Positions 1 to 64,000 of a stretch of 64,000 nt of DNA are shown here, in pieces; positions within the stretch are counted from its first letter, which is position 1, and each line of letters begins with the position of its first letter. The notes beneath the pieces were generated by a model, which was not told the DNA's origin, searched no databases, and saw only the letters and a list, made by a program, of their open reading frames with translations. Where the stretch lies: the IMG/VR virus record IMGVR_UViG_3300029240_000008, one strand, 5' to 3'. The DNA comes from a virus. Both the position numbers and the translations under genes were made by a program.

Positions 1-93
1 GTTCTTTAACCACTGTTTATTAAGTTCTTTCTTTTTTAATACGTTCCATAGCTTAGAAAAGTCAATATATCCATTCTTTCCATAATCGGCCAT
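1..93 (-). CDS. HTH (XRE/Cro-like) regulator, N-terminal fragment running off the window
   Basis: Reverse-complement translation MADYGKNGYIDFSKLWNVLKKKELNKQWLKN. AAGGAGGTG SD lies just upstream of the ATG at 93. It diverges from the plus-strand operon. Only 31 codons are visible. Confidence 0.3.
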   Translation of the reverse strand, partial: MADYGKNGYIDFSKLWNVLKKKELNKQWLKN

Positions 94-307
94 TGTTTTT
101 CACCTCCTTATTTATAGATATATGATAATAGATTTTTGGTATTTAGTCAATGTCTATTTTTATGTACTATTTGCACAAAAACAAGCTGTATTATATAATC
201 TATTTTCGTGTATCTTGTGTATTTACTTTTAGTCTATTATCGTGTATTATATAACCATCAACAGAGAACAAACAACCCGGACGCAGAGCCGGGAGAACGG
301 AGCAAAA

Positions 308-460
308 ATGAGAAAATTTGTTTTGGTTTACCAGCTGAAAATTAATTATGAAATCACTTCAAAAGTGGTAGAAGCTCGCAGCGTTTCCAAAGCGTGGGAA
401 CGTCTGGAGGAGATCGAAACCCGGCGCATAATCGCCAGTATAAACGCGTGGGAGGTGTAA
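308..460 (+). CDS. hypothetical protein (50 aa)
   Basis: Internal ATG of ORF 242..460, preceded by GGGAGAACGGAG. First gene of the plus-strand operon. No motif recognised. Confidence 0.35.
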   Translation: MRKFVLVYQLKINYEITSKVVEARSVSKAWERLEEIETRRIIASINAWEV

Positions 461-463
461 AGG

Positions 464-619
464 ATGAGATATAACATCTATCTGGGCCAGATCGAAAAAG
501 CCCGCACAAAAAGAAAATTAGAAAAGCTCCTGGAGCTGATCGGGAGCGACTTCGCCGGGATTAATTCCCGACAGTATGAGGAATTAAAGTTTTTGATTCT
601 TTATAAAATGTCAGCATAA
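464..619 (+). CDS. hypothetical protein (51 aa)
   Basis: Hand translation MRYNIYLGQIEKARTKRKLEKLLELIGSDFAGINSRQYEELKFLILYKMSA. GGAGG lies 8 nt upstream. A GGGCTCC/GGAGCCC hairpin follows. Confidence 0.3.
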   Translation: MRYNIYLGQIEKARTKRKLEKLLELIGSDFAGINSRQYEELKFLILYKMSA

Positions 620-705
620 AAAAGGGCTCCAGAAAGCCCGGAGCCCTAGATATAATTATTAAAATACCAGCAAAAATAGAATATCACAGAAAAGGGGAAA
701 AATCA

Positions 706-1047
706 ATGGCAAACAAATATTTGAATAGATTAAATTGGGCGGTGTTTACAATGATTGACCGCACCACACAGGACGACAAGAAAAGCAAAATAACAGTTTC
801 CGGATTGCTTAGTTATCCAGAGAACGCGGAAAACTTTATAAAAACGCTTCCGGCTGAGCATAAGTGGTACATGCTCGACACTGACCGCCTGGAACGGTTC
901 GAAGAATTTTATAATTACGTTCAGGACATAAATGAAAAATATGGGGATTACGCAATATTCCATATTAATGACGGCGGTTTTACCGTTGATGAATTAAATT
1001 GTTTTCGCTCTATCCTTGATCTTTGGACAGATGCAAAAATCAAATAA
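706..1047 (+). CDS. hypothetical protein (113 aa)
   Basis: ORF track. AAAGGGGAAAAATCA precedes the ATG. No family motif recognised. Confidence 0.5.
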   Translation: MANKYLNRLNWAVFTMIDRTTQDDKKSKITVSGLLSYPENAENFIKTLPAEHKWYMLDTDRLERFEEFYNYVQDINEKYGDYAIFHINDGGFTVDELNCFRSILDLWTDAKIK

Positions 1048-1128
1048 TTTCTTCCGGCGGCGGTCAAGCCGTAGCCCCAACGCAACCGCCGGATTTCAAA
1101 AAAAATAAAAAAGAGAGGTAAATGAACT

Positions 1129-1536
1129 ATGAAAAACACAATGTTTTTAGCTCCTGAACAGGAGCAGAAAATAAAAGATGCGATGCTGGCACTCGACAGC
1201 CTGACATATAACACAATGTGTTATGGCTGCAAAGCACTTCACAAAACTTGTGGCGGAACCACAAGCAAGTTTTACGGCGGTTGTATTTACAGGGAGCCAA
1301 ACGGATTAAATGCAATATTTGGCTTCGCTCGATTTGTCCCGGAACTTATCAAAAATGAGGATTTTTCATCATATGATGAGTTTCTGGAAGAACTGAGAAA
1401 CAACCGCGCCGGCGTTGTTGATTGGCTCGAATCCCGGGCACGCGGCGAACACTTCAAAAATGAAGTGCTGACCGATAAATATATTACAGCTTGCAAAAAA
1501 ATTTTAAACATTTTAAAGGAGATACAACAGCTATGA
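1129..1536 (+). CDS. hypothetical protein (135 aa)
   Basis: ORF track. AGAGAGG SD-like sequence upstream. Its stop overlaps the next start (ATGA). Confidence 0.5.
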   Translation: MKNTMFLAPEQEQKIKDAMLALDSLTYNTMCYGCKALHKTCGGTTSKFYGGCIYREPNGLNAIFGFARFVPELIKNEDFSSYDEFLEELRNNRAGVVDWLESRARGEHFKNEVLTDKYITACKKILNILKEIQQL

Positions 1537-2132
1537 CGCAGAAAGAATTAAAAGAAATGTACATGAATATTATTAAAACAGAGGTATGGGAAGATGAATA
1601 TATGCAGAACTTTGCAAAGAAAAATTGTGCTTACGTGGTTCAATTTTCAAATGGAGATATCGCAGATATTGAAAAACCATCTATAAAAAAGGACTTCTGT
1701 TTTGGTGCTGGCTCTTATGGTACTTGCACCAACGAAGAAATGAAAGACGCCGAAGACATGGCAGCATTAGCCCGAAAAAGCGAGCAATATTTTAAAGAAC
1801 AAAATCTAAAAAAGATTGATTCTGATATAGAGGATCTCAAAAAATGTTTGAGCGGTTATGAATACGAGTGTTATACATATACTCATTATATGGGGCAACC
1901 AGACAACAGCAAATTAAAGGCTTTTACGGTGGTAAGAACCGGATATAATCCAGAATTTACCCCGATGCGTTGGATTAATTGCAAGGATATAAAAAAGCTG
2001 GGTGCGGACGATATCCAGAAAATTATTGACGGCTTTAAAGAAGTCAGAAAAGCATTTGAAAAACGGATTGACACATATTTGAAAAGATACGGAACAACAA
2101 AAGTAAATTCTTGGTCGTATATCTGCGATTAA
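1533..2132 (+). CDS. hypothetical protein (199 aa)
   Basis: Start moved to the ATG at 1533 (MTQKELKEMY...), preceded by AAAGGAG. ATGA overlap with the upstream gene. Confidence 0.5.
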   Translation: MTQKELKEMYMNIIKTEVWEDEYMQNFAKKNCAYVVQFSNGDIADIEKPSIKKDFCFGAGSYGTCTNEEMKDAEDMAALARKSEQYFKEQNLKKIDSDIEDLKKCLSGYEYECYTYTHYMGQPDNSKLKAFTVVRTGYNPEFTPMRWINCKDIKKLGADDIQKIIDGFKEVRKAFEKRIDTYLKRYGTTKVNSWSYICD

Positions 2133-2201
2133 CAGGCCGGCAAGCGTACCGGGGAGCATTTCCCCGGCGGCCTTTTAAAATAAAATCAGGAGGAAAATAA
2201 A

Positions 2202-2405
2202 ATGATTAAAATTGACATGTGGTACGATGACAAAAAGGAACAGGCAACCGGGCTTGATATTTGGTTTAATGATCTCGGCTGTTTTTATTCTGGAAATATC
2301 AAGATTTTTGGCAAGACCGTGGGTGACTATTACGCAGACAGCGTTCAGGAAATTTGCGAAGCGTTTCCGCACCTGGAAAAGAAAATAAATGATTGCTTGA
2401 ATTAA
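2202..2405 (+). CDS. hypothetical protein (67 aa)
   Basis: ORF track. AGGAGGAAAATAAA-ATG SD. Confidence 0.45.
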   Translation: MIKIDMWYDDKKEQATGLDIWFNDLGCFYSGNIKIFGKTVGDYYADSVQEICEAFPHLEKKINDCLN

Positions 2406-2464
2406 ATAAACAATTCCGGGCGGGGCTTTCCCGCCTGTTTTTCTAACCAGAAAGGGGCTTTTAT

Positions 2465-2848
2465 ATGATAGATAGAATTATAAAACCATCGTCGAAACAG
2501 ACTATTGACGCCATAAAAAGCGGGGATTTTTCCGAAGTTGATAAAATTAAAGAATCGGCAGAAAAGGACGCTAGACACGTGTTTAATGCGGTTGCTTCCG
2601 GTTCCGTCCCGCTGATCTGGTACGACTTGCCGCCGGTGCGGTGTCAGTCTGGGGCGGTGTCTTTTATGCGGTATGCGCTGCATAAATCCACGAAAAAACC
2701 GGGATATTTACAACTTTCCTGTATGGAGATCAAAAACGGCTGCATGATTCCAACATCAGACCGTCAATACAATATCGCTGACGGCGGCTTTTCTGAGTTC
2801 TTCCGGGACTTTCCCCAGATTGCAAATATAAACTATTTAGAGCAGTAA
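2465..2848 (+). CDS. hypothetical protein (127 aa)
   Basis: ORF track. AAAGGGG SD-like sequence upstream. Last gene of the operon, followed by a terminator. Confidence 0.5.
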   Translation: MIDRIIKPSSKQTIDAIKSGDFSEVDKIKESAEKDARHVFNAVASGSVPLIWYDLPPVRCQSGAVSFMRYALHKSTKKPGYLQLSCMEIKNGCMIPTSDRQYNIADGGFSEFFRDFPQIANINYLEQ

Positions 2849-2865
2849 AACCGCTGCTCTTTTCT
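2840..2865 (+). terminator. intrinsic terminator of the plus-strand operon
   Basis: GAGCAG (2840-2845) pairs with CTGCTC (2854-2859), followed by TTTTCT. Confidence 0.5.
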
Positions 2866-3078
2866 GGTGTCCTGCATCCGCTCCGGGCGGCGGTGGTTCG
2901 TGACCTGTGCCAGGACTTCACCGGGGCTTGTTTCCCGGTGTGATGTGCATTGACAATTATATATAGTTGTATTGGCTTCTGTTCGACGTTTTAACGGCTT
3001 TTAGCGTGATTCTGATATATTTTATCGTAAGTATATAAAAGCGTCTTAAATCTTCGAATATCAAATTGCTAACAGGGA

Positions 3079-3107
3079 TTGACGGCAGAGTGCAACGGGG
3101 TTATTAT
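3079..3107 (+). promoter_or_regulatory. sigma-70-like promoter with no ORF downstream
   Basis: TTGACG (3079-3084), 17-nt spacer, TATTAT (3102-3107). Confidence 0.35.
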
Positions 3108-3114
3108 TATTTTG

Positions 3115-3684
3115 TATAGTTGCGCGGACGCTTCGCCCGGTCTGGTCTTTATGCTTCCGGACTGTGCGAAGCTATGCGGGCTTTGTTTGTGATCGCTCCG
3201 GCGGTCTTATTTCTGTACGCTTTTAGGCGTTTTGCTTGGGCGGTTGCACCTTAAATGCTCATATAACGCCGTATTTGGCTTTTTAAGCGAGTTTTATGTA
3301 ATTCCTGTATATTTTACCAATGACGCGTAAAAGCGCTTTTAAACACATTTTACAACGTTGCACTAGAATTAGCTTTGGTTCTGGCGCTGGCTTTACGCTT
3401 CCGCAGCTGCTCCCGGCCTGCTTCCGGGTTATCCCCGGCGGGTTGTGCTGTTGGCTCCGGTTTACCAGATCATGCAGGGTGGCGGGGCTTCCGCGGGTTC
3501 CTAGCGACGGCCCGTTACTGATCGGCTGGCGTTTTCCGGGACCATCCCGGGGCGGGATAAGGAAACTAAGGGAAAGCACGACAAGTTAGAAGCAGAATCA
3601 AAACCGGTACTGTTTGAACTGGGAAAATCTGAAAAAAATCGCAGAAATCTGAAACTAATTCAGACCTGCGACTTTTTATTTTTT
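3115..3684 (+). ncRNA. candidate large structured non-coding RNA (unclassified)
   Basis: Bounded by the promoter at 3079-3107 and the hairpin terminator at 3639-3684. Visibly GC-rich compared with its flanks. The only ORFs are mutually antisense, Arg/Pro/Gly-rich shadows. Many local hairpins, e.g. CCGGGA/TCCCGG at 3536-3550. GCTTCCG occurs four times. Confidence 0.3.
3631..3684. terminator. bidirectional intrinsic terminator
   Basis: Nested stem TCGCAG..TCTGAA-actaa-TTCAGA..CTGCGA (3639-3671). An A-run lies on one side and CTTTTTATTTTTT on the other, so it can end both the DUF4417 gene and a plus-strand transcript. Confidence 0.6.
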
Positions 3685-3768
3685 GTGCATTCTGTATATA
3701 ATTTTCTATAACGTAGCTCGGCGTGATGTAAATTTTTCACTTCATCACATTCAATTCATCTTTTCCAG

Positions 3769-4521
3769 TCATGTTTCTTCGCCCCACAATACTGAAAAGT
3801 CTGCTTCGGCGCTTCTTCTGCCGACCGGTTTCTTTGTTCCTTCGTTTTGCTGATCCGCTACTGACTGTTCCCATGGTCCTTCCTTTCTGAACATCTCCTT
3901 CATGTTCTGGCTCCGTGAATTGAGGTTTATTATTGGCACATCCACATTAAGTTCGTCCGGTACGATGCCAACGATCACAACCTTTGTCGGCTCTATTGCG
4001 TCAAGCATTTCTTTAAAATTCTCGCAAAATTCCATTCTGGCAGACTTAGACCGTACTCTCCCATTGGTGCAACATGATACAGTGCTCCTGTGCGGCGTAC
4101 CATCGAAAATCCAAGGCATTTCTTTTGGACTGATAACATTTACCGATGGTATGATATTAACGCCTAAAATCGCAAAATAGAAGCCTAGAGCATGATTCCT
4201 GTATAGGTTGTATATATTTAGTGCTGTTGGCATTCCAGACGCGATCGTGAAATCTGGGCTGCAAACTGAATGAAAGCATTTCAGATGCTCAATGTACTGG
4301 TCTGGCTGATTCCATACCTGTAAGAAACTCTTGTCGTCAATATAAAAATTCACCGTCAAGTCCTTATGTCCTTTTAATGATCTGGATTTTGAAGAAACGA
4401 AGTCTATGCTTTTCTTCGGTACCAGCTGTATCGGCGGAATAACTGGTATCTGGTACGGACCATCCAACTCTGCGCCGGTTATCAGATATTCTTTCATTAC
4501 ATCGTATGCGGTATGTATCAT
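3769..4521 (-). CDS. DUF4417-like protein
   Basis: 250 aa. AAGGAG SD 9 nt upstream. Motif string NFYIDDKSFLQVWNQPDQY...CSPDFTI...MPTALNIYNLYRNHALG...GVNIIPSV matches my recollection of the DUF4417 family (phage and mobile-element associated). Confidence 0.55.
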   Translation of the reverse strand: MIHTAYDVMKEYLITGAELDGPYQIPVIPPIQLVPKKSIDFVSSKSRSLKGHKDLTVNFYIDDKSFLQVWNQPDQYIEHLKCFHSVCSPDFTIASGMPTALNIYNLYRNHALGFYFAILGVNIIPSVNVISPKEMPWIFDGTPHRSTVSCCTNGRVRSKSARMEFCENFKEMLDAIEPTKVVIVGIVPDELNVDVPIINLNSRSQNMKEMFRKEGPWEQSVADQQNEGTKKPVGRRSAEADFSVLWGEET

Positions 4522-4663
4522 ACTGTATCACTCCTTTGAATACATTATACTGTATTCATTAAAAAAGTGCAAAAAAATAATCGCCTTTCAGCGATTTTAT
4601 CTGAGGCTTTCTTATATCTCGCATACAAGATTCCTCCATGTCTTATTATTGAATATTTGTTTG

Positions 4664-4838
4664 TGTTCCCTAGGGTGTTCCCTTACGGATTCCAGAAGTC
4701 CCGAAACCCGCATAAAATCAAGGTTTTCTTAGCAGCCAGTACGGGAATCGAACGTATCTTTAAACTGCTATCTTTCCTATAAAACCAATGCTTCTAGCTT
4801 TTTTCAGGGTGTTCCTTTTTGTTCCCTAGTTGTTCCCT
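4664..4838. repeat. direct TGTTCCCT repeats flanking the att core (candidate integrase arm sites)
   Basis: TGTTCCCT at 4664-4671, 4676-4683, 4820-4827 and 4831-4838, plus TGTTCCT at 4810-4816. All are in the same orientation, with two clusters either side of 4731-4753. Confidence 0.6.
4731..4753 (-). other. tRNA 3'-end-like segment (candidate attP core)
   Basis: Reverse complement GTTCGATTCCCGTACTGGCTGCT reads as T-loop TTCGATT, then 3' T-stem CCCGT, then a 7-nt acceptor strand, then the discriminator. No matching 5' half is present, so this is not a complete tRNA gene. Confidence 0.5.
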
Positions 4839-4848
4839 CTCAAAAAAA

Positions 4849-6063
4849 CTATCTCGACACCACCATGAACTCGTTTATACTGTCCATGATTTTTTGTTTT
4901 TTCTTGAGGTCCTTTCGGTCTCTGTGGTAGTAGTTCTCGGAACACGAAATATTTGTGTGGCCCATCTGTGATGTGACCATCTGATTATCTATGCTGTGAT
5001 CGAGTAATATCGTGCAATATGTTTTTCGTATTTTATGCGGTGATTTTTGAATACAGCCAGTTTTCTTGCACACTGTTCTTAACCGGTTCCTGAACGAATA
5101 AGTATTTAATCGCTTTCCATCTTTAGAAAATATATATTCGCAGAATGTCGACATATTTCTAAGTTTCTGTAATATCCATATACACCCCTGAGGAACCACT
5201 ACATTTCTTACGCCTGCTTCTGTTTTCGGAAAGTCTTTCACTTCAAAAATACCTTTATGGTTTTCAAAGTGCCTTACTTCCGTTCTTCTGACTTTAATCG
5301 TACTGATATGTGGTAGCCAGTCATTCCATTTCAAAGCGCATAACTCCCCAACTCTCAGGCCGGTTACAAACATAAGCATGATGCCAAGATTTACCATGTC
5401 TTGATTATCTTTCAAGTAATCAATCATCCTGTCCATTTCAGCATCATTAAATACTTCTTCTGAATCTTCTTTGATATTTCTTTTGAAAGATTTATCGGTG
5501 ACATCCAAGTCATAGAATAATTCCTGCACGTTCCAATCAATCAGCTTGTTGCGCTTCGCCCATTTTAGGGTACCTCTGGTAATTGTCTTAAGATTGCAGA
5601 AAGCTTTTGCAGTTAGATTGTGTTCGCTGATCTGTTCTTCCAGGAAGTTGCTGATATCCTCTGACTCAATGTTCTTAATTCTGCGTTCGCCCATGGTCCC
5701 AAAAAAACGATTAAAGTCCTGCTGATATCTCTGATAAGTTTGTATTGAAATCTTATTCAAATCAACCTTGCGCTGCGCCCATTCCTCGAACACGCTCTTA
5801 ATCTTCGGATTCTCTGCTTTCTCACGGTGCGTCTTTACAATCAAGTCCTCTAAATCCTGTTTAGACCGGCGCTTAAACATTTTCCTCTGTCCGGTTTCGT
5901 CATAAGTCATACGAATTTTCCAATATCCGTCAGATGCCTTCCATATGCTGTCCCTGTATTCTTTTAAAATTTCTTCCCTTTTATTCATTTCAATTTGCTC
6001 TTGTATGTGAGACAAGTTGATGATACCATTCTCAATTGCATATTTCAAGTCGTCATTATTCAT
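4849..6063 (-). CDS. int: tyrosine site-specific integrase
   Basis: 404 aa. The C-terminal catalytic region carries GLRVGEL (Arg), HKIRKTY (H-x-x-R) and MGHTNISCSENYY (His...Tyr). Adjacent to the att-like site. Confidence 0.9.
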   Translation of the reverse strand: MNNDDLKYAIENGIINLSHIQEQIEMNKREEILKEYRDSIWKASDGYWKIRMTYDETGQRKMFKRRSKQDLEDLIVKTHREKAENPKIKSVFEEWAQRKVDLNKISIQTYQRYQQDFNRFFGTMGERRIKNIESEDISNFLEEQISEHNLTAKAFCNLKTITRGTLKWAKRNKLIDWNVQELFYDLDVTDKSFKRNIKEDSEEVFNDAEMDRMIDYLKDNQDMVNLGIMLMFVTGLRVGELCALKWNDWLPHISTIKVRRTEVRHFENHKGIFEVKDFPKTEAGVRNVVVPQGCIWILQKLRNMSTFCEYIFSKDGKRLNTYSFRNRLRTVCKKTGCIQKSPHKIRKTYCTILLDHSIDNQMVTSQMGHTNISCSENYYHRDRKDLKKKQKIMDSINEFMVVSR

Positions 6064-6112
6064 AAAAAATAAGGAGGAACCGGGATATCCTTTCGCTGGC
6101 CAGCGGTTCCTC
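6064..6112 (-). terminator. intrinsic terminator between the early operon and int
   Basis: On the minus strand, GAGGAACCG pairs with CGGTTCCTC (plus-strand 6074-6082 / 6104-6112), followed by CTTATTTTTT directly before the int ATG. No SD is seen for int. Confidence 0.5.
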
Positions 6113-6126
6113 GTTCCTCCTTTCTT

Positions 6127-6339
6127 TCACACATAATCAAAAATATTCATCTGTCCTTCCGGCATATCATCTTCAAGATTGAAGAATTTACAGGCAATAA
6201 AATTTCCATGCCAATCCCGATCACCGCCGTACATCAGACATTTTCCCCTCTTTCCGTCCCTATAAAATCTGCACTCAGAACAATTGTGCTGATACGCAGT
6301 TCCGCCGGAACGTTTATACATTTCGCTTATTGTTCTCAT
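6127..6339 (-). CDS. small Cys-rich protein (70 aa)
   Basis: Start moved to the ATG at 6339 (MRTISEMYK...) with GGAAGGA SD. Contains CSEC...C...C. Confidence 0.45.
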   Translation of the reverse strand: MRTISEMYKRSGGTAYQHNCSECRFYRDGKRGKCLMYGGDRDWHGNFIACKFFNLEDDMPEGQMNIFDYV

Positions 6340-6358
6340 TTCTTTTCCTTCCAAAGGT

Positions 6359-6601
6359 TTAAATTCTCAAAGCTGCTCTTCTTTTTGTTCCTGTTCTTCT
6401 TTTAAAAATCCCTTTCATTACGCATTCCGTCGGTAGGCATCCTCTCATGTGATCATTGATAAGGATGTAATCGCAAGTTCCATATGATAACCCTCCAGAA
6501 TTATTCTTTGAAAAATAATCACAATGCTTACATTGCTTTTCTTTTAAATTCTGAATTTCTCTGAAAGACATTTCGCCCCATGGTTTAACAACTATTTTCA
6601 C
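6359..6601 (-). CDS. small Cys-rich protein (80 aa)
   Basis: GTG start with GAGG SD. CKHCDY...C...C...C pattern. Confidence 0.45.
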   Translation of the reverse strand: MKIVVKPWGEMSFREIQNLKEKQCKHCDYFSKNNSGGLSYGTCDYILINDHMRGCLPTECVMKGIFKRRTGTKRRAALRI

Positions 6602-7430
6602 TCTCTTTACCTCGCATTCCTTGTACCATCTTCATTTTCAAATGTTGTGCTATATGTTCTCTGACAGATTCTTCCGGAAACGGGATTTCGAGCGACCGTT
6701 CCAGAATCCTATTGGTGATTCTCTCATCATATTTCAGTTCTGATATCTGACAGTTGCTCGTGAATATAGTGATTTTCCTGTCGATATACCGCCCGTTGAT
6801 AATGCTATAGAATCTTTCGTTAATCCATTCTTTTCCAGAATCAGCGCCGAAGTCGTCAATGATAAGGATTTCTGTTCTGGACAAATCCTCTATTAACTTT
6901 CCCTCCGTATTCCCTTTGTCTCCCCATGTGTTCTTGATCTCATCGAGGATTCTTAGAGATGTGGTAAATTTGACTGGTTTTTGGTATTTTTTCATAATTT
7001 CATTCGCCAAGCTGCATACTGTTTTGGTTTTGCCAGAACCTTTTGCATTTGAGAAAAGGTATAGCCCTATTCCTTTCTTCTGCATATCAGGAAGATTTTT
7101 AAACCAGTAATTTACCGCCTGAGCCGCCTGAGAAAATACTTTTCGGCTCTCGGCGTTCAAATATACACTTGACTTCAAATCGTTGAAATTTGAGCCTTTA
7201 AACACGTTTGGAAGCTCTGCAAATTTCAATTGATTTTCAAGGATTATTCTTTTTCTGATTCCGCAATAGCATTCCTCACAATAGGGAATACCACTTGCAT
7301 CTCTTACCCATCTCCACCCGCTGTCCCCACATTCAGGGCATTCAAGCGAACGGGGTGTCCGATTCTTCTCCGTTCCATTCTCCAAGTGGGACGAGTGGTT
7401 CGACATTTCTTTGAGTTGCGTCAGTTCCAT
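6585..7430 (-). CDS. DnaC/IstB-like AAA+ helicase loader with N-terminal zinc ribbon
   Basis: Walker A GSGKT (NAKGSGKTKT), Walker B ILIIDDFG, N-terminal CPECGDSGW...CEECYC. GGGAGGA SD. Sits next to the replisome organizer. Confidence 0.8.
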   Translation of the reverse strand: MELTQLKEMSNHSSHLENGTEKNRTPRSLECPECGDSGWRWVRDASGIPYCEECYCGIRKRIILENQLKFAELPNVFKGSNFNDLKSSVYLNAESRKVFSQAAQAVNYWFKNLPDMQKKGIGLYLFSNAKGSGKTKTVCSLANEIMKKYQKPVKFTTSLRILDEIKNTWGDKGNTEGKLIEDLSRTEILIIDDFGADSGKEWINERFYSIINGRYIDRKITIFTSNCQISELKYDERITNRILERSLEIPFPEESVREHIAQHLKMKMVQGMRGKESENSC

Positions 7431-8163
7431 TTCGCATATCCTCCCTGTTGTGGTATTTGTTTTCGAGTATCTTTAAGAAGTTGTTTGGTTTCACGAACCA
7501 TTCAAAATTTATCATAAAATCAGTTTTCTTTCCCATAAGGAAGTCACTATTTTGTATATTTTTCAGTGCTTCCATTACTTTATCCATACCGTATTCTCGG
7601 ATTCTTGCTTTCAACATTTGAGTTCGCCTTGCTGTCATCCGCGCAATTGGCTGAATCCCGAACCGCTGAAGCCTATTCCACTCATCAACCACTTTCTGCA
7701 CATCACCGGGCTTGACTAAATCTTTCTCACAAGAAATCTGCTCTGGAATCTCCGGCATACGTTCTTCCTCTGATAATTCTTTCTGGCGTTTTCTATGCTC
7801 TGCGACCCGTTTTCTGGTCTGCTCTCTGATTTTTTCAAGCCCGTCAATATTCTGATGCTCTTCCCATCCGGGGATTGAAAGCAACGTTCCATCTCTGGTT
7901 ATCATGCCGAACTTTTCAAGAATTGTCAGTGCAAGTTCGATCACGCTCTCATCAAAGTCCAGCTCGTCAGCCAGCATTTTATTTGTATATGGAATATTCT
8001 CTGTCAGAAAAATAATCCCGTTTGAATTGCATCGTCCCGCCATCGTCAGGAGCATCATCCAGATCAGCACAATATTGTTTCCCTCTGGAAGTTTTCTGAT
8101 ATGCCGGATTTTTTTGTTGTCGAACATATCTATTTCTAATCGAATCCAACTCACCTTTGTCAT
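7342..8163 (-). CDS. phage replisome organizer / DnaD-like replication protein
   Basis: The N-terminus MTKVSWIRLEIDMFDNKKIRHIRKLPEGNNIVLIWMMLL is typical of the phage replisome-organizer N-terminal domain. Lies upstream of the loader, and its 3' end overlaps the loader gene. Confidence 0.7.
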   Translation of the reverse strand: MTKVSWIRLEIDMFDNKKIRHIRKLPEGNNIVLIWMMLLTMAGRCNSNGIIFLTENIPYTNKMLADELDFDESVIELALTILEKFGMITRDGTLLSIPGWEEHQNIDGLEKIREQTRKRVAEHRKRQKELSEEERMPEIPEQISCEKDLVKPGDVQKVVDEWNRLQRFGIQPIARMTARRTQMLKARIREYGMDKVMEALKNIQNSDFLMGKKTDFMINFEWFVKPNNFLKILENKYHNREDMRNGTDATQRNVEPLVPLGEWNGEESDTPFA

Positions 8164-8200
8164 TTAGCCACCTTCCCGTCTGGTAAGGACATTTCCGTCC

Positions 8201-8356
8201 TTACCGCATTGATTTTCGGATGAATTTCTCCATTAAAGAGTCCATCCAGTTTTTTGTGTGATTTTCACAGCTATCATCTTCCTCTATCAGGATACCTTCG
8301 CGGTCACACAGCCCGTTGTCGTTTTCAATACAAGTTTTGCATGTTTTATCTGCCAT
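8201..8356 (-). CDS. small Cys-rich protein (51 aa)
   Basis: Hand translation MADKTCKTCIENDNGLCDREGILIEEDDSCENHTKNWMDSLMEKFIRKSMR. Below the ORF-track size cutoff. Confidence 0.3.
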   Translation of the reverse strand: MADKTCKTCIENDNGLCDREGILIEEDDSCENHTKNWMDSLMEKFIRKSMR

Positions 8357-8370
8357 AATTTCTGCCTTTT

Positions 8371-8655
8371 TTAGAATAAATAAACTAAAAGTGTCACATA
8401 ATGTATAATTTGGTCTGCCATGTAACTTATCTTGTTGTATCGTGCCTTTAAAGGGTCAATCACTATATGCATAGTCATTACAAGGGCAAGTTTCCATGAG
8501 CACCCGAACACTATATAAAAAGGAACTGAATAAAGAAAGCAATGAACCAGTAAGTGATACCAGTTTTCTCCTTTAGTTTTTGCGATAAAATCGCTTTGAA
8601 GAACATAATCTCCGATCAAGTGGCATATTATCAGTTTATATATTATTTCTATCAT
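8371..8655 (-). CDS. DUF3307-like membrane protein
   Basis: Start moved to MIEIIYKL. HLIGDYVLQSDF motif and hydrophobic helices. Confidence 0.45.
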   Translation of the reverse strand: MIEIIYKLIICHLIGDYVLQSDFIAKTKGENWYHLLVHCFLYSVPFYIVFGCSWKLALVMTMHIVIDPLKARYNKISYMADQIIHYVTLLVYLF

Positions 8656-8729
8656 TTTTCCACACCCCAATCTAATTTCTGTCCACACTTATTGCAATAA
8701 AAATCTAATTTATTAAGTCCCTCGCTGTT

Positions 8730-8921
8730 TCAAACTGGACAGTTACCTTTTGTCGTATAGTATCTGCCGGAAAAATCAAAAATAGATTTGATATTATTTG
8801 GTTTCATTGGAATCTGCTTTTTTAATGCCTTAACTGCAACCATTCTAACTTCATGCGTACATTTACCACCATAAGCCGTGCTATCATAACTTAATTCTTT
8901 TAATGCTTCTTCTGGTTTCAT
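8730..8921 (-). CDS. hypothetical protein (63 aa)
   Basis: Start at the ATG at 8921 with GGAGGAG SD. Confidence 0.4.
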   Translation of the reverse strand: MKPEEALKELSYDSTAYGGKCTHEVRMVAVKALKKQIPMKPNNIKSIFDFSGRYYTTKGNCPV

Positions 8922-8922
8922 A

Positions 8923-9096
8923 TCACTCCTCCGCTCCAAACATTTTTCTCAAATTATGTTGATAACCTTTTACCATCTTTTCGAGGTTTTCATAACATGG
9001 CTTAAGTGTGCATTTTTCTTTATATCCATCACATTTAGTTCCGAACAGGATAACGTTTCTACATATACCATCTTGACTAGCGCAACATTTATTCAT
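8923..9096 (-). CDS. small Cys-rich protein (57 aa)
   Basis: Hand translation MNKCCASQDGICRNVILFGTKCDGYKEKCTLKPCYENLEKMVKGYQHNLRKMFGAEE. Its stop abuts the next start. Confidence 0.3.
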   Translation of the reverse strand: MNKCCASQDGICRNVILFGTKCDGYKEKCTLKPCYENLEKMVKGYQHNLRKMFGAEE

Positions 9097-9652
9097 TCTT
9101 CATCTCCTCCAACTTCTTCTCAGCTTCTTCACGGGCGAGAAATACTGTTTCTCCAATAGAATGTGCCATAACAAAACCGAACTCAGTTTCTTTTATATGG
9201 TATGATCTCTTTTCATATTCGCATGGAATATCTTCTTTACATTTCCACTTTTGATAGCTTTTACAGTCATAATCATAAATACAATCAAAAATCGTACTTA
9301 ACGTATATACTGTAGTTCCTAATGGTACTGGTAATTTCATTAATAATCCATGTTCTTCTGCTTCTTTATAAGATTTCAGTTCTTCTAACAGCTCCGCGAC
9401 ATCTTTCAGCCAATGCAGCTCCCCGTCTTCGAAGCAACATCCATAAGTGTTTTGATGATACGGGCAGCCAACCGCTTCCTTGTCGCTGATAGGATCTCTT
9501 AAATCCTCGCCGGCTCTACAGACAATACGTTTATACTCACCATCATTCATATGCATAAAATTTTCGTGGTCTGCATAGCAATCGCCTATAGTATCCTGGC
9601 TAGCAACGCATTTAAGTGCCTTTATCATATCGTCAAGTGTTAGTCTCTCCAT
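9089..9652 (-). CDS. hypothetical protein (187 aa)
   Basis: Start moved to MERLTLDD (ATG at 9652) with AGGAGG 8 nt upstream. Confidence 0.5.
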   Translation of the reverse strand: MERLTLDDMIKALKCVASQDTIGDCYADHENFMHMNDGEYKRIVCRAGEDLRDPISDKEAVGCPYHQNTYGCCFEDGELHWLKDVAELLEELKSYKEAEEHGLLMKLPVPLGTTVYTLSTIFDCIYDYDCKSYQKWKCKEDIPCEYEKRSYHIKETEFGFVMAHSIGETVFLAREEAEKKLEEMKNE

Positions 9653-9908
9653 CTGCTTCGCCTCCTGTAATTTTGCTAATACAAGTGTTCCAACCTCGAA
9701 TCCATGCAAGACTAAGCTTACTTCTCCAATATTTCTCTTCTTTCTCCTTCGGCAATGGCTTCAATGGACATCCGTGCATCAGATCGTCGAACGAATCTGC
9801 ATTAAAATTTGCACTTGCATCCTGCATCACGCACTCATCCGAGCCATTAAGGAGGGGACACTGTGCGCATGATTCTGGTGTATCTATCGCTAACACTGAT
9901 TTACGCAT
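9633..9908 (-). CDS. hypothetical Cys-containing protein (91 aa)
   Basis: ORF track. CAQCPLLNGSDEC motif. Overlapping start and stop with its neighbours. Confidence 0.4.
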   Translation of the reverse strand: MRKSVLAIDTPESCAQCPLLNGSDECVMQDASANFNADSFDDLMHGCPLKPLPKEKEEKYWRSKLSLAWIRGWNTCISKITGGEADGETNT

Positions 9909-10143
9909 TTACTTCACTTCCTCTCAGCATCAAGCTCAAAGTGTTATACCCCGGGCAAGTTCTGACTCCGTTCCTGGTATCTCTTAACAATGCGCAATAA
10001 GGATATAACGCCATGACCTCATATACGTGTTCCGTGGCATCCTCGCCACGATAGTCGATGTATTTGAAGCACTTTCCCGTTCTAAGAAAATATCTTGCAC
10101 ATACATACGCTTTTGTTCCGAATCTTACACTTGCACTACTCAT
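9901..10143 (-). CDS. hypothetical protein (80 aa)
   Basis: ORF track. Packed co-directionally in the operon. Confidence 0.4.
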   Translation of the reverse strand: MSSASVRFGTKAYVCARYFLRTGKCFKYIDYRGEDATEHVYEVMALYPYCALLRDTRNGVRTCPGYNTLSLMLRGSEVNA

Positions 10144-10437
10144 TCAACTCTCCCCATCCTTCACGATTTTGATTGCAACTTCAAACGCATCAGTTTCACC
10201 CTCGAAATACTCCGATGCTTTCTGTAATGCAGCAGTTCTTGTCTTTTTTGTTTTCAACTGCTCCACAACCTTGTCCGCATCAAAAGCTGTCGGCTGTTCT
10301 TGAACAGTTGTAATTGCAAGATGTGTAAATAAATCCATCGGAGAAACATCATTTTCCGCAGCTTTCTGCTTTTCTTTATCCCAATACCATTCGCTCATTT
10401 CTTGAATTAATTTATCAGCGTCAATTAATCTGCTCAT
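10144..10437 (-). CDS. hypothetical protein, RLIDADK paralog A (97 aa)
   Basis: SRLIDADKLI...EQPTAFDADKVVEQLK is shared with the upstream gene. Confidence 0.5.
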   Translation of the reverse strand: MSRLIDADKLIQEMSEWYWDKEKQKAAENDVSPMDLFTHLAITTVQEQPTAFDADKVVEQLKTKKTRTAALQKASEYFEGETDAFEVAIKIVKDGES

Positions 10438-10700
10438 TCAACTCCACCACCTTTCACGATTTCAATAACCCTGTCTAATGTATTTCCTACATTCTCATAA
10501 GCAATATCGAGCTTTTTATCTCCTGTGTTTGCAATTGAAAACCAATACATCGCCTTTAAATCTTTTAACTGCTTCACAACTTTGTCCAAGTCAAAAACTG
10601 TCGGCTGTTCGTCAATAACTGCACCTATTGCAAAATCCATATCCGAATTTCCAAGAGAGTCAATTATTTTGTCTGCATCAATTAAACGCATTCCCATCAT
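10434..10700 (-). CDS. hypothetical protein, RLIDADK paralog B (88 aa)
   Basis: MRLIDADKII...EQPTVFDLDKVVKQLK. ATGA overlap with paralog A. Confidence 0.5.
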   Translation of the reverse strand: MMGMRLIDADKIIDSLGNSDMDFAIGAVIDEQPTVFDLDKVVKQLKDLKAMYWFSIANTGDKKLDIAYENVGNTLDRVIEIVKGGGVE

Positions 10701-10931
10701 CCTTTCTCATCAAAATCCAAGTCAACTCTAATCAAATCTGCGCCAATTGCTGTCAATAAATCAATCAGTCTCATACTCTTCGCATTCCTCCACTTTTCAA
10801 TCATTTACTATAAAATTAGCAATGCATATCACGCATGCTATAATATTAAGTGTCATAACATCCCACTTCTGATTGATTATATTCACAACAATACATGCAG
10901 CATTTGCAATGCTTAAAACTAATGCAAATAT

Positions 10932-11090
10932 TTATTCATTATTTTCTCCCTCTGCGATATAATCTTCGCATTCCTCTGCATATTCATAACTGTCCATATC
11001 ATCACATCTGCACTGACAGGAATCCTGCTTAGTACATCAGATGCAGCACTGTGTTTCACTGTCCGGACATTCTAATTTACATCTTCCCAT
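10932..11090 (-). pseudogene. Cys-rich mini-ORF interrupted by an in-frame TGA
   Basis: MGRCKLECPDSETQCCI-TGA-CTKQDSCQCRCDDMDSYEYAEECEDYIAEGENNE. The ATG directly follows the upstream stop (TAAATG). The TGA lies at 11037-11039. Confidence 0.3.
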
Positions 11091-11420
11091 TTAGTCCTCC
11101 TTGTAATCCTCGATCGCAGATTTAAGTCCTTCATAGAAATTAATTCTTTTTCTTAGCGTGTTTAATTCATTATCGTATTTTTTAAAAAATACTTCCTTTG
11201 CTTTTTCATAATCAGGTGCATCCAGAACAACCACTTTGCTGTATTCATTAATGAAATTACCTATTGATTCTTTTCTTATAAACGAAGCGTAGACTCTGTC
11301 AGGAAATTTAGTTGCCGGTTTATATGTCTTCGGCTTTTCTGTTACTTCACATTCTTCAAGACGAAGATTCCATTCATCTGTTTTTCTGTCGCTGTCTAAA
11401 ATGTAGAAATATAATTTCAT
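11091..11420 (-). CDS. hypothetical protein (109 aa)
   Basis: ORF track. Overlapping start and stop with its neighbours. Confidence 0.5.
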   Translation of the reverse strand: MKLYFYILDSDRKTDEWNLRLEECEVTEKPKTYKPATKFPDRVYASFIRKESIGNFINEYSKVVVLDAPDYEKAKEVFFKKYDNELNTLRKRINFYEGLKSAIEDYKED

Positions 11421-11626
11421 TTTGTGTCCTCCTCATCTTTCTCAATCTCATTGCAGTTAGGTTCATAAGGCTTAGGATATACAGTATATCCGCACTTCGG
11501 ACATTTGATTTCCGGCGGATAGTATTCAACCCATTCCATATTTCCACCGCATTTTCTGCAACGGATGTATCTCTCTACTTTCCTTGGTTTTGTTTTGAAA
11601 AATGAAGTGTAATTATTGTTTTTCAT
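11417..11626 (-). CDS. zinc-ribbon protein (69 aa)
   Basis: CRKCGG...CPKCGY forms two CxxC pairs. Confidence 0.5.
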   Translation of the reverse strand: MKNNNYTSFFKTKPRKVERYIRCRKCGGNMEWVEYYPPEIKCPKCGYTVYPKPYEPNCNEIEKDEEDTK

Positions 11627-11996
11627 TTCCGTTCTCCTGCTCTTTAAATTCCATCTTCAAATCGTAGACAAACTGGCAAAGTTTCTCTGCAACCTCATCC
11701 GCATTCTCTACATTTGCAAGCTGTCTAACATACTGCTTACCGCAGATAACACAAGTCAGCTTTCTGATTGTTTCCCAGACCTGCCATGAGATAATGGTGG
11801 AATCAAAAGCATCTGCCATAAAAGAATATCTTCCATTTCCATTCTCATCTCTGAACCATTTTTCTCTTGGTACCTTTAATGTGGCTGCGACATCTTCTCT
11901 GATAAGACACCCTTTGTATTTTTCATCCATACGTTTTTCCAGTTCGTCCAGAAGTTCTTTCTTTTCCTGCTCTGTCATTACGTCCTCACTTTCCAT
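11613..11996 (-). CDS. hypothetical protein (127 aa)
   Basis: ORF track. Packed in the operon. Confidence 0.5.
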   Translation of the reverse strand: MESEDVMTEQEKKELLDELEKRMDEKYKGCLIREDVAATLKVPREKWFRDENGNGRYSFMADAFDSTIISWQVWETIRKLTCVICGKQYVRQLANVENADEVAEKLCQFVYDLKMEFKEQENGNEKQ

Positions 11997-12381
11997 ATCT
12001 TTTCAAAACTTCTACAACTGCATTAATATGTTCTGACAGTGTATCTAAATCTTCGTCTTTAATTACTCTCAGCCCACGGCTCGACTTAAAATCTTCAATG
12101 GCATATACACCATCTCTGATCTCCTTGAATTTCTTTGCCATTTCACTTTCTTTTATGGCTTCGGAATCATATTTATAAAATGTCTCACATCTATCGTGTT
12201 CTCCGAACTTGTCGGTTTCGATTTTGGTTCGTTTAGGAGTTATGCGAATGATCTTTGCCGGATACACCATGACGTGTCTAAAACTTATTCCCCATCCACA
12301 CCGTACTTCCCTTGCAACTCCAACCACATCTCCGACTTTTAAATCATCTTTATTTATCGGGTTTAATTTTGCTATTACCAT
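11986..12381 (-). CDS. hypothetical protein (131 aa)
   Basis: ORF track. Packed in the operon. Confidence 0.5.
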   Translation of the reverse strand: MVIAKLNPINKDDLKVGDVVGVAREVRCGWGISFRHVMVYPAKIIRITPKRTKIETDKFGEHDRCETFYKYDSEAIKESEMAKKFKEIRDGVYAIEDFKSSRGLRVIKDEDLDTLSEHINAVVEVLKRYGK

Positions 12382-12471
12382 CCTCTTGTTATCCTCACTT
12401 TCCTCATGTAAGCAACTGGCACGCTATTGCGCAGTCCTCCATGATTGATTTATCCAAATGCTACCTGTCCG

Positions 12472-12852
12472 TTATTCTCCGGGATTCTTTAATACAATCC
12501 CTAACTCTTCTTTAATAGCGTCTACATAATCAATCCATTCTGCCAGACCGTCATTGATGTAATCAGATGCCCGGTCAAGGCCATTTCTAAATCTCTGACA
12601 GCGTTTCTCGCCAAAACCGAAATCATCATGCAGAACGGCAATCGACAATATTACGAACGAATCCGCTATAACCTCTTTTATTTTCTCTGAAGCTTTATCA
12701 AGGTCTTTTACTGCCAGAGAGGTATGTATCCCGGTCACACCCCGGAACTTGCATTCCTGTTCGAGGGCTTCAATCCCGCCCTGTTTGACAATTCGTCTGG
12801 CAAGGTCAAGCCCGTCTTCCCTGCCTCGTTCATATTCACGCATTTTATTCAT
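12472..12852 (-). CDS. hypothetical protein (126 aa)
   Basis: Start moved to MNKMREYERG with GGAGG 9 nt upstream. Confidence 0.5.
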   Translation of the reverse strand: MNKMREYERGREDGLDLARRIVKQGGIEALEQECKFRGVTGIHTSLAVKDLDKASEKIKEVIADSFVILSIAVLHDDFGFGEKRCQRFRNGLDRASDYINDGLAEWIDYVDAIKEELGIVLKNPGE

Positions 12853-12874
12853 TGTGTTAGACCTCCGCTCTTTT

Positions 12875-13132
12875 TTAGTTTTCCCATCCAACAGCCCTCC
12901 TTATCTTCTGAGTCAGAATGTCAAATTCCATCAACATCCTGCGATCATTCTTGTTTGAGTATGCGATTGTTTGCTGTCCATCATATATGACCGCATATCT
13001 TCCGTTAATGTCATATGCCCCGCTGATTGCCTGCGATATCTGACTTCTTGTCTTTCCTGTCAATTCTGATATTTCAGCAAGCGTCAGCTCCCCGATATAT
13101 TTTGAACCGTCGTATACGTCATACAGTTTCAT
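12875..13132 (-). CDS. small putative HTH protein (85 aa)
   Basis: LTLAEISELTGKTRSQISQAI looks like a helix-turn-helix. Confidence 0.4.
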   Translation of the reverse strand: MKLYDVYDGSKYIGELTLAEISELTGKTRSQISQAISGAYDINGRYAVIYDGQQTIAYSNKNDRRMLMEFDILTQKIRRAVGWEN

Positions 13133-13376
13133 GTTTCTTTACTCCTATCAGTTCGTATGTCCTGTGCGAACCAGTTCCGTAAAATACGATCAATCCATCG
13201 TCCTCAAACTGCCTTAGATGCCTTTGAACGGCTGTCATGCTAATTTCCAGTTCATCAGATATAATTCTTGTCGGCGGTGTGCCTTTATGCGATTTTGAGT
13301 ATTTCAAAATAAAATAATAAATATCCCGGCGGTTCTGCTTCCATTCCATATGTTTCCGATGTCTAAAATTATCCAT
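13119..13376 (-). CDS. winged-helix DNA-binding protein (85 aa)
   Basis: PPTRIISDELEISMTAVQRHLRQFEDDGLIV resembles a LexA/MarR-type wHTH. Confidence 0.4.
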   Translation of the reverse strand: MDNFRHRKHMEWKQNRRDIYYFILKYSKSHKGTPPTRIISDELEISMTAVQRHLRQFEDDGLIVFYGTGSHRTYELIGVKKHETV

Positions 13377-13389
13377 TTTTACGATTCCT

Positions 13390-14223
13390 TTATAAAAAAT
13401 CTTCTATGCTTATCTGACTGTTTTCCTCAAAAACAAGCATTTCTTCTTTTGCTCTCTTAAAGAAATTTCTATCAATTTCAAAGCCGAAAGCATTTCTTCC
13501 TATTTCATGTGCAGCTCTTAACGTTGTCCCACTTCCGCAACATGGGTCTATTACTACATCTCCGGGATCAGTAAACGTTTCAATCAATCTTTTTAAAAGT
13601 TTGACTGGCTTTTGTGCCGGATGAATTTTAGGAATATCTTTTCCATCTTTCTCCCAATCGAACCAGTTAAAAACCATGTGCCCTGTACCTCTGATTGTTT
13701 TTCCGTTTTCGTCAGTCTGAACGCCGTTCCTAAACTTAGGAAGCCTGTCTCTGTAAAACAATAATGCGTATTCCGTAGCTCCAACCACACGCATATTCGC
13801 CTTTAATACTTGAGGGCTGTAATTTTTTATGAAAACAAGCGGGATATAATGTACAAAACCATGTTTTTCAGCAGCTTTAATCAATGTTTGTGTTTGTTCA
13901 AACGAGCAAAATACAATCATGCATGGAGAATTGCTACTTCTTCCTCTTGGCACAGGTGTTGTATCTTCTTTTTTTAACATTCTTGAGCAAAAGTGAAAGT
14001 ATTCATATAAGTTAAAATTAAAATCTGAATTAAAGGCAGCTTTTCCTGCTAGTTTACTTTCACCATTTTTATTATCCCCCCCTACATACCACATAGGGTT
14101 GCTCCCGTAAAAATTATTTGCTACATTATACGGAACATCAGCTATAACAAGCTGTGCTCTTGGAATTGCATATTTCTTGTAATTTTGCATTGAGTCTCTG
14201 TATATTTCGCATTTTAATTTCAT
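13390..14223 (-). CDS. DNA methyltransferase (N6-A or N4-C, beta-class motif order)
   Basis: The DPPY-like motif ADVPYN lies near the N-terminus. The AdoMet motif VIDPCCGSGTT lies near the C-terminus. No cognate restriction gene is seen. Confidence 0.8.
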   Translation of the reverse strand: MKLKCEIYRDSMQNYKKYAIPRAQLVIADVPYNVANNFYGSNPMWYVGGDNKNGESKLAGKAAFNSDFNFNLYEYFHFCSRMLKKEDTTPVPRGRSSNSPCMIVFCSFEQTQTLIKAAEKHGFVHYIPLVFIKNYSPQVLKANMRVVGATEYALLFYRDRLPKFRNGVQTDENGKTIRGTGHMVFNWFDWEKDGKDIPKIHPAQKPVKLLKRLIETFTDPGDVVIDPCCGSGTTLRAAHEIGRNAFGFEIDRNFFKRAKEEMLVFEENSQISIEDFL

Positions 14224-14280
14224 ATTTCAAAGAAGCCCGGTGCACCCTTGCGTCACATGAAGGCAAGCTCCTTTCATTTT

Positions 14281-14898
14281 TTATTCGTACGTTTTCTCAT
14301 CAATCAGGTTCTGGAACTTTTCAAAAGCCCGGATTGATACTTTGTTACCCTGCTTCTCTGGTTTCAGCGAAACTTGCAAGTGTGTGTCTATGATGTGTGA
14401 CAGCTCTCTGGCGAGGGATTTCTTGCCCTGCTTCAAACCATCGTAATAACCTTTTGCCGGTCTGTACTCATCAATCTGCTTCTTACCTGCTCCCTGAGAG
14501 CCACCAGTCTTGTTTCTGAGCTGATATCCTTGATCTGCAAGCCATCTGATATAATACTGTTCCTTTTCGTCAAGTTCTGATTCTGGACAATTAATATGCA
14601 CTACACGCCAACCATATGGATTTTTTTCTGAATATAATCCATGTTTTTTCAAGCTAAGATCAATGTGCTGTTGATGCCCTGTGCTATGTTGACATAATCT
14701 GGTAATTAGTTTCTTTGCCTGGCCTGCATACCCAAACTTAAAACCGTCTTCATCAATTCTTGTCAAAATGTAGATTCCGGGATTGTCGTTCAGATGCGGG
14801 TCAATTTTTAACCACCTCTTACGGTTCTCGGCTTCAATTGCCTTAGCTTTTACAAAATTTTTATAGTTACTATTCAAAAACTTATCACCTCGATTCAT
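14281..14898 (-). CDS. GIY-YIG domain nuclease (homing-endonuclease-like)
   Basis: GIYILTRIDEDGFKFGYAGQA (GIY...YxG), then the conserved Arg in ITRLCQH, the Glu in EKEQYYI, and LRNKT. Confidence 0.7.
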   Translation of the reverse strand: MNRGDKFLNSNYKNFVKAKAIEAENRKRWLKIDPHLNDNPGIYILTRIDEDGFKFGYAGQAKKLITRLCQHSTGHQQHIDLSLKKHGLYSEKNPYGWRVVHINCPESELDEKEQYYIRWLADQGYQLRNKTGGSQGAGKKQIDEYRPAKGYYDGLKQGKKSLARELSHIIDTHLQVSLKPEKQGNKVSIRAFEKFQNLIDEKTYE

Positions 14899-14912
14899 TT
14901 TCGGTGTGTTTT

Positions 14913-15009
14913 TGATACCATTATGATACCACCTAGATACCTATATTGCAAGATAAAAATGATACCACTTTGGTACCTGATTGACACCGACAAGCAAAAA
15001 TGCTACAAT
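14913..15009 (+). promoter_or_regulatory. promoter and TGATACCA operator repeats of the RHH gene
   Basis: TTGACA (14981-14986), 17 nt, TACAAT (15004-15009). TGATACCA occurs at 14913, 14924 and 14960, with degenerate copies TAGATACC and TGGTACC nearby. Confidence 0.55.
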
Positions 15010-15037
15010 GTTCTAAAAACAAGGGAGGGATTTCACA

Positions 15038-15189
15038 TGACCGTCAAGTCTGATAAGACCAGAACTAACATCACGTTCCCGATACAGCTTAAAGAACAGC
15101 TTGAGCAGATTGCCAAGCAGGAGAACAGGAGCTTTAATAATCTGGTCATTACTGTTCTCCAAGATTTTGTAAAAAGTGCCGATAAATAG
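15038..15189 (+). CDS. ribbon-helix-helix (CopG/Arc-type) DNA-binding protein
   Basis: Start moved to MTVKSDKTRTNITFPIQLKEQLEQIAKQENRSFNNLVITVLQDFV with GGGAGGG SD. The beta-strand then two-helix pattern is typical of RHH. Confidence 0.65.
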
Positions 15190-15205
15190 TCGGTGCTTTT
15201 TTTAT

Positions 15206-15475
15206 TTAACTGTTATTCTCTCTATCATCCTCTATAGCTTTCCCAAGGCAAGCCATAACCGGTCCTGACTCAAGTAAGCATTCTCTTTCTCTGGTATTTT
15301 TACCATCATTTGAGCGCCAATCGCCAACAATGTATAGACTTGCATTCGCACTTAAAATGTCTGTGTCCATATTCCAATATTTAATGTGGATTTCGTATGC
15401 CGCATTTGCAGAGATCACATATCTGTAAATGCCTTTGGCGACTTCTTTCCAGTCTTTTAAATTTGCTGATACCAT
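15206..15475 (-). CDS. hypothetical protein (89 aa)
   Basis: ORF track. Confidence 0.45.
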   Translation of the reverse strand: MVSANLKDWKEVAKGIYRYVISANAAYEIHIKYWNMDTDILSANASLYIVGDWRSNDGKNTRERECLLESGPVMACLGKAIEDDRENNS

Positions 15476-15477
15476 GC

Positions 15478-15879
15478 TTAATCCTCCACAAATGGTGGTT
15501 TCTCATCCTCGAAGAAACTTTCGTAATCAAACCATTCATCTTTAATGAAATTTCCAATAATTTTCACTGAATGTCCAAGCCCTTTCGTAGCAACTCTAAC
15601 ATGCTTTCCTTTCATTTCTATCAGGTCATCTACGCCAACAACGTCCATGATTCTCATAATCGCTTCAAGTCCTGCTTTTGAACCTTTAAAGTTTTCCGAG
15701 CCAAGGTAACCATGTCCTAAAACATATCCTCCGAATACAACGCCCCAGCCACCGCCAGAAAGAGCGAGGTCAAGGGTGAGTACTCCGTGATCTTTAAAAT
15801 TCAATGATACATTTGTAATTTCAGCATTTCTTAATCTGTTTCCGTCGTTAATAAGTTCTTCTTCTGTCCAAATTTTCAT
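15478..15879 (-). CDS. hypothetical protein (133 aa)
   Basis: ORF track. Gly-rich central segment. Confidence 0.5.
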   Translation of the reverse strand: MKIWTEEELINDGNRLRNAEITNVSLNFKDHGVLTLDLALSGGGWGVVFGGYVLGHGYLGSENFKGSKAGLEAIMRIMDVVGVDDLIEMKGKHVRVATKGLGHSVKIIGNFIKDEWFDYESFFEDEKPPFVED

Positions 15880-15891
15880 TTCTTTCTCCTT

Positions 15892-16639
15892 TCAAAACGG
15901 GCATAAATTCAAATCAACATCCAGTCCCGGTCTTGCGATCTGCACCAGAACATCATCCCCGGAAACGCCCTGTATCTCTTTCTGCATCACTTCCGGATTT
16001 CCCCATCCCTCTGACAGGTGGCATAGCGTTATAGTTCTGAGCGAAGCGGTCTTGTTCACTCGGATAATCTCTTTTACAGTAGATAAGCTGCTGTGCCCCC
16101 GGACGGAGTGCTCAAACTTAAACGAATCCTGCTCCGGCGATTCGTCCAGATGATTGCATTCTATAAGGAAGTGATTTATTCTCATGTTCTTGAATGTGAA
16201 CGGCAAATATGAGAAGTCTGTCGCATATATCAGCCGTCCGCATTCTTCGTGAGATATCAGGTATGCAAAGTTTGGTGTATTGTCGTGCGGGACATAGAAC
16301 GGCGTTACCCGGAATGAACCTATGTCCTTTGATTTCTTTTCTGGTAAGCCGATCATCAGCTCGCCAGAGATTGTGTTTACACTCTTAACTGTCTCGTCAT
16401 TGGTGTAAATTTGAATGCCGGCATTCAATATTTCTTTGTACGACTTCTTATGGTCGCCTTAATTAACCATGTTCATGACTTAATAAGCACCCCGAAACTT
16501 CTGATATCCTATAAGAAATTCCTTTCAGGATTTCCGAGTATCTACATCCGCAATCCATAAGCAAGATTTCGCCAGATTCAGATTTAAGTGCGTAGCAGTT
16601 TCCCGGCTGGCTACCTGTATTTATTATTTTCATGAACAT
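15892..16639 (-). pseudogene. MBL-fold metallo-hydrolase (nuclease-like) interrupted inside the HxHxDH motif
   Basis: The N-terminal piece MFMKIINTGSQPGNCYAL...LLSHEHG stops at a TAA (16463-16465). The downstream frame continues GDHKKSYKEILNAGIQIY... Removing 10 nt restores HEHGDH. See the finding for details. Confidence 0.75.
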
Positions 16640-16640
16640 T

Positions 16641-17210
16641 TCAAACCACCTCTCTTTCAAACTTCCACACAAACCCTCCGGCTGTTTTCCTTACTCTCCC
16701 CGGTTTATATTCATTTTTATTTGCAACTTGAAGTATATTTCTGGAACATATGCCAGTAATAATTGACGCTGTCATTGCATTTGGAAAAGAAGCTAAATAG
16801 TTTCCGTTCGTATCATACATATATATTGTTTTCGGGCGTTCATACTGGTTATAATGAATCATCCCCGTATCTATCTGCGGGAGCATTTTAGCAGTCTCTT
16901 TTCTATGTTCTGACGGATGCATTATTTTCAAGTTGGTAACTACGTTGTTCTGCTTATTGCCATCTATATGATGTACGTGGTATCCTTTCGGAATTTCCCC
17001 TATGAAATGTTTAGCAACTAATGTATGTATTCTAGTTGTATGACATTTATTTCTTTCGTCATATAGGTTTACCGTAAAATACCATCCGTTTTTATCCTTA
17101 TTCGACATTATGTGTCCACTTGAATCTTTTCTAAAACTTTTCAGCTTCCCTGTATTTGAAATTTGGTATAATCCCTCGAAACCATTTACCCATTTCCATT
17201 CTTCTTTCAT
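16641..17210 (-). CDS. HNH homing endonuclease (NUMOD4 + HNH)
   Basis: N-terminal WKWVNGFEGLYQISNTGKLKS is NUMOD4-like. HHIDGNKQNNVVTNL...H is the HNH core. Confidence 0.8.
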   Translation of the reverse strand: MKEEWKWVNGFEGLYQISNTGKLKSFRKDSSGHIMSNKDKNGWYFTVNLYDERNKCHTTRIHTLVAKHFIGEIPKGYHVHHIDGNKQNNVVTNLKIMHPSEHRKETAKMLPQIDTGMIHYNQYERPKTIYMYDTNGNYLASFPNAMTASIITGICSRNILQVANKNEYKPGRVRKTAGGFVWKFEREVV

Positions 17211-17449
17211 ACTTTGTCATCCTTTGGAAATCTAAAAATCCCATCACCCATGCCGACAAATCTTCTATCAAGCACATCAAGTGCATCCTGCAATTTATCC
17301 TGCGTCGAGTACATTGCCATCACATACGGACTTTGCTGTATCCCTCCGGCAAATACCGCCTGTATGTAGTTGTCCGAAACAAGCAACGCTGTCATTTCAT
17401 ACGGAAGATTGATTTTTCCATCCTGTGATATAATCCTCATAGTTCTCAC
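17207..17449 (-). CDS. hypothetical protein (80 aa)
   Basis: ORF track. ATGA-type overlap with the HNH gene. Confidence 0.45.
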   Translation of the reverse strand: MRTMRIISQDGKINLPYEMTALLVSDNYIQAVFAGGIQQSPYVMAMYSTQDKLQDALDVLDRRFVGMGDGIFRFPKDDKV

Positions 17450-17579
17450 CTCTTTTTTCGAAATAGCCTTTTACCGACTCATAGTACGGGCAGTTTTCAC
17501 ACCGCCCGATCTGAGTCATACCGTGACCGAATTTACCGCAGTCACATCGGTCGAAATTGATGCAGTCGCCGTACATCAT
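17397..17579 (-). CDS. small Cys-rich protein (60 aa)
   Basis: CINFDRCDCGKFGHG...CENCPYY. Confidence 0.4.
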   Translation of the reverse strand: MMYGDCINFDRCDCGKFGHGMTQIGRCENCPYYESVKGYFEKRGENYEDYITGWKNQSSV

Positions 17580-17585
17580 ATGCGA

Positions 17586-18536
17586 TCACATCTCTTCTGG
17601 CTTCATAAAATCTGGAATCTCTGTTTCCTGTTTGTCTGCTGCCGGAACTGGTTCTTTCTCGGCAGTCTTTACGACTTCTGCGACTGTTGACTGTTTAGGC
17701 TGTTCTTCGATTGCTACTGGTTCGTCTGGGATAAATTCTTCTGCGTTGGCATTCTGCTCGATTTCATAAGCAACTTCATGTTCAATAATATCCTGCTTTG
17801 GAATTTCTTCTGTGGCTTCCTCAACTTCCTGAATGAAAATATCACCATGACTATTGATAATCTGCTTTAACGCACGATTGATAACTGTTTTCTTTGCCAT
17901 CTGGTCAGTAAACTTCTGGTGTGTTCCATTACCGCTTTCCTTGTAACCATAGCCCTGTGACCAAGCCTGTTTGATCTGTTTTATGTTCATTACTTCCAGA
18001 TGCTTTGTTCCATCTTCCATCAGCACTACTGCATATGCCCCAAGAATCTGATCGTTGTCAATGTCCATAAAATCCTGTTCGTGAGAATCCAGAACCTTGT
18101 TTCCATCTTCGATGTGGTATTTGAACTTATCACCATCGTAGATGATCTCGGCATGGATATCTTTCATTCCATATCTTCTGGCGATTGTAATGTTTCCGAA
18201 GTAAGACCTTTGGAACTGGCACTGACCGCCGTAGGCAATGAAATAACCCTGTTTTTTCTGAACTGAAAGTCCGAGCGTTGCCATGTTCATAAGGCTGTTT
18301 GCAATGCTTGTAGCTGTGCAAGATTCCAGAATTGGCTTATTATTTCTGTCTTTTGTCTCTTTCAGAGTCAAATATGCCCCCATGAGCGCATTACTGAGGT
18401 TGTAGTCTTTTGGGAATGAAAGACCGTATTCGCATTTTTTTTCAAGCTGCTTAACCAACCCATCAATGAATGAGTTGTTGATTACGATTGCCGCCTGCTG
18501 TTCTCCTGCTGTTGCTAACTGTGTTTTGTTTGCCAT
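17586..18536 (-). CDS. recT: RecT-family single-strand annealing recombinase
   Basis: 316 aa. The core ...KKQGYFIAYGGQCQFQRSYFG...AYAVVLMEDG...MNIKQIKQAWSQ is typical of RecT, with an acidic C-terminal tail. Confidence 0.8.
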   Translation of the reverse strand: MANKTQLATAGEQQAAIVINNSFIDGLVKQLEKKCEYGLSFPKDYNLSNALMGAYLTLKETKDRNNKPILESCTATSIANSLMNMATLGLSVQKKQGYFIAYGGQCQFQRSYFGNITIARRYGMKDIHAEIIYDGDKFKYHIEDGNKVLDSHEQDFMDIDNDQILGAYAVVLMEDGTKHLEVMNIKQIKQAWSQGYGYKESGNGTHQKFTDQMAKKTVINRALKQIINSHGDIFIQEVEEATEEIPKQDIIEHEVAYEIEQNANAEEFIPDEPVAIEEQPKQSTVAEVVKTAEKEPVPAADKQETEIPDFMKPEEM

Positions 18537-18949
18537 AACAATTCTCCTTTTCTATATTTTTTATATATTTGCCAACACGCTATTTGCGTGATTGCATCTG
18601 TACTGTTTGTTGTTTTGTAGGTTCCCAAACCGCTCTGGATACACTTCCTGATCAGATCCTTAGTTTCGTACCTACGCTATTTTTCAGGGCTCCAAACCCA
18701 AAGCCAATGTCAAGTCCATTCTCGAACCGTTTTGTACCCATGCAAATTCACAGGTCTGTCAAACCTCAAATATTAAATTTACATGGATTCTAGTGAGTGA
18801 ACACGTTCCTCACTTTGCAGGTGCAAAATCACCTGTAGCTTGATTAAGCTAAAATTATCTGTTATGCTATTAGCAAATATAGTTTGCTCTATATTTTGTG
18901 TGGAGCAGCTAGGCTGTCGCCAAACAAGTTCCTAGCTGTTCCACTTTTC

Positions 18950-20977
18950 TCAAATTTCCGTTACCGTCATATCCCCCTCAGAAACTTTCAAGAATATCAA
19001 CTGCGCATCTGCCTTAATGCCTGCCAGACTGCTGTTATCCAGTTCTGCTGCACAGTCAACGAAAATCGGATAGCTCACGCCATAAAACTTCTGCAAGCCG
19101 TCCATGATGGCAATTTTTCCTTTCATCATCAGGGCTGTATTGGCGTTCCCAATCAGTTTCTTCCAGTCGCCGTCCTTGTCCTGCACGTACCAGATGCAAG
19201 CATCTACTACTTCACCATTTTTCTGCGTATCAAATAACTTCACCTTAACACCGTCAAAATACTGGTTTACCGCATCTTCAAGGGCTGTATTCTTTGCCAT
19301 ACTCAGTGATTTCAATTCGTCCAGAATCATCTGTGCATCAGCTTTCTTCTGTGCATACTGTTTCTGGCTTTCCTGAAGCTTCTCGATCTGTTCGTCGATT
19401 CGGACGTTGTTGTTGGCTTCTCCGATTCTCTGATTGACTGCTGCCAATTCCTGTTTTTTGTCGGATAACTGCTCTGAAAGCTGTTTCTTCGCTTCTTCTC
19501 CATTGTCCAGAGAATTAAGCTCCTGCTGTTTCTCTTTGATTGATGCAAGAATCTGCTGATATTCGGCATTTCCTGAGAAGTCTGGTTCTGTCGGTATGGC
19601 TTCCAGATTCTTGTTTTCTGCATCCAGAGAAGTTTTGATCTGTTCTAATTCCCCTGTCAGCTTGGAAATCTCGGATGTAAGAGTTTCTTCCTGCTTATGC
19701 GCTTCTTTCATATCGACAGACGCTTTGTTTCCAGCCTGAATAACTTCATCAAGTTTGCGTTTCTTGTCCTGTTCCCATTCTTCCTTAGCCTTTAACTGCT
19801 GATTGATTCTTTCCTGCTTTTTCTGTTCAAATCTGCTCTTTAACTGCTCAATCTGCTCTGGCGGAAGATTCTGACCACAAGTCGGGCAAATGGTCTCTGC
19901 ATCCTTGAATGTCTCAGATTCAATGTTGTCCAGAGCTGTGTTGTCCCATTCTGTATCTTTGATTTTGGGATACTGTGTTCTGGCGTTCTGTAACTTTTCG
20001 AGAAGTTCTTTCTTCTGCGCTCTCAGAATTACCAAAGCAGAAGTCTCCCTGTTTAATTCGGCTGCTTTCAGATTTCTTTCTGTCCGCAACTCATTGATTT
20101 TAATTTGAATTGCAGTTTTCCTTGTCGAGATTTCTTCATGTGCTTTTGACTCGAAAGAATATTTTCTAACACCTAAATCTGAAAGTTCTGCTCTGAGTTT
20201 GCTGCTACGCTCGTTTCCTGACTGTGCAATCTGCGTTTCAAGGTCAGAAATCTGTTCCTGCAAGGCATTCTTCTGCAATTCCAATTCAGCGGTATCAGCA
20301 TCAACTTTCGACTGCTCCATGCCGATAATCTGGTTTGGAATGGCTTTTAGTTGTTCTTCTGCCTTTTTCAGTGTTGCACTGTTCATGGCTTTGATTTCGT
20401 CTGCCTTGTAGGTTTCCAGAAGTGGTACCAACTCGGCACAATCTGGAACCGTCTTGGCAATCTCTAAATCTGATTTCCCGGCACCGTCTGACATGGAAAA
20501 CAGAATCTTTCTGGCATCTGTATCTTTCAGATATGTGAAGATTTCCATGTGAGACAGCATAAGGAAATTATCAAAGTCAAACCCCCGTTCTTTCAAATCA
20601 GCTTTAAAATCTCTTTCAGCTTTCGGAACGCCGTTGATTTCGTACTTGTTTGATAATGCAACCTTTCCCGGTTTTCCGTCCTTTGGCTTACTTTCTGTGC
20701 GTTTCTGGAACTTCGCTACGCTTACTGGCTTTCCATCAATTACAAGGCCAATATCAACTCTTGGCAGACATTCTCTGCCATCATCCGGTCTGATATCCGG
20801 GTTGCTCTTTAAACTGTAGTCTTTGTCGCAAAACTCCCACATATGAGCGTCTGCCAGTGTGGTTTTTCCGCATCCGTTCTTCCCGGAAACGACTGTTCTG
20901 TGTCCGAACTCTATTTTCTTTTCTGACTGGCCTTTAAAATCGGTCAATCTAATTTCTCTTACTTCGATTTTCTTCAT
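18950..20977 (-). CDS. SMC/Rad50/SbcC-like ATPase with central CxxC hook
   Basis: Walker A GKNGCGKTT at the N-terminus, long coiled-coil middle, CPTCGQ near the centre, Walker-B-like PIFVDCAAELD at the C-terminus. Confidence 0.75.
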   Translation of the reverse strand: MKKIEVREIRLTDFKGQSEKKIEFGHRTVVSGKNGCGKTTLADAHMWEFCDKDYSLKSNPDIRPDDGRECLPRVDIGLVIDGKPVSVAKFQKRTESKPKDGKPGKVALSNKYEINGVPKAERDFKADLKERGFDFDNFLMLSHMEIFTYLKDTDARKILFSMSDGAGKSDLEIAKTVPDCAELVPLLETYKADEIKAMNSATLKKAEEQLKAIPNQIIGMEQSKVDADTAELELQKNALQEQISDLETQIAQSGNERSSKLRAELSDLGVRKYSFESKAHEEISTRKTAIQIKINELRTERNLKAAELNRETSALVILRAQKKELLEKLQNARTQYPKIKDTEWDNTALDNIESETFKDAETICPTCGQNLPPEQIEQLKSRFEQKKQERINQQLKAKEEWEQDKKRKLDEVIQAGNKASVDMKEAHKQEETLTSEISKLTGELEQIKTSLDAENKNLEAIPTEPDFSGNAEYQQILASIKEKQQELNSLDNGEEAKKQLSEQLSDKKQELAAVNQRIGEANNNVRIDEQIEKLQESQKQYAQKKADAQMILDELKSLSMAKNTALEDAVNQYFDGVKVKLFDTQKNGEVVDACIWYVQDKDGDWKKLIGNANTALMMKGKIAIMDGLQKFYGVSYPIFVDCAAELDNSSLAGIKADAQLIFLKVSEGDMTVTEI

Positions 20978-20978
20978 A

Positions 20979-21596
20979 TTACAAAATCTCCAATCTTTTT
21001 ACTGATACCTCCAACGCGGTTAACCATGATTGACTCTGGTCCGACCACAGTTCCCGGCTTTGAAATCTTCCGCAGAGTTTGATTTTTGCTCCCTTTTTCA
21101 GATTTTCTACGGCATCTGCGTTTTCCTCCCAGCATAAACAACTGATTGCGTCTGATCTGGTATATCCGGCTTTCTTCTTTCTGTTTACCGCTAGAAGTAT
21201 TCTTGCCAGCTTCCTGTCGTTGCTTGTGCCAATCATCTTTATTGTCGGCTTTTTAATCAAGTAACCGGTCAGATAAACTTCGTTTGCATCGTGTTCTTCC
21301 AGTCTTTCAAGGTACTGAATGTCCATTGCTCTTACATATGCTGTAAGGCTTTTCTTGCCATCTTCCCGGACTGTTCGACTTCGCATTTCACCATATACAC
21401 TGGCAATCAACTCTGTTTCTCTGGAAATCATGTGTTCCGGCACAATAATCGGAAGGATGTCATAGGATGTACTCTTTCTAAATATTGTCATTCTTCCCTC
21501 GTACATCTTGGTTCCACCGTATTCTTCATGTGAGAATACGAACCCCGCCGGAATGTCACCTGATAAAAGCACTTGGTTCTCATCTCGCATCTTCAT
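20979..21596 (-). CDS. ssDNA-binding protein with two OB-fold-like halves
   Basis: NQVLLSGDI...FSHEEYGGTKMYEG in the first half. NEVYLTGYLIKKP...ILLAVNRKK...CLCWEENA...KGAKIKLCGRFQSRELW in the second half, which is SSB-like. Sits in the recombination module. Confidence 0.55.
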   Translation of the reverse strand: MKMRDENQVLLSGDIPAGFVFSHEEYGGTKMYEGRMTIFRKSTSYDILPIIVPEHMISRETELIASVYGEMRSRTVREDGKKSLTAYVRAMDIQYLERLEEHDANEVYLTGYLIKKPTIKMIGTSNDRKLARILLAVNRKKKAGYTRSDAISCLCWEENADAVENLKKGAKIKLCGRFQSRELWSDQSQSWLTALEVSVKRLEIL

Positions 21597-21777
21597 TTCC
21601 TAAATCACCTTCTTCATTCAACAGCAATAATGTCTCCACAAGAACTGCTGCCTGCTTCAAAACAATGTTACTGAGTTTCTTGTTTCTTGCTTCGAGTTTT
21701 GCGTTTTCCGCTTCCAGATCACAAATAATCTCGCTTGCAAGTGGTTTCTGTTCGTTGGATGTGTGTGTTTTTGACAT
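21580..21777 (-). CDS. hypothetical coiled-coil protein (65 aa)
   Basis: ORF track. Confidence 0.4.
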   Translation of the reverse strand: MSKTHTSNEQKPLASEIICDLEAENAKLEARNKKLSNIVLKQAAVLVETLLLLNEEGDLGNEDAR

Positions 21778-21906
21778 AAAAAATGCCCTCCTAAATTATT
21801 TATTGATAAATACAGGAAGGTGTGTTATACTTGTCCTGTATTTAACTTAGCCAAATTAAGTTAGATACGCGGCTCTGCGCGGTATGGTGGTACCCGCAGG
21901 GCTTTC

Positions 21907-22665
21907 TTACTCTTTATCTGCTTCTACAAATTCGCCGTTAATGAGTTTATAGAATGTATCTGGCTTAATCTTTTCACCGTCAACTTTTGCGCTTTTTACA
22001 TCTACGATGTGGTATTCACCGCCCAGCTCTTTGCATTCTGCCAGTACAATAAAGCATCCAAGTGAACCTTTAGCCTTAGAATTGTATCCAATGGCCATTG
22101 CGACGCTTTCTTTTCCTTCTACTGTTGCCGCTGACCAGTTTCCGGTGTTGGTTGCCGCTGACCAGTTTCCGGTGTTGGTTGCCGCTGACCTGTTTCCGGT
22201 GTTGGTTGCCGCTGACCTGTTTCCGGTGTTGGTTGCCGCTGACCAGTTTCCGGTGTTGGTTGCCGCTGACCAGTTTCCAGTGTTGGTTGCCGCTGACCAG
22301 TCTCCGGTGTTGGTTGCCGCTGACCTGTTTCCGGTGTTGGACTTTTTATCATCGTCCCAGTTAACCTGACCTTTGATGTACTCCAGACCGGCTTTAATAA
22401 TTCCGGCAATTCCGATTTCTGCTTTAATCGAAATCTTCTTTCCTACTCTCTTGCTGTCGTCAGATTTCTGATCGTTTGCATCCAGCTCGACTTCGCAATA
22501 TCTGGAATCAGCCGGTGCATAATATCCAAATACATCCAACGGATTCTCACAAGCATGAAATCCCGTATCACAAATCTCGGCTCTTTCTTCTTCATACTTC
22601 TTTCCGATTTCATACTGAAAATCACGGCATTTTAAGTCTTTGTCAAATCCCTTATAGCATTTCAT
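21907..22665 (-). CDS. repeat protein with eight SAATNTGN(W/R) nonapeptides
   Basis: Start moved to MKCYKGFDKDL with GGAGGA SD. The N-terminal Cys/His-containing domain is followed by in-frame 27-nt tandem repeats. Confidence 0.6.
   Translation of the reverse strand: MKCYKGFDKDLKCRDFQYEIGKKYEEERAEICDTGFHACENPLDVFGYYAPADSRYCEVELDANDQKSDDSKRVGKKISIKAEIGIAGIIKAGLEYIKGQVNWDDDKKSNTGNRSAATNTGDWSAATNTGNWSAATNTGNWSAATNTGNRSAATNTGNRSAATNTGNWSAATNTGNWSAATVEGKESVAMAIGYNSKAKGSLGCFIVLAECKELGGEYHIVDVKSAKVDGEKIKPDTFYKLINGEFVEADKE
22124..22339. repeat. 8 x 27-bp near-perfect tandem repeat (coding)
   Basis: The unit is GTTGCCGCTGACCAGTTTCCGGTGTTG. Units differ mainly at one position (CAG/CTG), which toggles Trp/Arg. 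Confidence 0.9.
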
Positions 22666-22841
22666 TTTTCCTTGTCCTCCAAATTCAGTCCGAGTATAGC
22701 TGCACAAACCTCTTTCTTTAAATACGTATTTGCTTCGGTTGTGTTCAGGTACGCTTCAAATGCCTTTAATCTGCCTACCAGCTCTGCATACTCCTCGGCT
22801 ACGGTCTCTGCTCTGAAATCCATCTTATTTTCTTTCTCCAT
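22662..22841 (-). CDS. hypothetical protein (59 aa)
   Basis: Start at MEKENK with GAGGAGG SD. Confidence 0.4.
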   Translation of the reverse strand: MEKENKMDFRAETVAEEYAELVGRLKAFEAYLNTTEANTYLKKEVCAAILGLNLEDKEK

Positions 22842-23121
22842 CGCAATCCTCCTCACAATACGGACATGTGTTGTCCATCAAAATTTTGTTTAAATGGTCA
22901 GTTACTTTCTTTACGCTTTCTTCCTGCTGACAACCGCCCTCTACAATGCTGTACATATCAAACTCTCTTAATGATTCTTTCTTATATATGTTGATGTGTA
23001 AGCTGCATCCGATCTTGTAGTTTGCAAAATGAAATGCTACTGTTCTGCCGGTTTCTTTCTGAACTCTCCTGCACAACTGGTACAGCTCATCTACGGTCTT
23101 ATCAAATTCATTTATCTTCAT
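22825..23121 (-). CDS. hypothetical protein (98 aa)
   Basis: Start moved to MKINEFDK with GGAGGG SD. Confidence 0.45.
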   Translation of the reverse strand: MKINEFDKTVDELYQLCRRVQKETGRTVAFHFANYKIGCSLHINIYKKESLREFDMYSIVEGGCQQEESVKKVTDHLNKILMDNTCPYCEEDCDGERK

Positions 23122-23380
23122 CGAAAAGCCCTCCAAGTAAATCATCAAATAATGTTTTTACAACTTCTTTGATTTTTTCTTTTTGAATAGTTTTAAATTC
23201 TTCTTCGTTCATCAGCCCGATTTTGACCGCTTCGTCAATCTCCTGCTTCACAGATTCCTCTGTTTCTTTGCCATCTTCCATAATGGCTTCTTTGATTCCT
23301 CGAACGACAACAGCGAAGTCAGCTATTAATTCTGCTTTACTGCCTTTAAGTGTGACTTCTCCCATTTTTGCCTCGATCAT
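23108..23380 (-). CDS. hypothetical acidic protein (90 aa)
   Basis: ORF track. Confidence 0.45.
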   Translation of the reverse strand: MIEAKMGEVTLKGSKAELIADFAVVVRGIKEAIMEDGKETEESVKQEIDEAVKIGLMNEEEFKTIQKEKIKEVVKTLFDDLLGGLFDEDK

Positions 23381-23550
23381 CTTTCTTTCCCTCCGATTCT
23401 TTTAATTTCATCCGGGTAAATAACCACGAATGATAATGCGAATATTACGATTGCTACTGCAACCGGCTGTGATGCACTGTCAAATCTCCAGAACGGCAAG
23501 TACGGTGACATACCGCCAATCAGAGCTGACAGGATTAATGCTTTTGCCAT
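23377..23550 (-). CDS. small membrane protein (57 aa)
   Basis: Hand translation MAKALILSALIGGMSPYLPFWRFDSASQPVAVAIVIFALSFVVIYPDEIKRIGGKER. ATGA overlap with the downstream gene. Confidence 0.3.
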   Translation of the reverse strand: MAKALILSALIGGMSPYLPFWRFDSASQPVAVAIVIFALSFVVIYPDEIKRIGGKER

Positions 23551-23552
23551 TT

Positions 23553-23714
23553 TTATCCCTCCAATATGAGCACAAGCAGGATGTTGTAAACTGGAATATC
23601 TGGCATTCCTTTCATGAATAAGTTAATCTCGCATAGATCTGAATACTGTTCTTTGGTAATGTGAATGCCGATATTCTCTAAATCCTTTCGGGATGTAGAA
23701 AACTGGTTTTTCAC
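23553..23714 (-). CDS. hypothetical protein (53 aa)
   Basis: GTG start 6 nt after AGGAGG. Hand translation VKNQFSTSRKDLENIGIHITKEQYSDLCEINLF... Confidence 0.3.
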   Translation of the reverse strand: MKNQFSTSRKDLENIGIHITKEQYSDLCEINLFMKGMPDIPVYNILLVLILEG

Positions 23715-23724
23715 TTTTCGCCTC

Positions 23725-24417
23725 CTACATTATTATCTGTGCATTACAGTCTCGAATCATAATCTTTGTATTTGCACATGGCGTCCATTCCTTGATATAT
23801 TCAACCGCTTCCTGATACCTCAGTTTTGGAATGTTATTCCGGGCATTTACATCAAAGTAAGTTTTGACATCCCGGTTGCATTCTGCAAATACTTTCTTCC
23901 CGATCTCGTCGTAAGCATTGGATTTCTTGCCACCTAGCACTTCGATTACTACTCTTGAAACTAAATCTCCAAGATATTTCTGCTGTCCGTAGTCGATGGT
24001 CATTGTGTTCTCAAGTTTCTCGATTCGTTCCTCATGGTCTTGATTGCCCTGAGCCAGTAACTGAATCTGTTCTGCTACGGTCATTGGCTTTCTGGAGCCT
24101 TTCTCGAAATACTCATCCACCAGTCTGTCGTACACTTCCCACGCTTTGTCAGTGTTCAGCGACTTCGCATGGAGGAATGCTCCTTTTTCTGTCCAGAGGT
24201 AGAGTTTATTGAGATTACTTGGCAAATCGTGATTTTCACGAAACGCCCGAAGCTCATCTCCAGTCAAGCAAATATAATGTTTTCCATCAACATATCTGTC
24301 TTTGTTGTGATTAAAGTTATATGAAACAACTTTTATATCAGTTCCATACGCTTCAGCAATCTGCTGTGTGGTAAGAACTCGAATATTCTTGTATTCTGTT
24401 ACTGTTAAGTTATTCAT
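23725..24417 (-). CDS. phage antirepressor (ORF6N/KilA-type N-domain + ORF6C-like C-domain)
   Basis: IRVLTTQQIAEAYGTDIKVVSYNFNHNKDRYVDGKHYICLTGDELRAF is ORF6N-like. Second gene of the early operon. Confidence 0.65.
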   Translation of the reverse strand: MNNLTVTEYKNIRVLTTQQIAEAYGTDIKVVSYNFNHNKDRYVDGKHYICLTGDELRAFRENHDLPSNLNKLYLWTEKGAFLHAKSLNTDKAWEVYDRLVDEYFEKGSRKPMTVAEQIQLLAQGNQDHEERIEKLENTMTIDYGQQKYLGDLVSRVVIEVLGGKKSNAYDEIGKKVFAECNRDVKTYFDVNARNNIPKLRYQEAVEYIKEWTPCANTKIMIRDCNAQIIM

Positions 24418-24569
24418 GATTCTCCTTTCTGCTCAGAACGTCCTTTTCCAGATTCTTTCTCGCTTGCCATACCCTCGACTTTTCCGAGAATGTAACCTTT
24501 GTCAAAATCCGACATTTTCGGAATAGCATCTTTAAGTTTCTCGACAATGCGTTTTTCTTTTTCACTCAT
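24414..24569 (-). CDS. first early gene, small protein (51 aa)
   Basis: Hand translation MSEKEKRIVEKLKDAIPKMSDFDKGYILGKVEGMASEKESGKGRSEQKGES. Divergent from the repressor, so it occupies a Cro-like position. No clear HTH. Confidence 0.35.
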   Translation of the reverse strand: MSEKEKRIVEKLKDAIPKMSDFDKGYILGKVEGMASEKESGKGRSEQKGES

Positions 24570-24713
24570 TATTCACTGCCCCCTTTCTGTTCGGTATGCG
24601 TATACTATATCACGCTTACAGAACCATGTCAACACGTTTTGTTCTTTTTGCGTACTTTTTTTCTTTACATTTCCGCTTTTACATGGTATATTTATATTGA
24701 AAGGAGGTACATT

Positions 24714-25073
24714 ATGAACGAAAGATTGAAAGAATTGCGAAAAGCCTTACGTCTTAGTCAGGAGAAGTTCGGTGAACTTCTTGGCATAACTAAATCCGGT
24801 GTTTCTGATATAGAATCAGGCAGGCGCGAAGTGACAGAAAAGCATATTATTATGTTGAAGAACAACGGCGTCAATGAAGATTGGATTCGTACAGGAAATG
24901 GTGATATGTTTGTCAAAAAAACCAAAGATGAAGAATTAGCAAAAATGCTTGGAGATATTCAGAATCTTGGCGAAGAATCATTTAAGCACCGACTTATAAC
25001 AGCTTTAGCAAGATTAGACGATGCAGGATGGGATAGCTTAGAAAAGCTAATCGACATGATTTCTGGCAAGTAG
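24714..25073 (+). CDS. XRE-family HTH repressor (CI-like)
   Basis: Start moved to MNERLKELRKALRLSQEKFGELLGITKSGVSDIESGRR with AAGGAGG SD. Divergent from the early operon. Confidence 0.8.
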   Translation: MNERLKELRKALRLSQEKFGELLGITKSGVSDIESGRREVTEKHIIMLKNNGVNEDWIRTGNGDMFVKKTKDEELAKMLGDIQNLGEESFKHRLITALARLDDAGWDSLEKLIDMISGK

Positions 25074-25079
25074 CAAAAA

Positions 25080-25113
25080 AGACAAGGGTAATGCGCAAAC
25101 CCTTGTCTTTTTC
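25080..25113 (+). terminator. intrinsic terminator after the repressor gene
   Basis: AGACAAGGGT pairs with ACCCTTGTCT, followed by TTTTCTT. Confidence 0.7.
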
Positions 25114-25291
25114 TTATTAATATTTTAACAGCGCCTTTACGTATGTGAAAATTACTTTTAACCAATGTTGATTATTACAATTTTGCACCATTTCAATAAT
25201 CTCTTTCTTATAATCCATAAATAGCCCTCCCTGTCACAACTACCACCTACATTACAGTATATGTCCGGCTTGTGGGAAACAGAACCGAACA

Positions 25292-25624
25292 TTAGTTCGT
25301 TTTCATCATTATACCACCGATGTTCCCTCTTGGCAACTGCCAAATATACACATGGACTTTTGCTATTTCGTAGGCAAACTTCGCAATCGCAAAGAAAATT
25401 ATGCTTTTGCGAATATAACATCTGATATTGCAGGTTTCCTTGATCTCGCTCAACTCCTGCATCTGAGCGGAACAAATTTGTTCCGTAGCTTCCTTTGTGA
25501 TCTGCGCATCTCTGCGGTGGCGTTCTGCTATATCATGTGACGATATATGCACCGCACAGAATATTTCGTAAAATATCAGGATGAATACGACTATCCTGTA
25601 TCTGTTCTTTTCCATTACTACCAA
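25292..25624 (-). CDS. hypothetical membrane protein (uncertain, possibly frameshifted)
   Basis: ORF track 110 aa with an N-terminal hydrophobic helix. It overlaps a second same-strand ORF, 25158..25475, in another frame. The true gene structure is unresolved. Confidence 0.25.
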   Translation of the reverse strand: MVVMEKNRYRIVVFILIFYEIFCAVHISSHDIAERHRRDAQITKEATEQICSAQMQELSEIKETCNIRCYIRKSIIFFAIAKFAYEIAKVHVYIWQLPRGNIGGIMMKTN

Positions 25625-25795
25625 CTCTTTCTAAAAATATATCACGCATTATAGCACGAATTTGTATAGTTTTTCTGGCAAGTATAAAATCATGGAATTT
25701 TTCTGCAAAAACAATCTATTTTTTTAATATTTTACTATGCACAATTTGCATGAGGTGGTATAATATTGTAAAATTTTAACAAGGGAGGGGATTGT

Positions 25796-26044
25796 ATGAG
25801 CAAGGGCGAAAAGAAAAAGGATTCAACCCTGAGTGTCATCTCCTGTATTCTGGCAGGTGTGGCATTCATTCTTCCGTTGCCAATTATCCTATCGTTTCCA
25901 CTGGCTCTGGCAGGAGCAATTGTAGGATTAGTAGATATTGGCACAAAGAAAGAGGAATATAGACATATTGGCTCATGGTTCGGAATTGTTGTCGGAATCA
26001 TTGAAGTAGTTTTTATTGCAGTGCAGTATATGAGATTTCTTTAG
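25796..26044 (+). CDS. small multi-pass membrane protein (82 aa)
   Basis: GGGAGGGG SD. Two or three hydrophobic helices. Confidence 0.55.
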   Translation: MSKGEKKKDSTLSVISCILAGVAFILPLPIILSFPLALAGAIVGLVDIGTKKEEYRHIGSWFGIVVGIIEVVFIAVQYMRFL

Positions 26045-26060
26045 CAGAAAAGAGGGTTTT

Positions 26061-26861
26061 ATGAAAAAGAGAGTTTGCGGAATTATAACGATGTGTGCTT
26101 TTTTATGCATTTCGCCTGTCAATGCCAGTGCTACTTCCTTTGACAACATTAATGAAATGCTTAATAAGATCAATGGCGAAGATGGGTTTGTCGAAGCATC
26201 TGAATGTGTGATTGACAAAAACACTAAATCCTTGCATCTAAGCGTCGTTATAAGTGAGAACGTACCAGATGATGAAGTTGGCTCATTTGCTTCAAAGGTT
26301 TCCAGTGTATTGTCGGAAGCATCTCAGCAGGATTGGTATGATTATGATTATGTTACTGATGATTTCTATAAGAGTGGTTATGATGGAGTAGTTCTAACAA
26401 ACGTTTGGAATTTCAAAAATGATACTCTGGCTTGCTCAATTTGGGATGATTCGCTATCAATCACGCGTCTTTCAGACGGAACTAAATTAAAAGAAGCTGT
26501 TTTAAAAGACGTGGAAAGTGAAAATTCTAATTCTCAGGAAAACGATTCTCTTGATGATACCGGCAGGCTAAATCCAGGTGTTTATATTATTGGCGAAGAT
26601 ATTCCTGCCGGAAAGTACACCTTTTCAATAACCGACGGAGCAGGAATTATCAGCGTATATGACAGCTACGATGATTATAAGAATGATGATTACGAACATT
26701 CAGAAGAATACCATGTCGCTTCAAAAAAATATAAAGAAAGTCTTGGTTCTGACTTAGAAAGCATTAATTCTTTGTATTCCAGTGAAATTGGGAATCTACC
26801 GTTAGAGAATGGAATGTGCGTAAAAATAGATACTGTTTCAGTTTTATATTTAGCGAAATAA
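26061..26861 (+). CDS. secreted protein (266 aa)
   Basis: Signal-peptide-like MKKRVCGIITMCAFLCISPVNASA, an acidic linker, and a C-terminal GVYIIGEDIPAGKYTF motif. Confidence 0.55.
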   Translation: MKKRVCGIITMCAFLCISPVNASATSFDNINEMLNKINGEDGFVEASECVIDKNTKSLHLSVVISENVPDDEVGSFASKVSSVLSEASQQDWYDYDYVTDDFYKSGYDGVVLTNVWNFKNDTLACSIWDDSLSITRLSDGTKLKEAVLKDVESENSNSQENDSLDDTGRLNPGVYIIGEDIPAGKYTFSITDGAGIISVYDSYDDYKNDDYEHSEEYHVASKKYKESLGSDLESINSLYSSEIGNLPLENGMCVKIDTVSVLYLAK

Positions 26862-26864
26862 ACA

Positions 26865-26892
26865 AGAGGGGCAACCGCCCCTCTTTCTTTTG
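26865..26892 (+). terminator. intrinsic terminator
   Basis: AGAGGGGC-aacc-GCCCCTCT followed by TTCTTTT. Confidence 0.7.
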
Positions 26893-27112
26893 CCTGTCGT
26901 TCTCGCAGGCAGTCTCTCTATCCACACATCCTCCCGGACACAGAAACCATATTTTTCGAATTATGTCAAACTTTAATGCTTTACACTAACAATTTCAAGT
27001 GCTACACTTTGTTTGTGGGGCAATAATACCACAAACAAAAAGAAAAATGTGTGTACTGTCAAAATCATTGCGTATTTTGACAAAATTGAGACTACGAAAG
27101 GAGGGCGCGCAT

Positions 27113-27811
27113 ATGAGAATAGCCATATGTGACGATAACCAGCTTGAAGTTGACTTGTTTAAAGAGTGCGTATCGGGATTCTTACGGCGCAAAGGAGATT
27201 ATCGCTATGAAATCAGCGAGTATTCAGCAGGTTATCCGCTTGTTGAAGATGTGAAAGAGGGTAAATGGTATGATGTAATTGTACTGGATATGATTCTGGA
27301 AAATGAGAACGGTTTGGAGATTGCAAACCGGCTCCGGGATATTGGATATGATGGAAAGATTATCTTCTGGACAGCCGACGATTCTCATCTACAAGAAGCA
27401 TTTGACGTCGGTGCTATGCAGTATGCGGTCAAGGGCAAGGAATACGGCAGAATATACCGGGCTATTGACGAGGTCCTGTCGCAGATGAGGGATGAAACAT
27501 TGACATTCAAATTCCGCAGGCAGATAAACCGGCTCAAATACGATGAAATTGAGTACGTCGAGAGTCAGGCAAGAGTTTGCCATATTTTTGCTACAAATAA
27601 CCGATGTTTCGTGACCACTTGTAAGCTGAACGATCTGGAAGAAAAGCTGTCTGATAAGCGATTCTTGCGCTGCCATCAGAGTTATCTGGTGAACATGGAT
27701 CACATCCAGTCGGCAGGTGATAATTTCGTCATGGATTCTGGGGACATTGTCCAGATAAGACAGAATGGGTCAAAAGAAATCAAAGAAAAATATGAAAATT
27801 ACATAAGTTGA
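27113..27811 (+). CDS. LytTR-family response regulator (REC + LytTR), orphan
   Basis: Start moved to MRIAICDDNQ with AAAGGAGGG SD. Receiver Asp context VIVLDMIL. C-terminal ...EIEYVESQARVCHIF...LEEKL..FLRCHQSYLVNMDHI is LytTR-like. No kinase gene is nearby. Confidence 0.8.
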   Translation: MRIAICDDNQLEVDLFKECVSGFLRRKGDYRYEISEYSAGYPLVEDVKEGKWYDVIVLDMILENENGLEIANRLRDIGYDGKIIFWTADDSHLQEAFDVGAMQYAVKGKEYGRIYRAIDEVLSQMRDETLTFKFRRQINRLKYDEIEYVESQARVCHIFATNNRCFVTTCKLNDLEEKLSDKRFLRCHQSYLVNMDHIQSAGDNFVMDSGDIVQIRQNGSKEIKEKYENYIS

Positions 27812-27818
27812 CAGTGAA

Positions 27819-27859
27819 GAATGACCGCCAACCCGGGAAGGAGTAATTGGCGGTCATTC
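27819..27859. terminator. hairpin between convergent genes
   Basis: GAATGACCGCCA (27819-27830) pairs with TGGCGGTCATTC (27848-27859). Confidence 0.5.
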
Positions 27860-27953
27860 TCATTGTTAACACTTAATAAATAAAAGGTTTGCAATACGAA
27901 CTACTATATCGAACACATTTTATTATAGCATTATAAAAGTCATATTACAACTG

Positions 27954-29381
27954 TCATTTAGAAATTTCTGTGATTCTGGTAAACGTTCCCTTTGGAACAA
28001 ATTCAAAAACAAACCCTTCTGTCGGATGCGGGATGCGGATGAAGTACCATTTCAGCCCTGAACTGTCGGTTTCCGTGTACTTCATCACCTCTACAACTGC
28101 ACCTTTTTTCAGTTTTGGGAACAGTTTAGATGGGCTGTTTTTGTTTGATTTTGTATAACATTTTGTGCCTTTTTTAATCTGCGCAATGTAGGCTCTAGTG
28201 TTCTGTTTTTTGACTGTATCTGAGTCTGAAACTGACGTTGTATTTTTAACTAAACTGTAATTTGGAGTGCAGAATTTTGTTCCGGGAAGGTTGCTGTTGT
28301 AGTAACTTTTCTGGCATACGCCACCACCATTTGCGATAATTGTAGAGCCACCAGAAGTATTTCCTTCGACTGTCCAGAACCGATCTCCTGACACTTTTAT
28401 TACGATTCCAGTATGCGTAAATTCTCCGTTTCTGTAGAAAATAACAATGTCTCCGACTTTTGGATTGCTGTTCAGAGTAAACAAATCCGCCATTGTCGGG
28501 CAATAAACGTATGGCCAGTGTTTCAAAAGTTTCTTCGCTGTGTCTAAGCCGAATGCTTTCATCATGCACCACGAAACAAATGCAGCGCACCATGGCTGTC
28601 CTTGATAATCCGGCTTAATATCACGCCAATATTTCGTATAATTATTTTCTCCGGCATTTGCTGTCTTACTATCAAGCTGACTATTACTTGCCTTTTCAAG
28701 ATATCCGGTTTCATTCTTTGCGATCTGGATTAATTTATCAATTGCGTTCATGTCTGTCTCCTCACTTTCTGGAAAATATGTCTTTAATGCGCCATAAACA
28801 AATCTCTGCCTGCTCTCATATGCCCCGACTTGATTCCCTGTGTCCGTCTGACAAGCTGCATAGAGATTATCGAGCGTATATGGCTTCTGAGTCTTTGCCA
28901 GAATCCTCGTTACTGCTCCCTGTCCGCCTTGGTGTCTAAAGTTCACACACATAGCTTGCGCTCTAGCGTCCGTAACGCCCTGTTTAAGGGCTTCTTCTGC
29001 ATAGGTGGCTAATTGTTCATCCATAAGGCTATCTTGACATTTAACGCCCAAATCGGACGAAATAAGGGCAACTATGGTATCGGCAAGCTGTGACACTCTG
29101 GAAATATTAAAGCATTCCCAGTTTGCGGTCTGGACCTGTTCCAGAAGTCTGACCTTGTCCATCTTCTCCCACTGTTCCGGGTCAGCATCGTAAATTCGTT
29201 CCAGAAGCGCCTTGGCTTCGGTTCCGTACCACGCTCCTGCTCCAATCGTGATTGCATGTTCATCTGAATTATTCTCATAGGCTTCCGTGAAGTCCGAATA
29301 ATCCTGCTGTCCGTAAACCTGTCCGCCGGTTTCGACTGCATAAATAATCTTCCTGAGAACTGCTTTCTGCTCGTTTGTCAT
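27954..29381 (-). CDS. multidomain endolysin (lysozyme-like N-domain, CHAP, SH3-like C-domain)
   Basis: The CHAP motif QPWCAAFVSWC...GDIVIFY...FTHTGIV...VEGNTS is clear. The N-terminal AVETGGQVYG... domain and the C-terminal SH3b-like segment are less certain. Confidence 0.8.
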   Translation of the reverse strand: MTNEQKAVLRKIIYAVETGGQVYGQQDYSDFTEAYENNSDEHAITIGAGAWYGTEAKALLERIYDADPEQWEKMDKVRLLEQVQTANWECFNISRVSQLADTIVALISSDLGVKCQDSLMDEQLATYAEEALKQGVTDARAQAMCVNFRHQGGQGAVTRILAKTQKPYTLDNLYAACQTDTGNQVGAYESRQRFVYGALKTYFPESEETDMNAIDKLIQIAKNETGYLEKASNSQLDSKTANAGENNYTKYWRDIKPDYQGQPWCAAFVSWCMMKAFGLDTAKKLLKHWPYVYCPTMADLFTLNSNPKVGDIVIFYRNGEFTHTGIVIKVSGDRFWTVEGNTSGGSTIIANGGGVCQKSYYNSNLPGTKFCTPNYSLVKNTTSVSDSDTVKKQNTRAYIAQIKKGTKCYTKSNKNSPSKLFPKLKKGAVVEVMKYTETDSSGLKWYFIRIPHPTEGFVFEFVPKGTFTRITEISK

Positions 29382-29584
29382 ATTGTGTTGCTCCTTTCTG
29401 CTAAATATGCCTTGTAAGCTCCGTATTTGCCCCTAAAATCAATTTTTATATGTCGTTCGAGGATTTTATCGAGTCGCACGTAAAATCGCTATATGAGTCA
29501 AATACAAGGTTGTTAATAAAAATGGTTCGCTTTGGGCTGAAACGAATTGAGAATGTCAGGGTCGAATAGCACTTATTCGACGAT

Positions 29585-29935
29585 TAATATATATCTTGTA
29601 TATATATTAATTATATTCTTATTCTATTTCTTATTCTTATTCTATTGCGTTACATTGCGTTACTGGTAACGTTATTGTAACGTTACATTGAGATATTATG
29701 TAAACGAAAATTGCTCGTTGACAGAATATTTATTTTTGGATTTTATTATTTTCTCAGATAATTGAATTATTCTGAAAACAAGCAAAATTTACGTTTACAA
29801 ATTATTCATTTTTTATTTTCAATATAGTTACATTTTAGTACGGTAAGGGCTTGGATTTTGACGGTTTTTGGGCGAATAAGGGCTTATTTCGGTTTTTATG
29901 GAAAATGCGCTCTTATTTGCGGTTTTGGGGTTTTT
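29585..29935. repeat. repeat-dense AT-rich non-coding region
   Basis: Several TTCTTATTCTATT-type repeats, four to five GTAACG/CGTTAC copies including the palindrome GTAACGTTAC, and three CGGTTTT-containing units (29850-29935). Confidence 0.8.
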
Positions 29936-29943
29936 ATTCGTTT

Positions 29944-31212
29944 TTACAGTGGTACCTCATCTATGGAATACACTAGGCTGTAAACATCCGAACTGTATTT
30001 ATCGACATTGAATTGCTTATGCACATACAGTTTATTATTGGCAATTGTAAGGCAAACAGCCCCGATAAAAGTGTATGAAGCTTCTATTTTGCCGTAAAAT
30101 ATTCTTGTTATTTTCTCACTTTTGCTCATTTCGTATATTAGTTTGGGCGTTCCACGTGTTGTTAAATTAAGTTTGTATACACCATAAGGATACTTAGAAT
30201 TATGCGAATCAGGATTTGATATAAAGTACATATTATTTGCATAAAATGCGCAAGGAGTCTGTATACGCATACCCCAGTTTCTCCAATCTAAAGAAGCATC
30301 AGTGTCTTGCCATGCAGAATAAACAAGACTGTAATTTTCTCCGTCATATTTGTGTACATACGCACCATAATCTTTATCAAGTTTTCCTGTCATATATACA
30401 AAGCCTTTATATCCCCCCAAAGACACATATGAAGCAGAATCTCTTCCGGAAAATAATATCAGTTTATCTGATTTCACTTCTAATAAAGCTTGTATGAACG
30501 GATATTCGGAATACGGAGTTAGAAAGCGGTTTGATTCAAGGAGTATTTTTCCGGCTATTTTGTATTGGTTTGAAACATAATCTGTTGACGAAGACTTGCA
30601 CGATATTTTTTCAATTTTTCTGTTTCCGATATTTTTTCCATTTTTATATTCATACACAGTCGGAGAAACACTTGTATCTGGACTTGGCATATATGAGGAT
30701 GATAATTGATTGTAAAATATGCAATAAAAAGTATCATCATCTCCAACATAGAATCCTTGAAAAAACATTTTTTCAACTTTATCGGAATTCGAATAATGGA
30801 AAATAAGTTCTCCCTTGTCAGAGTACTTATAAAAGTCTTTGATATTTTCAAAAAGCCCGTCTGTATGAAGGATATAAAAATAGTTTTTATATGCTACCGC
30901 AAAACCTGCTTCGTTTTGCATTATGTTGCTAAAATCATATATTATCTTGACTATTGAATTTCCGCCAACAAAAAATGCGAATTTATTACTGATCGCACCT
31001 CCTGTTCCTTTGAAACCATAAATTAAATTAACTAATGTAGCTCCTGTGGTTGTTGTGCATTTGTCGATTGCAGCATAATCAACTATATTCTTTCTAATAC
31101 CGCCAGATTTTTTCCACAACAATGTATTTCCACCCCATATTTCACTTGTTTCTTTACCTTTGACAGGAAACCCAGTGATTTCCTGTCTGTTCAAAAATGC
31201 CTTATATATCAT
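29944..31212 (-). CDS. tail-tip / receptor-binding candidate (422 aa)
   Basis: Start moved to MIYKAFLNRQ with GAGGAGG SD overlapping the upstream stop. Last structural gene before the lysis gene. No motif recognised. Confidence 0.45.
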   Translation of the reverse strand: MIYKAFLNRQEITGFPVKGKETSEIWGGNTLLWKKSGGIRKNIVDYAAIDKCTTTTGATLVNLIYGFKGTGGAISNKFAFFVGGNSIVKIIYDFSNIMQNEAGFAVAYKNYFYILHTDGLFENIKDFYKYSDKGELIFHYSNSDKVEKMFFQGFYVGDDDTFYCIFYNQLSSSYMPSPDTSVSPTVYEYKNGKNIGNRKIEKISCKSSSTDYVSNQYKIAGKILLESNRFLTPYSEYPFIQALLEVKSDKLILFSGRDSASYVSLGGYKGFVYMTGKLDKDYGAYVHKYDGENYSLVYSAWQDTDASLDWRNWGMRIQTPCAFYANNMYFISNPDSHNSKYPYGVYKLNLTTRGTPKLIYEMSKSEKITRIFYGKIEASYTFIGAVCLTIANNKLYVHKQFNVDKYSSDVYSLVYSIDEVPL

Positions 31213-31216
31213 CCGA

Positions 31217-34200
31217 TCAGCCCTCCTCAAATGTGAAATACAACGTATCTGCTCGGTCAGTTCCTGCGGCTACAAGAGCATCATAATCAGCTTTTTTTAT
31301 TCGCTTTACACACCTTAATTGTGCCTTTTTTAATTGTTCAGAAGTACTGCCAGAACCACCAGAACCGTCTGTAAAATCATCAATCGTTGCCGGAGAAAAT
31401 TCAGAATCCGAACCATCTGTAAACTCTGCATAACTGATTGTCGGCATTTCAGATCGTGTAAGATTGACCGTTCCAGATATTTCGGGAGTGTATTTTCCCA
31501 ACTGCTGGCTGTTACTATTAAACGGTGCATTGTTGGCAGAATAGGTGTCAATCATGTCTGTAGCGCCGATTTTGAGTATCCTGCTCATGATGTATGAATG
31601 AACGTACCATTGCAGTTCTGTAGGCTCCTGTTCGTCGTGCTGAATCTGCTTTTTATAGTAGAGTTCGACTGCCTGACCAACCATGTTCAGTGGGTTTCCC
31701 TGAACCTCGGCAGTATATCCCTGCGCACGATAATATTTCCGCAAATCTTGATTTACGAATACACCATAGCAAATCTTCATAATTGGTTCAGCCCTTGAAA
31801 TACCGCCATATTCGTCTGCATCCCAAACGTAATTTAGCCAGTCTTCATTTCCTACAAAGAAGCTGTTTCTGTTGTAATAAACGTTGTTGTCATACGCTTC
31901 TTGCGCTGTATAGTCGCCCTGCGTAAAGCCGAAGGCTCTATTCGGGTCAGGATCACAAAATATAACATTCGGGAACCAAATTCTACCCTCTTTTGCGGTA
32001 AAACTTTTGAATGTATCGAGATGAACTTCCTCGTTGTTGTAGTATTTATAAATGTTCTGATTACTGGTGGTCTGCCCGTATCTATAACTGTTCTGCCGGA
32101 GTTTCAGATACTCAAACTTGCCGTCCCTGTTCATCCAACCAAAACGGTCATTCTGCAAGCATAAATCTTTCAGAATATTTACTACGTTCATTTCGTTTGA
32201 GTTATTCGTATCAGGCACATAAGCGTCGTCCCAATGCAGCTTTGTACTGACCTGTTCGAGTCCTAAAAACTCAAATAATTTATCTCTGAATTGCTTTTGA
32301 GTCAGTTTTTTCTTCTTATCAGTCGTCTGGTTCTTGTACCACCTTGCAATGTCAGTATTTCGTAATTTATACAGATAATCGTATGCGATAAAATTACGTG
32401 TCAGGGAGTTTGCTTTCCGCTCCGCACTGTCGATTTCACCTGTGAAAATTTTGATTTTTGTTCCTTTTCTTTCAATATAAACTTCGATTTTTCCAGATGG
32501 ATAAAATTCTTCCGAAGTACCATTAAACTGATCGTGATGAGCCTGAAATGTTATCTGATTGCAGACACAACCGCCAAAAATGAAATAGCTTTCAGAACAA
32601 ATAGACTCCTGCAAAGTAAGCGTATTCTGGCCGATATTTTCATTTGTAAGGTCGGCAAATTCTCCGTTAATCCAGTGTACTGTTATTTCTATTGGCTCGG
32701 TTTTCTCTTCTTCAACATCACCAGAACCGCCACCAGAGCCGTCATTTGAACCACCATCAAATGGGTTGTTCCCATCATTTGTGACTTTGATTTGAAAGCT
32801 ATCAGAGCCGACAAATTTGGAAACTCCGTTGATTGTGACATTATAAGAAACTGTAATAGTCTTAGAGCCTGCGGTGGAACTATCGAAGCCAGAAATATCA
32901 TAATCTGTAATTTCTTTCTCGGTTCCGTCCTGTCTTACCTCTGCAACAGTCAGCCCGGATGGGTTAAATAATTCTCCGATTTTGTAGTAAACTTTTGACG
33001 GAAAACTCGTGATTCGGATTCCTGAGAGGCCATATACAGTCACTTTGAAAGTGGCGGTATGGGTTTTGTAGGTTACTGTGATTGTCTTTTCACCAACAGA
33101 ACTGCTGTCAAAACCAGATACTTCAAATCCAGTTGTTTTTGTTTCTGATGTTCCGTCAGTATATTTAACAAGAATGGATAATCCAGTTGTGTCGAATACA
33201 TCTCCTTTTTGATATTCGACTTTAGTAGGCATGGTTTTTACTTCAATTCCAGAAATGTCTACCACAAGAATGCTGAAATCCACGGTCTTTTCATCGAATG
33301 TAACCGTTACAGTTTTGCTTCCATATACTGACATATCTGGGCTTGATAAGGTATATCCTGTTACTTGTTCGGACGTATTATCGTTGTAATATGCGGTAAT
33401 TATGAGCCCTGTGCTGTCAAAAGTTTCGCCTACGAAATATCTGGTTTTGGTTGGCATATGAGTAACTTCAAGTCTGGTTACCCGGATTAACCATGTGATT
33501 ATGCCTCTCGCTCCCCACGGGGAACCGGAAATTTCGTTTGTTTTTTTGTTCAGAGTGACACTTGTTGTTACAGGCGTGCTGAAAGCATTTGCTCCAATGG
33601 ATGTAACGCTTGCAGGAATAGTAGCACTTGTGAGTTGTGTGCCGTAAAACGCCTGAGTACCAATAGTTTGAACGCCGTCAGGAATTACCAGATTTTTAAG
33701 TGAAGTACCGGAAAACGCATTATCTCCAATATTTGTAACGCTTGCAGGAATGGCAATTTCTGTGATTTTACTACAACTTGCAAAACATGATGTTGGTATT
33801 TCTGCTATTCCATTTTCGATAGTGACTGTTTTTAAAGCATAGAAGCATGGTGTAAACTGTGATGCCCCAGTAAACTTAACCGTGCTTTTTAATGTAAGAT
33901 TTTCGAGTATAGAGAGCGCTTTCGTACCACCCGTTCCATCAATAGTTCCGCCTCGAATCATCAAATTCTTGCAACTTGGAATATAGATTCCAGATGAATT
34001 AATCGTGGAATCTGAGCTTCCAATTTCTACATTATTTATTGTGGCACCTGCAAAAGCACCAGATGATAGTAAATTTAATGATAATGGAAAAACAACACTA
34101 TCCAACGATTGAAATCCGTTTAATGTTCCACCTTGAATTTCTTGCAAGCCTTCATGAAAAACAATCTCTGTTAGGTTGGGGCAAGAACTGAACGTGCCAC

Positions 34201-35764
34201 CTTGAATGGCTTTAAGACTCGCAGGAAACTCTAACTTAGTTCCTAAAAAAGTAGTAAAGTTTCCACCGGCAATACTTGTAATTGTGTTCCCTAATTCGAT
34301 ATGTGTTAAGCTTTCAAATTGATAGCCAAATCCATCGGAAATTTCGGTAATACCATCACTGAAAATAATTTTTACACATCTTTTAAATAGGCTATCGGGG
34401 ACTATAAGGTGTTCTGAATTTTCATGTAAGATCGTAATTTTTCCAGTCCCAGAAATTGAAAGTGTGTTTGCATCAAGATTAAATTCGGCTGTTACGTCTT
34501 CGTGATTCGGCGAGCCTATATGTACAGAAAACGAGTCATACACCGTAACATTTTTAGTTCCTACCACGTTGAAATAATTAACATTTATAGGAATTTGACC
34601 TGCTTCTGTAACAAGTGTATTATCGACAGTATATCCACTTTTTACAATTTCCGGCCCATCCGAGTACTTAACGGTTATACTTCGAACAGATAAGCTTGTG
34701 GTATCTCCCACAAAATAAACATTATTATAGCTTACTATGTCTGAAATGCTTTCTGGCTGCATAATCGCAACTTCAAATTCACAAGTGAAACTGCCGTAAT
34801 GAACTGTAATTTCACATTGCTTTGGAGAACTGCTGTCAAATCCAGAATACGTGCAATCTTTTGTAACATCTATGGTGTTTCCATCACTTGCCGTTGCAGT
34901 AACCACAATGCCCGTAGAATCAAATTCTTTTCCTATGTGATAATTTGTCTTGGTTGGCATAGTAGTTACTGATATGGCGGTGATAGAGGCTTCTGAGACA
35001 GTAATCTCAAACGTTGTGGTTTTGCCAGATGCAGTAACGGTTATGGTCTTTGCACCTGCGGAACTGCTGTCAAAGCCCGATAATTCGTAATCTGTGACAC
35101 TGACTGTTTCTCCTGTGCTTGTTGTTCCTGATATTTCAAGACCTGTTTTATCAAAAAATTCTTTCTGATAATACATAGTCTTATCTGGCATTTTTGACAC
35201 AGATATACTGGCGATTATTAAATCAGAATATTTTTCATAAGAAATCTCCTGAGATATGCCCGCATTTTTGACCAAAATCGAAATCGGTACCGTAGAAGAT
35301 ACAGAAATATTCAGATTTGTTGTGGTTTTACCGTCAGTGATTGACGATGTACCGGTGTACGAACTGCTTGTAGGTCTCTGAATAACATTGACAAAAAGAG
35401 TCTGTCCCTCTATCAAGAATACTTCGTATTTCAGCGCATACGATGATGATGTGCTTGAATAATACACATAGCCTTCAACCCTGATTTTGAGGAATCTTTT
35501 TCCTGACGTAAGTGTTCCTTCCTGTCGGTAGATATAATAAATCGCGCCATCCCGGCGCCAGATTTTGAGTTGTTCGGCGTTCTGCCCGAAACCGATAAAA
35601 TTGTTTCCTGAAACATATATGGTACTGGCGGTCTTGCCTGCATAAGTAAACCAATCAACACCTGTGACACTGACTACATCATCATCATGCTTCTTGTTGT
35701 TAACAACAGCCGTCATCCCGGCCGTCGTATTCAATAAGCTATCAAAAGATACTGTATTTTCCAT
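31217..35764 (-). CDS. giant tail protein with Ig-like repeats, a BspA-type LRR block and a C-terminal tail-tip domain
   Basis: Start moved to MENTVSFDS. Repeated ...MPTKT.Y..G..FD.TGL.V.A.Y.DG....VT.Y..SGFDSS..G.KTITVT... Ig-like modules. LRR_5-like IPASVT.IG..AF repeats. Follows the tape measure. Confidence 0.7.
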   Translation of the reverse strand: MENTVSFDSLLNTTAGMTAVVNNKKHDDDVVSVTGVDWFTYAGKTASTIYVSGNNFIGFGQNAEQLKIWRRDGAIYYIYRQEGTLTSGKRFLKIRVEGYVYYSSTSSSYALKYEVFLIEGQTLFVNVIQRPTSSSYTGTSSITDGKTTTNLNISVSSTVPISILVKNAGISQEISYEKYSDLIIASISVSKMPDKTMYYQKEFFDKTGLEISGTTSTGETVSVTDYELSGFDSSSAGAKTITVTASGKTTTFEITVSEASITAISVTTMPTKTNYHIGKEFDSTGIVVTATASDGNTIDVTKDCTYSGFDSSSPKQCEITVHYGSFTCEFEVAIMQPESISDIVSYNNVYFVGDTTSLSVRSITVKYSDGPEIVKSGYTVDNTLVTEAGQIPINVNYFNVVGTKNVTVYDSFSVHIGSPNHEDVTAEFNLDANTLSISGTGKITILHENSEHLIVPDSLFKRCVKIIFSDGITEISDGFGYQFESLTHIELGNTITSIAGGNFTTFLGTKLEFPASLKAIQGGTFSSCPNLTEIVFHEGLQEIQGGTLNGFQSLDSVVFPLSLNLLSSGAFAGATINNVEIGSSDSTINSSGIYIPSCKNLMIRGGTIDGTGGTKALSILENLTLKSTVKFTGASQFTPCFYALKTVTIENGIAEIPTSCFASCSKITEIAIPASVTNIGDNAFSGTSLKNLVIPDGVQTIGTQAFYGTQLTSATIPASVTSIGANAFSTPVTTSVTLNKKTNEISGSPWGARGIITWLIRVTRLEVTHMPTKTRYFVGETFDSTGLIITAYYNDNTSEQVTGYTLSSPDMSVYGSKTVTVTFDEKTVDFSILVVDISGIEVKTMPTKVEYQKGDVFDTTGLSILVKYTDGTSETKTTGFEVSGFDSSSVGEKTITVTYKTHTATFKVTVYGLSGIRITSFPSKVYYKIGELFNPSGLTVAEVRQDGTEKEITDYDISGFDSSTAGSKTITVSYNVTINGVSKFVGSDSFQIKVTNDGNNPFDGGSNDGSGGGSGDVEEEKTEPIEITVHWINGEFADLTNENIGQNTLTLQESICSESYFIFGGCVCNQITFQAHHDQFNGTSEEFYPSGKIEVYIERKGTKIKIFTGEIDSAERKANSLTRNFIAYDYLYKLRNTDIARWYKNQTTDKKKKLTQKQFRDKLFEFLGLEQVSTKLHWDDAYVPDTNNSNEMNVVNILKDLCLQNDRFGWMNRDGKFEYLKLRQNSYRYGQTTSNQNIYKYYNNEEVHLDTFKSFTAKEGRIWFPNVIFCDPDPNRAFGFTQGDYTAQEAYDNNVYYNRNSFFVGNEDWLNYVWDADEYGGISRAEPIMKICYGVFVNQDLRKYYRAQGYTAEVQGNPLNMVGQAVELYYKKQIQHDEQEPTELQWYVHSYIMSRILKIGATDMIDTYSANNAPFNSNSQQLGKYTPEISGTVNLTRSEMPTISYAEFTDGSDSEFSPATIDDFTDGSGGSGSTSEQLKKAQLRCVKRIKKADYDALVAAGTDRADTLYFTFEEG

Positions 35765-35827
35765 AATCATCCTCCCGTCTATAAAATAAAAGAGCACATG
35801 AGCTGTGACACCCATGCACTCTGGTTG

Positions 35828-36259
35828 TTAGTATTCGATCAGTGCGAACCGCATCTTATTATAAAGAATGTTCTTTGTCTCTTCGTCCACATTGATAATT
35901 TTGTAATCCACATCGGGCATATAAAAAACCCCCGTTCTGTAGGTGTTCTGCTCATCATCCCAATATGTGACATTGTACTTCCGCTGTGCTCTGTTGACCA
36001 AGCCAGAAGCAAATGTAGACTGCAAATCAATCTTCTCTGCCAAATAAAGCGGTCTGGTATTAAAATCAATCTTTGTCTTAAAATTCGGGCTTGTGTCCCT
36101 GTGCAAGAGATTATTCAAGTCCCTGTATGCTTCTACTTCTGTTCTCTGGTTCGGAGTCGCGGTGTAATCATCGTAGGCGAGGTACTTATTTGGAACAACT
36201 TTGCTTCCAAACTTCAAGAGCCATCCATCAAAACTGCTTCCTGCAATAAAATCACTCAT
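35828..36259 (-). CDS. small tail protein directly after the tape measure (distal-tail position)
   Basis: 143 aa. Called from synteny only. Confidence 0.4.
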   Translation of the reverse strand: MSDFIAGSSFDGWLLKFGSKVVPNKYLAYDDYTATPNQRTEVEAYRDLNNLLHRDTSPNFKTKIDFNTRPLYLAEKIDLQSTFASGLVNRAQRKYNVTYWDDEQNTYRTGVFYMPDVDYKIINVDEETKNILYNKMRFALIEY

Positions 36260-36268
36260 TTACCTCAC

Positions 36269-39200
36269 CTACCTTTCAAATAATCCGAATCCATTGCGGT
36301 TTCTGAACTGTTCGTTTTCCTCTTGCAAATATCCGACTAAGTGACCATCTGCATAAATTGCCATGCCTTTGACAGCTTCCCGGATAACCTGTGCGATATT
36401 CTGATTGTTGTCGAATGTGTTGTTACTGATTGCAATTACTTCACGGCGAATATCGTCACCAAAAGTACCATTCGCAGATACCGGCTTCTGATACATTTTG
36501 GCAGTCGGAACAGCCTTTATATTTGCTTCCATTTGTGGGAGCTGAATACCCTGTATAGATGCGCTTATATTTCCGATTGTAGACTGTAATGCCGGAATCA
36601 TGTTCTGCATACCTATCTGAAAGCCCTGCATGGTGTAGCTACCAAGTTCTTCAAATACCTGAGATGGGCTGTGAATTTTGAGAACTTTGCGGAACGTATT
36701 TGATATATTTTGCGCGATTTTTTGCACATTTGCATAAAGCTGTTGTGCCGCGCCTACGATTCCATTGTTTAAGCCAATAATAGAGTTCCAACCGATATTA
36801 TACAGGTTTCCAATGGAATTGCTGATTCTGCTTCGGATTCTTCCGAACCATGTGAACGACGCAGAAAAGCCCGGCTCTAATCCGTTTCGGAATCCTTGAC
36901 CGCAGTATTCTGCAAGCTGCTTGAACCATCTGGACGGAGAGTGGGAGTCTACTGCTTCCTGCGCAGGGGCTTTTACGCTGTTATTCATTAGGTCAAGAAT
37001 CGAAGTCTTTGTGCTTTCTTTCTTCCCGTTAATTCCAGACTGTAATCCCTCTGCAATGTTGCTTCCAAGGGTTTTACCGCTTGATTTCGCAGTTTCTTCT
37101 GCATCTTTTGCAGATGATTGAATTGTTGAGTTAAGCTTTTCAGTGACTTTGCTGCCGTTCTGCTCAATCCCACTACCTACGGCAAGAATCTGATTCTTTC
37201 CGAGTTCCGTAACTAATTCAAAACCAGAATTGTTATCCAGAACGCCGTTGATTGCCCCCTGCAGAGTTGAATCCATTGTACTTTGTAGAGTACTTTCATA
37301 GTCAGAAATACCTTTTCCAAACTGCACCATCTGTCCGTTTGCTAAAGTATAGTAACCGTTATCATCCGGTTCTAATCCCTTTGCAATTTCCTGATAAATC
37401 TGCAATGCTTTTTCACCGAGAATCTGTTTTCCATTTTCCCAGATACCGCCCATCTCATCAATTGCGTTTGCCGTATCTGTTACCAGAGTTGCAAAGTCAA
37501 CGGTCTGGATAAGTGTCTGGAATCCCGTAAGCTGTTCTGAGATATCCTCAAACGACACATTGTTAATCCGATCAGCCATATTTGAAAACTGATTAGAGGA
37601 TGTTTCCGCTGTATCTCCAAGGTCTTTGACTGGTTTGTTTACTCCTGCTATCGCATTCTCGAAATCTTCGGACGAAATTCCAAGATTATTAAGCTTAAGT
37701 TCAAGTTCAAATAACGCCTGTTCTGTGCTATATCCGTTATCTTTTAGCTCGGAAAGGAATGTTAATAAAGGATATGCTTGTTCGCCTGAAATCTGGCTTG
37801 CGTGAACCAAACCGAGAATAGCATCTTCATACTCCTGAAATACCTTTAAATCGTCCTCTGTCAGTTTATCTCCGACTCCGAATATATCTTTCATCCATTC
37901 GTTGATAGCACCGGTAAAATCTCCTTTTTGATATCCGAATACATTATCTTCCAAAAACTCTCCAAAAGTTTTATCTTCGCCGCCGAACAGATTGACGCTT
38001 ATCCATTTTCCAAGGTTGAAACCTGCCATTGCAGTTCCTAAGACAACCATACTGTCTGCGAATCCTGCTACAAGTGTAGAACCTAGTCCAGAGCCAAAGA
38101 ATGTCTGCAATGCACCACTGGCTGTGGAAAGAACCGTTCCTAACCCACCGAAGATTGTTCTGAGTGCACCGATAGAGCTAACTACATTGTATATGTTTCG
38201 AGCAAAATTAATGCTCCCTCTTATAATAAAAAACCGTGCTAGAGCTTCGCCAAGAGCTTCTATCTGCTTATCGTCAAGCTTTCCTAAGGCTTTTGCGAAA
38301 GCATCTAAGGCGCTTACTAATGCGTTAATCAGAGGGGCGCCGATATCGTTCAGCATTATATCGAAAAAGCTGATAAACCCATCTGCGAATCCCTCGGCAA
38401 ATGGCTGGAATACATCCCATACATCACCGATTGTTTTTATTAACGAATCCCAATTAATATTTTTGATGAAATTCACAATTACGTCTTTAAGATTCCCGAT
38501 TCTTGTCCATAACCCGTCCCAATCAACATCAATCACTCCAAATTTATCAAGTGCGGCAACAGTAAGACCAAGTCCTGCCGCTATCGAAGCATATGGATGC
38601 GCTGCTAACATGGTGATTCCTTTGCCTATCACTCCTTCTTTACCGAAAATGCCACCGAACCATGTAAGTCCTTTAAATGCTACAAAAGCTGTCAGGAGCT
38701 GACCAAGGAAATAGCCGATAGATTGTGCCTGTTCTGGCGAAAATGTTGCGATAAACTCTTTGAACCTGTCAACCAGATCAGGAAGTTTATTAACTCCATC
38801 TGCCGCCTTGTCAAAAAAATCATCGAAGAAATCAAGTAATCCTGTTCCGACATTCTCAGCAAATGGCTCTAATACATCCCATAACTGTGCAAGGGAAGCA
38901 TTGATTTTGTCCCAATTGATCTTTACAAGAAAATCATTGAAAGCATTAATTAATCGCGGTAATCCCTTTTCTCCTAATGTCCACTTTCCAAGTGGAACTA
39001 AAAAGTGTTTCCAGAAATCTTTTAATGCTGTCCATGTGAAATCTCTGAGTTGTTTCAATCCATTGTTCCAGAGATTTTTTAGTGCTTTTGTGGTAGGTTC
39101 TGCGACTTTTGCAAGTTTCTTAAATGTGTCTGTAACTTTATTTGCGAATGCCATAGCCTTATTTTCCATGGAATTGTAAGCGGCATCCCATTTCTTCTGG

Positions 39201-42200
39201 TATTCGTTCAAAAGTTTATCCAGTGCATCATTGAGGATTCCTGCGTCAATTGCAGATGTGTCAATTTTTGGCGCTTTAATTTTAGAATTTGCAAGGTCAG
39301 ACAGAGAACTATCGTCTTTGCTCATAATTTCAAGTTCATCATAGGATGCGAGGAACTGTTTTAATTTTTTTGCGCTCTTAGTCGCATCTTTCAGATTGTT
39401 ATTTGTATCTTTTGTAGCATCATCTACGTCCGAAATTCCAGAATCGTCTATGGAATCAAGTGCATTCGAGAGATTTTCACTTCCGCCACCGATAGAACCG
39501 AACATTTTTCCGATTTTGGTATCAACTCCAAGAAGCGAACCAATGTATGTCAAAAGTCTCTGGAATGCGATTACAAGACCATTGATATATGGCAACACTG
39601 CCGCAACTACAGGCATAAAGATGTTCCCTAATGCTCTGGCACAGGATACTAAGTTTGCACGAAGTATACGTAACTGGTTGGCTGGCATATTTATCGTATT
39701 TGCCATATCCGCCCATGCGTACCGGGTGGAATCCAGTATCACTATTGTTCTCAGCATTGCCTTGCTTGCTTGGTCCATATTAGAAACAGACGTTTGTATA
39801 CCAAGATTTGCCGCATATTGCTGTAAGTTTGCCACACGAATGTTTGCACCATATTTGTCTACAGCACGGCTCATACCTACTAATCCAGAGGACAAGTTCT
39901 CATAAACTGTGCTAAAATCAAGATTCTTAACAGATGCAAGGTCAGCACCGATCATGGTTAATGCATTCGACAGTTTTAATGCCTGCTCAGAAGTCGTTCC
40001 CATAGATGATGATAACTGCGCAAACTGTCCTTGATAATTCAAGAGCATGGACGGATCCATACCGAGTGATTTACCTGATTTATTTGCGGTCAAAATCGCA
40101 TTATCAGAAACATCGAACCCAGACATTTTGGATGTAAGTTCTCTAGCTCTATTACTAAATGAATTTGCGTAAGCTTCCGCAGAATCATACCCTGCTTCTG
40201 ACCAAGTCTCTCCCGTTTTATCCGCTACCTGGCGGAATGCTGCTTGAAAGTAGTTGTAATCTTCGAGAAAATTCATGGAACTTTCAATTGCGCTTCCAAA
40301 TTTTCCAACAACAAATTTCAACGTCCAGAATTTTGCCACCAGAGACATGATGCTAGGCAAACTTTTCTTTGCCTTGCTTCCTACACTTCCAACGGCGTTT
40401 GCAAGTTTTCTGACCTTTCCTGTAGAAGTACCCGCACCCTGTCCTAATCTGGAAAATGCGCCTGCGGTAGACCTTGCCGCTCTACCAGCATTTGCCCCAG
40501 AATTTGCCAACTGAGCAATGGCCTGCGTCATTTGAATTGTACTGCTACTGATTCTAGGAGCGGTACTCATCGTCTGGAAGAATGATTTTAAGCTATTTGC
40601 CAGATCATTAAGCTGAGTTGCTGTCTTTCCAGTTTTATCACCTGCATTTGCCAACTGAGATATTGACTGAACAAATGTATTAATTGGCTGAGAAATATTG
40701 CCTATTTCAGAGAATGAGCCTACGATTTTTTCAAGTTCTTCACCAAGTTTCGGGAGTTTTGATGTAACTGCATCAATAGAACCACCGGCATTTGCCAATC
40801 TTGCCAGTGAAGAAACAAACCGGTTCACATTGTTTGATACGTCCGGAATACTGCTAAGACCAGATAATTCGGAAATCATGTTCTGAATCTTTCCAGACAC
40901 ATCACCTGTGGAGTTTAATGTTTCGTTCAATCTACGGATAGAATTTACAAACGAATTTAATCCACTATCTTTCAGATTAAGACTTCCAAGCGTGCTCATG
41001 GACTGAGTGAACTGCTGTAACTGGCTGTTTACTGTCGATAAATCCAGACCGTTCAATTTTGCTTCTATATTGTTCTTGAGCTCATCCGTATTAATTGAAA
41101 GATTTACTTTTACCGGGTCATAGGTAAGCGTGGATGCCTTGTTGATGGCATTTCTAATATCTCTGGCAATCTTTTCTTCATTAATCTTTACGTCAATTGG
41201 AATCTGACCGTTTGCAGACTCCATGGCAGACGCAATGTTCCTCTGGATTGACGCACCGAGTTGCGTGCCTAACTCATTTACCGAGCTGTACACCCTGTCC
41301 GATGCCATTGCCGCATCTGAACCAGACAAAGCCTGAATTGATATTGGTTTGATGGAATCCCTGACTTTTTTAAGGTTTTCCAGAACGGTTATCAACTGAT
41401 CTGCGTCGTTGATGGTATTCTTTGGAATCAATGTAGGGAACTTTTCTGATAGTTCTCCCCATGCTGAGTTAAGGTTAATTCCTTTTGTCGCATCAACTGT
41501 GATATTTCCAAGGTATTTCTGCAATAATTCCCTGAACTCGCCTTTTCCGATGTCTACTTTGAGCATATCGGAAACGTAGATTTTTTTGCCCTTGAAATAA
41601 TTGTAAAAGTCCTGCCACTCTTGTTCTGCACCATCCAGATAACTTCCGAGATTGGATTTTACGACTTTCCCGCTCTGCTCAATGCTTTTTGCAATATCAT
41701 CCAGAGTCTTTCCCCAGTCACCGGCTGTGAAGTTTTGTCCGTCAAATGAATTTGTAAGCTGTTGTGCCAACAAATCTATCTGTCTTTGAAGTTTGGAAGC
41801 GGCACCGCCTTTTAATTCAAATGCACTTGCAAGCTGTTTGGACAATGCAGATGCGTCTATTCTGGTAGTCTCTAAAGATTTCTCAACAGAATATTTCAAT
41901 TTTTCGGACATATCCGCTGAATTAATCTCTACATTTACTTTGAGATTCTTGTTTTCAAGATTACTCAAATTCACTTTACTGAGACGTTCGAGCTGTGCGG
42001 CCATGCTATTCAACTTACTTGTATCAATACTTTTGATAGATTGCACAGCATAACTGAGAGTACCGATAGATTTAGAAAAATTCCTCATCAAGCCTACGCT
42101 TTTGGACATTAAGCTGTCTAATCGGTCGAATTTATTGCACAAATCATTGATTGATCTTGACGCACTGGAAACGTCACTGCCGACTTGTATCGCCAGGGTA

Positions 42201-42220
42201 TCAATCGTATTGTCAGCCAT
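36269..42220 (-). CDS. tail tape measure protein (1983 aa)
   Basis: Very long helical, low-complexity ORF with hydrophobic Gly-rich central segments. Lies downstream of the chaperone pair and upstream of the tip genes. Confidence 0.9.
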   Translation of the reverse strand: MADNTIDTLAIQVGSDVSSASRSINDLCNKFDRLDSLMSKSVGLMRNFSKSIGTLSYAVQSIKSIDTSKLNSMAAQLERLSKVNLSNLENKNLKVNVEINSADMSEKLKYSVEKSLETTRIDASALSKQLASAFELKGGAASKLQRQIDLLAQQLTNSFDGQNFTAGDWGKTLDDIAKSIEQSGKVVKSNLGSYLDGAEQEWQDFYNYFKGKKIYVSDMLKVDIGKGEFRELLQKYLGNITVDATKGINLNSAWGELSEKFPTLIPKNTINDADQLITVLENLKKVRDSIKPISIQALSGSDAAMASDRVYSSVNELGTQLGASIQRNIASAMESANGQIPIDVKINEEKIARDIRNAINKASTLTYDPVKVNLSINTDELKNNIEAKLNGLDLSTVNSQLQQFTQSMSTLGSLNLKDSGLNSFVNSIRRLNETLNSTGDVSGKIQNMISELSGLSSIPDVSNNVNRFVSSLARLANAGGSIDAVTSKLPKLGEELEKIVGSFSEIGNISQPINTFVQSISQLANAGDKTGKTATQLNDLANSLKSFFQTMSTAPRISSSTIQMTQAIAQLANSGANAGRAARSTAGAFSRLGQGAGTSTGKVRKLANAVGSVGSKAKKSLPSIMSLVAKFWTLKFVVGKFGSAIESSMNFLEDYNYFQAAFRQVADKTGETWSEAGYDSAEAYANSFSNRARELTSKMSGFDVSDNAILTANKSGKSLGMDPSMLLNYQGQFAQLSSSMGTTSEQALKLSNALTMIGADLASVKNLDFSTVYENLSSGLVGMSRAVDKYGANIRVANLQQYAANLGIQTSVSNMDQASKAMLRTIVILDSTRYAWADMANTINMPANQLRILRANLVSCARALGNIFMPVVAAVLPYINGLVIAFQRLLTYIGSLLGVDTKIGKMFGSIGGGSENLSNALDSIDDSGISDVDDATKDTNNNLKDATKSAKKLKQFLASYDELEIMSKDDSSLSDLANSKIKAPKIDTSAIDAGILNDALDKLLNEYQKKWDAAYNSMENKAMAFANKVTDTFKKLAKVAEPTTKALKNLWNNGLKQLRDFTWTALKDFWKHFLVPLGKWTLGEKGLPRLINAFNDFLVKINWDKINASLAQLWDVLEPFAENVGTGLLDFFDDFFDKAADGVNKLPDLVDRFKEFIATFSPEQAQSIGYFLGQLLTAFVAFKGLTWFGGIFGKEGVIGKGITMLAAHPYASIAAGLGLTVAALDKFGVIDVDWDGLWTRIGNLKDVIVNFIKNINWDSLIKTIGDVWDVFQPFAEGFADGFISFFDIMLNDIGAPLINALVSALDAFAKALGKLDDKQIEALGEALARFFIIRGSINFARNIYNVVSSIGALRTIFGGLGTVLSTASGALQTFFGSGLGSTLVAGFADSMVVLGTAMAGFNLGKWISVNLFGGEDKTFGEFLEDNVFGYQKGDFTGAINEWMKDIFGVGDKLTEDDLKVFQEYEDAILGLVHASQISGEQAYPLLTFLSELKDNGYSTEQALFELELKLNNLGISSEDFENAIAGVNKPVKDLGDTAETSSNQFSNMADRINNVSFEDISEQLTGFQTLIQTVDFATLVTDTANAIDEMGGIWENGKQILGEKALQIYQEIAKGLEPDDNGYYTLANGQMVQFGKGISDYESTLQSTMDSTLQGAINGVLDNNSGFELVTELGKNQILAVGSGIEQNGSKVTEKLNSTIQSSAKDAEETAKSSGKTLGSNIAEGLQSGINGKKESTKTSILDLMNNSVKAPAQEAVDSHSPSRWFKQLAEYCGQGFRNGLEPGFSASFTWFGRIRSRISNSIGNLYNIGWNSIIGLNNGIVGAAQQLYANVQKIAQNISNTFRKVLKIHSPSQVFEELGSYTMQGFQIGMQNMIPALQSTIGNISASIQGIQLPQMEANIKAVPTAKMYQKPVSANGTFGDDIRREVIAISNNTFDNNQNIAQVIREAVKGMAIYADGHLVGYLQEENEQFRNRNGFGLFER

Positions 42221-42345
42221 ATTCTCACTCCCTTCTCAAAAAATATTTATAGTAAAAAAGAGGGGACAAAAATGTCCCCTCCATCTGGTTTTCTACAGTT
42301 TGAGTTTCACGATTTTAAATCGGAAAACATAATTGTCCCGTTTTT

Positions 42346-42696
42346 TTATTTTTTCTTATATTTCTTAGAATCCGCAGCAAGCGCATCAAAATAATTAATT
42401 GCTTTTTGCAATTCCTTTTCTTTTTTCTCTTCTTCTTCCTCTGCGGTGAGCGGGAAGATTCGAAACGGCTTTGCCGGATACTCATATGGTGCTTGACCAT
42501 TTTTCCTGAACATATTGCATACGGTAGCTTTGAGAGCTTCTACAGTGTACACGCCCTGCATATGTTCGTGGAAATTCTTTCTGTCCTCAGAAAACTTATA
42601 TGCTAAATCGTAGCATTCCAGCTCTCTTGGTTCAGAGTCCATAAACTCTGCTTTTGAAACTCCGTTATAAATATAGAACGGAAGTAAATCTTCCAT
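42346..42696 (-). CDS. tail assembly chaperone-position protein (116 aa)
   Basis: Synteny (immediately upstream of the tape measure) and an acidic/Lys-rich C-terminus. No slippery site linking it to the upstream ORF was found. Confidence 0.4.
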   Translation of the reverse strand: MEDLLPFYIYNGVSKAEFMDSEPRELECYDLAYKFSEDRKNFHEHMQGVYTVEALKATVCNMFRKNGQAPYEYPAKPFRIFPLTAEEEEEKKEKELQKAINYFDALAADSKKYKKK

Positions 42697-42728
42697 AACA
42701 TATCGGCTAAATGGTTTCTGAATTTTTT

Positions 42729-43157
42729 TTACTTTTTGGCTGGCTTCTCGTGATCCTGTGGTGCTTTCACTCCATTCTCCATTTCCGGATTCGGATTCTG
42801 AAGAATATCGTTTAAAAAACCCGCGTTCATAAGCTCATCGGCAAGAATGCCAAACAACTGTAAGAGTCCTCTTGGTTCATCGGTTTCTTCATCTTTGTAA
42901 TCATCCAGTAAATTCCCGATTTCCTGCAATGATTCTGCCGGATTGTATTTTTTAAATCCAACAAAAAGAAGCTCCCTGATTACGCAGAATAAGTCTTTAG
43001 TTCTTCTAATTCCGGAAACGTCTCCATCTGTTTCGATTTCTGCTGATTTAAAAAGCTTTGCCAAGTCCTGAACTCTTTCCATAAGATCTGTATCGCAGAA
43101 CGCATTGTAACCAAATTTGATAATATAATCAGTTCCATTAATTGTTAATTTTGTCAT
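42729..43157 (-). CDS. tail assembly chaperone (142 aa)
   Basis: Synteny between the major tail gene and the tape measure. Acidic protein. Confidence 0.5.
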   Translation of the reverse strand: MTKLTINGTDYIIKFGYNAFCDTDLMERVQDLAKLFKSAEIETDGDVSGIRRTKDLFCVIRELLFVGFKKYNPAESLQEIGNLLDDYKDEETDEPRGLLQLFGILADELMNAGFLNDILQNPNPEMENGVKAPQDHEKPAKK

Positions 43158-43224
43158 ATCATATATCCTCCCAAATTAAAATAGAAATTCCCGCCATAGA
43201 TTTGACTCAATGGCGGGATGTTTA

Positions 43225-43737
43225 TCAGCCCCCGAGTGGAGATGGAAAATCTTCATCAGACGGCTCAATTTTGTCTTCAATCTTGATTTCATCTGAAATT
43301 GTTACGTTTGCAGTAACTTCCCATGCTGCATTTACTTCGGCAGATGGAACGCCAAGTCTTGAAGGTACAATCGGAATAAACCAAGCCTTTGTAAGGTCTG
43401 GATGATAAATTTCCAGCCAAGGTCTTTTGCCTTCTGCTTTGTTCTTGTCCCATGTGCCACAGATGTTTTCCCAAGTATCAATGAACACCTGAGACATACC
43501 AAATGTAAATCCCATGGCTCCCGATAAATCGAGAAGTCCCGGAACGGATGTTTTGTATTTTGTTGCGTTCAGAGATGTGGTGTCGATAGTATCAGGTTCC
43601 GGGTTCATATCCGGAATGGATTTTGGTTTCTGTAAATTGTAATATTTGTCTGTTGGGCGTGTGCCCGCTATAGTTTCGAATGCAATCGCGACCTTCATGC
43701 CAATGGTACTGAGGTCAATCGCTGGTGTTGCTGCCAT
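43225..43737 (-). CDS. major tail protein
   Basis: 170 aa with AAAGGAG SD. Its position and ...TIDTTSLNATKYKTSVPGLLDLSGAMGFTF... resemble siphovirus tube proteins. Confidence 0.6.
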   Translation of the reverse strand: MAATPAIDLSTIGMKVAIAFETIAGTRPTDKYYNLQKPKSIPDMNPEPDTIDTTSLNATKYKTSVPGLLDLSGAMGFTFGMSQVFIDTWENICGTWDKNKAEGKRPWLEIYHPDLTKAWFIPIVPSRLGVPSAEVNAAWEVTANVTISDEIKIEDKIEPSDEDFPSPLGG

Positions 43738-43774
43738 ATTCGGCTCCTTTCTGCTTTTCAGCTATAAAATTACA

Positions 43775-43797
43775 ATAAAAAAGAGCCACATGGCTCT
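43775..43797 (-). terminator. intrinsic terminator upstream of the major tail gene
   Basis: On the minus strand, AGAGCCA-tg-TGGCTCT followed by TTTTTTATT. Confidence 0.6.
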
Positions 43798-43842
43798 GAT
43801 GCGTAACCCTGCATCCGGGAGATAAAAGGATCACCGTCCTTT

Positions 43843-44055
43843 CTATTCATCTGTGCCTGTTTTCAGTTCTGGAAGCCCTGCTACAGATGTAAGCAAGGAT
43901 AAAACACCGGAAAGAACGGACGCGGATACGACCATCTTCCAGTCAACGCTTCCAAGGACTGTTGCGGTTCCGATTGTAGCAACTGCTGTCTGAGCAATTG
44001 TCTTAACAGCTCTGATTCCCGCAGCTTTCAGCCATTGTAATTTATCTTTACTCAT
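43843..44055 (-). CDS. small two-TM protein, holin-like (r1t-type pattern)
   Basis: IRAVKTIAQTAVATIGTATVLGSVDWKMVVSASVLSGVLSLLTSVAGLPE. Confidence 0.4.
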   Translation of the reverse strand: MSKDKLQWLKAAGIRAVKTIAQTAVATIGTATVLGSVDWKMVVSASVLSGVLSLLTSVAGLPELKTGTDE

Positions 44056-44097
44056 AGGACACTCTCCTTTCTTTTTGGTATAAAAAAATAGAAGCTG

Positions 44098-44505
44098 TTA
44101 CGCTTCCAATAATTGCCCGGTGTAAATTCTACTGTACCGGCTTATGATTCGTTTGAAACTCTTTTCGGAGTTTGCAACTTCTTCCGGTCCGTATGTTCTT
44201 CGGAATCCCATAGAAATCATGGCTTCATGACTCTTACTGTCGATTTCGTACGCTGTTGACAAGGCTTTTACACCTGATGCGTAGCTCTCAGTTTGAAACG
44301 AAAGCACAGTCGCGCATTCACTTCCATCAAGGCTAGATGATTGTGTTGGATTTCCCATCAAAAACAACCGGGCATATTTCTTTTTGTCTGTCGCTATTGT
44401 CTGACTTTTTTCCATGGAGTAATTGCCTTTGCCGACAAATGCTCCAACAATCTTGCTCCAACGTAAAAGTGCTTCCTCTACTGGAGGATAGATAACAGTC
44501 GGCAT
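44098..44505 (-). CDS. tail completion/terminator-position protein (135 aa)
   Basis: Start moved to MPTVIYPP with AGGAGG SD. Called from synteny only. Confidence 0.35.
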   Translation of the reverse strand: MPTVIYPPVEEALLRWSKIVGAFVGKGNYSMEKSQTIATDKKKYARLFLMGNPTQSSSLDGSECATVLSFQTESYASGVKALSTAYEIDSKSHEAMISMGFRRTYGPEEVANSEKSFKRIISRYSRIYTGQLLEA

Positions 44506-44620
44506 AGGGCACCTCCTTTTGAGCATGAAAAAAGCACCCACCGCTCAGGTAGATGCTTTTATATGTTATAGTATATCAAAGACAGAGGTATTATTCAGTA
44601 TTATCAGGTATTAACTTTCA
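44506..44620 (-). promoter_or_regulatory. late control module, copy A (35-bp box + -10-like element + terminator hairpin)
   Basis: The exact 35-mer at 44586-44620 is identical to 60121-60155. On the minus strand, TATACT is followed by AAGCATC...GGTGCTT and TTTTTTCATGC, then the SD. Confidence 0.6.
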
Positions 44621-45145
44621 TGATGCAAACACTTCTTTTGCAATTTTCCTAATACTCTGCATGATTTTCACGCTTGCCTTATATACCGGCATAGTGGCTT
44701 CGGTACCATAAGAGCGTACCCATTCGCCAGAATCGGCAAAATAAACCCACGATTCATTCTTTCCGTTTCCTTGCCCGTATGAACCGATTGTATATCCAAA
44801 TTCTTGCCCTTTGGGATGTAGACTGGTTCCTGCAGGAGTGTTATACGAAATACCCGCTCCGAACTCAATGAATAAAAGGTCAGAGCCTTCGCACACAAGT
44901 GTTGCCTGAGAATAGCCACCAAAGTTATTGATTCTGATATAGGTATTATGATTTTTGTCAGAATCGCCTTGTGCCAATGCTATGTTTTCATCTATGACCG
45001 GGATTCCAAGTTCTGCCAGCCTGCGGACAAACTCTTCATTCTTGCTTGCAAGTGACTTCTGGTACGCTCTGAGCTGCTTTATTGTGTCCTGTATAGATTT
45101 ATGCGACAATTCCATTTTGATAGTCTTATTCGCCATCTGAGCCAT
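44618..45145 (-). CDS. HK97 gp10-like head-tail joining protein
   Basis: 175 aa. The N-terminal helical ...IQDTIKQLRAYQKSLASKNEEFVRRLAELG pattern and its position support the call. Confidence 0.4.
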   Translation of the reverse strand: MAQMANKTIKMELSHKSIQDTIKQLRAYQKSLASKNEEFVRRLAELGIPVIDENIALAQGDSDKNHNTYIRINNFGGYSQATLVCEGSDLLFIEFGAGISYNTPAGTSLHPKGQEFGYTIGSYGQGNGKNESWVYFADSGEWVRSYGTEATMPVYKASVKIMQSIRKIAKEVFAS

Positions 45146-45524
45146 CTCCTATATACTTGATGCCATATCGTGCCACATTGCCTTTCTGGGTGTCGAGAAT
45201 CTTTTTCAGACGGTAATCTGGCGGTACTGTAGGTTCTCCGCCTTCACCTAAAACAAGTTCTCCTGCTTCGGTCAGTTCCGGTTTGCAGTCTATCCAGAAT
45301 ACATCGGCAGTCTGTGGCTTGAAGTTGCGGTCGAAGTTTGTGATATACCTGTCATAATCCGGGATATAACCGGCGGATAATTCCTCTGGCGTTCCGGCAG
45401 TCGCAGATACGGACAGGTGATGTGGTTCTGGTTTTTGGTATGCTTTGATTGTGTCTATCCCGTCAAGTCCTTCAGTCACCCTTGACCAATACACTGTCTG
45501 TTTTTGACGTTTCAATCCTCTCAT
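45126..45524 (-). CDS. head closure / head-tail adaptor-position protein (132 aa)
   Basis: Start moved to MRGLKRQKQTVYW with GGGAGA SD. Called from synteny. Confidence 0.4.
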   Translation of the reverse strand: MRGLKRQKQTVYWSRVTEGLDGIDTIKAYQKPEPHHLSVSATAGTPEELSAGYIPDYDRYITNFDRNFKPQTADVFWIDCKPELTEAGELVLGEGGEPTVPPDYRLKKILDTQKGNVARYGIKYIGDGSDGE

Positions 45525-45564
45525 GGCGATTTCTCCCTTCAAAAAGAGTCTTTTTATTTTAATC

Positions 45565-46560
45565 TTATATTGCATATTTCATATGAGACACTTTTACATC
45601 TTCATCAGATACTTTTGCGTAGATCATTGTCGTGTTAATGTTGACATGTCCAAGAATCTTCTGCACCTCAGTAATCGGCGTGCCTCTTTGAAGCATAAGA
45701 GTCGCAAGAGTATGCCTAAATAGATGCGGCGTTAGAGGTCTGTCCAGTTCTGCCCGCTCACCGATTATTCGTACAATTCTTTCTATTGCTTCTTTCTTGA
45801 GTACTTTATGTGGCTTTCTTTCACTTACAAAAAGATATTCCGACTCATCATCTCTAATTGCGAAGTATTGTTTTAAAAGTAATTTACATCGGGCATTTAG
45901 GTACGTTGTTCTATGCTTGTTGCCTTTCCCCAAAACAACTACTTCGCCTTTGTAAAAGTCTATATCTGTTTTCTTTACACCACATACTTCTGTAACCCTA
46001 GCTCCGGTACTATACAGAAATTCAACCAGTGCTTTTTCGCGTACGGTTTCGCACGCTTGCCTGATTCTTTCCAACTCCATATCTGTCAGAGGTTGCTTTT
46101 CGATACGCTCATATTTGATGTTTTTGATAACTCTGCATGGGTTCTTGCCTATATATCCTTCGTTTGCAGCCCACTCGAAGAAAGCGTGTATGGCAGTTCT
46201 TCTACTATCAAGTGTTCGATTGCTCAATCCTCTGCTCTCCTGAGCGTTATACAGATATACACGGATATCATTTGCAGTAATGTCTTCTGCGTTTTTATTG
46301 ACTGTGAAAAAGAAATCATCCAGATAAAGATTGTAGAGTTCGAGCGTCTTTTTGCTCAAACCCTCGATTTTCCTACTTACAATGTAAGTTTTGTAGAAAT
46401 CTGGCAAATATCCAGTATACTTTACAACTGCTGTTTCTCTTTGACTAATATCAAAATCATTTACATACAACGCCAGTTTGTTTCTGACTCTTTCAAGATA
46501 TTCTTCTGGAATTTCTTCATACAGCTTGGTCATAAACCCATTCACGAATTTATCTCTCAT
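45565..46560 (-). CDS. second tyrosine recombinase (XerC/XerD-like)
   Basis: Start moved to MRDKFVNGF with AAGGAGGG SD. Catalytic pattern ...STGARVTEV..., ...HLFRHTLAT..., ...LGHVNINTTMIYAKV. Confidence 0.85.
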   Translation of the reverse strand: MRDKFVNGFMTKLYEEIPEEYLERVRNKLALYVNDFDISQRETAVVKYTGYLPDFYKTYIVSRKIEGLSKKTLELYNLYLDDFFFTVNKNAEDITANDIRVYLYNAQESRGLSNRTLDSRRTAIHAFFEWAANEGYIGKNPCRVIKNIKYERIEKQPLTDMELERIRQACETVREKALVEFLYSTGARVTEVCGVKKTDIDFYKGEVVVLGKGNKHRTTYLNARCKLLLKQYFAIRDDESEYLFVSERKPHKVLKKEAIERIVRIIGERAELDRPLTPHLFRHTLATLMLQRGTPITEVQKILGHVNINTTMIYAKVSDEDVKVSHMKYAI

Positions 46561-46680
46561 AAAAAATACCCTCCTTTTGGGTTCACAAAGGGAGAGTACC
46601 ATGTTATAATAATACTGTACCCTTTGTGGTGTTGGAGTTAGGTTTTTTTGATTGGTAGTCGGGAACCTAACTCCTTTTTA

Positions 46681-46872
46681 TTATGCTTTTTTGATTGTTA
46701 TTTTCTCTTCATCGTATTCGAGAATTACTTTTCTGTCTTCTTTGGTAATACCGAGCATCCGAACTGCTTCTGACGGAAGTGATATTTTATAGTTGACAGA
46801 TTCTTTGCCTGCGTTTCCGCCGGCCTTGTTAATCATGATATTTCTTTCTACTTTTATCGAACTCACCTCCAT
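46681..46872 (-). CDS. AbrB/SpoVT-like DNA-binding protein
   Basis: YKISLPSEAVRMLGITKEDRKVILEYDEEKITIKK is a looped-hinge-helix pattern. The start may be the internal ATG at 46836. Confidence 0.45.
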   Translation of the reverse strand: MEVSSIKVERNIMINKAGGNAGKESVNYKISLPSEAVRMLGITKEDRKVILEYDEEKITIKKA

Positions 46873-46936
46873 ATAATGAATTTATACTCATTATATATCA
46901 TTGGTGTCCAATAGTCAATAATTAACTTTAGGGGCT

Positions 46937-47110
46937 TTAGTTAAGTTTACCCTCAGAATCAGTTTCTTCCTTATTAATATCCATCAGCTCATTGTACTGT
47001 TCCTCAGTAAGCCTGCCCGTTGCGAAGAAAATATCAATCTTATTTTTTAAATCATCTGTCAGACCGTTTTTCTCTTTAAGTTTTAGTAATGTTCTATATA
47101 ACATAATCAT
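46937..47110 (-). CDS. XkdX-like small protein (57 aa)
   Basis: Hand translation MIMLYRTLLKLKEKNGLTDDLKNKIDIFFATGRLTEEQYNELMDINKEETDSEGKLN. ATGA overlap with the fibre gene stop. Confidence 0.35.
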   Translation of the reverse strand: MIMLYRTLLKLKEKNGLTDDLKNKIDIFFATGRLTEEQYNELMDINKEETDSEGKLN

Positions 47111-48783
47111 ACCTCCAATTCTGTAAGTGCTACTGCGTACTCGCTGTTAACATAGGCTTCTGCCGCCTGTGTGTCGATGTCCTGAGCGCGTGCATCCATA
47201 TCATAGATATAATCTCTCGTATCGCCTATCTGCTGTTTTACATAGTTCCAACCGTTCTCCATTGAAATTGGATAGTTGAATACTGTATATCCGTCCAACT
47301 GTTCTGAATTGATAGATATGTTTGTGGTTGGATAATATGTTGCAAGTGCCTTGAACGCAGTGATTTCTTCTGTGGTGAGGTCGATTTCTTCTGGAGTTTC
47401 AAGTTCATAAATAATTTTTACATTATGATTACCGACAGGAAGATAAACTCTTAATTCTCCTACATTACTTCCTGATATACAAGCTTGTTTTGAAGCCCAC
47501 CCTTGGTTAATATCTTCATAAACTATATTTGTAATATTGCAAATTACATTTTTAATAAACGGAATATCATAATCGTAAATACCTAATCCGCCAACAGACA
47601 CAGTGACAGCAATGCTTATAGTGTCAGATTTTTCCTTGATATGTCTCACCAACTTCCCCCGCTCCACATCCACATAATCCGCAATATACTGTTGTCCGTC
47701 GATTGTGACGTTACCGCCTGAACTTACAGGGATTGCATTCAATGTGTATGGGAGAGTGAGTGTCTGTTCGTCGTGGTATGGTTCATAAGATGTAGCTTCT
47801 GAGCCTTTTTCAATTTGAATGTTCTTGTAGCTGATGGTATCCCCTGTCGCGGCTACGCCAAACCTGAATGTAATAAATGTAACCCCGCTTGGGACAGTAT
47901 ATGAAAGTTTTTTTGATTTTCTATTATCGATGTTAACCGAATTACTTGCTATTCCATTTCCAAAAATATAAATATAACCTTCTTTATTATTTTCAATCTG
48001 TTCCCAGGATAAAGTAAGAGTTTCGCCCTCACTTACTTTGATTTTAGCATTATCAGGAAAATTATTTCCCATTTCAGAATAGCAGTCATTCTCAGTAGCC
48101 GTAAGAGTAATTCCATTGTTCTCATAAATCGCGGTTCCTCTTGTAATAGGCGTGCCTTTCCATGCATTATAATTCAGCAAATTCTTCCCCCACACCTTCA
48201 CTGTCGGATTCACCACGCTCTTAATCTCAACTGGATTCTCTGGCGTTGGCGTTCCATCCTGCGAAGATTTCCCATACAGCATCATATCTTGAATCTTGCC
48301 ATTGTCAGAGTCGGCAAGATGAGTTTTGCCTTGTGAACTTGCGTAGAACTTAGTGATTTTGGTGGATATATCTTCCTTTAGTGAATTAGTTTCCGTTTTC
48401 AGTGAAGCAATGTCTGTCTTGTTCTGCTCGATCTGCTGTGCCTGTTCCGTGGTGGCTCCGGGCTTGACCGGATTCTTTTCAAAGTATTCCGTAACTAATC
48501 TTTGTATTACCGCCTCTGCTTCTTCTTTTGTGAGATACAGTGACATATCAATTGGAGCGCCCATGGTGTCCCAAACTACGCCATTCCATGCCACATTCAT
48601 TCCTGCTTCGCCGTAGACCGACTTAGACTCGATATTGTACATATCGCCAATGTCTGGATTTAATGGAAGCAAATCAGCAGTCGCAACTGTACCTCTGTAT
48701 CTTACAGGGCTGTTCAGTTTTGCTTCCATATCGGAAATCTGGCGTTTTAAAATTGCATATACTTTCTTTGCTGTTAATGCCAT
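47107..48783 (-). CDS. tail-fibre-like protein (558 aa)
   Basis: Start moved to MALTAKKVYAILKRQ with AAAGGAGAA SD. It has an N-terminal conserved-looking domain, a coiled coil (QQIEQNKTDIASLKTETNSLKEDI) and a beta-rich C-terminus. Followed by the XkdX-like ORF. Confidence 0.5.
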   Translation of the reverse strand: MALTAKKVYAILKRQISDMEAKLNSPVRYRGTVATADLLPLNPDIGDMYNIESKSVYGEAGMNVAWNGVVWDTMGAPIDMSLYLTKEEAEAVIQRLVTEYFEKNPVKPGATTEQAQQIEQNKTDIASLKTETNSLKEDISTKITKFYASSQGKTHLADSDNGKIQDMMLYGKSSQDGTPTPENPVEIKSVVNPTVKVWGKNLLNYNAWKGTPITRGTAIYENNGITLTATENDCYSEMGNNFPDNAKIKVSEGETLTLSWEQIENNKEGYIYIFGNGIASNSVNIDNRKSKKLSYTVPSGVTFITFRFGVAATGDTISYKNIQIEKGSEATSYEPYHDEQTLTLPYTLNAIPVSSGGNVTIDGQQYIADYVDVERGKLVRHIKEKSDTISIAVTVSVGGLGIYDYDIPFIKNVICNITNIVYEDINQGWASKQACISGSNVGELRVYLPVGNHNVKIIYELETPEEIDLTTEEITAFKALATYYPTTNISINSEQLDGYTVFNYPISMENGWNYVKQQIGDTRDYIYDMDARAQDIDTQAAEAYVNSEYAVALTELEV

Positions 48784-48796
48784 ATGCGCTTCTCCT

Positions 48797-49039
48797 TTAC
48801 AGTTTGTACCATGTGTCGGTAGGTTTGTGATATTCGTATAATTCAGAAGTATCAAGGCATAATGCCGAAGAACCACTCTGTACATAATGTGGGAGCTTTG
48901 ACACGTCCTTTGAAAGCCCCTCGTAATCACGAACCATACCTCTTGCGTCTGTACATACCCAACTGCCTAAATCCGGCAATTCATCACCGGGATTGTACTT
49001 GATTCCATCAAAAATAACTGTGTTTTCTGCTTTTGCCAT
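48797..49039 (-). CDS. hypothetical protein (80 aa)
   Basis: ORF track. Confidence 0.4.
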   Translation of the reverse strand: MAKAENTVIFDGIKYNPGDELPDLGSWVCTDARGMVRDYEGLSKDVSKLPHYVQSGSSALCLDTSELYEYHKPTDTWYKL

Positions 49040-49426
49040 CTATGCAATCATCCTTTCTGCCCCGATAGGAGCCACATATGTGAACTGGTTTCCTAAAATG
49101 TCTCTGGCTGTGCCAATCACGAAACAAGAATAGTCGGCCAGAAGATTGCAACACCATTCTTCTGCATCAACCCAATATCGTTTCTTGACCATGCGGTGAA
49201 GTTCTGGCAATAGACCGTAGCTGAACATCACGCAATGACCTAATTCATGAATAAATACACGGTTCAGAAGCTCTCCGTGAAGGTTATTTGCGATTGAAAT
49301 AATACGGGTGGAATAATCCGATACCCCGAGCGTTCTATTGCCTGTACGGTCAATTAACACGCTGTCGTGCGGAGACACAAACTGTACTCTCCATAGGTCT
49401 CCGTTCATATAAAATTGTCTTAGCAT
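49040..49426 (-). CDS. ImmA/IrrE-like zinc metallopeptidase
   Basis: HExxH in VFIHELGHCVMFSYG. Size and the N-terminal W.V.F pattern fit the small phage DUF955/ImmA type. Confidence 0.6.
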   Translation of the reverse strand: MLRQFYMNGDLWRVQFVSPHDSVLIDRTGNRTLGVSDYSTRIISIANNLHGELLNRVFIHELGHCVMFSYGLLPELHRMVKKRYWVDAEEWCCNLLADYSCFVIGTARDILGNQFTYVAPIGAERMIA

Positions 49427-49583
49427 GGCTTATCACCAGCGTCGCAGGGCAAGGAAACTCACCACTCTTGAGTGGTGGGAGGAATGCCCGTTTTAGCGAC
49501 GCATTTTCCTTTCTATAAATAAATATTGTTCTTCGCCAAAATGTATGTTATAATGTTTTTGGTGAAGAAAGTAGGTGTTATAT

Positions 49584-50711
49584 ATGGAACAGACAATTAC
49601 GGCAAAACTTCAGATTTTAGTCAATCCTTCTGATAAACAGATACTCTGTGATACCATGAAGGCTTATTCTGATGCCTGTAATTATGTATCCGAATTCATA
49701 TACAAGACTCATAATCTTAGCCGTTATAGCGTGCAGGAAGATACTTATCATCAGGTACGGGAAATTTATGGTCTCCGTTCCCAGATGGCTGTTTCTTGTG
49801 TACGCACAGTTATAGCCAAATACAAAACCATTCTTAAAAATCAGAAAGAATGGATAAAACCTACATTTAGACTGCCTCAGCTAGACCTCGTATGGAATAG
49901 GGATTATTCTCTTAACACCAAAAACAATATTTTCTCTGTAAATACACTAAGCGGTCGCATCAAGGTGTCTTTCTATAAAAATGGTTTTGAACGATATTTT
50001 GCCGATGACTGTAAATTCGGAACGGCTAAACTTGTTAATAAGCACGGTATGTTTTTCTTACATATACCTGTAACATACGAAATTTCTATGCTCAATAAGT
50101 CAGAAGTTTCTAATGTTGTCGGTGTAGACCGTGGGATAAGATTTCTTGCTGCTACATATGACAGCAAAGGAAAATCTGTATTCTACGATGGTAATATAAT
50201 CAAGCAAAAACGTGCTCATTATAAGGCTTTGCGTAAACATTTACAGCAAGTCGGTACTCCGTCATCCCGTAGACGAATAAAAGCTATTGGTCAACGAGAA
50301 AACCGTTGGATGCAAGATGTAAATCATTGTATTTCTAAGGCACTCGTTGAAAGCAATCCTGATGGCACTATGTTTGTTATCGAAGATTTAACAGGAATCC
50401 GCTCTGCTACTGAAAGAGTGAAAGTAAAGAACCGTTGTATATCTGTATCATGGTCTTACTATGATTTAGAGCAAAAATTGTCTTACAAAGCCTTAAGACA
50501 TCATCAGCTTGTAGAAAAGGTTAATCCTGCTTATACAAGCCAAGCATGTCCGAAATGCGGTCATACCGAAAAAGCGAATCGCAATAAGAAAATACACTTT
50601 TTCTGCTGTAAAAATTGCGGTTATAAATCGAATGATGACCGCATAGGAGCTATGAATCTGCATCGTATGGGAATAGAACTTTTAGTACCTGATGCAGTTG
50701 CTACGGAGTAA
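49584..50711 (+). CDS. tnpB: TnpB RNA-guided endonuclease (IS605 OrfB family)
   Basis: N-terminal MEQTITAKLQILVNPSDKQ. RuvC-like VVGVDRGIRF and FVIEDL. C-terminal zinc finger CPKCGH...CKNCGY followed by NDDRIGAMN. Confidence 0.85.
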   Translation: MEQTITAKLQILVNPSDKQILCDTMKAYSDACNYVSEFIYKTHNLSRYSVQEDTYHQVREIYGLRSQMAVSCVRTVIAKYKTILKNQKEWIKPTFRLPQLDLVWNRDYSLNTKNNIFSVNTLSGRIKVSFYKNGFERYFADDCKFGTAKLVNKHGMFFLHIPVTYEISMLNKSEVSNVVGVDRGIRFLAATYDSKGKSVFYDGNIIKQKRAHYKALRKHLQQVGTPSSRRRIKAIGQRENRWMQDVNHCISKALVESNPDGTMFVIEDLTGIRSATERVKVKNRCISVSWSYYDLEQKLSYKALRHHQLVEKVNPAYTSQACPKCGHTEKANRNKKIHFFCCKNCGYKSNDDRIGAMNLHRMGIELLVPDAVATE

Positions 50712-50871
50712 ATCTCTATAGCACAGGTACAAGTCAACGTGCCTACAATGTAACGCCACTTTTAGCAGTAATGCTAAACGACTAAATGTGGAAGGAGTAA
50801 TCCGTTATACCACAGGGCAGTTACAAGCCCATTCCATTTAAGTGATGGGTAGTTGACCATCCTTTTCTCAA
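50712..50871 (+). ncRNA. candidate TnpB omega/reRNA scaffold (right end of the IS)
   Basis: The ORF-free 3' flank has hairpins (GTCAAC...GTTGAC, CCCAT...ATGGG), as expected for IS605 right ends. The scaffold probably begins inside the tnpB 3' end. Boundaries were not determined. Confidence 0.4.
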
Positions 50872-50922
50872 CTGAAAAGCCCCTGCTACATTCCTGTAAC
50901 AAGGGCAAAATTCATTTCATAT

Positions 50923-51549
50923 TTAATTCATCTGCTGTATGAAACGTGTCAAGTCAGTCTTCATCTGCTGTCTGATTGATGCGTCTGCATCATCCCACAT
51001 TTCTTTCATATTGCGGATGATATCTTCTGTATACTCTTTCATGGAATCATCCATTTTTCTCTTAGATTCAGCGTCTTTGGAATCGTGATAATGTCTGCGA
51101 TTCTCACTGTATCTGTCGTAGGTTTCACCATATCTGGACTGCCTATTGTTCATACCGTCCATTCTCATATCACTACGGTCTGGATGATAGCCCATGCGGT
51201 ACATATTACGTTCAAGCTCTGGATTGCTCGGATATTCACTTACCCAGTCGTCATCCTGCATATGGAGATACGGCATATATCCCATTCGGCTTCCTCTTCC
51301 TTTTGGTGCAAATCTGCCGTTTGCGTAACGATAGTTGTCATATCCCATGCGTCCAAGATACTTCTCTTCCTGCTCGCATTCGTCCATAGCTTCTACGATT
51401 CTGTAATCCTTATCTGCACAGATTGCACATTTTACCGCTTCTAAGCAATCTTTCAGATCATCCCAGTCCTGAGAACTAAGATTGTCAAATCCATGTGCTT
51501 TGGCTTTTTCCATAGCCCATTTTCCCATTTCCATTGCAACTTTATGCAT
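50923..51549 (-). CDS. hypothetical His/Met/Asp/Arg/Tyr-rich protein (208 aa)
   Basis: Start moved to MHKVAMEMGKW with AAGGGGG SD. Repeated RMGY motifs. Terminator-like hairpin downstream. Confidence 0.5.
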   Translation of the reverse strand: MHKVAMEMGKWAMEKAKAHGFDNLSSQDWDDLKDCLEAVKCAICADKDYRIVEAMDECEQEEKYLGRMGYDNYRYANGRFAPKGRGSRMGYMPYLHMQDDDWVSEYPSNPELERNMYRMGYHPDRSDMRMDGMNNRQSRYGETYDRYSENRRHYHDSKDAESKRKMDDSMKEYTEDIIRNMKEMWDDADASIRQQMKTDLTRFIQQMN

Positions 51550-51973
51550 TAATTGCCCCCTTTCTGGCAGCCTGTGTAACAGGTGTGTCTGTCGTTGGGG
51601 CTGTACCATTAATTGCTGTTAAATTGTTACTCGGACTACAAGCTGGATTTCCCAACATCTTGAATACTCCGCCAGTTGCACTTGTAGCTACTCTGGTTGC
51701 GTATTTCGTTCTGGTTCTTATTCCGCAAGCCGTAACCTGTGCACAGCAACGATTCTCTAGCGGATACAAAGTTGTTCCTGTTCCTATTTGAATCATTACC
51801 GGGGCGGTAATTGTGGTGGCTTCTGGTATACTTTGTGCGATCACAATGCAATACTTTTCTCCATTGGAATAACTGCCTGCCGGGAGTGTGATTACAAGAT
51901 TGCCACCGGTAAACGATACAGACTGGCTGATTACAAGATGGCTGCAAAGCTTACAAACATTTTTACAACTCAT
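51542..51973 (-). CDS. hypothetical Cys/Thr-rich protein (143 aa)
   Basis: GAGAGG SD. MSCKNVCKLCSH...RCCAQVTAC... Confidence 0.5.
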   Translation of the reverse strand: MSCKNVCKLCSHLVISQSVSFTGGNLVITLPAGSYSNGEKYCIVIAQSIPEATTITAPVMIQIGTGTTLYPLENRCCAQVTACGIRTRTKYATRVATSATGGVFKMLGNPACSPSNNLTAINGTAPTTDTPVTQAARKGAINA

Positions 51974-52052
51974 ATTTTATACCTCTCAATCAAATAAGAG
52001 GTGAGCCGCAACCCACCTCTTAGAATTTAGTCAACCTCTAAGGGTGAGTTAC

Positions 52053-52859
52053 TTAGCAGCAACCACTGTTGCATCCACATCCGTTGTTTCCGTAATATCC
52101 ATACAAATTACTTGCCGGATATGCCGGAACCGGAAGTGGTGCAGTGCGTCTGAGAATTTCTGCTGTATTTGCGTTCATAGCCGCCTGTAATACCGCATTC
52201 TGGTCGGACTGTGAAGCCGCCAGTTTAAGTGCCTGATTCTCTGCTCTAAGGTCTGCTGTTTCCTTCTGGCAAAGATAATCAAGAATGGCACGGGTGTTGC
52301 TGTTCTGATTTTCCAGAATATCTCTGGTATTGTTGTTCATTGAGTTCTGGATTGCACAAGCGTTGGTAGCCATATCATATCTGATCTGAGCCTGTCCTTC
52401 CCTGTTGTCACAGCAACACTGAGCTAACTGAGACTGTAATGCATTCTGTCCCTGCATAAGTGCAATGTTTGTACTATTAAATCCCTGCTGGGTCTGATAG
52501 CCAAGATTGCAGATAGCATTATCTACGCCGTGGAATCCATTAGAAATATTCTGATTGATTCCATTCAGCTGAGCCAACTGGTCATAACCAAGGTTACAGA
52601 TACCATTGCTGATACCATCGAGCTTGCTAATTACGGACTGGTTATCGAAGCCACGTTGTAAAGCAGAGTCTAAGAAATCTGTGCTTCCATTTCCTCTGTT
52701 TCCGCCGAAGCCCCAGCCATTGCCTCCCCAACCAAAGATGAGAAGTATAATGATCCACCATGCCCATCCACCGCCGAAGCCGTAGCCATCATCTGCATGA
52801 TTATTAGAGCCTGTTGCTGCCGCAATGTCAGCAAGGCTATATCCGCCTGAATTCATCAT
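52053..52859 (-). CDS. hypothetical Gly/Trp-rich membrane-anchored, Asn/Gln-rich protein with a Cys-rich C-terminus (268 aa)
   Basis: AGGAGG SD. GFGGGWAWWIIILLIFGWGGNGWGFGG, a Q/N-rich coiled middle, and the ending GCGCNSGCC. Confidence 0.5.
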   Translation of the reverse strand: MMNSGGYSLADIAAATGSNNHADDGYGFGGGWAWWIIILLIFGWGGNGWGFGGNRGNGSTDFLDSALQRGFDNQSVISKLDGISNGICNLGYDQLAQLNGINQNISNGFHGVDNAICNLGYQTQQGFNSTNIALMQGQNALQSQLAQCCCDNREGQAQIRYDMATNACAIQNSMNNNTRDILENQNSNTRAILDYLCQKETADLRAENQALKLAASQSDQNAVLQAAMNANTAEILRRTAPLPVPAYPASNLYGYYGNNGCGCNSGCC

Positions 52860-53058
52860 AAATTCAAACCTCCTATTTGATTTATTTTACAAATCAAGTA
52901 GAAATCCCGGGCTTTCAGCTCAATTTTGTAGCAATGTTAAATGAAATATAGTATAATATTTATGTGGGAATAGGGATTCGCGACCCGAAAGTCACATGCC
53001 TTAGTGATTTTCCCACAACCAATAAAGGCGTACATCAGAAAGGCAAGGTGTTATTTTT

Positions 53059-53619
53059 ATGAAAGAAATATGGAAAGACATTCCAAAATACGAAGGTGTT
53101 TATCAAGTAAGCAATCTAGGGAATGTAAAAAGTTTGCAATCAGGAAACCATCATTCCAAAATCAAAATATTAAGTCCAATCTGCGCTGACGGGAGATATT
53201 TGCGAGTCAGTTTATATCGGAATAAAAAGCCTGCGTATTTTATGGTACATCGTCTTGTTGCAATAGCGTTTATTCCAAATCCGGAAAACAAGCCTCAAGT
53301 TGACCACATTAACGGAAACAAAAAAGATAATTGTGTAAATAACCTTGAATGGTGCACGTCTTCCGAAAACAATTTGCACGCTTACAAAATCGGAATAAAC
53401 AAAGGTTCTAAACCGTGGCTAGGGAAAACCGGATTCCAAAACGCATCTTCTATTCCAGTGAGCCAAATTGATTTAAACACTGGGAATATTATTGCCACTT
53501 TTGGAAGTATAGGTGAAGCTTCCAGAGCGACTGGATGTTCGGAGTCCAAAATAGGGAAATGTTGCAAAGGCATTTTTTCTCAAACACACGGATTTGGTTG
53601 GAGATATGCGGATAAATAA
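53059..53619 (+). CDS. HNH homing endonuclease (NUMOD4 + HNH + C-terminal HTH-like module)
   Basis: MKEIWKDIPKYEGVYQVSNLGNVKS, then VDHINGNKKDNCVNNLEW...N..H, then C-terminal GSIGEASRATGCSESKIGKCCKG. It is in the opposite orientation to its neighbours. Confidence 0.8.
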   Translation: MKEIWKDIPKYEGVYQVSNLGNVKSLQSGNHHSKIKILSPICADGRYLRVSLYRNKKPAYFMVHRLVAIAFIPNPENKPQVDHINGNKKDNCVNNLEWCTSSENNLHAYKIGINKGSKPWLGKTGFQNASSIPVSQIDLNTGNIIATFGSIGEASRATGCSESKIGKCCKGIFSQTHGFGWRYADK

Positions 53620-53628
53620 TTTATCCGC

Positions 53629-53868
53629 TTATTTTATTCCAAACTGGTTCTTAACCTGCGATAACATATCATCAGGATTAATTCCTTTTTCTTTGCAAAG
53701 GTTTCTTGCAAGTTTTTCAAGACCTGCACTGTCGCCTTTTTCCATCATATTGATAGCATTGTTTATAACTGGGCTGTTCCCAGACTGATTTTTCATAATA
53801 TTGATGATAGCTTGCTGTGGATTTCCACCGTTACGTATCATCTGCATAAGTTGCATAGGGTTCATCAT
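53629..53868 (-). CDS. hypothetical protein (79 aa)
   Basis: ORF track. Met/Asn/Gln-rich. Confidence 0.4.
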   Translation of the reverse strand: MMNPMQLMQMIRNGGNPQQAIINIMKNQSGNSPVINNAINMMEKGDSAGLEKLARNLCKEKGINPDDMLSQVKNQFGIK

Positions 53869-54362
53869 CTCTGCCTACCTCCGTTCTGCTTAGGTTCTGG
53901 TGTTCCCGACATCTGCGTCGGAAACATATTCTTTATTTCAGAAATCTCCGAACAAACATCATTCCGAAGCTGATTAAACATTGCTTCAATGTCAATCTGC
54001 TTTTCATCTTGCTTTGGCTGTTGTTCGTCTGGGTTTGCAAGTCGGTAAACAAAAATCCTGCTCCTTCCATCGGATTGAAGCTGTTTTCTGTAAATTTCAG
54101 TTCCGTCTGTTTTTGGATAGTAAACAGGATTGCCGGACATATCCACATCTTTAGCCTTTACAGTATCAATCCCATCCACCATCTGTCCTTGAAGCATAGG
54201 GGATTGTGGAATTGACTGTAACTGTTGCATCTGCATTTGACCATAAGGCATTGCCTGTTGGTAATTATTCTGCAATTGTGCCAGCCTGTCCTGATACGGC
54301 TGTATTTGTCCGTATGGGTTGTTTATCATTGGCTGTTGCGGATAATACGGATAACCTGCCAT
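53865..54362 (-). CDS. hypothetical Gln/Pro/Met/Tyr-rich protein (165 aa)
   Basis: Start moved to MAGYPYYPQQ with AGGAGGA SD. Confidence 0.45.
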   Translation of the reverse strand: MAGYPYYPQQPMINNPYGQIQPYQDRLAQLQNNYQQAMPYGQMQMQQLQSIPQSPMLQGQMVDGIDTVKAKDVDMSGNPVYYPKTDGTEIYRKQLQSDGRSRIFVYRLANPDEQQPKQDEKQIDIEAMFNQLRNDVCSEISEIKNMFPTQMSGTPEPKQNGGRQR

Positions 54363-54517
54363 AATCTGTTCCTCCTGTCCGGGATTCAAGAATCATATCC
54401 ATATCATCTATGGAACGATGCTTTTCCCATATACCCTCGTAAGGGTTCCTTAACATAATCATTGTGTTTTCTCCTATGATTATATTATATAGGAAGGAAC
54501 TCTGTTTTTGAACGTCA

Positions 54518-54772
54518 CTATTTCGCCACGTTTTCGCCATAATACAAAGAAAAGCCCCGACAATACATCGGGGCAACTTTGGAAATTTTCTTCTTTATTC
54601 TTTTGTTAATTCGGTCTATGGTTCTCGGACTATACCCCATAAGTTCAGATGCTTCCCATAGTGTCTTTTCGCCATAAGCCCGTAATCGAAACAGTTTTTC
54701 TTCTCTGGAATCGAAGCCTGCTTCTTTTAAATAAAATTTTCTTTCATCTTCTGAAAAGTCTGTATAATTCAT
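54518..54772 (-). CDS. small HTH protein (sigma-70 region-4-like)
   Basis: Start moved to MNYTDFSEDERKFYL with GGGAGGA SD. LWEASELMGYSPRTIDRINKRIKKKI. Confidence 0.45.
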   Translation of the reverse strand: MNYTDFSEDERKFYLKEAGFDSREEKLFRLRAYGEKTLWEASELMGYSPRTIDRINKRIKKKISKVAPMYCRGFSLYYGENVAK

Positions 54773-54801
54773 ATTTCCACCGTCCTCCCTTACAAGTGGA
54801 A

Positions 54802-55113
54802 TCAAACTGGAAGAATACCGCTTAACATAAAACCGATAACTGCGCTGACAATCGCTGTAATAACGCATACAATGATTGTATCGTAACGCTTTCCCGGGAC
54901 TGCCATGAGAGTCTTTATATTGTTATTCATCTCATCCACAGTCGACTTGATATGGTTCAAGTCATTCTCACTTAATGCTGTCTTTCTTTCCAGTTCCCCG
55001 ATACGCTCATAAAATTCTTTACTACGATCAGATTGCTTCTCTTGCATCAGCTGAAAATTCTTTTCCAGTTCTTCTATGCGGTGTTCATTAAAACATTCAT
55101 GTTCACATCCCAT
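54802..55113 (-). CDS. XhlA-like coiled-coil protein with a C-terminal TM helix
   Basis: Coiled coil (RIEELEKNFQLMQEKQ...ERIGELERK...) followed by IIVCVITAIVSAVIGFMLSGIL. Confidence 0.4.
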   Translation of the reverse strand: MGCEHECFNEHRIEELEKNFQLMQEKQSDRSKEFYERIGELERKTALSENDLNHIKSTVDEMNNNIKTLMAVPGKRYDTIIVCVITAIVSAVIGFMLSGILPV

Positions 55114-55225
55114 CGCCAGTTCCTTTCTTCACTCCCTTAACATTTGCTTTTCCCTACTGAATATAAGCAACCCAGCGGCACTCCGGGAGGACAACATACT
55201 GTGCCACGTGACCCAACCATCTTAG

Positions 55226-55552
55226 TTAAATTAAACTTCCTGCAAATGGAAAAACGCCATGATTGATATATATTTCCGTTTCGGATTCCCATTTTCGACT
55301 TACTGAATTTTCAGAGTGCGATTCTTGGAACTCGGCCCCCTGTTTCACAAGGAAATAGAGAGCCAGATCAAATATGCAATCATAACAGCATTCCATATCG
55401 GTATTGATTTTTTCGTCTGTATATCCAGACGGATAGTTGCGTTTCTTTTTGAATGAACGAATTGCACGCTTCACAGACAAAGAAATCATACCGTCAGTTT
55501 CCACATCATCGGATAGATACTCTTTCAGATCATTCACAAGCCGTTCGTCCAT
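55226..55552 (-). CDS. gp6-like head-tail connector protein
   Basis: 108 aa. Position after the capsid gene, and the N-terminal pattern ...LKEYLSDDVETDGMISLSVKRAIRSF.... Confidence 0.4.
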   Translation of the reverse strand: MDERLVNDLKEYLSDDVETDGMISLSVKRAIRSFKKKRNYPSGYTDEKINTDMECCYDCIFDLALYFLVKQGAEFQESHSENSVSRKWESETEIYINHGVFPFAGSLI

Positions 55553-55562
55553 TCAAGATCAC

Positions 55563-55667
55563 CTACCCTTGCTGAGATAAAATTTCAGAGATAATACCAG
55601 CCTTATTTGTCGATGTCAGGGCATAGCCATTGTCACTTGCGAGCTGTTTCAGTTGAACTACTGTCAT
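55563..55667 (-). CDS. 34-aa Rho-N/SAP-like (HeH) mini-protein
   Basis: Hand translation MTVVQLKQLASDNGYALTSTNKAGIISEILSQQG. The same frame stays open upstream almost to the capsid gene stop. Confidence 0.3.
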   Translation of the reverse strand: MTVVQLKQLASDNGYALTSTNKAGIISEILSQQG

Positions 55668-55762
55668 GCTTGACAGCTCGCTTTCTGTATGCTTGTGTTT
55701 TGAAGCATCATTAACACTTACTACAGATGGTGACTGGCTGTTCTCGTCGAGACTATGCCCGT

Positions 55763-56800
55763 TTATTCCCCCGCTTTGGTACCGATTACGATACCGCCAT
55801 TAGCTTTTGCTGCTACTGGAATAAACATACCTGATGCTTTAGTCCAAACTGCAACTGGGTCTTGTGTAGCCCACATGGACAGTGTTACGAAAGAACGGTT
55901 TTCTTCCTGAATGAACTGTCTGTATTCAAGTTCCTCAGGTGTTACGCCCCAGAGTCCAGTGCCAAATGAACCGTTCGGTTCTGCTTCATACAGAGTGAAT
56001 ACATCCTCTTTGAAGTATCTTCCTGTTTTGAGTGAACCATCTGCTTTTCTGAATTTGAATTTCTCGTCACAACGATCAATTGTGATTCCGTATTCCTGCA
56101 TAAGCAGATTAGCAAGCTCCTGTTTTGTCAGAAGACGTTTGTTTGCTGCTCCTAAGACCGCTGTCTGCATTGCAGTGTTGTTTCTCATATAGTTAATCAT
56201 TTTGAGAGATGTAAGGGCTTTGTTTACTACGAAGCCATTGTCTTCTGCGATAGCAACCATCTTCTGAATATCACCCATGATGTCCGCATCTGGCTTAGAC
56301 CAGTCTGTCATTTCTACCTTTGCGCTGGACGGAACGCCGTAATCAATGCTCATATCAACGTTGTTCTCTTTGACTTTTACTGCACCAGTAGAAAGGAACT
56401 GTCCTTTCATGACATTTGCTCTGGCAACAACGCCTTCAAACAGGTTAGCTGCATCATCAAATACAAATCTCTTTAAGTTCTCGTCATCCGGCACACCATT
56501 TTCAATTGCCTGCTGTAATCTCTCAGACTGATTAATTTTTCTCTTAATAAAGAGCTTTTCAGTCAGGACTTTTTCGAAGCCCGGTCTTGTTCCGATTTCT
56601 GCTTCAGTATCAAGTGCATGAACGAATGCTACCTCTGGAAATCTCTGTCCAGCCATAAGTCTGTAGTATTCAGCTTTCAGGAACTGGGTTTTGACATCCG
56701 GGAAGATGGTGTCAAGAATGCCCGGTCTTTTTACGCTGAAATCTTGAGAAAAGTTAAGTCTTTCTTCCTGTGTGATTGATTCTAAAATATTAAATGGCAT
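55763..56800 (-). CDS. major capsid protein (lambda gpE-like family)
   Basis: 345 aa. Synteny is scaffold, then decoration, then capsid. The sequence pattern is consistent with my recollection of the E-type family. Confidence 0.7.
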   Translation of the reverse strand: MPFNILESITQEERLNFSQDFSVKRPGILDTIFPDVKTQFLKAEYYRLMAGQRFPEVAFVHALDTEAEIGTRPGFEKVLTEKLFIKRKINQSERLQQAIENGVPDDENLKRFVFDDAANLFEGVVARANVMKGQFLSTGAVKVKENNVDMSIDYGVPSSAKVEMTDWSKPDADIMGDIQKMVAIAEDNGFVVNKALTSLKMINYMRNNTAMQTAVLGAANKRLLTKQELANLLMQEYGITIDRCDEKFKFRKADGSLKTGRYFKEDVFTLYEAEPNGSFGTGLWGVTPEELEYRQFIQEENRSFVTLSMWATQDPVAVWTKASGMFIPVAAKANGGIVIGTKAGE

Positions 56801-56812
56801 CTGCTTACCTCC

Positions 56813-57157
56813 TTAAAATTCTGGGTCTGTAGTGGTTACAAAAACGATACCTGCTTTTTCAAGCTCTGTTTTCGCAGTGGTTTCTACTGTTACCGGAAGT
56901 CTTTTTTCAAGAACACGTCCTGCAACAATTACGGAAATCGGTCGTTTTGTATCGTCTGTCATATCGACGTCTTCAAACACAATGCCTTTAGCACCAGTTG
57001 CGTTTGTCGGATATACAGAACCTGCCTTGATAATCTTCTTAGTTCCAACGGTTTCAGCATTTGTCTGTTCTGCTGTATAGGTTTTAAGTACCAGTCCTAC
57101 CTCGGATTCGAGGATATTAGGTGTGGATTCGTACTGCTCTGTTTTCATAAAAGCCAT
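56813..57157 (-). CDS. head decoration-position protein (114 aa)
   Basis: Lambda-like order Nu3/D/E. Called from synteny only. Confidence 0.4.
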   Translation of the reverse strand: MAFMKTEQYESTPNILESEVGLVLKTYTAEQTNAETVGTKKIIKAGSVYPTNATGAKGIVFEDVDMTDDTKRPISVIVAGRVLEKRLPVTVETTAKTELEKAGIVFVTTTDPEF

Positions 57158-57175
57158 AATCTAAATCTCCTTTTC

Positions 57176-57802
57176 TTAAATATTTACTGGGGCATTATCA
57201 TCTGCCGGTTTATTTTCTGGATACATTTTTGCTGAGTACGCTTTTGCATATTCAGATGCTTCGCTTTTCTTTTCTGGTTCTCCACCAGGTTTACCGCCAC
57301 CCGGATTAGGTGTGTTTTCAAGGGCTTCTTTTTCCCATGCGGCTTTTGCTGTATCAAGCGTTGATTTATTTACTTCGGAAATTCCATCAACAAAAGTCTG
57401 GGCTTCTTTGAGTGCATCTTCAGCATCCATATTTGAAAATGCTTTGATTGCTCCTGCGTAGGCATCTCCTTTCATTCCTGCACTCGCAAAAATAGAAGTG
57501 ATTTTGCCTGTCAGGGCATCTTTCTGAGCTGCTTTGAGTGCAGATTCGAGATCAGAAATTCTTTTTTCATTTGTTGCCTTCTCTTTCTGATGCTCCAATT
57601 CTGTTCTTTCAGCTTCGCTCATGTTCTGCTTTTTCAGTTCTTCCAGTTCTGTTTCCAACGCTTTTGCTTTTTCTGCATCTTCTTTTAATTTCTGATTTTT
57701 GGCTTTTTCCTTAGCCACATCAGAATTTGACTGATTCAGGAAAGAGGTAATCTGCTCATCGGTTGCATCTGGAAAGATCTTCTTTACATCTTCTCTTGTC
57801 AT
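57176..57802 (-). CDS. capsid scaffolding protein
   Basis: 208 aa. Highly charged coiled coil (DUF4355-like N-terminus MTREDVKKIFPDATDEQITSFLNQ). Sits between the minor head and capsid genes. Confidence 0.65.
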   Translation of the reverse strand: MTREDVKKIFPDATDEQITSFLNQSNSDVAKEKAKNQKLKEDAEKAKALETELEELKKQNMSEAERTELEHQKEKATNEKRISDLESALKAAQKDALTGKITSIFASAGMKGDAYAGAIKAFSNMDAEDALKEAQTFVDGISEVNKSTLDTAKAAWEKEALENTPNPGGGKPGGEPEKKSEASEYAKAYSAKMYPENKPADDNAPVNI

Positions 57803-57894
57803 TGAAATCTCCTTTCACCAATACGCTTTTTTTACGCTGTTCGCTCAGCTCAAGGTGTCTCCCATGATTACGCTATCGGGATGCATATTTTTTT

Positions 57895-57925
57895 TAATAA
57901 AAAAGAGACGATTTTACTCGTCTCT
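57895..57925 (-). terminator. intrinsic terminator after the minor head gene
   Basis: On the minus strand, AGAGACGA-gtaaaa-TCGTCTCT followed by TTTTTTATT. Confidence 0.6.
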
Positions 57926-57928
57926 AAA

Positions 57929-58582
57929 TCAACTGTATTGAATTGAACACCGGCAGTTCACAACCTCATCTGCCGAAGCTCCTAGCGAGGTGTCTTTTGG
58001 AAATTGTAGTAAGCTATCTCCAACCGAAAACGGCTCATCAATCGGGAGTATGGTTCCTCCGACTTCAAGGTGTGTCTTTCGTTCCCTTTTGTCTCCTACG
58101 TCAATCCATTTCTTCTTTGTCTTTCCTGCTTTCACAGCTTTTGAATACTGTCTGTAATTCAGTATCGAATTAGCTTCGCATTCTGAAATAAACATTGTCC
58201 GGTCATTTGACAGGTAATAATCATCAGTAATGCTTTTGTCTTCGGCAGAAAATCTTTCAAATGTTGCATCAATAATTTGTTTTGTCACGTCAAGAGCATA
58301 TTGCTTGATATATGTGTCTATAAGCATATACGAAGCAATTACATCCAGATATTTGTCGTAAAATTGAGTCTGAATGTATTCTTGATCTGATTCTCCACTT
58401 TCTATGGTTGTTTCTATCAACGCTAAAATATAAAGGACAACTTCTTCCATTTGTTCAGAAAAAGCTATCCTTTCTTGCTTTTCTTTGTCTGATATTGACA
58501 TTTTGCTGAAATATTCTTTATACGGTTCACTTCTGCGATTGTTGGGCCTGATATTTAATTCATCGTATGATGAAATACTCAT
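57929..58582 (-). CDS. minor head / head morphogenesis protein (SPP1 gp7-like)
   Basis: Follows the portal with an overlap. The C-terminal motif ...ERKTHLEVGG...NCRCS... is typical of the gp7 family. Confidence 0.65.
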   Translation of the reverse strand: MSISSYDELNIRPNNRRSEPYKEYFSKMSISDKEKQERIAFSEQMEEVVLYILALIETTIESGESDQEYIQTQFYDKYLDVIASYMLIDTYIKQYALDVTKQIIDATFERFSAEDKSITDDYYLSNDRTMFISECEANSILNYRQYSKAVKAGKTKKKWIDVGDKRERKTHLEVGGTILPIDEPFSVGDSLLQFPKDTSLGASADEVVNCRCSIQYS

Positions 58583-60033
58583 TCTGAAATCACATCCTTA
58601 TTGAAGCCATTCAGCAAATCTTGCGCTTTCTGCAACTCTGAGTCTGGGTCTGCCAATTCCGGATAAATGGTTCCGAGATATGGCAAACTCATTTCATATA
58701 CTTTTTGTGGATCACTAAATAATCCGCAAGTAATCAGCGCAATAAGCGGATGAATTTTATTTTTGAACAGATAATCAAGTGCCTGCGCTTTGACAAGCAT
58801 GTTATCCGTTGGGTTTCTGGTGATTTTTACATCAAAATCTCTGGTCGAAATATTTACATCCATTGAAGTTTTTCGGATGATATTCAAAATAATTCTGGCA
58901 GATGCTTTTTCAGCTTCTTTCGTAAATGCTTCTACCAATTTTGCGTCTCGTTCTGCAAAATCCCAACCATTCCTCAGATACACCGCATTCCCTGTGTCTC
59001 CACCGGTATTGCCCTGTCGATTCGGCATTGCTTCTACAATCAGCATATTGTTGTAAATATCATCTTTTGCAACCTGACTTTCTGACTGATTTAGTTCAGC
59101 AGTCATTAAATCAACATCTGATTGCGTTCCATTCCCGACGTCTTTTACGGATACAGCACCGAGTTTTATCATTTTTACAAATTCTGCTTCGTCAATCTCA
59201 CAGTTTTTGAATTTCATTAGGGCTTGCACGAACTGTTCAACCCCATTCAGTCTGTCAGATTGATATTTGTTGATTGCATCATACATTGTGATCGCAATTT
59301 CAATGTCAGAAAGTCTGTCGTGATTATTTGGATATTCAATGATAGGAATACCGCCAAAACCATTGATTCCAGATTCTGTTACCGCTCCATTTTGTATTTT
59401 GAAATACTGTCTGGAAGAATAACACTGGTAATACTGCTGATTGTCCTCGTCTTTTAAAATCTGGACGGAAAGCACTGGTTTGCCAGTAACGCTTGAATAA
59501 ACAATATATACATCCTGCGGTGATGGGATAAATATTCTGAAAGGCGGTAAGTCTCCATCCTTTGTCCATTCATCCTCTCTTAGAATTGCTTTATATGCAG
59601 TTCCTACTGCGCTCTGGTATATTCCAAGCTGAATGTTTCTGGCGTCTGAATTGGCTTCGTCCAGATAATCATTGAGCCTATCAACTTGTTCGTTTGTTTC
59701 TTCACTCGCTTTTTTCTTCTTGCAGACATACTGAATAGGTTCTCCGTATATCTGTCCTGCCTTGAATTTGACTGTTTCAAGGGCATGATTCTCAACAACT
59801 TTATTGTTGACCTCTGGGCGAACAAGTTTTTCACGATATAAAATTGGCTGATCGCCTTTGTAATATCTGTAAAGATAATCCATCAGGGTTCTATTCCTGT
59901 TATGGATTCCGATTGTATCAGAAAGGACCTGTGCCACGTTCTGGGGAGTAATCTGGTCTACGCCAGTATAGGCAGTTTTTCTGCCAAACTCGCCTTGGCA
60001 TAGGTCAACAAAATTTATTTTGTTTCTCCCCAC
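58579..60033 (-). CDS. portal protein (SPP1 gp6-like)
   Basis: Start moved to the GTG at 60033 (VGRNKINFVD), 7 nt after AGGAGGA. Size and position next to the terminase. Confidence 0.8.
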   Translation of the reverse strand: MGRNKINFVDLCQGEFGRKTAYTGVDQITPQNVAQVLSDTIGIHNRNRTLMDYLYRYYKGDQPILYREKLVRPEVNNKVVENHALETVKFKAGQIYGEPIQYVCKKKKASEETNEQVDRLNDYLDEANSDARNIQLGIYQSAVGTAYKAILREDEWTKDGDLPPFRIFIPSPQDVYIVYSSVTGKPVLSVQILKDEDNQQYYQCYSSRQYFKIQNGAVTESGINGFGGIPIIEYPNNHDRLSDIEIAITMYDAINKYQSDRLNGVEQFVQALMKFKNCEIDEAEFVKMIKLGAVSVKDVGNGTQSDVDLMTAELNQSESQVAKDDIYNNMLIVEAMPNRQGNTGGDTGNAVYLRNGWDFAERDAKLVEAFTKEAEKASARIILNIIRKTSMDVNISTRDFDVKITRNPTDNMLVKAQALDYLFKNKIHPLIALITCGLFSDPQKVYEMSLPYLGTIYPELADPDSELQKAQDLLNGFNKDVISE

Positions 60034-60155
60034 TGCCTGTCCTCCTATTTTTCTGCATGAAAAAAGCACCAAGGGTTCTTCCCGGTGCTTATTTTACAGC
60101 TTATATTATATAATATATGCAGGTATTATTCAGTATTATCAGGTATTAACTTTCA
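60034..60155 (-). promoter_or_regulatory. late control module, copy B (35-bp box + TATAAT + terminator hairpin)
   Basis: The 35-mer at 60121-60155 is identical to 44586-44620. On the minus strand, TATAAT is followed by AAGCACC...GGTGCTT and TTTTTTCATGC, then the SD of the portal gene. Confidence 0.6.
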
Positions 60156-60571
60156 AAATTCTTAATGTTTTTGACGATATTCAGTGCTTTCGAATGCAAT
60201 AATTTCACATGAGAATAGGAATATCCCATTTCACAGGCAATCATTTCAAGCCTTTCATCTTTTACATATCGCCTAAACAGCAGATCATACAAATCTGAAT
60301 TGATATCGCTCACCTTGTCTATTGTTTCAATAATGTCTTGCTTTTTCTTTGTGTATTCAATAACCATTTTTTTGATTTCTGTTTGAATGTCAACAAGTTC
60401 GCTTACGGCATCGGTCATTTGATTGGGATTCGGAGTAGACTGAACTTTTTCACCATATGAGAACGATTTAAGCCCAAGAGCAAGACTTCTTAAATGTTCT
60501 TCTTCGTATTTTTTATTTTTAATAAGCTTGTCATATTTCTGAATTTGCCCTAAATATTCTCTTGTGGTCAT
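60146..60571 (-). CDS. sigma-70 region-4-like late transcription regulator (DUF1492/ArpU/RinA-like)
   Basis: 141 aa. C-terminal DLLFRRYVKDERLEMIACEMGYSYSHVKLLHSKAL is an HTH. Unusually placed between terL and the portal gene. Confidence 0.5.
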   Translation of the reverse strand: MTTREYLGQIQKYDKLIKNKKYEEEHLRSLALGLKSFSYGEKVQSTPNPNQMTDAVSELVDIQTEIKKMVIEYTKKKQDIIETIDKVSDINSDLYDLLFRRYVKDERLEMIACEMGYSYSHVKLLHSKALNIVKNIKNFES

Positions 60572-60572
60572 A

Positions 60573-62267
60573 TTATCTCCTTCCCCAAAATGGATTCTGT
60601 ACTGCTGAAACTTCTGCGAGCCTTTTTTCTGTGATTGACATCATAAGTTGTGTTACCCCGTCAGGTGCATCGTCATGGTCATTGTCCCCAATATATACAA
60701 AAGTGGTTAATTCTTCCATGGCATTTTCATATTCTCGGCTGCGATATTTCGGGGCTAAAAATATAAATCTATTTTTTACATCTCCTGAGTATTGATTTAT
60801 TTTTTCTTTTTTAGCTTGCTTTGACGGAGCTTTTGTACTGGTTGTACTGCACGAATACATATGTTCTTTCAATCGCTCGCTCACATAATATGCGTACATA
60901 TCTCCACCATTATTTGCCTCAAAGTTAATGTTTTGTATTTTATTCCCCATAATTCTTCCGACAACTAATGGAAGTGTCACCTCTTTAGGACCTGTATTAA
61001 AAATCCAGTCATAAATGTAAATATCTCCATTTTCAAATTCCGCTCCTACGGGCATCGACAAACTGTCGCCACCACCCCATGCCACATCACAAGCAGATAT
61101 ATTTCTCACAAAACCGCCTTCGGGAAGAATTCCGTTGTAATATCTCAATTCATCTTCTGCAAATATAATCCCTTCTCGTAAAAATGGTCTCTGTTGATAT
61201 TTAGCCTCCCATTCGTTAGCATCAAGTCTGGCTTTCATATCCACATAATACTTTGTAGAAAAGCCAACTCCATAATCATATTCGAAGTTTGATTCACCAT
61301 CATCATTCAAGGCAGGAATCTTACGGAACCTATACAGTGGATTATCTCGATTGAGTTTCTCAATTTTGCCTAATGGGTCGTACAGATTCCATCTTGTTCC
61401 AACCATCAGCTCTCTTGCCCCATCAATTTTACGGTCAACCATTTTGTTCAGATACTCTTGATAAGTATTCTCCAAACGAGTAGGGCTTAAAGAATGCTGC
61501 CTGTCTCGAACAAGGTCATCCACATACAAATATCCATCAGACGAAATATCAACAGCACCCGTCCATGTTCCCTCGATACCGCGGCAAGTCATTGTGGCGA
61601 ATCGGTCTGGCTTGTCCAAATTTATCTCAAAATCATCAGCACTTTGCTTTTGCAATTTTGATTTTGGAAATATATCACTGTAGGTATATTCTTGTGTGTT
61701 TATGAGATTTAGAAGTTCGCCATAGAAGCCCTTTGCCAGTTTTCCGGAATGACCACCCATTGCATTGTGGCTGTTTGGTCGTCTTCCCATTATCCATGAC
61801 ATAAAAAATATGCACATAGTACTCTTGCCAACACGACTTGGTAACGACAGACCGTAAAATTCAATTATCCTATCTTCCAAATCCTGTAAATCTCGAGCGA
61901 CTACTTGGAGTGTTTTCTTTCTTGGAATATAAAACTTTTTGCTGTCCGGTCTATTCTTCTCCATGTATAACAAATAACTCTCGAACGCCCATGGAGCTTC
62001 CAGCAACAAATAATCCCAGTAAATATCATCAAAATTACCATCACCAGTAATAGCAGCTTGCCTTTCAGCAAGATTATGTGCGTACTGACTGGTTTTTATT
62101 GCAATCTTTCTTGCCTCTGGATTCTCATTAAAAGGGAGATCCATGTTCATATTCAGTAACAGATCAAGGCAGTCTTTCTGATTCTGGTATATCGACATAT
62201 CCCCACTGATAACCTGATTTAATACCGCCCGATACCATTCGAGCGAACCTTCTGTAATTTTTGACAT
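60573..62267 (-). CDS. terL: terminase large subunit
   Basis: Walker A SRVGKST, Walker B LYVDDL, and nuclease motifs ACDVAWGGGDS and DHDDAPD. Confidence 0.9.
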   Translation of the reverse strand: MSKITEGSLEWYRAVLNQVISGDMSIYQNQKDCLDLLLNMNMDLPFNENPEARKIAIKTSQYAHNLAERQAAITGDGNFDDIYWDYLLLEAPWAFESYLLYMEKNRPDSKKFYIPRKKTLQVVARDLQDLEDRIIEFYGLSLPSRVGKSTMCIFFMSWIMGRRPNSHNAMGGHSGKLAKGFYGELLNLINTQEYTYSDIFPKSKLQKQSADDFEINLDKPDRFATMTCRGIEGTWTGAVDISSDGYLYVDDLVRDRQHSLSPTRLENTYQEYLNKMVDRKIDGARELMVGTRWNLYDPLGKIEKLNRDNPLYRFRKIPALNDDGESNFEYDYGVGFSTKYYVDMKARLDANEWEAKYQQRPFLREGIIFAEDELRYYNGILPEGGFVRNISACDVAWGGGDSLSMPVGAEFENGDIYIYDWIFNTGPKEVTLPLVVGRIMGNKIQNINFEANNGGDMYAYYVSERLKEHMYSCSTTSTKAPSKQAKKEKINQYSGDVKNRFIFLAPKYRSREYENAMEELTTFVYIGDNDHDDAPDGVTQLMMSITEKRLAEVSAVQNPFWGRR

Positions 62268-62334
62268 AAAAATAGAGCCAGGCCTCCCTTCTCCTTAGGA
62301 TTTAGTCTGGCTCTCGCGTGGCTCTCTGACTGAT

Positions 62335-62601
62335 TTATTTATTCTTCTCAATAATAATTACTTGACCTTCGAAACCAAAATCAGTTGACTGGTCAAATGT
62401 ATGTGTTTCGGCTGATTCGTTATCTCTCATTGGTCGAGTAAGATACCACAAATCATCGTCTTTCCATGTGATTTCTTCCAGTTTTACACCTGGTTTTAAT
62501 TTTATTGTGGTTGTCCCACCCAAATTCTTTGTTGTCGATTGACATGCTGTTAATCCAAACAGCATCATTGATAATAACGCAGCAAAAAATATTTTCTTCA
62601 T
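62335..62601 (-). CDS. lipoprotein (88 aa)
   Basis: Start moved to MKKIFFAALLSMMLFGLTAC, which has a lipobox (LTAC). Confidence 0.6.
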   Translation of the reverse strand: MKKIFFAALLSMMLFGLTACQSTTKNLGGTTTIKLKPGVKLEEITWKDDDLWYLTRPMRDNESAETHTFDQSTDFGFEGQVIIIEKNK

Positions 62602-63191
62602 AAACTCTCCCTTTCCCCCTTTACTGGCCATTCAAAACCAAAATCTGAACGCTTGATTTTACATTGTGGGCTTCCGCCTTTCCAGAAAACTAATCCCTCT
62701 ATTCTATGTTCGGAAAGATATTTCTTGATTCCTTCAAATGTTCGTTCGACTTCTACAACATTTCTCCCATGCGGGACAAGATCATCGTAATTATAGTTAT
62801 ATGGATTTCCACTAAAATGTTTTCCAATAGCTTCATACGTGCCGTCCACCCATGGGCTAAGATTACATTGCATTGAAAAGTTATACGCTTTTACAAACCA
62901 CTTATCAGACGGATTATTCTCATCAACCTTTACCCATCCCGGCCAATGACCTGTAATTGCGTCTGGTTCGCAACAGGGAATAAATCCCTCTGGTGGTATT
63001 TTGCCCTTCTTACAGTCATATCGTTTATAAATTTTTCCGTCAATTACTGCACAACAAGAGCCGTCGTATTTGACTGTTGCAATCCCTTCTCCTTCAAGCA
63101 CCCATTCCATGCCCGGATGCACTTTCGGAAAAACCTTTGCAACGTTATGGTCTTTAAATTCTCGTTCAAACAATGTTGGTATCTTTTTCAT
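62598..63191 (-). CDS. minimal ligase-like nucleotidyltransferase
   Basis: Motif I ATVKYDGS (KxDG), motif IV-like EGLVFW, motif V-like CKIKRSD. 197 aa. Confidence 0.5.
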   Translation of the reverse strand: MKKIPTLFEREFKDHNVAKVFPKVHPGMEWVLEGEGIATVKYDGSCCAVIDGKIYKRYDCKKGKIPPEGFIPCCEPDAITGHWPGWVKVDENNPSDKWFVKAYNFSMQCNLSPWVDGTYEAIGKHFSGNPYNYNYDDLVPHGRNVVEVERTFEGIKKYLSEHRIEGLVFWKGGSPQCKIKRSDFGFEWPVKGERESL

Positions 63192-63472
63192 TTGTTCGCC
63201 ATCTTTCTTTTTGATTTCAAGTATTTTCTGTATTTGCGACTGTATTTCCGAAGAATCAAATCAAGCATGATGCTATTTGTCTGTTCTACGCTTTCTGGCA
63301 TAGTTGTGAGATATGGATAATCTTCTCTATCATCTACTAATGTCTTGAAAATCAAGTCTAAGGCAAACTGAGCACTGATAGGTGGATCGCACAGTTCAAA
63401 GTCTTCATCCTTGTACCACTCATCAATCTTCTTTTGGAATCCATCAAAGGATATTTCTTCGTTCCATATCAT
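63188..63472 (-). CDS. hypothetical protein (94 aa)
   Basis: ORF track. Confidence 0.45.
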   Translation of the reverse strand: MIWNEEISFDGFQKKIDEWYKDEDFELCDPPISAQFALDLIFKTLVDDREDYPYLTTMPESVEQTNSIMLDLILRKYSRKYRKYLKSKRKMANK

Positions 63473-63702
63473 ACATTCACCATAAATTCTTTCTTGCAGT
63501 TGCTACCCTTACATTTATACGGCATCCGATAAATCTTTGTGGTCGGGAGAATCTTTAAGGCTTTCTTTCCGCAAAACGGACAAATTACCCATTTTGTACC
63601 ATTTTCCATTTTAATTTGTGCTGAGCCGTCCCATGGTTCGGGTATATTCATATATTCGGAGAAGTCTACTCCCTCTGATTCAAGTGCTGTTTTAATGCTC
63701 AT
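63469..63702 (-). CDS. cysteine-rich KTR-like zinc-ribbon protein
   Basis: WVICPFCGKKALKILPTTKIYRMPYKCKGSNCKKEFMVNV. Confidence 0.5.
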   Translation of the reverse strand: MSIKTALESEGVDFSEYMNIPEPWDGSAQIKMENGTKWVICPFCGKKALKILPTTKIYRMPYKCKGSNCKKEFMVNV

Positions 63703-63941
63703 TTACCGTTGTCCTTTCTGATCAATGTCAAAATCGTCAAATAATTGTCCCCGATGTAATCTGCTTTCCATGTTTTAGAAAGATTTCCCGTTTTGTTGTA
63801 TATTACGGTCGTATTCCCTGCTAGAAGCAAGCGTCTGTCTGGATAGAACCTAGTCGGGATGTTCATTCGGTGGCATTCTCCCTCGATATTGTATGTGGCG
63901 TCAAGAAAATCAATGTCCGAGCCTGAATAAACCAGTAACAT
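63699..63941 (-). CDS. hypothetical protein (80 aa)
   Basis: ORF track. AGGAGGAAACAGAAAT-ATG SD. Confidence 0.45.
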   Translation of the reverse strand: MLLVYSGSDIDFLDATYNIEGECHRMNIPTRFYPDRRLLLAGNTTVIYNKTGNLSKTWKADYIGDNYLTILTLIRKDNGK

Positions 63942-64000
63942 ATTTCTGTTTCCTCCTAGTGGACTTACGAATCATTGGTTTGCCGTGCATTTTTAAGTAA

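Follow-up and report, generated by a model that had tools for sequence, protein, structure and literature searches.

To our knowledge, 35 years of research on bypassing in bacteria have produced one natural case, gene 60 of phage T4, and one candidate, phage Hau3. T4 gene 60 and MobA are the precedent for a bypass linked to an endonuclease (10.1101/2022.08.31.505936). For the 10-nt gap in the terminase gene of Hau3, bypass was demonstrated by mass spectrometry, which detected the junction peptide in E. coli with UUA replaced by UAA (PMC10732093). Synthetic stop-hops in E. coli, in which matched codons flank a stop, go back to Weiss et al. 1987, at least in the account given by a 2016 review, which regarded natural stop-hops as not known (PMC5009743). 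Our search of the literature returned no report of recoding in an MBL/HNH gene pair.

We analyzed a stretch of 64,000 nt from a viral genome (IMG/VR record IMGVR_UViG_3300029240_000008; hereafter the window), in which an MBL gene on the minus strand is split at its metal-binding motif (Table 1). A sequence-only reading had described LLSHEHG followed by a stop, with the coding sequence resuming in the frame of a GGC codon, and the sequence confirmed this description: The junction reads AGT CAT GAA CAT GGT (16468-16466), TAA TTAA (16465-16459), GGC (16458-16456), GAC CAT AAG, and ORF2 stays open for 187 codons. Deletion of 10 nt yields S-H-E-H-G-D-H, which is the HxHxDH motif that the same reading had predicted for the joined product. 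In the 0 frame, TAA (16465-16463) stands directly 3' of GGT. Since a second TAA (16461-16459) stands directly 5' of GGC in the +1 frame, a simple +1 frameshift of the RF2 type is unworkable in the window. A single base (16640) separates the TGA of the HNH gene from the ATG of the MBL gene, whose homologues begin MFM[KR]. No tRNA or suppressor tRNA gene was found in the window, INPHARED held no phage with near-identical DNA, and a search of genome contigs for a cultured lysogen gave distant MAG matches only.

Table 1. Positions of the features discussed, in window coordinates
Feature	Position	Strand	Remarks
MBL ORF2	15892..16455	-	Resumes at GAC CAT (D59 H60); 187 codons, stop 15892-15894
Diagnostic patch	16422..16486	-	Substitutions that all gap alleles share and no intact allele has, from ~20 nt 5' to ~34 nt 3' of the gap; presumed endonuclease target region
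Landing codon GGC	16456..16458	-	GGT or GGA in relatives; would be untranslated if peptidyl-tRNA(Gly) re-pairs there
Coding gap TAATTAA	16459..16465	-	Variants in relatives: TGATTAA, TAA(-TTAA)
MBL ORF1	16466..16639	-	58 codons, ATG at 16639, MFMK...SHEHG; last codon is the take-off GGT (16468-16466)
Shared block	16470..17218	-	HNH gene and 5' portion of MBL as far as the gap; 75-90% DNA identity to L088-type phages
HNH gene	16641..17210	-	189 aa, free-standing, NUMOD4 + HNH_3 + NUMOD1 (Pfam; PHROG HNH families); directly upstream of MBL
Shine-Dalgarno-like GAGAGGTGG	16646..16654	-	6 nt 5' of the MBL ATG, within the HNH 3' end
RecT	17586-18536	-	Pfam, PHROG; part of a recombination module (17586..21596) upstream of HNH and MBL
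SbcC-like ATPase	18950-20977	-	Pfam, PHROG; recombination module
SSB	20979-21596	-	Pfam, PHROG; recombination module

The spliced protein matched Pfam Lactamase_B_2 and Lactamase_B, and AlphaFold2 predicted an MBL domain for it (pLDDT 92.3, pTM 0.91). In 40 of 40 homologues the first two codons past the landing codon encode D59 and H60, and H115, D138 and H204 are likewise invariant. Together with H55 and H57, which are also conserved, these residues make up the MBL ligand set, and the set is complete only after splicing. In our best reading of the sequence, the window carries a functional gene for an MBL-fold phosphodiesterase or nuclease, with a conserved coding gap of 10 nt (TAATTAA and the GGC landing codon). 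That this protein is the only nuclease partner of the RecT module, as the sequence-only reading had it, was conjecture: The nearest structures retrieved by Foldseek were YhfI, ElaC/RNase Z and Apyc1-type phosphodiesterases (E values 1e-14 to 1e-12).

The locus resembles T4 gene 60 in several respects. Both have a Gly take-off codon followed directly by a stop and a matched Gly landing codon adjoining the codon at which decoding resumes; in both, the gap lies at the metal-binding site of a conserved enzyme, and an HNH-family endonuclease gene is physically linked 5' of it. As with T4 MobA, the endonuclease, the intervening coding sequence and the gap appear to form one mobile block, and the gap persists in genomes that lack the endonuclease. 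By contrast, MBL gaps measure 1-12 nt against 50 nt in T4 and come in many lengths, in-frame ones included, and they have neither a take-off stem-loop nor an evident nascent-peptide signal. The interrupted gene encodes an MBL hydrolase instead of a topoisomerase II, the endonuclease is of the NUMOD4/HNH_3 type (I-HmuI/I-BasI-like) and lies upstream of the gene without splitting it (L097-L099 being the exception), the gaps occur in phages of Firmicutes and Bacteroidota, and bypass and immunity are here predicted from sequence. Being outside a Topo2L gene and having an HNH protein with NUMOD4, HNH_3 and NUMOD1, the locus is analogous to the MobA-type elements and not a member of them.

Among relatives, 22 independent IMG/VR contigs, drawn from at least seven metagenome projects, had the 10-nt gap of the window, and two further contigs had a gap of 6 nt in its place. 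Related gaps were present in assemblies from ENA and Logan as well as in cultured phages with GenBank genomes. Altogether we counted at least 12 junction types, with eight gap lengths and three or four take-off amino acids, all at one codon boundary, after the x codon of HxHxDH. The types were +1 (GGG TGA C in L081, L082 and L085; CTT TGA C in L280), +4 (TAT TGAC GAC), +5 (GGT TAG GC; GGT TAG GA), +6 (GGT TAA GGN; CTC TGA CTG/CTT; CAA TGA CAG), +8 (GGC TGAAA GGA), +10 (GGT TRATTAA GGN; GGC TAACAAA GGT), +11 (GGT TAACCCAT GGC) and +12 (GGT TAAATACTG GGC). In every type a stop codon follows the take-off codon directly, and in all types but one a synonymous landing codon (Gly/Gly, Leu/Leu or Gln/Gln) stands directly 5' of GAY-CAY, the exception being the unmatched TAT/GAC of TAT TGAC GAC. 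Variation within the gaps keeps these features, with TAA exchanged for TGA and GGC, GGT or GGA as the landing codon. All C-terminal parts that lie wholly within their contig are open, over 176-191 codons. Judged by these junctions, the gap of the window belongs to a set of gaps, 1-12 nt long, that share a single codon boundary in phage MBL genes. Codon reassignment was ruled out, since most of the gaps change the frame. For the TAT TGA CGA C allele, a simple +1 frameshift would give HEHYDDH, and 79 of 79 intact relatives have the canonical HxHxDH, which makes a +4 skip likelier. Two cultured phages of Cellulophaga, phi18:3 and phi46:3, have CAA TGA CAG, and phi13:2 and phi19:3 are their sisters without a gap; only 3-5% separates the Cellulophaga gap alleles from intact relatives. 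Gap-less alleles, whose existence the sequence-only reading had raised, made up 55 of the 81 MBL alleles in the window's phage group, the gap being present in approximately 32%. The flanking haplotype of the window (the patch) without the gap was encountered in none of 2.9 million IMG/VR viral contigs.

These junctions can be set against other recoding systems. Hau3 shares with the window a 10-nt non-coding block (a 7-nt one also occurs), a slow A-site codon and a Gly (GWG) take-off, but differs in using the rare sense codon UUA, with a proposed sensing of host state, in that a stem-loop is predicted and an internal Shine-Dalgarno site present, and in that no link to a homing endonuclease is reported and the known cases are limited to three genes, which form no series of lengths (PMC10732093). 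The +6 alleles (GGT TAA GGN, CTC TGA CTG, CAA TGA CAG) have the architecture of the synthetic stop-hops, in which nine nucleotides give one amino acid; the synthetic ones are artificial and inefficient, whereas the MBL alleles would be natural and conserved. The CUU UGA C of RF2 (prfB) is matched by CTT TGA C in L280 and GGG TGA C in L081, L082 and L085, the only loci with this feature, where the P-site tRNA can likewise re-pair at +1 beside UGA-C; unlike in RF2, an upstream Shine-Dalgarno stimulator is not evident in the MBL relatives, and in the window the +1 shift meets a stop. The mitochondrial byps of Magnusiomyces capitatus are also numerous short mobile inserts that leave their genes functional because they are bypassed, and they tolerate two-out-of-three matching of take-off and landing codons. 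They differ in their length of 27-55 nt, their mitochondrial location, an unassigned codon in place of the stop, a spread like that of GC clusters and the lack of an endonuclease.

We then considered whether the interrupted genes are maintained. Across three phage groups, 33 of 235 MBL alleles were disrupted, all 33 at the gap site and none elsewhere. When window-type alleles were compared with L017-type ones over the 22 codons that follow the landing codon, 14.5 synonymous differences fell on 13 synonymous sites and 4.5 non-synonymous differences on 53 sites; by this measure, purifying selection acts strongly on the stretch immediately 3' of the landing codon. In L231 and L232, homology spans the entire HNH-MBL block (68% nucleotide identity); the two have gaps of +10 and +8, respectively, and encode C-terminal parts with 62% protein identity, each open solely in the landing frame. 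In the window's group, MBL recombines freely outside a patch of approximately 65-150 nt, and gap and intact alleles are intermixed there, with a maximum identity of 100%. Conservation far downstream therefore proves little alone. For this reason, the whole-C-terminus dN/dS within gap alleles (0.09-0.12) was set aside as weak, and the patch and the L231/L232 pair were used instead.

The HNH protein fits a free-standing homing endonuclease of the I-HmuI/I-BasI-like kind in its HNH and NUMOD modules and its sporadic presence: It is approximately 31% identical to genes annotated as I-BasI, and the gene was present in one of 80 related syntenic IMG/VR loci. Every HNH relative of 41% identity or more has an MBL gene immediately downstream, and that gene is interrupted in 11 of 14 lineages; the three remaining HNH lineages adjoin an intact MBL, as is also the case in Enterococcus Efquatrovirus phages. 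In MBL-centered samples, interruption was found at nine of nine loci with HNH versus 24 of 226 without (Fisher p = 7e-9, with only three independent lineages). Strict co-occurrence of gap and HNH gene holds in two other phage groups, where the gap occurs only with HNH (6/6 versus 0/68; 1/1 versus 0/79), but fails in the window's own group, in which an HNH gene is missing next to 24 of the 26 gap alleles. The association proposed by the sequence-only reading is thus borne out in that HNH relatives mostly adjoin an interrupted MBL, and not as a fixed rule. ORFs C3 and C13, which occupy the slot upstream of MBL, showed no link to allele state. Outside the shared block, the flanks and the MBL 3' part of L088-type phages are just 40-60% identical to the window, and in L097-L099 the same cassette sits inside a resident MBL gene, of which a 5' remnant is left. 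From this pattern of identity, the HNH gene and the MBL 5' part travel as a mosaic block that ends at the gap.

From the anatomy, conservation, selection, mosaicism and HNH association described above, we infer a hop, its efficiency and an immunity function, and we regard programmed translational bypassing of an immunity insert linked to a homing endonuclease as the probable explanation of the locus. A ribosome would arrive at GGU with UAA in the A site; slow decoding of UAA would free the peptidyl-tRNA(Gly) from GGU, the mRNA would slide by 10 nt, and the tRNA would re-pair at GGC. Decoding would restart at GAC CAU and produce the whole MBL protein, its HEHGDH metal site intact, while ribosomes that do not hop would release a harmless 58-aa peptide. 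On the DNA level, the gap and the substitution patch probably abolish the target site of the upstream NUMOD4-HNH endonuclease; the patch and the block boundary at the gap suggest indirectly that the gap may guard the DNA against HNH cleavage. The HNH gene, the MBL 5' part and the gap would then act as a mobile cassette that converts gap-less alleles, and a gap allele may outlast the loss of its HNH gene. The idea of a miniature analogue of T4 gene 60/mobA, put forward on the window alone, gained support from the 12 or more gap types at one boundary, the stop that always follows the take-off codon, the absence of other disruptions, the selection and the HNH block.

Stop-hops without a stimulator are inefficient in E. 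coli, at approximately 1% or less. The sequence-only reading had pointed to a 5-bp stem, ATGGT/ACCAT, around the gap of the window. The complementarity exists, but the stem was absent from the predicted minimum-energy fold, the region folded no better than shuffles (z = 0.09), and the stem is not conserved, L017-type alleles reading CACGGT...GATCAC. Among the alleles folded, we found no conserved stem-loop or other stimulator (z-scores 0 to -1.7) and no structure common to them. The absent stimulatory RNA structure, the free recombination outside the patch, the mismatch of take-off and landing in TAT TGAC GAC and the loose HNH link were counted against bypass.

Another explanation, which we consider unlikely, is that the MBL gene is dead. 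A selfish HNH cassette would have left a stop-containing scar, either directly or through error-prone repair of the cut it makes, and ORF2 would be intact since the events were recent or recombination refreshes it. An inactivating insert would be expected to carry a stop at this place, and the lack of a stimulatory structure, the short distance of the Cellulophaga gap alleles from intact relatives and the mixing of gap and intact alleles outside the patch agree with it. However, if null alleles were tolerated in this gene, others would be expected, and there were none among the 235. Furthermore, the patch was never seen in an intact allele, and right after the landing codon synonymous change is saturated and non-synonymous change rare; L231 and L232 have both retained the interruption while diverging to 62% protein identity, variation has spared the stop and the Gly landing codon, and the gap reaches about a third of the alleles in the window's group. 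The sequence-only reading had also named a repair scar or an inactivating insert: A scar is still conceivable as the origin of the gap, while a dead gene is contradicted and inactivation disfavored. Plain decay is at odds with the gap series, the codon matching, the absence of other disruptions and the selection. An assembly or sequencing artefact has next to no probability, given identical gaps in 22 independent contigs from several projects and related ones in cultured phages.

It is very unlikely, in our view, that the gap is primarily a regulatory attenuator, bypassed so as to set a low or condition-dependent MBL level, with the HNH association secondary. Such a regulatory role was proposed for the 10-nt gaps of Hau3 (PMC10732093), and no HNH gene adjoins most gap alleles of the window's group or those of the Cellulophaga phages. 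Against it stand the two groups in which the gap comes only with HNH, the mosaic block that stops at the gap, and the dense substitutions around the gap, as a target-site variant would show. We give hardly any weight to a two-piece enzyme, in which a 58-aa N-terminal fragment with HxH and a separately initiated C-terminal fragment would assemble non-covalently, as in genes split by MobA/MobE. Split Topo2L and NrdA are precedents, phi18:3 is annotated with two CDS, and the +1 alleles have a +1-frame ATG overlapping the stop (ATGGGTGA), from which gene callers derive 191-aa ORFs starting MNMGDH. In the window and all +5 to +12 alleles, however, there is no ATG, GTG or TTG between the gap and D59-H60. 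The first start in the window is a TTG at 16428, ten codons downstream; it has no Shine-Dalgarno site, which speaks against a separate start of translation for the C-terminal part, and a fragment starting there would lack two metal ligands, yet the ten codons from the landing codon to this TTG are conserved.

If programmed bypassing is correct, the gap series, with its various lengths and take-off amino acids, constitutes a natural mutational scan of what a ribosome hop needs and lends independent support to homing endonucleases as drivers of recoding evolution. A wider proposition, to which we incline only slightly, is that the 1-12-nt gaps evolved repeatedly at the HxHxDH codons as immunity alleles against NUMOD4-HNH endonucleases, that they include the first natural in-frame stop-hops (GGU UAA GGN, CUC UGA CUG, CAA UGA CAG), and that ordinary ribosomes of Firmicutes and Bacteroidota bypass them without elaborate RNA signals, so that hopping would not be a T4 oddity. 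Such genes are systematically misannotated as two ORFs or as pseudogenes, as exemplified by the MBL gene of phi18:3, which is listed as gp019/gp020. The cultured Cellulophaga phages phi18:3 and phi46:3 and their gap-less sisters are open to direct test: In phi18:3, a hop would yield ...CIVTHGHQDHCK, and readthrough would yield ...HGHQXQDHCK.

Several landing codons count against bypass as well: GGA after a GGT take-off is not cognate for tRNA-Gly(GCC) at the wobble position. A further objection is that a 2-nt duplication at the insertion site could yield matched GGN or CTN codons, both 4-fold degenerate, as a by-product. As the cause of the matched codons, such a duplication fits GG..GG and CT..CT but leaves the universal stop unexplained, and the 2-fold Gln pair CAA/CAG does not require it.

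Re-reading of the window confirmed the split motif described by the sequence-only reading, all of whose coordinates were correct. The minus-strand junction of the MBL-fold gene reads ...AGT CAT GAA CAT GGT TAA TTA AGG CGA CCA T..., with a 0-frame stop right after GGT, and taking out 10 nt restores S-H-E-H-G-D-H. A single +1 slip is unable to join the two halves, because a second TAA precedes GGC in the continuing frame. One base separates the end of the HNH ORF from the MBL ATG. The complementarity of the proposed ATGGT/ACCAT stem is present, but the stem does not appear in the predicted fold, and shuffled versions fold as well as the region itself; no stimulatory RNA structure was found at the gap. 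The 10-nt gap looks like a 6-nt gap (GGT TAA GGN) with a 4-nt TTAA duplication. It creates a TTAATTAA octamer at 16459-16466, whose only other copy in the 64-kb window lies at 38946-38953.

Features of the interrupted MBL-fold locus
Feature	Position	Strand	Remarks
MBL-fold gene start	ATG 16639	minus	good Shine-Dalgarno site precedes ATG
Take-off codon GGT	16468-16466	minus	sequence reading
0-frame stop TAA, immediately 3' of GGT	16465-16463	minus	sequence reading
TAA before GGC in the resuming frame	16461-16459	minus	sequence reading
Landing codon GGC, then GAC CAT	16458-16456	minus	frame goes on as normal MBL protein
HNH ORF	16641-17210	minus	NUMOD4, HNH_3, NUMOD1 domains

The AlphaFold2 model of the spliced protein had a pLDDT of 92.3 and a pTM of 0.91, and the structures nearest to it were YhfI, the anti-Pycsar enzyme Apyc1 and an ElaC/RNase Z homologue. 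As modelled, splicing yields a sound MBL domain, which could act as a nuclease alongside RecT or as a nucleotide phosphodiesterase.

Searching for proteins similar to the spliced sequence gave 245-aa full-length homologues together with many 178-aa or 191-aa products covering the C-terminal part only. Sorted by junction length, 80 IMG/VR loci fell into three classes: intact (55/80; CAY GGA CAC GGA GAT CAC), +6 nt (8/80; CAY GGT TAA GGA/GGC GAY CAY, an in-frame stop) and +10 nt (17/80; GGT TAATTAA GGC/GGA or GGT TGATTAA GGT). Gap-less homologous alleles, whose existence the sequence-only reading had left as a question, are thus the largest class. A collection-wide scan with the pattern CATGARCAYGG-N{1,14}-GAYCAYAARAARTC matched 24 contigs, 22 with a 10-nt gap, two with a 6-nt gap and none with an intact copy. 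This recurrence, in the 24 contigs and among the 80 loci, excludes an assembly artefact.

Gaps of several further lengths occupy the same codon boundary in relatives. In all junction types a stop codon lies immediately 3' of the HxHxDH "x" codon, and in all except the Tyr type (TAT TGAC) a synonymous codon stands immediately 5' of GAY CAY. In every type the C-terminal part runs on without a stop for 176-191 codons, as far as the conserved C-terminus; the exception is locus L226, whose contig ends 15 codons past the gap. These features are kept while the gap varies internally (TAA to TGA; landing codon GGC, GGT or GGA). Every residue class modulo 3 is represented among the gap lengths, which rules out codon reassignment, and likewise frameshifting on its own, as an explanation of the whole series.

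Junction types at the HxHxDH boundary (L numbers denote loci of relatives)
Extra nt	Junction	Occurrence
+1	CAT GGG TGA CCA	three lineages, 67-85% protein identity to window
+1	CTT TGA C (RF2 frameshift heptamer)	L280
+4	TAT TGAC GAC/GAT	L097-L099, L228, L229
+5	GGT TAG GC and GGT TAG GA	L226, L227
+6	GGT TAA GGN	window-type phage group
+6	CTC TGA CTG (CTT in one record)	L100-L105, L389
+6	CAA TGA CAG	cultured Cellulophaga phages phi18:3, phi46:3
+8	GGC TGAAA GGA	L232
+10	GGT TRATTAA GGN	window-type phage group
+10	GGC TAACAAA GGT	L231
+11	GGT TAACCCAT GGC	L088-L092, L222, L223
+12	GGT TAAATACTG GGC	L224, L225

At most of the Gly landing sites there is an overlapping AGG[ACU]G motif. Among the +1 alleles, CTT TGA C (L280, ~290-300) is identical to the prfB/RF2 heptamer and GGG TGA C lies at ~3008-3014 of L081; an upstream Shine-Dalgarno-like stimulator was evident for neither. 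In the cultured marine phage phi18:3 (KC821620.1, L385, 2501-3250), the MBL gene adjoins RecT and reads CAC GGC CAC CAA TGA CAG GAC CAT (HGHQ*QDH), and GenBank enters it as two CDS, gp020 and gp019. The other cultured marine phage, phi46:3 (KC821622.1), has the same HGHQ*QDH junction. Their gap-less sisters phi13:2 and phi19:3 read CAA GAT CAT, and no HNH gene is adjacent to the gapped gene of phi18:3 or phi46:3.

The main rival to a hopped gap is a selfish insert that inactivates the gene. A null-tolerant gene should show other nulls. Among 81 + 74 + 80 MBL alleles from three phage groups, however, all 33 disruptions fell at the HxHxDH boundary (33/33), and no stop or frameshift occurred elsewhere in the gene. 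The differences between gap and intact alleles are confined to a short patch (spliced nt 154-208; window 16486-16422), which the collection-wide scan found only in gapped form. As the alleles are intermixed by recombination outside this patch, the low dN/dS that the distal part shows (0.09-0.12) was not used as evidence. Selection within the patch also speaks against inactivation: over the 22 codons past the landing codon, the 10-nt and 6-nt (L017-type) lineages differ at 14.5 synonymous positions over 13 synonymous sites and at just 4.5 non-synonymous positions over 53 sites. Among these codons are the invariant D59 and H60, which precede the earliest possible start codon (TTG 16428). Furthermore, L231 and L232 share a homologous HNH-MBL block (68% nucleotide identity; 62% protein identity between C-terminal parts), with gaps of +10 and +8 and each C-terminal part open solely in its own landing frame; by this comparison they are a deep lineage pair that retains the interruption. 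The inactivating insert is therefore disfavoured, and the interrupted genes look functional.

All HNH relatives with at least 41% identity lie directly upstream of an MBL gene, which is interrupted in 11 of these lineages and intact in three (HRHFDH, HCHTDH, HSHLDH). The same order, HNH gene before an intact MBL gene, is found with more distant HNH genes in Enterococcus Efquatrovirus phages, so HNH upstream of MBL is an arrangement older and wider than the gap. In vB_EfaS_AL2 (L387, 1801-3088) and PricklyPear (L388), the intact gene (HRHGDH) is overlapped from directly upstream by a NUMOD4-HNH gene whose identity to the window's is 32-35%. Co-occurrence of gap and HNH gene held in the L100-type group, whose six HNH-bearing loci are the sole interrupted ones among 74, and in the L098-type group, whose single one is the sole interrupted one among 80. 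Strict linkage failed in the window's own group, where the gap is common (26/81) but the HNH gene rare (2/81). Pooled, 9/9 HNH-bearing versus 24/226 HNH-less loci were interrupted (p = 7e-9, from three independent lineages only).

DNA identity between the window and L088 is ~40% upstream of 17218, 75-90% over the HNH gene plus the initial ~150 nt of MBL, and 42-60% from the gap on. In L097-L099, a cassette of HNH gene, its own 57-codon MBL 5' part and gap seems to have inserted into the resident MBL gene. The displaced resident fragment upstream of HNH (L097 1851-2012, L098 2254-2391, L099 2006-2275) is a truncated 45-89-aa ORF ending ~10 codons before HxH; downstream of the HNH gene comes another MBL 5' part, this one complete. 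Such a mosaic and cassette pattern is the mark of a free-standing homing endonuclease, here with a presumed cut near the HxHxDH codons. The endonuclease would co-convert everything between its gene and the cut, and gap and patch would act as an immune target variant.

Comparative evidence supports the core of the sequence-only reading, an HNH-linked miniature analogue of T4 gene 60 with a gap that may be hopped over. From sequence comparison, we infer that UAA in the A site would let peptidyl-tRNA(Gly) depart from GGU, that the mRNA would slide 10 nt until this tRNA re-pairs with GGC, and that decoding would pick up at GAC; non-hopping ribosomes would terminate at once. T4 gene 60/MobA shares the Gly take-off followed by a stop, the matched landing codon, a gap at the metal-binding site, and an HNH link in which the gap outlasts loss of the endonuclease. 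Gap length, recoding signals, host gene and endonuclease family set the two apart, and the MBL locus is an analogue rather than a member. The terminase of phage Hau3, with 10-nt gaps and bypass seen by mass spectrometry with UAA replacing UUA, provides direct precedent for hopping 10 nt off a Gly codon (PMC10732093). A 2016 recoding review described synthetic stop-hops and stated that no natural occurrences were known (PMC5009743), and our literature search found no published description of the MBL/HNH system.

Elsewhere in the window, a 205-aa minus-strand ORF (14281-14898) carries a GIY-YIG-like motif (GIYILT...YAGQA) and may represent a second gene of the homing-endonuclease type within the same module; its relative in L082 has a weak GIY-YIG Pfam match. 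In some related phages (L067, L075, L009, L040), a variable slot upstream of orf80, ~1000-2000 nt upstream of MBL, holds a 339-aa ORF (cluster C26) that is reverse-transcriptase-like, judged from sequence only. A sporadic 228-aa ORF (cluster C22; L006, L023, L034, L069-L071, L074), ~55-1590 nt downstream of MBL, may be another mobile endonuclease-type gene, and occurs in gap-bearing and gap-less genomes alike.
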